32,000 nucleotides of DNA from Okeania sp. (GCF_035285525.1 NZ_JAYKGW010000059.1:1-32000); one strand, 5' to 3'; shown: positions 1-32,000, counted from the stretch's first letter. The notes: generated by a model from the sequence alone, not told the origin. Translations and numbers: made by a program.

Positions 1-117
1 GAACCCATTTGGGGTCTTTACACGCATTGAGGATTGGGAGTCAGGAGACAGGAGACAGGAGTCAAGAAATCGAGAAGTAAAATAGGGAAAAAAGTATAAA
101 AATAGTTCTATTATGCA

Positions 118-216
118 CCATCTCCCCATCTCCCGATCCCCCCATCTCCCCATCTCCCCATCTTCCCATCTCCCCATCTCCGCACCTAATTTTATAGATA
201 CGCTTAGGGGTTCTAG
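118..216. repeat. Tandem octamer tract (CCCCATCT)n plus conserved tail ACCTAATTTTATAGAT..GGGGTT; one of three copies in this window
   Basis: Read directly: about 8 imperfect CCCCATCT units at 118-183, then ACCTAATTTTATAGAT. The same composite recurs at 29594-29673 and 29860-29915. Confidence 0.8.
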
Positions 217-1042
217 ATCTCGTCAGGATCGATACCCAACTCTCGCAGTTTGGCTGCCAAGCGCTCTTTTTGTTGTTCGGCATTGGTAGCTCTTTGTTCA
301 GCATCGGTAGCTCGTTGTTCAGCTACTGCTTCCTTCTCTTTAGCTAGTGTGGCCTCCAGTTTGGCTGCTGCTTCCTTCTCTTCTAGAGTCGGTATCAAAT
401 CTCCTTCCCAAGTCATCCATCGCAACCAGAGTCTACTTACACTATTAAAACTACCCTGCCACAAACCCAAACTTAATTCTATCTCCGGAACCAACAAACG
501 TCCCTGAATCAACTCTGCTTTTTGGTAGCGATCGCCCACCAAACGAAACCCCTGCATTTCATTTGTATAGAGACTGAAGATAATATAATAAGGCACTTGC
601 AGAATGCTCTCGTAAACTTCCCACTTAGTCGGAGGTTTTCCGGTTCTCGTATTGTCTCTCCTAAATCTTCATCTTCTGTGCCCGGAGATAATAATTCTAC
701 CACTACCAACGGGTTAACTTTTTCGTCCCAAACTACATAGCTCCTGCGCAGATCCCATTCGTCATATAAATTCGGCACTCCCACAACTGCAAACCAGTCT
801 GGGCGCTTGTACCATTTAGGATGTTTGACATCGTAGTAAAGATTCAGAGCGGTACCACAAAACAATTTATCGGGATACCAGTTATGGGGTTGAAAAGTTT
901 GGCGTAAAAGTTCGGGTTGAAAGTCGTGAAATACGTCTGGCAAACCTGGTTCCTCCGGATTTTCGCTTGGTAAGTCGTACATGGTAGGCAAAGTTGACTT
1001 TGCTGGCAGTTGTGGTTCATGTTGAACGGATATATTTGTCAT
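213..1042 (-). pseudogene. Uma2-family (DUF820) putative endonuclease, split by a frameshift
   Basis: ORFs 509..1042 and 213..596 are the N- and C-halves of one Uma2-type protein: ...VVVELLSPGTEDEDLGETIRE in one frame and PPTKWEVYESILQVPYYIIFSLYTNEMQGFRLVGDRY in the other. The frames switch around the CCGGAAAA run (plus-strand 636-643). Confidence 0.75.
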
Positions 1043-1429
1043 ATTGGTTTATTTGCTCTCAACATGGTTTTTATAGTTTGAAAAGTTACCGTATCTGCGC
1101 GTACTTTTTCCCATGATTACATAGTAACACACTATGCTTGATAAAAAGGCATAGAGTTGATAATTTTTTTGAGAAATCTAAAGAAGCTTATGTGGGCGAT
1201 CGCAAACTTGAAAAAGCTTGAGAATGTTTAAATTCTCTCCAAGCAAAAATTCAACACTTGCCAGGAATAAAAACACTTCATAATTCTTGACAAACAACCT
1301 CTTTAAAGAAATATCTACCTTTTAAAGCTTCTTCTTTCTTCCTTACCTTTTTTATACAATACCGATAGTACCGGATCTGATTTAATTAATTAAAGCAAAT
1401 TACAAACATTTGTAAAAAGGAGCAAAATC

Positions 1430-4400
1430 ATGACCAACACTGTTTATTCCAAAGCAGTAACATTTGTGAATACTTCATGTAAGAATGATATATTTGGTGC
1501 TAATGCAACAATATACAATAGGCTAAAGCCGGCTGACATAAATGGAAATATTGAATTAATAGGCAAGGATATTGTCTTAAAAAAAGATGATAACAATTAC
1601 TTTGACAAGTTGACGACGAGTCCAAATTCTAAAATTTCATCTGAAGAACCAAAAGTCAAGTTCAAAAATCTCATCATTGCCTGCGATGTTTTGGAAATTT
1701 ATGACGAATTAATCGTTCCAGAATGTAATGTCTCTATTTTTGCCAGAAAATTGATTGTCAAGTCAGGAGGATGTATTAATACCTCACCTCTGCCTTGGGA
1801 TCAACCCCATGCAAAAAACGCTGACTCAGAATCTGATGAGATTGACAAAGCCAAAGCCAGAGATGGAGCCAATGGAAGACATGCAGGCAATGTCAATTTA
1901 TTTGTTCGTGATTTGAAAATAGAGAATAAAAATAATCCGAATTTGAAAATAGAGAATGAAAATAATCCGATTATTAAGGCAAATGGAGGGAATGGGCAGG
2001 ATGCTGGTGAAGGTATGCATGGGAAAGATGGACATAGCGTGGAAAAATATTATGACCACGACTATGTTAGAATAGACAACGGTCATGATGCGGAGGATTT
2101 GGCTCATTTTAATTTCGATCCTCCGGCGACGTATTATGAATGGGAAAGTCGGTTCATGATGACAACGTATCCCATGGAATATGTAGGTTCCAAAGATGAA
2201 CCTACAAGTGGAACAAATGCTAAAAAGCCTGGTAAACCAGGCTCTCCTGGTAACGGAGGAAACATTATATCTAATCAATCTAATCAATCTAATCAATCTT
2301 TACATTATGAACTTAAGCCTGGAGAACCTGGAAAAAAAGCTCTTTACGTAAATGGTGGAGAAGCAGGAATACCTACAAAATCAGGCCAATATAAGATTCT
2401 GGTACACCGGGTACTTCACTTCTGGAACAAGACCGAATATTTAGAAAGTGATATTACTACAATTAAAACAACAAAAACCAAGAAGGGTACATCTTATGAA
2501 GCTCCTGACGCAGACAAGAAAGATGGTGAAAAGGGTACTTACCAACAAATAGAAAGCACTAATGCCTGGCTTCATCCGAAGCAGCTCCAAATCATTTTAC
2601 AGTGGGCTCGCGATGAATATTTAAAAAATCCCACTTCTATAGAAAAAATCGAAGAAATTCTTGAAGTTTATTCTGATGCTTTAAAAAAAGATGTACCTAA
2701 TGAGGATAGTTTAAAAATATGGAATGAGCGTAGTTCAAAAATAATGTGGAGTAAGGGTAAACAGAGAATTAATTCTCTATTAATACAAATTGCAGGAAAC
2801 AAAGATTACTTTAATAATCCTGCTGGTTATATGCCTGTTTTGAGTTTAAACACTACAATCAAGTTATATGAAAATAGTATCGAGGATGCTCTCAAGTCAT
2901 TGGTCTTTGCTAAGTTGGTGTCTAATTCATATAATAAAGCCATAGAAGAACAAAATTTCATCAAAAAAACTACTAAAGATATTGAGAGTAATTCCGAAGA
3001 GTTAGAGAACAATATTAAGGAAGTTGAAAAAGAACTTGAAACAGTAGACAGCAAGATAGACGTTGCAAAACGTAAATTGGATAAGCTATCTACTAAATTG
3101 GCAGACATTGAAACTCGGCTGAAAAATGAAGCTAGCAAGGATGAGAACAAAAAAGCGCAGATCACGTTTGGTTTAAAGATGGGGGCAGCCTTATTGCAGT
3201 TAATACCTTATGGGCAACCAGTATTAGGGGTTGTTGGTAAAATGACGAGTACCATTGCAGATAATCGGGGGGAAGACTTTACAAAACAGTTTGAAGGAGT
3301 TAAGGATGTATTTTCAGAAAATAAAGAAAGTCTGGAGAATGTACTAAAGAAAATCAAGGAAGGTATTCAAAGCAGTAAGAAAGCAACAAATGAGATCGCA
3401 ACTAGAAAGCGTAGTAACGCAATAATATTGTCCGAGAAGCCAGAAGTAACCATCCCCGGACAGAGTGAAGAAGTAAAACCAGAAGAGAAAAAAAATGAGG
3501 AAAGTGTATCGCAATGGTCATACATATCTAAAAATCTTAGTTCGCCAATATCTGACGTAATTGCTGGCTTTAGGGCGTTGAGTGTTCCTGAGTCTAAAAT
3601 TTTGGCACAAGCAGATCAACTCAAAACACAAGACGAAGAATGGAACCAAACTATCACAGAAATCAAAGAATTTACCAAGGAAAAGACAGAGTTATTCAGG
3701 GAATATCTAGCAACTTTGGAGTTACTTAGCAACTTATCATATAGACTTCAAGAAAATACATTTATGAGTTTAAAACTCGGAGATGAGGCCATAACAAAAA
3801 CAGGTGCTGCCGATCCTGATTTACTAGATTTTGCCCTTGAACTGGAAAATCGCTCTCAGGAGCAATTAATTTATCAATTGTACTTGATGACAAAAGCTTA
3901 TGAAACAACTGCTTTTGAGAAGTCAGAGATTAGCTGGCATAGAGATAATTTATTTGACAAAATAATAGATAATATCAAGGATAAGCCTTTTGAAGACTTG
4001 GACAAGACAGCAAGAGAATTGAGTCCGATATTTACGCAAAATTTAAACAAAATCAAACAGAAAACACTGAATTTTTTAACGGAGAAAAGGCATACATCCC
4101 ATACCTTTAATATTACTATCAGTGACCAATCAAACCCAAGTTTAATGAAGCAATTGAGAACAGAAGGAGAGATTTCTTTCAATCCTTTCGATTTTGGCCA
4201 TATCAGGCCAAAGTTCCATTACATGAAGTTTCAAACAATTGCTGAAATAAATATCCATTTTAAAGATAAAAACTCACAAACATCACTTGATTTACTTAAA
4301 TCAAACAATACTTATCCTCAAATAATAATCAAAGATGAGGGGGTTGTCAGAGTAAATGATGAAATATATATGGTAAGAAGTATTCCTCGTATTTTGACTT

Positions 4401-5377
4401 GGAGTATAAGGAAAGGTAAAAAAGATGAAGAGCCTGAACCTGAAAAAGAAAAGTTACGTCTAGATTCATCCAATAAGATCGATCAGTTCTTTCAGACAGT
4501 TATTGGGGATACTACGGGAGAAAAATGTCAACATTTAGCTCTACCCCCAGCATGGTCTGATATGAAATTTCAACTAAACAACGCCAGCTCTGAAAAACTG
4601 CTAGAAAATTTAGAATCTCTTGAGTTGACCCTAGAATATGAAGTAGTGGATACTCCCAGAGACGGGCAAGGCAATCAAAAGCAGTGTGTTATCGATCTGA
4701 GGAGTCCAAATGCTCCAGGCGCAAGCTTCGAGATCAGTGGGTTGAGTCAGGAAAAGATTCAGGTTGTTGGGCAATATTATGCAATAACGAAACAGCATAA
4801 GAAGATTGAAATTACCGCTAGCAAAGAAGCAAATGAGCTGAAATTTCTTGAATGGAACTTAGTTACGGAGAATGAAAAAGTAATAATAAAAGAAAAAACT
4901 ATCTCTGTAGATTTGAGCGACCAAAAGATCAGAAATAAACTTCTGAGAATTGAGTGTGTTTATGGAACTGAGGCTCAAGAAAGGGAAAGGGAAAGAAGAC
5001 ATACTCGCGCAGTATGTAAACCTTTGGGAAGTACAAAAGATTTTGAGGATATGCCTCCTATTGAGGATATTGCTTTTACAGTAGGAGTTGATGGAGTTGC
5101 TGCACCAGATGTTGAGAATTTTGCTATTGCAGGAGTTGATGGAGCTGGTACACAGTCTGTAATCTTTGAACTTCAAGCATTAACTTTATATTCTGAGCCT
5201 GACGATGATTCACCAGTAATAGATTGTGTCGAAGAAGATATGCTGACTTCATATAATGATGAGGGAGAAGATATTCCTTCGGGGTGGGCAAAGGTTACAA
5301 CTGATAGACTTACTGGATTTGTCAAAAAAGAAGACGTGGCTGAATTAAGGGTTGAACCTCACGGAGTGACAAACTAG
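1430..5377 (+). CDS. Orphan giant protein (1315 aa): Gly-rich N-terminal region, long coiled coils flanking one hydrophobic Gly-rich segment, beta-rich C-terminal third, SH3b-like tail
   Basis: Uninterrupted 3.9-kb ORF. AAGGAG sits 7 nt upstream of the ATG. Antisense ORFs inside it are shadows. C-terminal ...PSGWAKVTTDRLTGFVKKEDV resembles a bacterial SH3 domain. No family recognised. Confidence 0.85.
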   Translation: MTNTVYSKAVTFVNTSCKNDIFGANATIYNRLKPADINGNIELIGKDIVLKKDDNNYFDKLTTSPNSKISSEEPKVKFKNLIIACDVLEIYDELIVPECNVSIFARKLIVKSGGCINTSPLPWDQPHAKNADSESDEIDKAKARDGANGRHAGNVNLFVRDLKIENKNNPNLKIENENNPIIKANGGNGQDAGEGMHGKDGHSVEKYYDHDYVRIDNGHDAEDLAHFNFDPPATYYEWESRFMMTTYPMEYVGSKDEPTSGTNAKKPGKPGSPGNGGNIISNQSNQSNQSLHYELKPGEPGKKALYVNGGEAGIPTKSGQYKILVHRVLHFWNKTEYLESDITTIKTTKTKKGTSYEAPDADKKDGEKGTYQQIESTNAWLHPKQLQIILQWARDEYLKNPTSIEKIEEILEVYSDALKKDVPNEDSLKIWNERSSKIMWSKGKQRINSLLIQIAGNKDYFNNPAGYMPVLSLNTTIKLYENSIEDALKSLVFAKLVSNSYNKAIEEQNFIKKTTKDIESNSEELENNIKEVEKELETVDSKIDVAKRKLDKLSTKLADIETRLKNEASKDENKKAQITFGLKMGAALLQLIPYGQPVLGVVGKMTSTIADNRGEDFTKQFEGVKDVFSENKESLENVLKKIKEGIQSSKKATNEIATRKRSNAIILSEKPEVTIPGQSEEVKPEEKKNEESVSQWSYISKNLSSPISDVIAGFRALSVPESKILAQADQLKTQDEEWNQTITEIKEFTKEKTELFREYLATLELLSNLSYRLQENTFMSLKLGDEAITKTGAADPDLLDFALELENRSQEQLIYQLYLMTKAYETTAFEKSEISWHRDNLFDKIIDNIKDKPFEDLDKTARELSPIFTQNLNKIKQKTLNFLTEKRHTSHTFNITISDQSNPSLMKQLRTEGEISFNPFDFGHIRPKFHYMKFQTIAEINIHFKDKNSQTSLDLLKSNNTYPQIIIKDEGVVRVNDEIYMVRSIPRILTWSIRKGKKDEEPEPEKEKLRLDSSNKIDQFFQTVIGDTTGEKCQHLALPPAWSDMKFQLNNASSEKLLENLESLELTLEYEVVDTPRDGQGNQKQCVIDLRSPNAPGASFEISGLSQEKIQVVGQYYAITKQHKKIEITASKEANELKFLEWNLVTENEKVIIKEKTISVDLSDQKIRNKLLRIECVYGTEAQERERERRHTRAVCKPLGSTKDFEDMPPIEDIAFTVGVDGVAAPDVENFAIAGVDGAGTQSVIFELQALTLYSEPDDDSPVIDCVEEDMLTSYNDEGEDIPSGWAKVTTDRLTGFVKKEDVAELRVEPHGVTN

Positions 5378-5457
5378 CTGGAAGATAGATATATCTAGGA
5401 ATTTATAGATTAAATTGAAGAATATTTCAAGTTAAATCTCAAGTCTATTGAGAATAA

Positions 5458-5496
5458 GGGGGAGTTGGTGAATGCTTTACGTTCACTAACTCCCCC
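5458..5496 (+). terminator. Stem-loop about 80 nt downstream of the giant ORF stop (possible terminator)
   Basis: GGGGGAGTTGGTGAA / TTCACTAACTCCCCC inverted repeat. No clear U-tract follows, so terminator function is uncertain. Confidence 0.35.
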
Positions 5497-5604
5497 ATAC
5501 CTTAGATTGATTATTTTAGGACTTACCCATGACAAGGTATTTTCGTCATTGTGACTGACAGGGAAGCAATCTCAAAATGTATCTCCTCGTCTCTGCTTTT
5601 AAGG

Positions 5605-5781
5605 TTAACGTCTCGCTTCTCTTCTCTGCTTTGGTCCTGCCAACGCAACGCAAGAATTGAAAACCACATTTTCATAATGTCCTTGAGCATTTTTTGTAGG
5701 AGTAATACAGCCAGTAGGAACAGTCAATGCAGCCATAGCTACCATTAGACAAAACAACAATCCACAAAGAATTCTTTTCAT
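5605..5781 (-). CDS. Small putative lipoprotein or secreted peptide (58 aa from the internal ATG)
   Basis: MKRILCGLLFCLMVAMAALTVPTGC... is a signal-peptide-like N-terminus with a Cys after the hydrophobic core. Short ORF, weak support. Confidence 0.35.
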   Translation of the reverse strand: MKRILCGLLFCLMVAMAALTVPTGCITPTKNAQGHYENVVFNSCVALAGPKQRREARR

Positions 5782-5896
5782 TTTTATTACCAAAATCAAC
5801 AGCACTATCAATCAATTGTGCATAAGGATACTACCTTGATTTTTTGTAAAGCAGAGCAATTTTACAAAAGTTTAACACTTTATTTGATTTATCGAC

Positions 5897-6136
5897 AAAA
5901 AAGTAGGGACCTATCGCGGCGCGACATGAAAGGCATTTTTGTCGGTGCAACGTCCCTACTTTTTAATGTAAAGGACTTACCCATGAACGCTATTAGTAGG
6001 GTGCGTTTTTGCGCTTCGCTTTATATGTCGCGCAGCGAAACGGCGCTTGAGCCGACATGGAAAGCGGAGCAGTCCCTGTACGATAACGCTGCGCGACATG
6101 AAAAGGCGCACTTCCGTAACGCACCACTATTAGTTT
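5897..6136. repeat. Hairpin repeat (AAAAAGTAGGGAC..GTCCCTACTTTTT) followed by a copy of the AGGACTTACCCATGAACGCTATTAGTAGGGTGCGTT dispersed element
   Basis: 13-bp perfect inverted repeat at 5897-5964. The element from 5972 matches copies at 13581-13826, 22373-22484, 25842-26068 (inverted) and 29686-29777. Confidence 0.75.
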
Positions 6137-6252
6137 AAAAATCATCTTTACCAGCTAATCTGTGGAGTTAGGCTTCTCTTCCATAAAAAAGGTGCGTTAG
6201 CGAAGCGTAACGCACCCTAATGGACTGACCACCTAAAATTGTGCATCGGGTA

Positions 6253-6395
6253 GGGGCGGGTTTGATCAGAAATTTTCATGCTTACTCTAAGATTTACATA
6301 AACCCGCCCCGTTAGAGGGTGGATTATATCATAAGGGGGCGGGTTTGTCTGACTTACTTGTGAAAACTCGTTAACTCACTTGTAAAACCCGCCCC
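6253..6395. repeat. Two GGGGCGGGTTT...AAACCCGCCCC hairpin repeats
   Basis: Hairpins at 6253-6310 and 6335-6395. Same family at 9309-9369 and 9635-9695, with a degenerate copy at about 7640-7772. Confidence 0.8.
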
Positions 6396-6481
6396 TACGG
6401 TGTCTTCCTAATGCACCATTTTAGATGAAACAATACACTACTTTTTAATCTACTAAAATGAAAAGTGTTTTAGATTATAAA

Positions 6482-7582
6482 TTAATTTTTCTTCTGCTGA
6501 TTTTTTTGGTCTAAAACAACTTCTTTTAAAGCTTGGAATGAACGAGAGTTTGATGCTCCTTCGATCGCTTTGACTGCTAAATCTTGAACCTGAATTAATG
6601 TGGAATCTAATTGTTGAGATAAACTCTTAATCCGCTGTTCTTGATTATGAATTGTTTGTTGTAAAGATTGAATGCGCAGTTCATAATATTGTTTTTCTCC
6701 ATCTACTTCTTTTGCTAATAAATCGGCTTTAACTTTGGCTTGATAATTACCAATATTTCGCCCATTTTCTTTTCCATTTTTAATATTAGTTTCTAGCTGT
6801 TTTTCAAAGTCTTGTACTTTTAATTCTACTTCAGCATATTCTTTTTCCCGTTCAGAAATAGACTGTTCTTTTTCTGACCATAACTTCTCCTGTTCTTTTT
6901 GAGATTCTTCTAATTCATTATACAAATTTTTCTTGTTTTGTTCATATTCATCAATATCTAAATCTCGTTGCAAATCCAAATCATATTGATAAGTTTCTGC
7001 CTCCCGTTGCCGAACTTTATTTTCCTGTTCATTTCGTTCTTTAATATTGCGTTGATATTCCTGTTGTTCCTTCTCCCAAGTTTTTTTACTAGACTCCATT
7101 TCCTGTTGTAAATTTTCCTGGCGATCGCTAAATTCAGCTTCAAATTCTTTAGAGTTTTGTTCATATTGTTGAATCAAATTATCTAAAGTATTGTCTTCAA
7201 CATTTTCTAAATTATGTAAATGGTTTAATTGTTTAATTTCTTCTGCAACTTTTTCTCTAACTTCTCCTAATTTAGTAGCTTCTGAAGTGAGCTTTTCTGA
7301 TAATTCGCTAATAGCTCCACCAAAACCATTTTGGAGTGCGAGTAAATTTTCAATTGTATATTGCATAGTTTGTTTGTTAAGAGTTTGATTTGATTTCATA
7401 GTTTGTTTGACCTCTTTTTCTGGTTGATTTGAACTGGAATTTGCAGATGTTTGAGTAGTAGCTTTTCCTCCCTGACTTAACTGTTCTATTTCTGCTTCTA
7501 AGAAAGAATTTTCTGATTTTAATTCCTGAAAAGCTTGTAAAATTTCAGCTTTGGTACTTTTAGAATTAACTGATTTAGTCAT
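6482..7582 (-). CDS. Coiled-coil protein (366 aa), paralogue of 8237..9232
   Basis: Long K/E/Q-rich ORF with AGGAGA upstream of the ATG. Shares WEKEQQEY...YQYDLDLQR and the C-terminal KVKADLLAKE..YELRIQSL..QVQDLAVKAIEGAS blocks with the neighbouring gene. Confidence 0.8.
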   Translation of the reverse strand: MTKSVNSKSTKAEILQAFQELKSENSFLEAEIEQLSQGGKATTQTSANSSSNQPEKEVKQTMKSNQTLNKQTMQYTIENLLALQNGFGGAISELSEKLTSEATKLGEVREKVAEEIKQLNHLHNLENVEDNTLDNLIQQYEQNSKEFEAEFSDRQENLQQEMESSKKTWEKEQQEYQRNIKERNEQENKVRQREAETYQYDLDLQRDLDIDEYEQNKKNLYNELEESQKEQEKLWSEKEQSISEREKEYAEVELKVQDFEKQLETNIKNGKENGRNIGNYQAKVKADLLAKEVDGEKQYYELRIQSLQQTIHNQEQRIKSLSQQLDSTLIQVQDLAVKAIEGASNSRSFQALKEVVLDQKNQQKKN

Positions 7583-7627
7583 TTGTTTTTTCTCCTATTT
7601 ATTTTGTAAGTAGTTGACTGAAATATC

Positions 7628-8215
7628 TAAAATTGTGCATGGGGTAGGGGCAGGTTAGACATTAATGAATAATGAATAATGAAATAAGATTTCTACTTAT
7701 TGTCTACTATCTCTCCCTTTTAACTAAAGGTAATTATTAATTATTTATTATTAATTATTATAAACCCGCTCCAGAATCTAACGCACTAAATTAGTTGTCT
7801 CGTTCGAGTAGTGAACTGACACCCTTAAAAATGTAGTTTGCTTCCGCTTTACTCAACCCAATCTACGCCTAATAGTTGAGCGCTGAATGCTTACTTTTGA
7901 CTTTTGACTTGAACTCCTTTAATATTGTTAGGTTTCGTTCCATGCTTCGCAAGGAAGTGCGCGAACAACCCAACCTACAACTAGGGTTTGGAGACCAAAC
8001 CCCGTTAGATGAAATCTTACAAGTTATTTAGAGCGATTAGCTATCAGCTCAAAAGTTTAAAAATCATTGATTATTTGCTATTTGCTAATATAGTAATCCT
8101 AAATAATTTGTGAAAGAAAACTTTAGGGGTTTGGTTTCTAAATCCCGTTGCTAGGGTTTGGAGACCAAACCCCTAGGTTGAAATCTTACAACCTATTTAG
8201 AATTGCTATAGTTAC
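7628..8215. repeat. Intergenic mosaic of dispersed repeats
   Basis: Contains TAAAATTGTGCAT-GGGGTAGGGGC, a TGACTTT heptamer tandem, GGTTTCGTTCC..CAACCCAACCTAC, three GGGTTTGGAGACCAAACCCC hairpins, and a MITE-like unit at about 8090-8215 with TATAG(T/C)AAT.CTAAATA termini. Each motif recurs elsewhere in the window (10278, 13620, 18093, 18615-18711). Confidence 0.7.
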
Positions 8216-8236
8216 AAGCAAGATACTTGTACTATT

Positions 8237-9232
8237 TTATTTAGATTGAGAACTATTATTAGAACTAGCAAAAGCTCTCATTGCTAAATCTTGTGTTTGC
8301 TGAATAGCAGCTTGTAACTGAGTAGAAATATCACTAATTTGTTCAGTTTGTCGCTGAATAGTTTCTGACAAAGATTGAATTTTTAATTCATAACCATTCT
8401 TCATTCCTTCCCATTCTTTGGCAAATAAATCAGCTTTAACTTTTGCCTCCCGGTTGGCTTCTTGAACTGCCTCTTCTTTAGCTTTAACAAAAGCCTGTTT
8501 CAACTCTTCTTCAAAACCATTAACTTTCTCTCTGTCTGCTTCAAATTTAGTTTGATTTTCTGCCAAATAACTTTCCCTTTCTTGCCATTGTTTTTCTTTT
8601 TGTTGACCTAAATATCGTAATTCTCGTTCCATATTTCGTTTCATTTCTTCGTAGTCATCTGTTTCAATTTTACGTTGACGTTCTAACTCATATTGATAGT
8701 CAGAAACCTCTTTTTCCCGTTGTTTAATTAACAATTGATTTTGTTCTTCAATTGTTAATTCAAACTCTTGTTGTTCTTTTTGCCAAGCTTTGCGCTTAGT
8801 CGTCATATCTTTTGTCAAATTTTCTTGATGTTCGTTAAAATTACGTTCTATTAACCCTAACTTTTCTTGATGTTCTTGAGTTAAAATATGGAGTGCATCA
8901 GCAACAACCCGAATTTTTTGTAACTCTTGTAAATGTTGATTTTCTATTTCAATGGCAAGTTTTAATTCATTAAGTTTTGCCGATTCTTGGTGTAAGTTTT
9001 GTAATAATTGGTTCACAATACTACCAAAATCTAATTGTAGATCGGCTAAACCTTTAACAATAGTATCATTAGTATAAGTAACAGCAGTTTCTAAGATTTG
9101 TTTACCTTTTTCTTTCTCTGCTTCTTCCTCCTTAGTTGCTACTTTTGATGTGATATTTTTGCGAGCATTTAAAATTTGCTCAAAGGATTTCATTACTTTA
9201 AATTTGCTGTTTTCAGAAGTAGTTGTTGTCAT
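8237..9232 (-). CDS. Coiled-coil protein (331 aa), paralogue of 6482..7582
   Basis: WQKEQQEF...YQYELERQR and KVKADLFAKE..YELKIQSL..QTQDLAMRAFASS align with the 366-aa neighbour. GAGAGGAAA sits upstream of the ATG. Confidence 0.8.
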   Translation of the reverse strand: MTTTTSENSKFKVMKSFEQILNARKNITSKVATKEEEAEKEKGKQILETAVTYTNDTIVKGLADLQLDFGSIVNQLLQNLHQESAKLNELKLAIEIENQHLQELQKIRVVADALHILTQEHQEKLGLIERNFNEHQENLTKDMTTKRKAWQKEQQEFELTIEEQNQLLIKQREKEVSDYQYELERQRKIETDDYEEMKRNMERELRYLGQQKEKQWQERESYLAENQTKFEADREKVNGFEEELKQAFVKAKEEAVQEANREAKVKADLFAKEWEGMKNGYELKIQSLSETIQRQTEQISDISTQLQAAIQQTQDLAMRAFASSNNSSQSK

Positions 9233-9308
9233 TTTTTTTCCTCTCTTAGTAATCTGAATTTAATTGCGACTTAACCTAGTGAACTGGCACATCTAATTTT
9301 GTGCATTA

Positions 9309-9695
9309 GGGCGCGTTTGTATAAATCTTAAAGTAACCACAAAAATTATAGCTAAAACCCGCTCCTACTATACATAATTAATGATTATTAAATACTGGAG
9401 AGTACAAAGTTATCCTAAAAAATGATTTATTTCCAGGCTGAAAGTATTGCTAATAAAGGTTGGCAATGCCTACAAACTTGGATAGAAAGTTTCTAAATTT
9501 TTAGATGGCTGAAAGCCTTAGTTAGCAATAGCGATCGCTAGAACTTTGCACTGTCGAGTTAATTAATTTATAACTCGTATTACACCATTTTCTCTGTGTC
9601 ATTCCACTACTATATTTACTACTGATAACTGAAAGGGCGGGTTTGTATAAATCTTAAAGTCAGCACAAAAATTATAGCTAAAAACCGCCCCTACT
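9309..9695. repeat. Direct pair of about 61-bp hairpin repeats (GGGCGGGTTTGTATAAATCTTAAAGT..CACAAAAATTATAGCTAAAACCCGCCCCTACT)
   Basis: Copies at 9309-9369 and 9635-9695 are near-identical when read side by side. Each can fold through its GGGCGGGTTT/AAACCGCCC ends. Confidence 0.85.
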
Positions 9696-9907
9696 CTAGA
9701 TAATTAATAATTAATAATTATTAATTAATTTGCCATCTTTGCCACACTTACTGCTTAACCTAATTTCCGAATTTGTGTCAAAATAGCTTCATATTATTGA
9801 GCAGTATTTAATGTTTGATTAGCTGTTTATAGAGATAATAAGTTGAGATTTTTTTGGTATTTTTTCACAAGGATTCTTTTTCCAAAAATCACAATAATTT
9901 ATCAACT

Positions 9908-10144
9908 CTAAAATAGTCGATTTAACCGATCATTTTCTGTTAGTAATACTTGGTGATTTTTGCGAATAGATTCAACAACCAAACTAATATGTTGCAAATC
10001 TTGACTAAAGTTTTCCAAGTCATTAATAGTATCAGCTCGAATTTGATGCTTAACTTCTATTTTGCCGTGCAAATTATCTTCCCACTGTTGCTTTAGTGGT
10101 GTTTTTGTACCCTGATGAATAGTGAATTTGCGAATTTTAATCAT
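9908..10144 (-). CDS. Hypothetical protein (78 aa)
   Basis: ORF only; co-oriented with its neighbours. No recognisable motif. Confidence 0.4.
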   Translation of the reverse strand: MIKIRKFTIHQGTKTPLKQQWEDNLHGKIEVKHQIRADTINDLENFSQDLQHISLVVESIRKNHQVLLTENDRLNRLF

Positions 10145-10506
10145 TTGTATTTCCTGGAGTTTTCAGATTTTTTATTAGCGCTCTTAGCAGTCATCTCAAA
10201 TCCGCTGTTTTGGAGAATAAGGTTCTACCATCATTATTGGTAAAAACTCTTAGTTTGTAGAGGGTACGGTTCCCGAAAAATTGGAGACCAAACCCCTACG
10301 GAGAGAGAATTATACCGATACTAGCGGATTTGATATCCACTATCAGCTTTTGTTTGAGGCTTTTGAATGTAATACTTACTAAGATTAACTGACAGCCTTT
10401 TTCTCAATAACTTTTAATTCTCTTTGGAATTAATTTATCCTTTGAAAATAATGAGTTAATAACCCATAGCTGAGTGCTGATAACTGAATGCTAAATGCTT
10501 AAAAAT

Positions 10507-11211
10507 TTATGAAGATAATGCACTAGCTACAGGCTGATTTCCAGATAATAAAGTTGTATCATTACCAAAATTTAAACTCTTTCCTGAATCTTGAGGATTA
10601 GTATGAGCAGACATCAAACTAGCAGTTTCATGGGGAGATAAATTATCTAAACAAACCATTTTTCTGGTACCATCTAAATCAATCATTCTTGATAGATTAT
10701 TTTCCTCAGAAAGCACTGCTGCTGCTTGATGAATAATTGACCAGTCTGTACGTTCTTGCCAATGCCATTTTAAACTGTAATAATTAATAGGTTTTACTAC
10801 TCCATTTTTATCTGGTTTTTGACCGCTATGTTTCACAAATTCAGGAATAAAAATTCCTGTGGCTGGTTCAATTCCATTGGCTTGAACTGAAGCAATTAAA
10901 CGATTAAAATCATTCAAAGAACGACTTTTAATATATGTCACCATTAATACTCCTTGAGGTAATTCTCCTGATTCAGCAACAAACCAAAGTTGACCCCATA
11001 ATGTATTAATTGTTTGACCTAAATTACCAAAAAATTTGCTGAATTTAAGGATTGTCATTGATACTTTGGAACCGTAATCTGTGTCGCCAATTACCCATTG
11101 TCCTGATTGACAATTATTACGAACCGCAATAGGAATTTCTGGTACTAATAAGGCTTGTTTTGGTTTATAACCAAAAACATCTATTTTAGGTTTTGTATTA
11201 GTATTAGACAT
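10507..11211 (-). CDS. Hypothetical protein (234 aa from the internal ATG MSNTNTKPK...)
   Basis: Clean ORF with non-repetitive composition. The upstream 20 codons of the tracked ORF are K-rich and low-complexity, so I prefer the ATG at 11211. No family recognised. Confidence 0.6.
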   Translation of the reverse strand: MSNTNTKPKIDVFGYKPKQALLVPEIPIAVRNNCQSGQWVIGDTDYGSKVSMTILKFSKFFGNLGQTINTLWGQLWFVAESGELPQGVLMVTYIKSRSLNDFNRLIASVQANGIEPATGIFIPEFVKHSGQKPDKNGVVKPINYYSLKWHWQERTDWSIIHQAAAVLSEENNLSRMIDLDGTRKMVCLDNLSPHETASLMSAHTNPQDSGKSLNFGNDTTLLSGNQPVASALSS

Positions 11212-11364
11212 TTTTTTCTTTCTTTTTAGTTTAGTTTGTTTCGAGTTTTTTGTTGTTAGTTGAAGTAGCATTTAACTGTCAACTATAAGCTATCAGATAT
11301 CATCTTTTTAAGGTGTATAAATATCAAACATCCTGTGTACTTACAGGAAATCCAGATAAACAAC

Positions 11365-11742
11365 CCCCAGTGGGATTTTTCGGGAACCGTGCATCCTGCT
11401 CCTGAGTTCCTGCCTAGGAGCACGGGAGCAGGATGCTCCCACTGTTGAAATAATTACAATAGAATACGCTGAAAGCTTAAAAAGCGAAGAGGGAGATTTG
11501 CCTTTCAAATGAAAATAAGTTTGGCGATCGCTTCAGCAGAACAAAGTTCGATCCCTAATTATCCAGATACAATCAGGAGTTACGGAAAAACCTAATTGGT
11601 AGTCGCATGTAGTTACAGGAGATGGAAATAAATAATCCCCAGTGGGATTTTTCGGGAACCGTGCATCTTGCTCGCAAGTATATTCTCCCGCATGTTGCCC
11701 GCGAGTTCGTGCTAGCAAGTACGGGAGCAAGATGCTCCCACT
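11365..11742. repeat. Two copies of the CCCCAGTGGGATTTTTCGGGAACCGTGCATC..GAGCAGGATGCTCCCACTG hairpin element
   Basis: Copies at 11365-11444 and 11637-11742. The TTTTCGGGAACCGTGCA core also occurs at 10266 (inverted), 24631 and 29196. Confidence 0.8.
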
Positions 11743-11783
11743 ACTTTTCCTTCTGCCTTTCTCCCCCCCCTACTCCCTACTCC

Positions 11784-12050
11784 CTAATTAAGTAGTTGTG
11801 AAAATTTTCCTGGTTCTGGATATTTATAATCTGTAGTTGCTTGTTCCTGAGCTTTAATGATTCGTAATGCTCCCACTAAATGCTCTAACATTTCTATGTG
11901 AGCAGGAGTAAAGTGAATACTGAAACCTTCCCCATCCCTGGCATAACCTGGGCACACAAGAGAGGCAGCATTCTGTTCTTCATGGGTGGCAATATACAGC
12001 CAATCTTCGTCTTCCAATTTGTAGTGGGTCTCTGTCCAGGTTCTTAGCAT
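11784..12050 (-). CDS. Hypothetical protein (88 aa), first gene leftward of the XRE/ImmA divergent promoter
   Basis: ATG at 12050 is preceded by GGAGGA. The longer tracked ORF (to 12125) would start without an RBS. Confidence 0.5.
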   Translation of the reverse strand: MLRTWTETHYKLEDEDWLYIATHEEQNAASLVCPGYARDGEGFSIHFTPAHIEMLEHLVGALRIIKAQEQATTDYKYPEPGKFSQLLN

Positions 12051-12147
12051 GATGGTATCCTCCAGGTGGACTATACTTGTGAAGACTAAGGGTAAATTTA
12101 CAATTAGCCAATTTGACCATGACACTATATATAGAGTATGATTTTGA

Positions 12148-12263
12148 TTGACTGAATTTTCAACCTTACCAGTAGTGTAATTTAATTGACTTTTTTATCA
12201 ACTTAATTTTATTGTAGCGCTTGTTGATTTAAACGTCAAGCAAAAAGTTGAAATTTTCATCAA
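12148..12263. promoter_or_regulatory. Four TTGA-N8-TCAA palindromic-arm sites (candidate XRE operators) in the divergent intergenic region
   Basis: TTGACTGAATTTTCAA 12148-12163; TTGACTTTTTTATCAA 12186-12201; TTGATTTAAACGTCAA 12224-12239; TTGAAATTTTCATCAA 12248-12263. Start-to-start spacing is 38, 38 and 24 bp. Confidence 0.6.
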
Positions 12264-12276
12264 ATTAGTCTAAAAT
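12248..12276 (+). promoter_or_regulatory. Sigma70-like promoter for the XRE/ImmA operon (TTGAAA-17 bp-TAAAAT)
   Basis: The -35 TTGAAA (12248-12253) overlaps operator site 4. The -10 TAAAAT (12271-12276) lies 17 bp downstream. AGGAGG at 12284-12289, GTG start at 12299. Confidence 0.45.
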
Positions 12277-12298
12277 ACTTACCAGGAGGTAAAAAGCC

Positions 12299-12640
12299 GT
12301 GGTAAACAGTTTTGGAAATCTAATTAGAAAGGCCCGCAAGGACAAAGGATACTCCCAAAGGGAGTTGGCCAAAAATCTAGGAGTGGACTTCACCTATTTG
12401 TCCAAGCTAGAAAACGATCGCGCAGACTATGCGCCAAAAGAAGAAGTGATTCGCGGACTAGCGAAGAATCTCAATTTGAATCCAGAGGAATTAATTTTCC
12501 TGGCTGGGAGGATTCCTCAACAGTACCAGGAAATTCTCAGGCAAAATCCTAGAGAGATGCTAGCATTATTCCGACGAGTACAAGAAAATCCTGAGTTTGC
12601 TCAAAGAATATCTCAAGCAGCAAGGGAGAATGATGTATGA
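12299..12640 (+). CDS. XRE-family helix-turn-helix transcriptional regulator
   Basis: IRKARKDKGYSQRELAKNLGVDFTYLSKLENDR is a classic HTH_3 signature. Strong RBS. 4-bp ATGA overlap with the next gene. Confidence 0.85.
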   Translation: MVNSFGNLIRKARKDKGYSQRELAKNLGVDFTYLSKLENDRADYAPKEEVIRGLAKNLNLNPEELIFLAGRIPQQYQEILRQNPREMLALFRRVQENPEFAQRISQAARENDV

Positions 12641-13320
12641 GTATCCTGAAACCCTATAGCTTTTATCGCAAAGAGTCGATTGAGCATCGGGCAAATGATA
12701 TTCTCAGACAAATGCACAAAACCAGCAATTTTGCTCCCAGTTGGCCTTTTGATGCTTCTTTGGTAGCTGATTTTTTGGATTTGGGAGTAGTTTGGGATAA
12801 AATTCCGCCTGATAAAGAAGGAGCGATCGCTGCTCGAATATTACCAACAGAACGACTGATTGAAATCAATGAGGAAATTTTAGACAAACCTCAAGGATTT
12901 CAAGAATCAACTCTAGCTCATGAAATTGGTCATTGGGTGCTACATATTAATCAGGACGAAGCAGATGGAGTTGTGAAACAGTTAGAACTGGCTCTTGGTG
13001 ATTACGGAAAACCAAAAGAGTCGGAAGAACCTTTTGTGTGTCGGGGTGCAGATAAGAGTAAAATAAACTCTATCGAATGGCAAGCACAATATTTTGCTGG
13101 TTGTTTATTAATGCCGAAATCTATTCTGGAAGAGAAAAGACAAGGCAGAGATTTAACCAAGTGGTCAAACCTTTATAAAATCAAAGATGAGTTAGGGGTG
13201 AGTATTTCTAATTTGACTTACCGTTTGCAAGAGTTTGGCTGGATTTCGATACCAAAAGGTAGTCGCACAATTTATCGGGGTGCTGTTGAAGTTAAGGGAC
13301 AAACACATTTGTTTGGATAA
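12637..13320 (+). CDS. ImmA/IrrE-family (COG2856-type) zinc metallopeptidase
   Basis: HEIGHWVLH (HExxH) motif with downstream E...QAQYFAGCLLMP. Translationally coupled to the XRE gene. Confidence 0.8.
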   Translation: MSILKPYSFYRKESIEHRANDILRQMHKTSNFAPSWPFDASLVADFLDLGVVWDKIPPDKEGAIAARILPTERLIEINEEILDKPQGFQESTLAHEIGHWVLHINQDEADGVVKQLELALGDYGKPKESEEPFVCRGADKSKINSIEWQAQYFAGCLLMPKSILEEKRQGRDLTKWSNLYKIKDELGVSISNLTYRLQEFGWISIPKGSRTIYRGAVEVKGQTHLFG

Positions 13321-13360
13321 GCTTCTGATACTAATTTGTTCAAGATATGCAAAATTTGAA

Positions 13361-13826
13361 CCCTCCTAACCCCTTGAAAATGGGGTTAGGGGGGATCGCA
13401 AGGTCAGGTTTTACCAAAAAATCAAGTCCAAAGTCTCCCCTTTTAAGGGGATGAAAAAGCGGTCGAGGGATGGCGAGGTTTCCTCACCATATCCAATCGA
13501 CCAAGAGAAATATTTAACTTCAGTATTTCCAACCTCCGACTAAACTCGGAGGTTCACTCTCTACTGATTGATAACTGATTAGGATTTACCCATGAACGCT
13601 TAAAATGATGCAATAGATGTAGGTTGGGTTGAGGCACGAAACCCAACAGCAACAAAGCTTTGTTGGGTAGAACGACAGTGAAACAAAACCTACATTTTTA
13701 GATGAAACGGTCTAGTAGGGTGCGTTTTCCGCGCTTGAGCGGACATAAAACGCTACGCGACATGAAAAGCGGTAGCGTAACTGAGCAAGACTCCATATCA
13801 TATATAGTACCTTTGGGTAAGTCCTG
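13361..13826. repeat. Intergenic mosaic of hairpin repeats and one composite AGGA(C/T)TTAC-ended element
   Basis: CCCTCCTAACCCC/GGGGTTAGGGGGG hairpin at 13361-13394 (could also act as the terminator of the ImmA gene). CTCCCCTTTTAAGGGGA..AAAAGCGGTCG module is shared with 24410-24540. GGAGGTTCACTCTCTACTGAT is shared (inverted) with 29080-29110. Element at 13581-13826 has ends AGGATTTACCCATGAACGC / CCTTTGGGTAAGTCCTG. Confidence 0.7.
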
Positions 13827-13876
13827 TAATATTTACTCACCTGACTTTATTCTATCTAATTTTTTTCAATTCCTAG

Positions 13877-14446
13877 TTAACTTTTTTTGGCTGCTAAGTT
13901 AGGTACTTGAGTAAAAGAGTTAATGAAATTTTGAATCTGGTTAATATTATTTGTCCATAGTCCAGTTTCTTCATAGTATTTATTAGTTTTTCCAGGTTGA
14001 GAACAGAGAATATTGGCGCTAGTTACTACAGCAAATTTATCATCACATACCCAATATTTAGAGTGAGTTCCCATCAGTTTAAGTTGAAAATATTGAGGGT
14101 AAAGTAGTTTAAGTTCTTGTAGTTTAAACATAGCATTATATTTCCAAGTATTAGGAGGTGTTAATTTCCACCAACCATTACCAGGAATAATTATATTATC
14201 AAGATCTTTTTGCCATCCCCAACCAATCTCTATTTTTACTTGGCGGTTCAGGGTATTTTTTAATTCTTGAATTAGGTTATTATCGAGACTATGAAGAGTT
14301 AAGAAATGGCAAACAATAATGATTTTTTCTTGAGCTTGATGTCGGGTTTTGAGGAGTAAATAACGATGTTGATATTTACCATGAATAATTCTTTGACAGT
14401 TAAAGGGATTAGTATTTTTCCAATGAGAATTAGTGGTTGAAAACAT
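13877..14446 (-). CDS. Phospholipase-D-superfamily protein with a single HKD motif (Nuc-like nuclease candidate)
   Basis: GTHSKYWVCDDKFAVVTSANI is H-x-K-x4-D followed by the (G)S-x-N region. Size (189 aa) fits single-HKD members that dimerise. Confidence 0.7.
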   Translation of the reverse strand: MFSTTNSHWKNTNPFNCQRIIHGKYQHRYLLLKTRHQAQEKIIIVCHFLTLHSLDNNLIQELKNTLNRQVKIEIGWGWQKDLDNIIIPGNGWWKLTPPNTWKYNAMFKLQELKLLYPQYFQLKLMGTHSKYWVCDDKFAVVTSANILCSQPGKTNKYYEETGLWTNNINQIQNFINSFTQVPNLAAKKS

Positions 14447-14579
14447 TTGTATATTTCCTAATTTGAATGTCTGAATATACTATTGCAGTTATTTTTAGGA
14501 GATATCTTTCAAACATAGGCTGACATAGACTGACATAGGCTAACATATCTCTAATTTTTGGGTAAACTTATTCTTTTAA

Positions 14580-14726
14580 ATATAGCATTTCCTAGGCTAG
14601 TAAGGTACATTGATAATCCCCCTAAATCCCCCTTCGAAAGGGGGACTTTTTGTTCACTTCCCCCCTTTCAAAGGGGGGCAAGGGGGGATAGAAAACTGTA
14701 CCTCACAAGTATGGGAATTGCTATAT
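14580..14726. mobile_element. MITE-like insertion (147 bp) between the PLD and NACHT genes
   Basis: Imperfect ~30-bp terminal inverted repeats, ATATAGCATTTCCTAGGCTAGTAAGGTACA / TGTACCTCACAAGTATGGGAATTGCTATAT, enclose two G/C hairpins (CCCCCTTCGAAAGGGGG, CCCCCCTTTCAAAGGGGGG). Confidence 0.55.
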
Positions 14727-14788
14727 CTTTGATTTATAATAGTTTATCTAGTTGGAAATACTATTTGAATATAAATAATAATTATCTG

Positions 14789-17173
14789 ATGTCTTTACCA
14801 AAAGATTTTTTAACTGACATTGCCAGAAAATATGAACTTTCCCCAGAACAAGAAGAAGTCTTTATAGAAGTTTTTAGCACTGGAAAGTCAGACTTAGAAA
14901 TAGCACAAAAGCTCCATATATCTGATTCAACATTTCGTACTCGGATGAGCAATGTTTATAATAAATTTAGCATAGGAGGTAAAGGACCTGGTAAACGGAA
15001 TAAGCTACAAAACTTTTTAGTAGATAAATATCGTTCTAGTAATTTCTCTGAATCTAATCAAGTTGATCTTTCCCCAGACAATATTAATGATTTAGTAGCC
15101 AAAGTACGTCTAAATATTCGAGAAATTATTTTAGACAAATGTGGCACTATGAAAGTATTAGATATGAATCAATCTATTGGCTTAAATGATATTTATACAA
15201 ACGTTAATATCTTGGAAAAAATCACGGGTCGGATAAGAAAAGATATTTCTCAAATTTATAAAGAGTACAATGCTGAAAATTTTGAACGTTTTGAAATTGG
15301 TGAAGTTAGTCAGGAAAGAATACCGGGAATAGAAATTGTTAAACGTTATTCAAAATTGATGGTTTTAGGTAAACCAGGAGCAGGAAAAACTACATTCTTA
15401 AAATATTTAGCTATTCAATGTATTGACGGATATTTCCTTACAAATCTTGTGCCAATTTTTATTACTCTCAGACAGTTTGCAGAGGCAGATAATCAACCTA
15501 CTATACTAGAATATATAACTCATTTTTTTTCTGATGATACTGTTTCTGATATAGAAATAGATAGCCTTTTCAAAAATGGCAGAGCATTAATTTTACTTGA
15601 TGGTTTGGATGAAGTTAGAGAAGCAGATTATAATCATGTATTAAAACAAATTCTGCATTTTTCCACTCAATATTCTAAGAATAAATTTGTCATAACTTGT
15701 CGCATTGCTGCACGGGAATATAACTTTGATAAATTTACAGATGTACAAGTAGCTGACTTTGATAATGAGCAAATAAACAATTTTGCTAATAATTGGTTTA
15801 AATCTAAAAATCCAGAGATAGGTAAGAAATTTATTTATAAACTTCAGGAAAATCAACCAGTTAAAGAATTAGCTACAAATCCTTTATTATTAACTCTTTT
15901 ATGTTTAGAATTTGAAGATTATTTGGATTTTCCCACAAATCGTTCTGAACTTTATGAAAGAGGAGTAAATATACTTTTAAGTAAGTGGGATGCTAAACGT
16001 GGTATTGAACGAGACCAAGTTTATAAAATGTTATCTCTGAGGCGAAAAGAAGACTTGCTTAGTCAGGTTGCTGTGAAAACTTTTGAACGGGGCGATTACT
16101 TTTTTAAACAAAAAGAATTACAGGAAAAGATTGTTGTTTATATTGAAAATTTACCTGATGCTAAAACCGATCCAGAAGCTTTGTTGATAGATAGTGAAGC
16201 AGTGTTGAAATCTATTGAAGCACAGCATGGATTATTTGTAGAAAGAGCGCGTGGTATTTATTCTTTTTCTCATTTGACTTTTCACGAATATTTTACAGCA
16301 AGGGGAATTTATGCAACTTCTAATGGTTTAAAAATTTTGGTAAATCATGTTAGTGAAATTCGTTGGCGCGAGGTGTTTCTGTTAGTAGCTGGTATGCTGC
16401 AAAATGCTGATGAATTTTTGTTATTAATGAAGGATAAAATTGATAATTTATTAGCACAAGATGAAATATTACAAAGCTTTCTAAACTGGGGTCATCAAAA
16501 AGCTAGTTCAATTAAACTGCCATTAAAAGCTGCTAACATCCGTGCTTTTTACTTAGAACTAGAGGAAGACTGTGCTTACGATGATACTATGAGAGCTGGA
16601 ATATATTCAAAATTTGTTGATGAATTATTAGAATTTAGGTATATAGATACTGATGAATTAAAAAATTACTTTATCTACTATTATTCCTCAGCAGATTATC
16701 ATACTTTTAACAATTATATTGTGCTAGATAAAAAGTTTCAAAGCCTGTTTACTGATGCTTATTATGGGAATTATTCTGTTTTATCCGAAGATATTGAAAG
16801 TATTTTAAATTTTGACCTGGAACCAAATCTTGAATATTCACTTCAACACCTCAAAAATAAACTACCTAATTACCAACAAGACGAACAAAATATGAACGAG
16901 TGGTGGAAAATAAATGGTTATAATTGGATTCAAGAATTAAGAGATATAATGATGGCATATAGAAATATTGGTCACGACTGGCAACTTACCCAAGAACAAA
17001 TGCAATTTAATGAAGAAAAAATAGAATTACTGCAAAAATATTATGACGCTAACGAACTGCTAATAGAATGTTTAATGAGTGATTATTTTGTCACTCGTGA
17101 AGTAAGAAATAAAATCGAAGAAGAATTATTTTTACCCATTGCTGAAATTGAAAAAAGGAAAGAACAAAAATGA
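14789..17173 (+). CDS. STAND NTPase: N-terminal LuxR/sigma70-region-4-type HTH + NACHT P-loop domain + all-helical C-terminal domains (794 aa from ATG 14789)
   Basis: HTH: LSPEQEEVFIEVFSTGKSDLEIAQKLHISDSTFRTRMSNVYNKF. Walker A: VLGKPGAGKTTFLKYLA. Walker B: ALILLDGLDEV. Then TCRI..., NPLLLTLLC. No WD40, TPR or LRR repeats seen. The tracked ORF's first 77 codons run through the MITE-like repeat, so I prefer the internal ATG. Confidence 0.8.
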   Translation: MSLPKDFLTDIARKYELSPEQEEVFIEVFSTGKSDLEIAQKLHISDSTFRTRMSNVYNKFSIGGKGPGKRNKLQNFLVDKYRSSNFSESNQVDLSPDNINDLVAKVRLNIREIILDKCGTMKVLDMNQSIGLNDIYTNVNILEKITGRIRKDISQIYKEYNAENFERFEIGEVSQERIPGIEIVKRYSKLMVLGKPGAGKTTFLKYLAIQCIDGYFLTNLVPIFITLRQFAEADNQPTILEYITHFFSDDTVSDIEIDSLFKNGRALILLDGLDEVREADYNHVLKQILHFSTQYSKNKFVITCRIAAREYNFDKFTDVQVADFDNEQINNFANNWFKSKNPEIGKKFIYKLQENQPVKELATNPLLLTLLCLEFEDYLDFPTNRSELYERGVNILLSKWDAKRGIERDQVYKMLSLRRKEDLLSQVAVKTFERGDYFFKQKELQEKIVVYIENLPDAKTDPEALLIDSEAVLKSIEAQHGLFVERARGIYSFSHLTFHEYFTARGIYATSNGLKILVNHVSEIRWREVFLLVAGMLQNADEFLLLMKDKIDNLLAQDEILQSFLNWGHQKASSIKLPLKAANIRAFYLELEEDCAYDDTMRAGIYSKFVDELLEFRYIDTDELKNYFIYYYSSADYHTFNNYIVLDKKFQSLFTDAYYGNYSVLSEDIESILNFDLEPNLEYSLQHLKNKLPNYQQDEQNMNEWWKINGYNWIQELRDIMMAYRNIGHDWQLTQEQMQFNEEKIELLQKYYDANELLIECLMSDYFVTREVRNKIEEELFLPIAEIEKRKEQK

Positions 17174-17672
17174 TATATAAAACCCAAGGAGCAAATACAA
17201 CTATTGAAAAATAAATCCTATCTTTTTAATTTCATAACTCCCGAATTACAAATTAATATTTCCTAGATTTAACACTAGGTTTAACTTAAACCAATACAGA
17301 CTTATATTTGTCTATAAACTGGCGATCGCCTCACTGCCCAAATCTAATTTTTCCAGTGGCGTTGCACAATTAGGAATGATGAAGTCTGAAAGTAGATATT
17401 TTTAGATAATTCTTTTATTTATATATCTAGAGTTACTAAATAATTAATAATTAATAATTAATAGTTAATAGGTGATAGGTGATAGTCAGTAATTATTCAT
17501 TCAACAATTCACGCCTTGAAGCCTCCCTTTTTAAAAGGATAAATCAAAAAATTTCCTTGGAGTCAATCTCCTTCTTTGAAGAAGGGATAATTATTAATTA
17601 TTAATTGTTCATTATTAATTACTGAAAAACCGATTATCATTCTTTAATGTGCAACCCCCTAATTATAACTAT

Positions 17673-17852
17673 TCAACCCAACATAACATTCCCTATTACC
17701 AACAAAATTATAAATTTAGTTCCTTTTCCTTCTGTAGAATTAACTATAATTTATCCACCATGTTTTTCCACAATAATTTGACGGGCGATCGCCAACTCCA
17801 AACCCCTTCCTTTCCCCACTTTATGAAAAGTAATGCTATACTTGGAAGGTGG
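17673..17852 (-). pseudogene. Relic of the C-terminal end of a histidine-kinase HATPase_c domain with an in-frame stop
   Basis: Minus-strand translation ...ITFHKVGKGRGLELAIARQIIVEKHGG*IIVNSTEGKGTKFIILLV matches the G2 box and C-terminal pattern GxGLGLAI..IV..HGGxIxVxSxxGxGTxFxIxLP. Nothing kinase-like lies upstream of it. Confidence 0.5.
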
Positions 17853-18208
17853 TAAAAATAACTAGAAAAACCACAAAAGCTAGTTAACAATACAATTACG
17901 TCAATAAATAGTATTTATAAATAAAAAACCCAAGTATAGTAAAGTTTTTGAGAATAGGTATTAGACAAAATTTCTTTGGCACTTTTTATGACCTGAAAGG
18001 GAGTAGCAAAATATAAATTATCCCAATTTTCTACTCTATCGTTAACCTAATTTTCGTAACTAATGGGATATTTTTTTACATGGAAATCTCTTGATGTTGG
18101 GTTTCGTTCCATGCTACGCAACCCTAACGGGAACAACCCAACCTACGTCTACTATAATTTCTCCACCATGATTTTCGACATTTAGTTAGAGAAATTAATA
18201 ACTGATAA

Positions 18209-18577
18209 CTAAAATGATGAAACTAACTCTTTAGATAAAATATTTTTTAGTTCAGACATGAGGTATTCATTACTTTTATGAGCTTCCCAAATACCAGAAT
18301 CAAACCTATTTATTCGCCATTCTCCTTGCATAAAATTTTCATCTTCAGAAATAGTACCAACATAATTAATAGTGTATTTTGAACCTGTCAAATATTGTTT
18401 AAAAAAACTAATCTTACGTCCAATAACTTCACCACTTAATATTGCTTCTCCCAAATAACTATCATCTAAAATATTACCACTCAAACTATTACCAGCTTGA
18501 ACTAAAGTAGCTTCAAATCTTGTCGGATATTCCTCTTGCCAATAAGTACCTAACCAAGTTCCATTTACATTTGCCAT
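18209..18577 (-). CDS. Hypothetical protein (122 aa)
   Basis: Clean ORF with non-repetitive sequence (GTWLGTYWQ...GEWRI..SGIWEAHK). No family assigned. Confidence 0.5.
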   Translation of the reverse strand: MANVNGTWLGTYWQEEYPTRFEATLVQAGNSLSGNILDDSYLGEAILSGEVIGRKISFFKQYLTGSKYTINYVGTISEDENFMQGEWRINRFDSGIWEAHKSNEYLMSELKNILSKELVSSF

Positions 18578-18614
18578 AGTAGCTAAATTTGTATTTCATA
18601 CAACATTATTTTCA

Positions 18615-18711
18615 ATATAGTAATCCTAAATATATTGTAAGATTTTATCATAGGGATTTGGAGACCAAACCCCTAGAATTTTTTTTCACAAATGATTTTA
18701 TATTACTATAT
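18615..18711. mobile_element. MITE-like unit with ATATAGTAAT termini and a central GGGATTTGGAGACCAAACCCC hairpin
   Basis: ATATAGTAATCCTAAATATATTGT ... ACAAATGATTTTATATTACTATAT. Related unit at about 8090-8215. Confidence 0.55.
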
Positions 18712-18733
18712 AACAATTATATTTGATTCCTTG

Positions 18734-18753
18734 ACAAAATTTCATTGCTTTTA
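18734..18753. repeat. Left arm of a perfect 20-bp long-range inverted repeat (ACAAAATTTCATTGCTTTTA)
   Basis: Exact reverse complement of 20870-20889. Similarity continues inward imperfectly (..AAC(G)AGTGAA). Confidence 0.85.
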
Positions 18754-19102
18754 AGAAACGAGTGAAAGTTTCAGTTTTTGTAAGCATTAAAATATTAGCT
18801 GTCAACTTTTAGCTATAAAATTTTAACCTTAAAGAGGAGGTTTTAATGAATATAGACTTGAAAACTAAATTTTTTACTCAAATTTAATTTTGAAGAATAA
18901 AGCTTTTATCAAAAACTAAAAGTAGTAGCTGATGACTGATAGCTGACGGCTGTTTGTGCAACATTCCGCAGGAAATGTTTACCAGTTTTTTTATTTACTT
19001 TTTGCTTTGTCACAACCTATGCACGGATTGCTATAGATTATATCAATAATACTACTTACTTATCTAAGTTTAATTTGTATAATTATCCTCAGTCAATCAA
19101 GT

Positions 19103-19228
19103 ATTTTCTCGGGTGCATCTCAATGGATGAAGAAAGCCCAAAATTTATTGCCTTTAGGGAACACTTAACTGGGAACAGAGAATAAGAAAAAAGTATTTTG
19201 GTGCTCTATGAGATACACCCATTTTCTC
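19103..19228. mobile_element. 110-bp MITE with 12-bp terminal inverted repeats and a perfect 8-bp target-site duplication
   Basis: ATTTTCTC|GGGTGCATCTCA ... TGAGATACACCC|ATTTTCTC. TIRs at 19111-19122 and 19209-19220 (11/12 complementary). Direct repeats at 19103-19110 and 19221-19228. Confidence 0.65.
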
Positions 19229-19838
19229 TAATTTCTCAACATCTTAAATATATATAAAATATAAACTCTTAATTTTGATTCCTGATTAAATTATTACTTA
19301 GGAGGCTAACTAATCACTTAAATGACCTGAGTCAAATACCAATATTTGTACCCAAAATCTCTATGACTTTTAATATATTGGACGTACTATCAAATTTTTA
19401 AAACTTAATACCCAAACTTAGAGAAAATGTAACTACTCAAACTAAGTTCAACCTTATGACATTCTGGCCAAAAAAAAATCAACATAGAAGTAAGTAGGCT
19501 AGTAATCAGAATAGATGGCACTAAATTTTAAGATTCATATATTAACTAAAGCCATAATCAATTTTTTGACTATATTATTTAGTAAGTTATTATAAAACAT
19601 AAGAGGTAATTTCAGTTATCAGTTATTAGTACCTGGCAGTTGTTGCTAGAAGCTCTAAATACTGAAGTTTATTTTTTTCTCCCCTTAAAAGGGGAAGCAC
19701 ATACCCCAAATTTTCAGTAAACTACTATTGTATAACTTGCTTATAGTATAAAAAAAAGTCTAAAAATAATAGACAGCTAATTTTAACTATCAAAAATCAG
19801 TAACTAAAAAAAATTTAAAATCAAATTTTTGAATAAAA

Positions 19839-20786
19839 ATGAGCAGAAATAAACAACTATTAAATCAACTAAATCAATATAAACAATTTGAATCTCAACA
19901 AAATGATTTTTTTAAAATATTTAGTCAGTCTCCAATAGGTACATCAACTTGGAATTGGATTTTAATTAGTCCTCGTTCTGAAAAAAGTCAAGTTTTTTTG
20001 CCTCTCTCTACAGGAACAAATTTAACGAAAGATTATGAACCATTGTTTTTATTAAAACTTCCTCCTGGAAAAAGTTGTGATTTAGAAACTTCTGTGAAAG
20101 TGACTGCTAAAGCTGGAGTTTTTATCACAAAAGTAGGAGCTATTTCTGTGGCACCAGTATATGTGCTATTCCATTTATCAGGAAATAATTATCTTTATCA
20201 AGTTTGGATTAACCATTATGGGGGAGATATGTCACCTTCTCCATTGGATAAACTGCAAAAAATGCCATATTTAACTTTACTTTTAATCGAAGAGAAACCT
20301 CAGCCAGAAAGATTGATAAAAATTGATAATCAAATAAATTGGTCATCTTTAAAAGCTAAAGTTGAATCAGTAAATCAATGGAATTTAGCAGCTTTTAATG
20401 CCGTAAAATCTCTAGGATTTTCTGCTCAAGAATTGTGGAATAGAACAACAGAAAAAGAAGTAAAAAAAACAACAATAACTAAGTTGAATGATCGCTTTAG
20501 GAATGGAGATAAAAGTTTAGGAGAATATAGAATGAGTAGGCAAGTATTAGCATTGCCGAGAAAAAAACAAAAAGAACTATTTAAAGAAATTCAAGATTTT
20601 TCTAATTTTACACCTGAAAATGACCCTAAAGGTTTACATGAAATGGGTAAAGTGACAATAGATGGGGTGGAATATATATGGAAAATTGACTATCTAGATA
20701 CAAGCATGATTATGTTGTCGGATGCACCGGAAGATATCAATAAAACTACTAGGGTGTTATTAGTAATACGAGCTGATGAACGGTAA
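19839..20786 (+). CDS. Hypothetical protein (315 aa) with a C-terminal DUF3768-like domain
   Basis: C-terminus FTPENDPKGLHEMGKVTIDGVEYIWKIDYLDTSMIMLSDAPEDINKTTRVLLVIRADE matches the remembered DUF3768 pattern (F..DNDP.GEHDFG.....G....WKIDYYD......S.DP.D...T.RVLT). The N-terminal ~230 aa are unassigned. Confidence 0.6.
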   Translation: MSRNKQLLNQLNQYKQFESQQNDFFKIFSQSPIGTSTWNWILISPRSEKSQVFLPLSTGTNLTKDYEPLFLLKLPPGKSCDLETSVKVTAKAGVFITKVGAISVAPVYVLFHLSGNNYLYQVWINHYGGDMSPSPLDKLQKMPYLTLLLIEEKPQPERLIKIDNQINWSSLKAKVESVNQWNLAAFNAVKSLGFSAQELWNRTTEKEVKKTTITKLNDRFRNGDKSLGEYRMSRQVLALPRKKQKELFKEIQDFSNFTPENDPKGLHEMGKVTIDGVEYIWKIDYLDTSMIMLSDAPEDINKTTRVLLVIRADER

Positions 20787-20869
20787 ATTGAGTTATCAGT
20801 TAGCCTCCTATAAAAAATTTAGTTTTTAGTTCAGAAAAAAGCAGAGAGTCCTACCTATTCACTGTTCCC

Positions 20870-20889
20870 TAAAAGCAATGAAATTTTGT
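20870..20889. repeat. Right arm of the perfect 20-bp long-range inverted repeat (TAAAAGCAATGAAATTTTGT)
   Basis: Exact reverse complement of 18734-18753. Confidence 0.85.
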
Positions 20890-21070
20890 ACACAACTAAA
20901 ATAGGATTGATATATTATTTTCAAATACTATTTAGTTAGTTCAGATTTTTTTTGACAGAACTGTGATTTATATAAACTTCCTGTTTGAGGTTAACTATAT
21001 GATAAATTTTTTCTGACCTTAATTGTATATTCTTAAACAAATTAATGATGATTAATGAGGAGTAAAAAAA

Positions 21071-22171
21071 GTGATTTTAGGCAAAGCAACAACAACAAAA
21101 ACTAAGTATTATGCTCAGCTTCATCAAACAAAATATCCGGCTAAACACTTTCGAGAATTTAATAATTTGACTGCCAGTTCTATAGGTATTGGTACATATC
21201 TAGGTTCCTCAGATGCAGCAACAAATAATTTAGTGACAGAAGCAATTATTAAATCAGTAAAAAACGGCATAAATTTAATAGATACTGCCATAAATTATCG
21301 GTATCAGCACGGCGAACTTAGTGTCAAAAAAGCCCTGCTTAAATTAATAGAATCAAAAACCGTATCGCGAGAGGAATTAATCATTTGTTCTAAAGGTGGT
21401 TTTATTCCTAATAGAGAAAAAGAAAAATGGTTTAAACAACAATATATAGATAACCAAAAATTTAATATTCAACCAACAGATATGGTAGCAGGTGTTCACT
21501 GTATGCACCCAGAATATATTCAAGACCAACTTGAACGCAGCTTAATAAATTTGGGTCTAGAAACTATTGATATCTATTATTTACATAACCCAGAAACTCA
21601 ATTAGGAATTATTCCTGCTGATGAATTTTATCGCCGTTTGCAAGGTGTTTTTTCAGTCCTAGAAAAAGCTGCTGATGCTGGCAAAATAACTGCTTATGGA
21701 ATCGCTACTTGGCAAGGTTTTCGAGTGCCACCAACTGATATCAAACATATTGACTTAGCTAAAACTAAATCTATTGCGCAACAAATAGCAGGAGAAAAAA
21801 GCGATCGCTTCCAATTTATCCAACTACCAATTAACTTAGCAATGACAGAAGCAATAATTACTCCTACTCAATTTGTAGATGGCAAAATTTTACCCGCTAT
21901 TACCGCAGCCAACCAACTTGGGATTAAAGCGATCGCTAGTGCTTCTATTGCTCAAGCTAAAAACCTGAAGCAACTCCCTCAAAAAATTATGACTGCTCTT
22001 GGGGAAAACCAAGAAACAGGGGCGTTATCTGCCTTACAATTTACTCGCAGCGTTCCTGGTTTATGTTCCGCTTTAGTAGGGATGAAATCTCCTAACCATG
22101 TTGCAGAAAATTTGACATTAACTAAGATTCCTCCACTAGATGCTGCTTACTTTGCTCAATTAATGGGTTAA
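21071..22171 (+). CDS. Aldo/keto reductase family oxidoreductase
   Basis: SSIGIGTYLG...INLIDTAINY...ICSKGG...IDIYYLHNP are typical AKR blocks. GTG start preceded by GAGGAG. Confidence 0.8.
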   Translation: MILGKATTTKTKYYAQLHQTKYPAKHFREFNNLTASSIGIGTYLGSSDAATNNLVTEAIIKSVKNGINLIDTAINYRYQHGELSVKKALLKLIESKTVSREELIICSKGGFIPNREKEKWFKQQYIDNQKFNIQPTDMVAGVHCMHPEYIQDQLERSLINLGLETIDIYYLHNPETQLGIIPADEFYRRLQGVFSVLEKAADAGKITAYGIATWQGFRVPPTDIKHIDLAKTKSIAQQIAGEKSDRFQFIQLPINLAMTEAIITPTQFVDGKILPAITAANQLGIKAIASASIAQAKNLKQLPQKIMTALGENQETGALSALQFTRSVPGLCSALVGMKSPNHVAENLTLTKIPPLDAAYFAQLMG

Positions 22172-22372
22172 TTTTAATAAATTTCATAGAGAGAGCGATC
22201 GCTCTATAAGGAAGTCAGAAGTCAGAAATCAGAAGTTGTTTCTGTAACGGAGATGAGAGCAACGCTCCAAAAAAGTTTTGCTGATTAACGCGGAGTTTTA
22301 GACCTACAGGATTTACACAGCGACCCTAGATATAGTGCTTAAAACCCCATGCGCAATAGTTTTTTAAATCTA

Positions 22373-22520
22373 CAGGACTTACCCATGAACGCTATTATTA
22401 GGGTGCGTTTCGTTACGCGACATGTAAAGCGCACAATGCACAACGCACCAATACTCCATATATAGTCTCTTTGCGTAAGTCCTGATATATATATGATATA
22501 GTACCTTTGCGTAAGTCCTG
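22373..22520. mobile_element. MITE-like element with CAGGACTTAC..GTAAGTCCTG termini plus an extra solo right end
   Basis: CAGGACTTACCCATGAACGCTATTATTAGGGTGCGTT...CTCTTTGCGTAAGTCCTG at 22373-22484. A second ..ACCTTTGCGTAAGTCCTG ends at 22520. Confidence 0.7.
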
Positions 22521-22619
22521 ACCTAATTATTTTGATAATATTTCTTTTTATGATAAAGTTATCGTAAAATTGATATTTTGTCTTAATTGAAATCTCAATT
22601 CAAAAACAGAGGAAATACT

Positions 22620-23267
22620 ATGAACTTAACCAAAAGTTTAGAACAACTTAAAACTGAAATAGAAGCAAAACTACCAGAAGAAGCTAAGGAAAAAATGAAT
22701 AAAGCTGTAGTTGATTTAGCTGATTCTGGTATTGTTGACAATAGCTTAAAAGTAGGAGCAAAAGTTCCGAATTTTAGCTTGCCAAATGTAACAGGTAAAA
22801 CAGTAGAATTAAACTCTTTATTAGCAAAAAATCCAGTAATAATTTCCTTCTATCGTGGTGGATGGTGTCCTTATTGTAATATGGAATTAAGAGGTTTACA
22901 AAAGTATCTGCCACAAATTACAGAATTAGGAGCAAAATTAATTGCAATTTCTCCAGAAACTCCAGATAATTCTCTTTCTACTACAGAGAAAAATGAATTA
23001 ACTTTTGAAGTATTAAGTGATGCGGGAAATCAAGTCGCTAAAGAATTTGGTTTAGTCTTTCAACTTCCCGAAGAAGTAAACAAAATTTATCAAAGTTTTG
23101 GTATTGACTTAGCTGCTTATAATGGTGATGAAAGTTTTGAATTACCAATTTCTGGTACTTATGTAGTTGCAACTGATGGTACAGTTATTCATGCTTTTGT
23201 TGATCCAGATTATAAAAATCGTCTTGACCCTGAAGAGATTATTAATGTTTTGAAAAATATTAAATAG
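22620..23267 (+). CDS. Peroxiredoxin-like / AhpC-TSA (thioredoxin-fold) family protein
   Basis: PVIISFYRGGWCPYCNMELRGL with a downstream AISPE block. ATG at 22620 is preceded by AGAGGAAA and is preferred over the TTG at 22587. Confidence 0.8.
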   Translation: MNLTKSLEQLKTEIEAKLPEEAKEKMNKAVVDLADSGIVDNSLKVGAKVPNFSLPNVTGKTVELNSLLAKNPVIISFYRGGWCPYCNMELRGLQKYLPQITELGAKLIAISPETPDNSLSTTEKNELTFEVLSDAGNQVAKEFGLVFQLPEEVNKIYQSFGIDLAAYNGDESFELPISGTYVVATDGTVIHAFVDPDYKNRLDPEEIINVLKNIK

Positions 23268-23422
23268 TATCATTTTTATTGATAGGTAATGGATAATTAT
23301 TTGATTGCTAAATCTTGTAATAAATTGAATAAATTTTGCATTTAAAAAGGTAAGCTTTTTACTCAAAGTTGAAAATTTTTATAATTATCCATTGGTAAAT
23401 TATCTTTAGATATTTTGATACT

Positions 23423-23446
23423 AAGGAGCAATTTTTTTTGCTCCTT
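23423..23446 (+). terminator. Stem-loop AAGGAGCAA-T6-TTGCTCCTT followed by GTTATTTT (candidate intrinsic terminator)
   Basis: 9-bp perfect stem read directly, about 155 nt downstream of the redoxin stop codon. Confidence 0.4.
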
Positions 23447-23670
23447 GTTATTTTAAGTAGTAGAAAATATATTTTCTAGGTTGTGTTAGAATATGAATCA
23501 GGACTTACGCAAATACTCTCTGCTGAATGCTTACCATGAGTTTATAGATCGATACCTTACGAATTTTGGTATTATCTGAACTGTATTGTATTATTCTTAG
23601 GTTTCCTTTCTCAACCCAACCTACGCTTATTACTAATTTACTTTATTTATTGCTATTAAGAAGAATAATT

Positions 23671-24318
23671 ATGCTCAAAACTGTTCCTAAAAAATCTGAA
23701 ATTTTAACTGATACTTGGCAACAAATTAGCTGGCAATATTTTCTGCAATTAACTAATCAATCTGTATATAAAAATGGTAAATTTTATTATGACCGTGGTT
23801 ATATGAAAATTGAAATGAGTCCCTTAGGTATGAGTCATGGCAGAGATAATGCTATTGTTGCTAGACTAATTAGTTTATTTGCCACTTTAAAAAATATTCC
23901 AGTTGTAGAATTTACTAATGTTAGTTATCGAAAAGCAGAAATTAGAGAATGTCAACCTGATTCATCTTTTTATCTGGGAAAAGTAGCAAATCTTCCGACT
24001 AGAAGTAATCAAGCTATTGATTTAAACCAATATGCACCACCGACATTAGTAATAGAAATTGCTACTACCAGTTTGGGTGATGATTTAGGTTCTAAAAGAT
24101 TACTCTATGAAAAACTGGGAGTGCATGAATATTGGGTTATTAATACTAATAATTATGATGTAATTGCATTTGAAATAATTGATGGTGGTAGTCGAGAAAT
24201 ACAAATTTCAAATGTTTTACCTGGATTGGAAATTTCATTAGTAAAAACTGCTTTAGAGCGGAGTGAAAATGCTGATGATGGTGAAGTTAATCGTTGGTTA
24301 ATTAAACTTTTTAGTTAG
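23671..24318 (+). CDS. Uma2-family (DUF820) putative endonuclease, intact
   Basis: ...YYDRGYMKIEMSPLGMSHGRDN...QPDSSFYLG...PPTLVIEIATTSLGDDLGSKRLLYEKLGVHEYWVIN is a typical Uma2 layout. ATG at 23671 (MLKTVPKK) is preferred because the upstream part of the tracked ORF crosses a repeat. Confidence 0.8.
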   Translation: MLKTVPKKSEILTDTWQQISWQYFLQLTNQSVYKNGKFYYDRGYMKIEMSPLGMSHGRDNAIVARLISLFATLKNIPVVEFTNVSYRKAEIRECQPDSSFYLGKVANLPTRSNQAIDLNQYAPPTLVIEIATTSLGDDLGSKRLLYEKLGVHEYWVINTNNYDVIAFEIIDGGSREIQISNVLPGLEISLVKTALERSENADDGEVNRWLIKLFS

Positions 24319-24352
24319 GAAGGAAGAGGGAGGAAGGAAGAAGGAAGAAGGG
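24317..24352. repeat. 36-nt all-purine GAAGGAAG-type tract starting within the Uma2 stop codon
   Basis: AGGAAGGAAGAGGGAGGAAGGAAGAAGGAAGAAGGG read directly. Same motif class as 27334-27458 and the insert at 31600-31685. Confidence 0.8.
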
Positions 24353-24826
24353 CTAGAGATATAGCAAATTTCACCGAAGGATTAATAATTAAATGATTCA
24401 TGGCTTGAAGCCTCCCCTTTAAAGGGGAAAAAGCGGTCGTCAGCGGAGCTTCCCTTAGGGTGAGATGGATGGGTTTCCTAACCATATCTAATCTCCCCTT
24501 GAGAAATCAATTTTTTCCTTTTATTCAATTCTCTTCTTTTTAGGGAGAGGTAATTATCAATCATCCATTATTGAAAGCACATTCCAAGTATATTAATACA
24601 GATTTAATAATTAAATCTTCATAAGTAGCGATTTTTCGGGAACCGTGCATCTTGCTTCCGTGAGTGTACCTCACCAAAATTGAATCTGCTGTAAGAAGTA
24701 TATGAAGTAGAAATATTAATAATTAAATATTCCTAGCATGAGTATCTTGCCCGCGTGGGTTTACCTCACCCCTTATATAATCCGCTGTAAATTTGAAAAA
24801 GGTATTTTTTTGTAAGTTAAAATCAG

Positions 24827-25429
24827 ATGTCTTATAGTCAATTTACTTTAGAAACAGTTGAACAAACTTTTGGGATAAATATTGTTGAAAAGCCAAAACT
24901 TTTCAACAAAATTCCAGAAATAGAAATTAGTGATTTCTTAAAACAATGCCTGGAATACAATACTCCTTTAGCTTTAGAAATTGCTACAGAAAAAGCTAGA
25001 TCGGAAATGATTATTACACCAATTTTGATTGAACTAAAACAACAATTCAAATCAAATATTAGTCTTTTTTCCGGTAGAGAATTTAATGTAGATAGCCAAT
25101 TAGGATTGATTGGTTATTGCGATTTTATTATTAGTAAATCTCCATCTCAATTAATTATTAAATCTCCAGTTGCTATAATTGTAGAAGCGAAAAATGATAA
25201 TATTCAATCAGGTTTAAGTCAGTGTATTGCTGAGATGGTAGCAGCACAAATAGTTAATCAACGGCAAAACAATAATCAAACAATTTATGGCTCTGTCACT
25301 ACTGGTACTAACTGGAAATTTATGAAATTATTTGATAAAGTAGTAGAAGTCGATCCTAATGAATATTTCTTGAATAATATCCCTAAATTAATGGGAATAT
25401 TACGAAGTTTTATTGAGTCAGAAAATTAG
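24827..25429 (+). CDS. Hypothetical protein with a PD-(D/E)xK-like nuclease motif (HsdR-N-like fold candidate)
   Basis: GYCDFIISK...VAIIVEAKNDN gives a D...E-x-K arrangement. 200-aa clean ORF. Confidence 0.5.
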   Translation: MSYSQFTLETVEQTFGINIVEKPKLFNKIPEIEISDFLKQCLEYNTPLALEIATEKARSEMIITPILIELKQQFKSNISLFSGREFNVDSQLGLIGYCDFIISKSPSQLIIKSPVAIIVEAKNDNIQSGLSQCIAEMVAAQIVNQRQNNNQTIYGSVTTGTNWKFMKLFDKVVEVDPNEYFLNNIPKLMGILRSFIESEN

Positions 25430-25640
25430 ATTTTTTGGTAGTATTTTGTTAAGGAAAACAAGACTCAGAATATCCTACTTTCTTGCCAAGTATTTTTCAT
25501 TTCTATTTACAGAAAATTCCAAGTACATGAACTACAGATATTAATAATTAAATCTGATCAGTGCGAGCCAGAAAGCTCGCGTAGGTGTACCTCACAAAAG
25601 TGGAATCCGCTATAATATTATACCAATCCTAAATAGATCA

Positions 25641-26068
25641 AGACTTACGCAACTGCAACATATTTTCGTCCGATACGACGGTCGGGAAGCAATCTCAACC
25701 CATGTTTTTCCTACCTCATGGCTTTAGTCCTATAGATTCTAAAATTTTGTGGTTACAATTTTTTCTCACTAATTATTTCTTATGGCTATACTTGTATCGC
25801 TACTCAAAATGTTATATTAGTAGCTTGTCTAAACTAACAGGGCTTACCCAAAGGTACTATATATAGGGTGTTGGTGCGTTGTGCGTTGTGCGCTTTTTCG
25901 TATAGGGAATGCGAGTGCATTCATGTCGCGTAGCGAAACACACCTACTGAACTGTTTCATCTCAAATGGTGCATTAGGGAGTAGGGGAAAAACATTTTTG
26001 TAACCTACAGCTATTACACCATTTAAGGTGAAACAATGCGCTACTAATAGTGTTCATCGGTAAGTCCT
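25641..26068. repeat. Cluster of AGACTTACGCA / GGTAAGTCCT-ended dispersed elements
   Basis: 25641-25715 resembles 5516-5580 (..ATTTTCGTC..GGGAAGCAATCTCAA). 25842-26068 is an inverted copy of the AGGACTTACC.ATGAAC..TATTAGTAG element. Confidence 0.7.
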
Positions 26069-26106
26069 AATTAAAAAGAAAGTCAAATTTACTGCTAAAT
26101 AAAATT

Positions 26107-27318
26107 ATGGAAGAAATTAACGAGCAAATAATCAGTACGGTGGCAGACTTTTTCGGCATTTTTGGTCAAAAAGAAGCCTTCACTTTACTATTAGCAATAA
26201 ACCGAGAAAAAGTTTACAATGACTTCTTAAAAGCTGAAGCTGGTTTTAATAGTTATAAACTAGCTATTCTAGATAAAGGTATTAATAATTCTCCCTATCA
26301 AAACCAGGTAGAAAATTATCCAGAACATTTAAAAATGCTGCCTAGTTTAGCCATCCCAGGAGCAAAATCTTTTCCCAATATTGGCGAAATTCCAGAAATT
26401 GATGAACAAGCACTTAATTTTATTCATCCTGACATTAAAGAAGCTTGTATTTGTCTAGCTGGTACTGCTGGCGGACCTTTTAAATCTTATTGGTTAGGTA
26501 GAAATTCTTTGGATAAATGTCAATATTGGAGTTCTACTAAAATCATTCCAATTTTAAATACAATTTGTTCTCTTAATAGCGATATTAATACCTGTCAAAT
26601 TCGAGGAGATGACAAAAATATAGACTTTAATGAAGCTGTAGAAGATGTGATTAGTTATGCAGAAAAGGTAGGTAGTTCTAATGCTTTAGCTGCTATGTTT
26701 AAATGCTTCCAAACTTATGTTGATTTAGAATTATGGTTGAAGGAAGTTACAGGAAATAATCATACAGAATTTCAAGGTTTATATGGTGAAGAACCATTTA
26801 TTCTTTCTCCTGAAATTGTTCAAGATCATCAAGTTTTATTGAGTGCTGTATCAGAAAGTAAGAAGCGAGAAGACCAGACTGGAGAAAATACTGTTACTGC
26901 TTATGACTTAACTAGAATTATGTCAATGGTAGGATGGTTTTATCATTTACCAGAACCTGCAAAACTAACAGGAATGTCTTGGGAAAATTTACAACCTTTT
27001 ATTCGTAATCTTGGTAAGGATACTGCTCGTTATGTGGATGTTGCTATAGAAAAATTAGGAATTCAAAATAGTATTAAATATCCTGTTATTTTATCTAAAT
27101 TAGGTTTTGGATATAGCAGCAGTCGTCAGCGTACAGAACTTATTTATACTTGTTTTACTCAGTTTGAATATCAGAGAAAAGTTAAGTCTATAGCTATGAC
27201 TTTAAGAGGTGCAAAAGCATTAGGAGATTTTGACAAAGAAGCAGTAGAAATAGATGCTCGAATGGCAGCAGAAGTAACAGAAATTATCAGACTTTTAATA
27301 ACAGATGAACTGGGTTGA
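26107..27318 (+). CDS. Hypothetical protein (403 aa); possible divergent serine-hydrolase / beta-lactamase-like fold
   Basis: Clean ORF. Ordered motifs S142-S-T-K145, S190-S-N192 and K331-L-G333 resemble SxxK / SxN / K(T/S)G. This is pattern matching only. Confidence 0.6.
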   Translation: MEEINEQIISTVADFFGIFGQKEAFTLLLAINREKVYNDFLKAEAGFNSYKLAILDKGINNSPYQNQVENYPEHLKMLPSLAIPGAKSFPNIGEIPEIDEQALNFIHPDIKEACICLAGTAGGPFKSYWLGRNSLDKCQYWSSTKIIPILNTICSLNSDINTCQIRGDDKNIDFNEAVEDVISYAEKVGSSNALAAMFKCFQTYVDLELWLKEVTGNNHTEFQGLYGEEPFILSPEIVQDHQVLLSAVSESKKREDQTGENTVTAYDLTRIMSMVGWFYHLPEPAKLTGMSWENLQPFIRNLGKDTARYVDVAIEKLGIQNSIKYPVILSKLGFGYSSSRQRTELIYTCFTQFEYQRKVKSIAMTLRGAKALGDFDKEAVEIDARMAAEVTEIIRLLITDELG

Positions 27319-27333
27319 TTGAAGTTAGAAGTT

Positions 27334-27458
27334 AGAAGGAAAAAGGAAGAAGGAAAAAGGAAGAAGGAAGAAGGAAAAAGGAAGAAGGAAGAAAGAAAAA
27401 GGAAGAAGGAAGAAGTTTATAAGGAAAAAGGAAGAAGGAAAAAGGAAAAAGGAAGAAG
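27334..27458. repeat. Polypurine tandem repeat (GGAAGAAGGAAAAAG-type): 82-nt and 38-nt uninterrupted A/G runs
   Basis: 27334-27415 and 27421-27458 contain only A and G on the plus strand. It begins 16 nt after the stop of 26107..27318. Confidence 0.9.
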
Positions 27459-27798
27459 TTATGCCATTTGGGTGGGGAAGTGTGGAAGGTGTGGGAAGTA
27501 CAGGACTGAAAAAATATAGAGTTGTAAATATTCTCTGATGATAAAGAATTAGCCCTGCTTTTGAAAGTTGGGGGCAGAAAGTTTAGAAGGATTTAGACAA
27601 ACTAGCTTTTGATAACTGGATGTGGTATAATTTATAATTTGCCTGTAGCGCTATATCATGTAAGTTGCTAATCCAACAGCTTCTCTGCCTGACTTCTGAC
27701 TTCTAGCTCCTGACTTTTGACTATTACTAAAATAGTTAATCTAGTCAAACCAATAAGAGATAATTTGTTAATTGGAAATTGAAGGAAAATTTGACAAC

Positions 27799-28941
27799 AT
27801 GAAGCGCTCTCTATTTTTATTAATAAGTCTAATTGTTTTAGGTACAACATCCTGTAATGCGGTTAAAGAAATTGAAGAATACATTAAACCACTTCAGGAA
27901 TTTATCAAACCACTCCAGGAGTTTATTAAACCACTTCAGGAATTTATCAAACCACTTCAGGAATTAATTGAAGCATCCCCATCACCAACACCTACTGTAT
28001 CTCCCGTCGCAGAAAAAGAACAAAGAAGATTATTTGTGATTGAGCAAGATGAAAAATATGGGTATATCAATAATATGGGGGAAATATTAATTCCACCAAG
28101 ATTTGATCGGGTAAAAGATTTTTTTGAAGGGTTAGCAGCGGTAAAAATTGAAGAAAAGTGGGGTTATATTAATGAAAGAGGACAAATAGTTATTAAACCA
28201 GAATATGAATCTGTCTTACGTTTTTCTGAAGGATTAGCACCAGTCAAAAAAATTGGTCAAAGATGGAGTTATATTAATAGAAATGGAGGGGTAGTAATTG
28301 AACCGCAGTTTGAAGATGCGGTCTATTTTTCTGAAGGGTTGGCAAGAGTAACAATTGATGGTAAATGGGGTTATATAGATCAAACTGGAAAAATAGTAAT
28401 TAAGCCAGAATATAATGGTCAAACTGGACGGGGTTTTTTTATTGATGGATTAGCTGCTGTCAGAATTGGTACTGGTTATGAATATGGATATATAGATCAA
28501 ACTGGAGAAGTAATAATAGAGGCAAAATATGATTTTGCTGGAGATTTTATTGATGGTTTAGCCAGGGTGCAAATTGGCGATCGCTGGGGATATATTGATA
28601 AAAATGGTAAGGAAGTTATTACACCAAAGTTTGAATTTAGTCAAGATTTTTCTGATGGTTTAGCACCAGTGAAAATTAATGATAAATATGGTTATATAGA
28701 TACTTCTGGCAAAAGAGTTATTCAACCCCAATATGATTTTGCTGGCAATTTTTCGGAAGGTTTAGCAGAAGTTAGAATAGATGATAAGTATGGTTATATT
28801 AATGCTGTTAATGAGATGATTATTGATCCTGAGTTTGATAATGCTTTTGCCTTTTCTAATGGTATTGCAGAAGCATGGGTAGAGGAGAAAAAAGGTTACA
28901 TAGATAATATTGGTAGGTTTATTTGGAGTTCAAGTAATTAG
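27799..28941 (+). CDS. WG-repeat (KWG-type) lipoprotein
   Basis: MKRSLFLLISLIVLGTTSC is a lipoprotein-like signal. Nine copies of ..(K/R)(W/Y)GYI(D/N)..G..VI.P.(F/Y)D.. follow. ATG at 27799 is preferred over the TTG at 27772. Confidence 0.8.
   Translation: MKRSLFLLISLIVLGTTSCNAVKEIEEYIKPLQEFIKPLQEFIKPLQEFIKPLQELIEASPSPTPTVSPVAEKEQRRLFVIEQDEKYGYINNMGEILIPPRFDRVKDFFEGLAAVKIEEKWGYINERGQIVIKPEYESVLRFSEGLAPVKKIGQRWSYINRNGGVVIEPQFEDAVYFSEGLARVTIDGKWGYIDQTGKIVIKPEYNGQTGRGFFIDGLAAVRIGTGYEYGYIDQTGEVIIEAKYDFAGDFIDGLARVQIGDRWGYIDKNGKEVITPKFEFSQDFSDGLAPVKINDKYGYIDTSGKRVIQPQYDFAGNFSEGLAEVRIDDKYGYINAVNEMIIDPEFDNAFAFSNGIAEAWVEEKKGYIDNIGRFIWSSSN
27883..27966 (+). repeat. 4 x 21-bp in-frame tandem repeat (IKPLQEF)4 in the linker of the WG-repeat lipoprotein
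   Basis: ATTAAACCACTTCAGGAATTT units at 27883, 27904, 27925 and 27946, with a few synonymous or near-synonymous differences. Confidence 0.9.
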
Positions 28942-29282
28942 GGTTTGCGCTTCTTCAATCTTTTTTCAGGGTAGGGAGGTTCCATACAACTTCCCTACGG
29001 AAGCAAGAGAGTAGGGGAGTAGAGGAGCAGGAAAGTAATTTTTTTGCCCAACTTTTCCCGAAAATGGTCATTTCAGTTATCAGTAGAGAGTGAACCTCCA
29101 ACTTTAGTTGGAGGCTTGAAATACTGAGTTAAAATTTTTTCATCTCCTTAAAAGGGGAGGCTTTATACCTCTTTTTTTTGGTAAATTTTTGATTTTTCGG
29201 GAACCGTGCATTCAGCAGCTCAAAACCAGGTACTTTTTTCCTACCTAGAAAAGGCTAAAACCTTTATATGTTAATGCTTTTA

Positions 29283-29947
29283 TATTAACATGACTTACGA
29301 AAACAACGGGCTTCTGTCATGGCGCGACTCGCAGCTTGGCGATAGCGTTTGCTATCGCTCGCAATGACAATAGTGCTTAAAACCCCATACGCAATAGTTT
29401 TTTAACTCCATATATATAGCGCTGCTTTTAGGAAACAGGCAACAGGGAACAGGTATGGAGGAAGAATGAATATCTTATAATATAAGGCTTTTAGCTATTA
29501 TACACCTTCTGCAATTTGTAAATATTAAGTGCGCACATTGCTATATTACCTATGCGTAAGTCCTGTTGATAAATAAAAGGTAGAAAAATAGTTCCATCTC
29601 CCCATTTCCCCATCCCCCCATCTCCCTACCTAATTTTATAGATCTGGTTCGGGGTTCTATAGAACCCGAACCGTATCTTTACAAAACAGGACTGACGCAT
29701 GAACGCTATTAGTAGGGTGCATTACACTGACGTTAACGCACCGATACTCCATATATAGTCCCTTTGCGTAAGTCCTAAAAAGTGTGTTTTTTTTTGCGAA
29801 AGAAGTCAGGAGTGAGAGAAATAGAATACGGAAAAAGCTAGAATTAGAGCCTGATCTTCACCATATCCCCATCTCCCCATCCCCCTACCTAATTTTATAG
29901 ATTTGGTTCGGGGTTTTATTTCTATATAGCGCCTTTGCGTAAGTCCT
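29283..29947. repeat. Dense pile-up of dispersed repeats
   Basis: Contains ACTTACG-ended elements, two (CCCCATCT)n-ACCTAATTTTATAGAT modules, one complete CAGGACTGACGCA..TGCGTAAGTCCT unit at 29686-29777, and solo ..GCGTAAGTCCTG ends at 29565 and 29947. No credible ORF between 28942 and 30000. Confidence 0.75.
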
Positions 29948-30000
29948 GAATTATTAATTATTAATTATCCTAAGCTGAAAAATGTAGTAGGTTAGGTAAA

Positions 30001-32000
30001 ATGAAGCAAAACCAAACACCCCCTTTATCTCAACGAATGAACATCATCTTATGCCATAAAACCGCAGACTTCGACGCCCTGGGTGCCGCCGTCGGCCTAA
30101 CTCACCTCCACCCAGGTAGTCGCCTCGTACTCGCAGGTGGTTGTCATCCCACTGTCAAACAATTTCTTGCCCTCCATCGAGACGAGTTTGCTATCATTGA
30201 ACGTCGCTCGGTCAACCCAGAACAAATTCACTCCATATATATAGTAGATGTGCAAACCCGCTCCCGACTGGGAAAAACTGCCCAATGGTTAGACTTACCC
30301 CACCTCTCAGAAATTATCATCTACGACCACCACTGTGACATTCAAACCGATATTCCAGCGACCGAAACTCACATAGAAGCAGTGGGAGCTACCACAACCC
30401 TAATTACAGAAAAACTCCAGACTCTCAAAAAAAACACCCCCATTTTAACTCCAGCAGCAGCAACAATAATGGCACTTGGCATCCACGCTGATACTGGTTC
30501 CTTAACTTTTGACCACACAACCCCGCGAGACGCCAAAGCTTTAGCATGGTTAATGCAGCAAGGCGCAAGTTTACCAGTCATAGGCGAATACATCGAACCC
30601 GCTTTGTCACCCCAACTGCAAGAATTATTAAAAACAGCTCTGGAAAATTTACAACGCTCCACCGTGCGAAACTATCAAATAGGTTCCATACTCTTAAAAA
30701 CAGATGAATACGTTCCCGGTTTATCCAGTTTAGCTTCCAGTTTGATCGACCTCACAGAAATAGATGCTCTCCTCCTCGCCCACACCCACTCCCTCAAAAA
30801 TACAACGGAAAAAAGCTTAAATATTATCGGGCGATCCCGTATTCCAGAAACTAACCTCAACCAATTATTTCAACCTTTAGGAGGTGGGGGTCATTACCGA
30901 GCAGCAGCAGTTAGTTGCCGAGACTCCAACCCCGAAGCAACATTAGCAAAACTCCTAGAGCAACTAAAAAATCAAATTCCGCAGCCAACCACTGCCAGAA
31001 ATTTGATGTCATCTCCCGTTCGTACTATTCCTCCCGAAACATCTATAGCAGAAGCTCACCGAATATTACTACGTTACGGTCATTCTGGTTTATGTACGGT
31101 AGACTCATCTGGAAAATTAGTGGGAATTATTTCTCGGCGAGATATTGACATCGCTCTCCATCATGGTTTTAGTCATGCTCCAGTCAAAGGTTACATGACA
31201 CCCCAACTCAAAACTATTTCCCCAGAAACCACTCTCTCAAAAATTGAAGAATTAATGATAGCTTATGATATTGGGCGGTTGCCTGTATTGGAAAATAATT
31301 TTTTAGTGGGAATAGTCACCCGCACCGACGTTTTACGAGAACTGCATCAACAACAACGTCCCCAAAGTCAACAACTAGGGTGCATTCCCGGTGAAACTTG
31401 TAAATCTATTGCTGAACTTTTACAACAGCGTCTCGCTCCCCAACTCTGGCAACTACTCACCTGTGTAACTGAGGAAGCAGAAAAACGAGGTTGGGAACTA
31501 TATTTAATTGGAGGAGGAGTTAGAGATTTATTGTTATCAAAATCTGATGAGACTTTATTATTAACAGATATAGATTTGGTTGTGGATGGTTGTCACTCTG
31601 ACCAAAGAAAGGCAGAAGGTAGAGGGCAGAAAGCAGAAGGAAATAATAAGGCAGAAGGTAGAGAGCAGAAGGCAGAAGGGAAGGAGTTCGATGCTGAAGC
31701 CATAAGCAAAAGAAAGGCAAAAGGCACAGAGCAAAAATTTCCTGAAGAAAACCTTCCTCCTTCTGCTTCCTACCTCCTACCTTCTCACTCAGAATCTCCT
31801 TCTGAAGAAAACCTTCTGCCTTCTGAAAAAGCACCAGCGGTAGAGTTGGCAAAAGCATTGCAAAAAATCTACCCCACAGCACGTTTGGAAGTTCACGGAC
31901 AATTTCAAACTGCTGCTCTCCTCTGGCACAACGATTTAGTATTAGACTCCCTGTGGATAGATATTGCCACTGCTCGCACAGAATTTTATCCCTATCCAGC
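30001..32000 (+). CDS. DHH/DHHA1 - tandem CBS - poly(A) polymerase/CCA-adding tRNA nucleotidyltransferase family protein (3' end beyond the window)
   Basis: Frame 1 is open from ATG 30001 to the window edge (checked codon by codon). Motifs: HKTADFDALGAAVG, IIIYDHH, GGGGHYRAAA, two CBS-like blocks, then LYLIGGGVRDLLL...DIDLVVDG and ...DIATARTEFYPYP. The ORF track omits it because there is no stop in the window. Confidence 0.85.
   Translation, partial: MKQNQTPPLSQRMNIILCHKTADFDALGAAVGLTHLHPGSRLVLAGGCHPTVKQFLALHRDEFAIIERRSVNPEQIHSIYIVDVQTRSRLGKTAQWLDLPHLSEIIIYDHHCDIQTDIPATETHIEAVGATTTLITEKLQTLKKNTPILTPAAATIMALGIHADTGSLTFDHTTPRDAKALAWLMQQGASLPVIGEYIEPALSPQLQELLKTALENLQRSTVRNYQIGSILLKTDEYVPGLSSLASSLIDLTEIDALLLAHTHSLKNTTEKSLNIIGRSRIPETNLNQLFQPLGGGGHYRAAAVSCRDSNPEATLAKLLEQLKNQIPQPTTARNLMSSPVRTIPPETSIAEAHRILLRYGHSGLCTVDSSGKLVGIISRRDIDIALHHGFSHAPVKGYMTPQLKTISPETTLSKIEELMIAYDIGRLPVLENNFLVGIVTRTDVLRELHQQQRPQSQQLGCIPGETCKSIAELLQQRLAPQLWQLLTCVTEEAEKRGWELYLIGGGVRDLLLSKSDETLLLTDIDLVVDGCHSDQRKAEGRGQKAEGNNKAEGREQKAEGKEFDAEAISKRKAKGTEQKFPEENLPPSASYLLPSHSESPSEENLLPSEKAPAVELAKALQKIYPTARLEVHGQFQTAALLWHNDLVLDSLWIDIATARTEFYPYP
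31591..31830. repeat. In-frame low-complexity repeat insert (GGCAGAAGG units followed by inverted CCTTCTGCC units) inside the nucleotidyltransferase head domain
   Basis: Between DIDLVVDG and AVELAKAL lie about 80 codons: ...QRKAEGRGQKAEGNNKAEGREQKAEGKE...EENLPPSASYLLPSHSESPSEENLLPSEK. The left half is purine-rich and the right half is its approximate reverse complement. Confidence 0.7.

Follow-up and report, generated by a model that had tools for sequence, protein, structure and literature searches.

The window analysed here, a stretch of 32,000 nucleotides from an Okeania sp. contig (NZ_JAYKGW010000059.1:1-32000), contains an XRE-HTH/ImmA gene pair, a stand-alone PLD-superfamily gene and a NACHT-type STAND NTPase gene (Table 1). 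All four genes, and every other feature listed in a first-pass annotation, were found where it had placed them, and their domains were verified. The four genes are two units, not one: the real module comprises the PLD gene, the divergent spacer and the LuxR-HTH-NACHT-NCH2 gene, and XRE/ImmA forms a switch of its own that serves the genes on its far side. PADLOC named no system at the locus, and no known defence genes were found immediately beside the PLD-NACHT pair.

Table 1. Features of the two units, numbered from the first nucleotide of the window
Feature	Position	Strand	Basis
XRE-HTH and ImmA/IrrE pair (CapH/CapP-like); separate adjoining unit	12299-13320	+	Pfam, PADLOC
Probable XRE operators, four TTGA-N8-TCAA palindromes	12148-12263		XRE / 11784-12125 divergent spacer
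XRE-HTH, GTG start, 113 aa	12299-12640	+	HTH_3 E=5.7e-14
ImmA/IrrE peptidase, 227 aa	12637-13320	+	Peptidase_M78 E=4e-11, HEIGH present
Single-HKD PLD-superfamily nuclease-like gene, stand-alone, 189 aa; proposed effector	13877-14446	-	PLDc_2, PADLOC models
Catalytic motif H128-x-K130-x4-D135-x6-T-S143-A-N145	14012-14065	-	Family alignment
Effector-side promoter/operator block of the divergent spacer, conserved	14447-14583		Cross-locus alignment
Three tandem 10-bp direct repeats ACATAGGCTG / ACATAGACTG / ACATAGGCTA; proposed LuxR-type HTH binding site	14513-14547	+	Repeat search
MITE-like insertion with G/C-rich hairpins, between operator and NACHT start	14584-14722		blastn breakpoints
HTH-NACHT-NCH2 STAND NTPase, 794 aa; proposed sensor and transcriptional switch	14789-17173	+	Pfam domains, homologue alignment
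LuxR/GerE-type HTH (aa 17-62)	14837-14974	+	GerE profile, PDB matches
NACHT NTPase core	15356-15805	+	Pfam NACHT 48.4 bits
Walker A GKPGAGKTT	15368-15394	+	Invariant in 22-sequence alignment
Walker B LLDGLDE	15593-15613	+	Invariant in 22-sequence alignment
Hypervariable low-complexity stretch before NCH2	about 16500-16830	+	Variable columns 720-890, alignment A2
NCH2 C-terminal helical domain	16829-17137	+	PF22727 103.9 bits

The assignment of the PLD protein to the single-HKD type is confirmed by its motif and by a PLDc_2 match of 28.1 bits (cut-off 27); the best PADLOC models are those of two Mokosh proteins with PLD parts, MkoB (4e-15) and MkoC (1e-10). The HKD residues, on whose conservation the earlier reading depended, are retained: a family alignment of 38 sequences shows no substitution at H128 or K130 and at least 90% conservation of D135, S143 and N145, and the catalytic motif is invariant in six orthologues. 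In an AlphaFold model (pLDDT 90.2), the protein resembles the single-HKD nucleases NucT, Nuc and Zucchini (target-normalised TM-score 0.64-0.70 to Nuc and NucT), and the window PLD shares with Nuc, NucT and Zucchini/MitoPLD both the one HxK(x)4D(x)6(G/T)SxN motif and the fold. The protein consists of the catalytic domain alone (aa 18-180 in the model); adaptor and EAD domains are absent. The median dN/dS of 0.19 among orthologues indicates purifying selection. Unlike the defence PLDs of Mokosh (MkoB/MkoC) and DISARM (DrmC), the window PLD has a STAND NTPase as its partner, and no Mokosh RNA helicase or DISARM genes were found near it.

The NACHT gene starts at ATG 14789 (MSLPKDF...), in agreement with all homologues, and its product has the same sequence as Okeania sp. 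protein P0001 (100% identity). A TTG ORF from 14558 was rejected as an alternative start; it traverses the repeat-element insertion, and homologues begin at the equivalent of ATG 14789. The P-loop NTPase and its Walker motifs, as proposed earlier, are well supported (Table 1). The HTH gave a GerE score of 21.5 bits in the full protein, which is below the cut-off, and 26.7 bits (cut-off 23.5) when the 92 residues were isolated; a family profile also matches GerE (1fse, E=6e-4), VpsT and CviR in the PDB. The helical C-terminus corresponds to Pfam NCH2 ('NACHT C-terminal helical domain 2'). Relative to L010, the C-terminal third (65% identity) diverges faster than the NTPase core (89%).

A neighbour comparison across genomes bears out the pairing: PLD is divergent from an NCH2-ending STAND gene (spacer 146-563 bp) at every one of the 13 non-redundant related loci recovered, which belong to Okeania, Trichodesmium, Dapis and Microcoleaceae, one of these PLD genes being truncated (L020) and one having an internal stop (L015). 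The pair recurs in at least four flanking contexts (XRE/ImmA, ArgJ, tRNA synthetase with FtsX or DUF1822, and GT2-TPR), and in L010, L011, L012 and L019 nucleotide similarity starts and stops at window 13870-17185, bracketing exactly the PLD and NACHT genes. The STAND partners take four mosaic forms, whose sole common segment is the C-terminal ~280 aa including NCH2 (33-37% identity). One type (L005/L006) has an N-terminal EAD4 adaptor and no HTH; thus, transcriptional control by the STAND protein cannot explain that variant. In a Dapis hybrid (L008), an HTH_VMAP-M9 head and a type-B spacer have been swapped in together, both fused to a window-like NACHT-NCH2 body, and L011 and L019 retain 3' NCH2 remnants left by STAND replacement. 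The swapped cassette starts right at the PLD ribosome-binding site, and PLD has no other conserved promoter region. Linkage to PLD is complete among these related loci, whereas family members at ~50% identity have other small genes in its place; PLD as partner is lineage-specific. In the wider family, the divergent slot is occupied by small proteins predicted to lie in the membrane, which fall into at least five conserved families (one being Pfam CyanoTRADDas_TM), and at one locus by a protein of 217 aa with a weak PD-(D/E)XK match.

The divergent spacer is 342 bp long in the window (14447-14788), compared with 199 bp in close relatives, which do not carry the 139-bp MITE-like insertion; its breakpoints were located by blastn against L010, L011, L012 and L019, and an inverted repeat (I1) lies at the insertion. 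The triple repeat (family D1; spacing 10, 10) occurs once in the window (chance expectation 0) and only 15 times in 1.1 Mb. It lies upstream of LuxR-type NACHT-NCH2 genes in 14 of 21 loci and upstream of those with other N-termini in 0 of 50. From the repeat start to the ATG of the divergent gene, the distance is 62-79 bp in the 14 scored loci (72-79 in 13 of them; L027 measured from its S3 gene) and 74 bp in the window, whereas across the same loci the NACHT ATG may be as near as 33 bp or as far as 363 bp, a contrast that points to control of the effector promoter. Approximately 100 nt of the effector-side non-coding block show 69% mean column identity with 10 other loci in which the NACHT proteins are about 50% identical and the effector genes are unrelated, and the operator element recurs upstream of LuxR-type NACHT genes of distant cyanobacteria. 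On the NACHT strand, CTGAC[AT] is 7-fold enriched upstream of LuxR-type genes; CTGAC-like half-sites are also found upstream of some non-LuxR family members (2.6-fold enrichment). Since the HTH coding region adjoins the operator, their co-inheritance within the Okeania group could be simple linkage, and only the cross-genus conservation of the operator argues for function. The window's own copy of the module may be impaired, because the MITE lies between the operator and the NACHT gene and because two PLD positions that at least 90% of the family conserve are altered (P47H and W48F).

The conserved operator suggests that an NLR-type ATPase with a DNA-binding head switches on a back-to-back nuclease gene. 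For the earlier proposal that the HTH-NACHT protein switches transcription of the divergent gene, a 3x10-bp element kept at a near-fixed distance across genera and unrelated effector genes provides strong comparative support. The best reading appears to be that an NLR-like transcription factor, driven by NTP, induces an effector encoded by a separate gene; we assign a probability of roughly 0.55 to a two-gene conflict module (defence or abortive-infection type) in which the LuxR-HTH-NACHT-NCH2 protein would induce the divergent effector gene, here PLD, through its HTH at the operator. In such a module, the C-terminal region that includes NCH2 and the hypervariable stretch would sense a trigger, the NACHT module would exchange or bind NTP and then oligomerise, and the clustered N-terminal HTHs would occupy the three helically phased repeats, which probably overlap the -35 region of an activator-dependent promoter, thereby turning the effector gene on. 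PLD dimers would then cut nucleic acid, whereas in sister systems the small membrane proteins might damage the membrane instead. All these functions, from DNA binding and induction to nuclease activity and phage defence, are predictions from comparative data, built on the observed anatomy and its conservation.

By analogy, the circuit logic would be that of MalT or AfsR/SARP-type STAND activators transferred to an immune-type NACHT scaffold, in which the N-terminal output slot is usually a fused toxin. STAND activators of this kind oligomerise when driven by NTP and ligand, and bind at least three direct repeats at or upstream of the -35 of an activator-dependent promoter. Like MalT/LAL, GutR and AfsR/SARP, the window protein joins a STAND NTPase to a DNA-binding domain, and its order (N-terminal DNA-binding head, NTPase, sensor) is that of AfsR. 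The differences concern the NTPase clade (MalT-type or AP-ATPase in these activators, NACHT in the window), the head (C-terminal LuxR HTH in MalT, OmpR-type wHTH in AfsR, N-terminal LuxR-type HTH in the window) and the sensor (TPR/SUPR repeats in MalT/GutR/AfsR, NCH2 in the window); in addition, MalT/GutR/AfsR target metabolic or antibiotic operons and are regarded as non-immune STANDs.

The architecture had been taken as novel, which is correct only in part. HTH+NACHT+NCH2 is already catalogued in clade 6 of Kibby et al. 2022/2023 (bioRxiv 10.1101/2022.07.19.500537; Table S1, Nostoc PCC 7120), together with TIR-, caspase-, HEPN-, Schlafen- and EAD4-NACHT-NCH2 proteins, and these authors count HTH heads among the 'adaptors', with a possible role in setting off a response at the level of transcription. 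Their study reports neither a partner effector gene nor an operator or its promoter geometry, and in the literature searched neither the operator nor the swappable effector slot is described. Clade 6 and the window NACHT share a D-G-h-D-E Walker B, an NCH-type helical C-terminus and a variable N-terminal output slot; however, the experimentally anti-phage members bNACHT25 and bNACHT32 (same study) are each encoded by one gene and carry a fused REase and NCH1, whereas the window module would place its killing function in a separate, swappable gene. The EAD/adaptor-coupled STAND conflict systems that Kaur et al. 2020, 2021 (PMC7159879, PMC8195603) describe in multicellular bacteria resemble the window module in their enrichment in filamentous cyanobacteria, their separately encoded effector and their rapid head swapping, and are further linked to it by the EAD4 of one PLD partner and by CyanoTRADDas_TM as one sister effector. 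In those systems, STAND and effector are coupled by homotypic adaptor domains on both proteins, whereas the window PLD lacks an adaptor and seems to be coupled through a DNA operator; PLD is mentioned in neither paper. The back-to-back pair and its conserved operator point towards a form of bacterial NLR immunity that is built from two genes, widespread and undescribed.

The same circuit might serve filamentous cyanobacteria as a switch for programmed cell death or stress (e.g., bloom collapse or sacrifice of damaged cells) rather than against phages. This is unlikely, although the LuxR-HTH-NACHT family is large, almost confined to filamentous, multicellular cyanobacteria, present as many paralogues per genome (Kibby et al., bioRxiv 10.1101/2022.07.19.500537) and located mostly among housekeeping genes, not in defence islands, and PADLOC finds no adjoining system: clade 6 neighbours have classical immune effectors, two members are anti-phage, and a hypervariable C-terminus with cassette swapping among close relatives is typical of arms races. 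Aravind-type analyses read such systems as immunity-linked apoptosis; hence, cell-death and immune roles are not mutually exclusive. Coupling at the protein level, in which an activated STAND oligomer would bind and activate, or scaffold, a constitutive PLD via the NCH2-containing C-terminal region while the HTH only autoregulates, is quite unlikely. It would account for the C-terminal segment shared by all four partner types and for the EAD4 partner without a DNA-binding head, but PLD has no adaptor or EAD, NCH2 proteins of the wider family occur without PLD, the operator is fixed relative to the effector ATG and not the NACHT ATG, and an NLR-type C-terminus is normally a sensor (Kibby et al., bioRxiv 10.1101/2022.07.19.500537).

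It is improbable that PLD marks a recombination hotspot of STAND exchange and that PLD and STAND are functionally independent single-gene systems, adjacent by chance or because of the hotspot. Four STAND mosaics at one site, the 3' NCH2 remnants, distant PLD homologues that are located in other operons and not beside STANDs, and HTH-NACHT-NCH2 genes elsewhere without PLD are all compatible with this; however, the adjacency persists at every related locus and in each context with sharp boundaries, the PLD start codon lies at the same distance from the operator as unrelated effector genes of other genera, and the cassette that is swapped begins at the PLD ribosome-binding site and includes its only conserved promoter region. 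Very improbable is the three-part system of the first-pass annotation, with XRE/ImmA as a damage- or phage-responsive master switch derepressing both PLD and NACHT. The pair itself is genuine (HTH_3 and Peptidase_M78 matches, HEIGH, 4-bp overlap of ImmA with XRE), its best PADLOC models are capH (1e-10) and capP (8e-17), CapH/CapP-like pairs are known beside defence operons, and the genes lie close together in the window, L005 and L008. Nevertheless, XRE/ImmA is absent from 10 of the 13 PLD-STAND loci, and its absence from the ArgJ, tRNA-synthetase and Trichodesmium contexts places it outside the module. ImmA and PLD are convergent, with 556 bp of repeat-rich DNA between the ImmA stop and PLD. 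Four of the five TTGA-N8-TCAA matches in the window (1.5 expected) cluster in the XRE / 11784-12125 spacer, L005 and L008 carry this cluster in the same position, and no candidate XRE operators were found near the PLD or NACHT genes. Like CapH/CapP, ImmR/ImmA and DdrO/IrrE, the window pair combines overlapping XRE-HTH and M78 peptidase genes with clustered palindromic operators; it differs in that it is not linked to PLD-NACHT in other genomes and is syntenic instead with the leftward genes, an uncharacterised set of phrog_29668-like coiled-coil proteins that it faces.

At every PLD locus recovered, the PLD gene, which encodes a 189-aa protein with one HKD motif, is divergent from a gene for a STAND NTPase ending in NCH2. 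All four open reading frames of the first-pass annotation (XRE, ImmA, PLD, and NACHT) are present as described, and their domain matches agree. Similarity between the window and four other PLD loci (L010, L011, L012, and L019) is limited at the nucleotide level to positions 13870-17185, i.e., exactly the PLD and NACHT genes. Judged by these comparisons, PLD and its STAND partner are a conserved module, and the pairing proposed in that annotation holds. The partner occurs in four domain mosaics, A-D (see the table); mosaic A and mosaics B and C have only the C-terminal approx. 280 aa in common (33-37% identity). One genomic context hosts different STAND mosaics, and one mosaic recurs in different contexts. 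Spacer alignments diverge immediately past the ribosome-binding site of PLD, so its promoter region is part of the swapped STAND cassette. At two loci, a 3' NCH2 remnant of the displaced gene has been kept immediately after the type A gene (L011:1026-1433 and L019:4727-5164, downstream), and these fragments, which are nearer to type B/C STANDs, look like scars of in situ gene replacement. The locus and its relatives show sensor/regulator genes being exchanged as natural cassettes beside a constant effector. Synonymous divergence from L010 is approx. 0.10 for NACHT (14789-16348) versus approx. 0.20 for PLD (13877-14446), which indicates that the two genes differ in recent history and is consistent with cassette exchange; the dN/dS of NACHT is approx. 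0.5-0.6.

Features of the window, and domain mosaics of the STAND partner at PLD loci
Feature	Position or loci	Strand	Description
Coiled-coil protein	1430-5377	+	1315 aa; no family match
Coiled-coil paralogues	6482-7582, 8237-9232	-	35% identity; both match phrog_29668 (function not known)
Four evenly spaced TTGA-N8-TCAA palindromes	12148-12263		In the gap separating XRE from the ORF on its left (11784-12125)
XRE	12299-12640	+	HTH_3; PADLOC capH
ImmA/M78 peptidase	12637-13320	+	Peptidase_M78; PADLOC capP; 4-bp overlap with XRE
MITE-like elements	13340-13480, 13600-13700		ImmA-PLD gap; similar to those in the PLD-NACHT spacer
PLD	13877-14446	-	189 aa; PLDc_2, 28.1 bits vs. 27; PADLOC, PLD parts of MkoB and MkoC
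Three tandem 10-bp repeats	14513-14547		Type A spacer; sole such site in the window; none expected by chance
TTG ORF (mechanical call)	from 14558		Runs through the MITE-like spacer insertion
MITE-like G/C-rich hairpin repeats (CCCCCTTCGAAAGGGGG type)	14584-14722		Inserted in the PLD-NACHT spacer; L010 (Okeania SIO3I5) is MITE free
NACHT gene	14789-17173	+	True start ATG 14789, supported by homologues
Uma2-family putative endonuclease	23566-24318		PADLOC candidate PDC-S17, E=2e-18
PD-DExK protein	24827-25429		PADLOC CRISPR-associated PD_DExK model, E=1.5e-51
STAND mosaic A	window, L010, L011, L012, L019, L020		LuxR-HTH + NACHT + NCH2
STAND mosaic B	L001, L003, L009, L015-L018		HTH_VMAP-M9 + AP-ATPase-like + NCH2
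STAND mosaic C	L005, L006		EAD4 + same AP-ATPase-like + NCH2
STAND mosaic D	L008		HTH_VMAP-M9 + window-like linker + NACHT + NCH2; intact ORF

The window lies on an Okeania sp. contig, and its NACHT protein matches an Okeania protein at NCBI with 100% identity. The protein belongs to the NACHT clade by both Walker signatures (GKPGAGKTT and LLDGLDE, invariant in the family alignment) and by a Pfam NACHT score (PF05729, 48.4 bits) above the gathering score of 26.7. Its C-terminus is NCH2 (PF22727, 103.9 bits vs. a cut-off of 27), a helical domain of the NCH type, as expected of bNACHT clade 6. The N-terminal head is assignable to the LuxR/GerE-type HTHs: the Pfam GerE model scores 26.7 bits against a gathering score of 23.5 for the isolated 92-aa head (21.5 bits, under the cut-off, in the full-length protein), and the HTH family profile matches GerE 1fse in the PDB at E=6e-4, as well as VpsT and CviR. 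The family is very large in filamentous cyanobacteria, with more than 6,700 matches to a NACHT-NCH2 search at approx. 50% identity over the full length. Within the C-terminal region, a hypervariable stretch precedes NCH2, and divergence is quicker in this region than in the NTPase core (65% vs. 89% identity to L010).

Motif and predicted fold place the PLD protein in the single-HKD nuclease group of the PLD superfamily. Compared with HxK(x)4D(x)6GSxN, all five key residues are kept, with G replaced by T, and six orthologues as well as an alignment of 38 family sequences show conservation of H128, K130, D135, S143, and N145, as the first-pass reading of the HKD motif demanded. The AlphaFold model reaches a pLDDT of 90.2 with the 38-sequence alignment (39.6 with a 6-sequence alignment), and a Foldseek search with it returns NucT, Nuc, and Zucchini, each at a probability of 1.00; at the sequence level, the PLD profile had no match in the PDB. 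Orthologues (71-88% identity) are limited to Okeania, Trichodesmium, Dapis, and other Microcoleaceae, and a median dN/dS of 0.19 (0.26 in pairs that include the window) indicates that PLD evolves under purifying selection. The window copy may be weakened or unannotated. It carries H47/F48, where at least 90% of the 38 family members have P-W (CPW motif), and its exact sequence is absent from the protein collection searched, although the neighbouring NACHT protein is present. Elsewhere, the PLD gene of Okeania SIO2C9 (L015, 8001-8573) is a pseudogene with an internal stop and C134F, beside a spacer with a 277-bp insertion, and that of L020 (8001-8168) is cut to 56 codons, its NACHT gene apparently being frameshifted too.

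The idea that NACHT acts as a transcriptional switch on the divergent gene gains strength from the repeats in the spacer between the two genes. In a family sample of 4 genomic and 80 metagenomic loci, 71 loci were compared, about a third of which have a LuxR head; 14 of the 21 LuxR-head genes have the triple repeat upstream, vs. none of the 50 genes with other heads, and 1.1 Mb contain just 15 occurrences of it. The distance from the repeat to the ATG of the divergent gene is 62-79 bp (72-79 in 13 of the 14 loci scored, with L027 measured from its small-protein gene of family S3); measured to the NACHT ATG, it can be anything between 33 and 363 bp. The Okeania group has PLD as the divergent gene, one locus has a gene for a 217-aa protein, and the others have genes for 60-120-aa proteins. 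Across loci with unrelated effector genes, approx. 100 nt align in the effector direction at 69% column identity, with the consensus (ATGTCAGnCn)x3-ATGTTTGAGCGAAATCTCCCA-N7-TTGnGAnAGTnGATTTAG. Given a -10-like TAGTAT approx. 36-41 nt ahead of the PLD ATG in the window, the repeats would cover the -35 position and the sequence upstream of it, as the sites of class II activators do. A sigma-70 consensus scan of the spacer found 6 sites vs. 6.1 expected. Family members with non-LuxR heads show a mild upstream enrichment of CTGAC half-sites, and the upstream regions of HTH_VMAP-M9-type genes share no common motif, their conservation being subgroup specific only. The spacer of the EAD4-type partner (L005:2569-2756) contains TTGGGAAcTTCCCAA-type palindromes unrelated to the type A/B spacers or to the XRE operators.

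PLD itself is not the general partner of the NACHT family, as it was found upstream in none of 66 complete loci of the wider family. There, the slot divergent from the NACHT gene holds small genes, about 100-370 bp upstream of HTH-NACHT-NCH2 genes (L021-L104), for predicted membrane proteins of 60-120 aa that form several conserved families (S1-S6, at least six). One family corresponds to CyanoTRADDas_TM (PF20712), the remaining families have no Pfam match, and all are candidate toxins. The 217-aa slot protein has a sub-threshold PD-(D/E)XK match. Distant stand-alone PLD homologues (approx. 30% identity; Hassallia, Trichormus, and Richelia) lie in other operons with no STAND neighbours. Since the slots of the wider family hold small genes and the distant PLDs are STAND free, PLD is a lineage-specific filling of what is a general slot. 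Some NACHT-NCH2 genes without a LuxR head (L083, L084, L092, L104, L073, and L087) adjoin OmpR-type response-regulator genes upstream, and the non-LuxR gene in L072, L073, and L087 has a conserved approx. 200-aa protein beside it; these neighbourhoods are a different conserved context.

Several known systems could be considered for this locus. HTH+NACHT+NCH2 is listed by Kibby et al. (bioRxiv 10.1101/2022.07.19.500537) in bNACHT clade 6, beside TIR-, caspase-, HEPN-, Schlafen-, and EAD4-NACHT-NCH2 and together with the tested bNACHT25 and bNACHT32, and the same authors note that HTH heads may set off a transcriptional response. The window protein is thus a member of a catalogued architecture, its likeness to clade 6 being one of architecture, and Anabaena PCC 7120 has a gene of this type as well. 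The first-pass annotation knew of no named system that joins a LuxR-HTH-NACHT protein to a stand-alone single-HKD PLD; the literature searched contains nothing on HTH-NACHT operators, partner genes, or PLD coupling, and PLD is nowhere mentioned in Kaur et al. (PMC7159879, PMC8195603) or in the 2026 STAND survey, which regards transcription-regulating STANDs as non-immune. In MalT/LAL regulators, the ATPase is MalT-type and N-terminal, the LuxR HTH is C-terminal, and the sensor is TPR-like, whereas the window protein has an N-terminal HTH, a NACHT NTPase, and no TPR match, and it does not belong among them. Mokosh combines a PLD nuclease with an RNA helicase, which is either MkoA or the N-terminal portion of MkoC; only the PLD part matches here (query aa 16-178 to MkoC 982-1132 of 1136), and the neighbouring genes encode no helicase. 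DISARM was likewise rejected, as DrmC is matched only weakly (E no better than 7e-4) and DrmA/DrmB are absent from the window. PADLOC and PHROGs placed no named system next to the PLD-NACHT module.

The XRE/ImmA pair was also part of the module as first conceived, and here the original interpretation, which survives for the PLD-NACHT pair and the switch, has to be abandoned. The pair itself matches the PADLOC models capH and capP. An operon under CapH/CapP control lies divergent from the pair and is linked to it in the genome, which does not hold for PLD and NACHT: PLD is convergent with ImmA, most PLD loci lack the pair, and the probable XRE operators lie in the spacer next to XRE only. This spacer contains four of the five TTGA-N8-TCAA matches in the window, for which 1.5 would be expected overall. 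The surroundings of PLD and NACHT have no copy, and L005 and L008, which are syntenic, carry the same cluster at the equivalent position. The four palindromes are probably XRE operators governing a leftward gene set. The pair travels with these leftward genes (113 aa, 254 aa, and the two coiled-coil paralogues) and is absent from the ArgJ, tRNA-synthetase, and Trichodesmium contexts, in which PLD is present; by gene context, it is a unit separate from the PLD-NACHT module.

MalT, GutR, and AfsR are STANDs that regulate transcription and are regarded as non-immune. To our knowledge, the bacterial NLR-like proteins studied to date kill via a fused effector or via one recruited through adaptor domains. 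The locus and its relatives suggest an intermediate, in which an immune-clade NACHT scaffold has as its output the transcription of a separate, swappable toxin gene, with a recognisable operator at a fixed position. With domain content, pair conservation, cassette swapping, and the conservation and geometry of the operator established, we infer a mechanism that applies MalT or AfsR logic to an immune-type NACHT scaffold. A trigger would be sensed by the C-terminal region, including the hypervariable stretch; NTP-dependent oligomerisation would place several LuxR-type HTHs on the phased repeats; the effector promoter would then fire; and PLD would then degrade nucleic acid. The EAD4 variant cannot act via DNA binding by its STAND and is unexplained by this mechanism, as are the CTGAC half-sites at non-LuxR members, the MITE in the spacer of the window, and P47H/W48F in PLD.

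More generally, the LuxR-HTH-NACHT-NCH2 proteins of filamentous cyanobacteria may form a general class of NLR-like immune transcription factors, each with a portable promoter/operator cassette of approx. 100 nt (three to four phased 10-bp repeats at a fixed start-codon distance) that drives an interchangeable separate toxin, i.e., a PLD nuclease, possibly a PD-(D/E)XK nuclease, or a small membrane protein of at least five families. We give this reading a probability of roughly 40%. If true, it would provide a bacterial counterpart of NLRs that regulate transcription, such as CIITA and NLRC5, and a third STAND-to-effector wiring besides fusion and adaptor domains. The cis-element and the small HTH domain are directly open to binding studies, and the geometry offers a rule for finding new small cyanobacterial toxins, namely to search 72-79 bp past the repeats. 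The module might also give molecular access to the cell death that viruses or stress trigger in bloom-forming genera, for example Trichodesmium and Okeania.

As regards the surroundings, the window has no tRNA genes or Rfam families and no plasmid match, and viral contigs yielded a single distant PLD relative only; the region is thus not evidently plasmid or phage. In L005 and L008, the coiled-coil paralogues keep their synteny with XRE/ImmA, so they may be part of a prophage remnant or of an unknown system under XRE/ImmA control; the 1315-aa coiled-coil protein is encoded nearby. On the other side, the Uma2-family and PD-DExK genes follow NACHT at a distance of 6-8 kb downstream.
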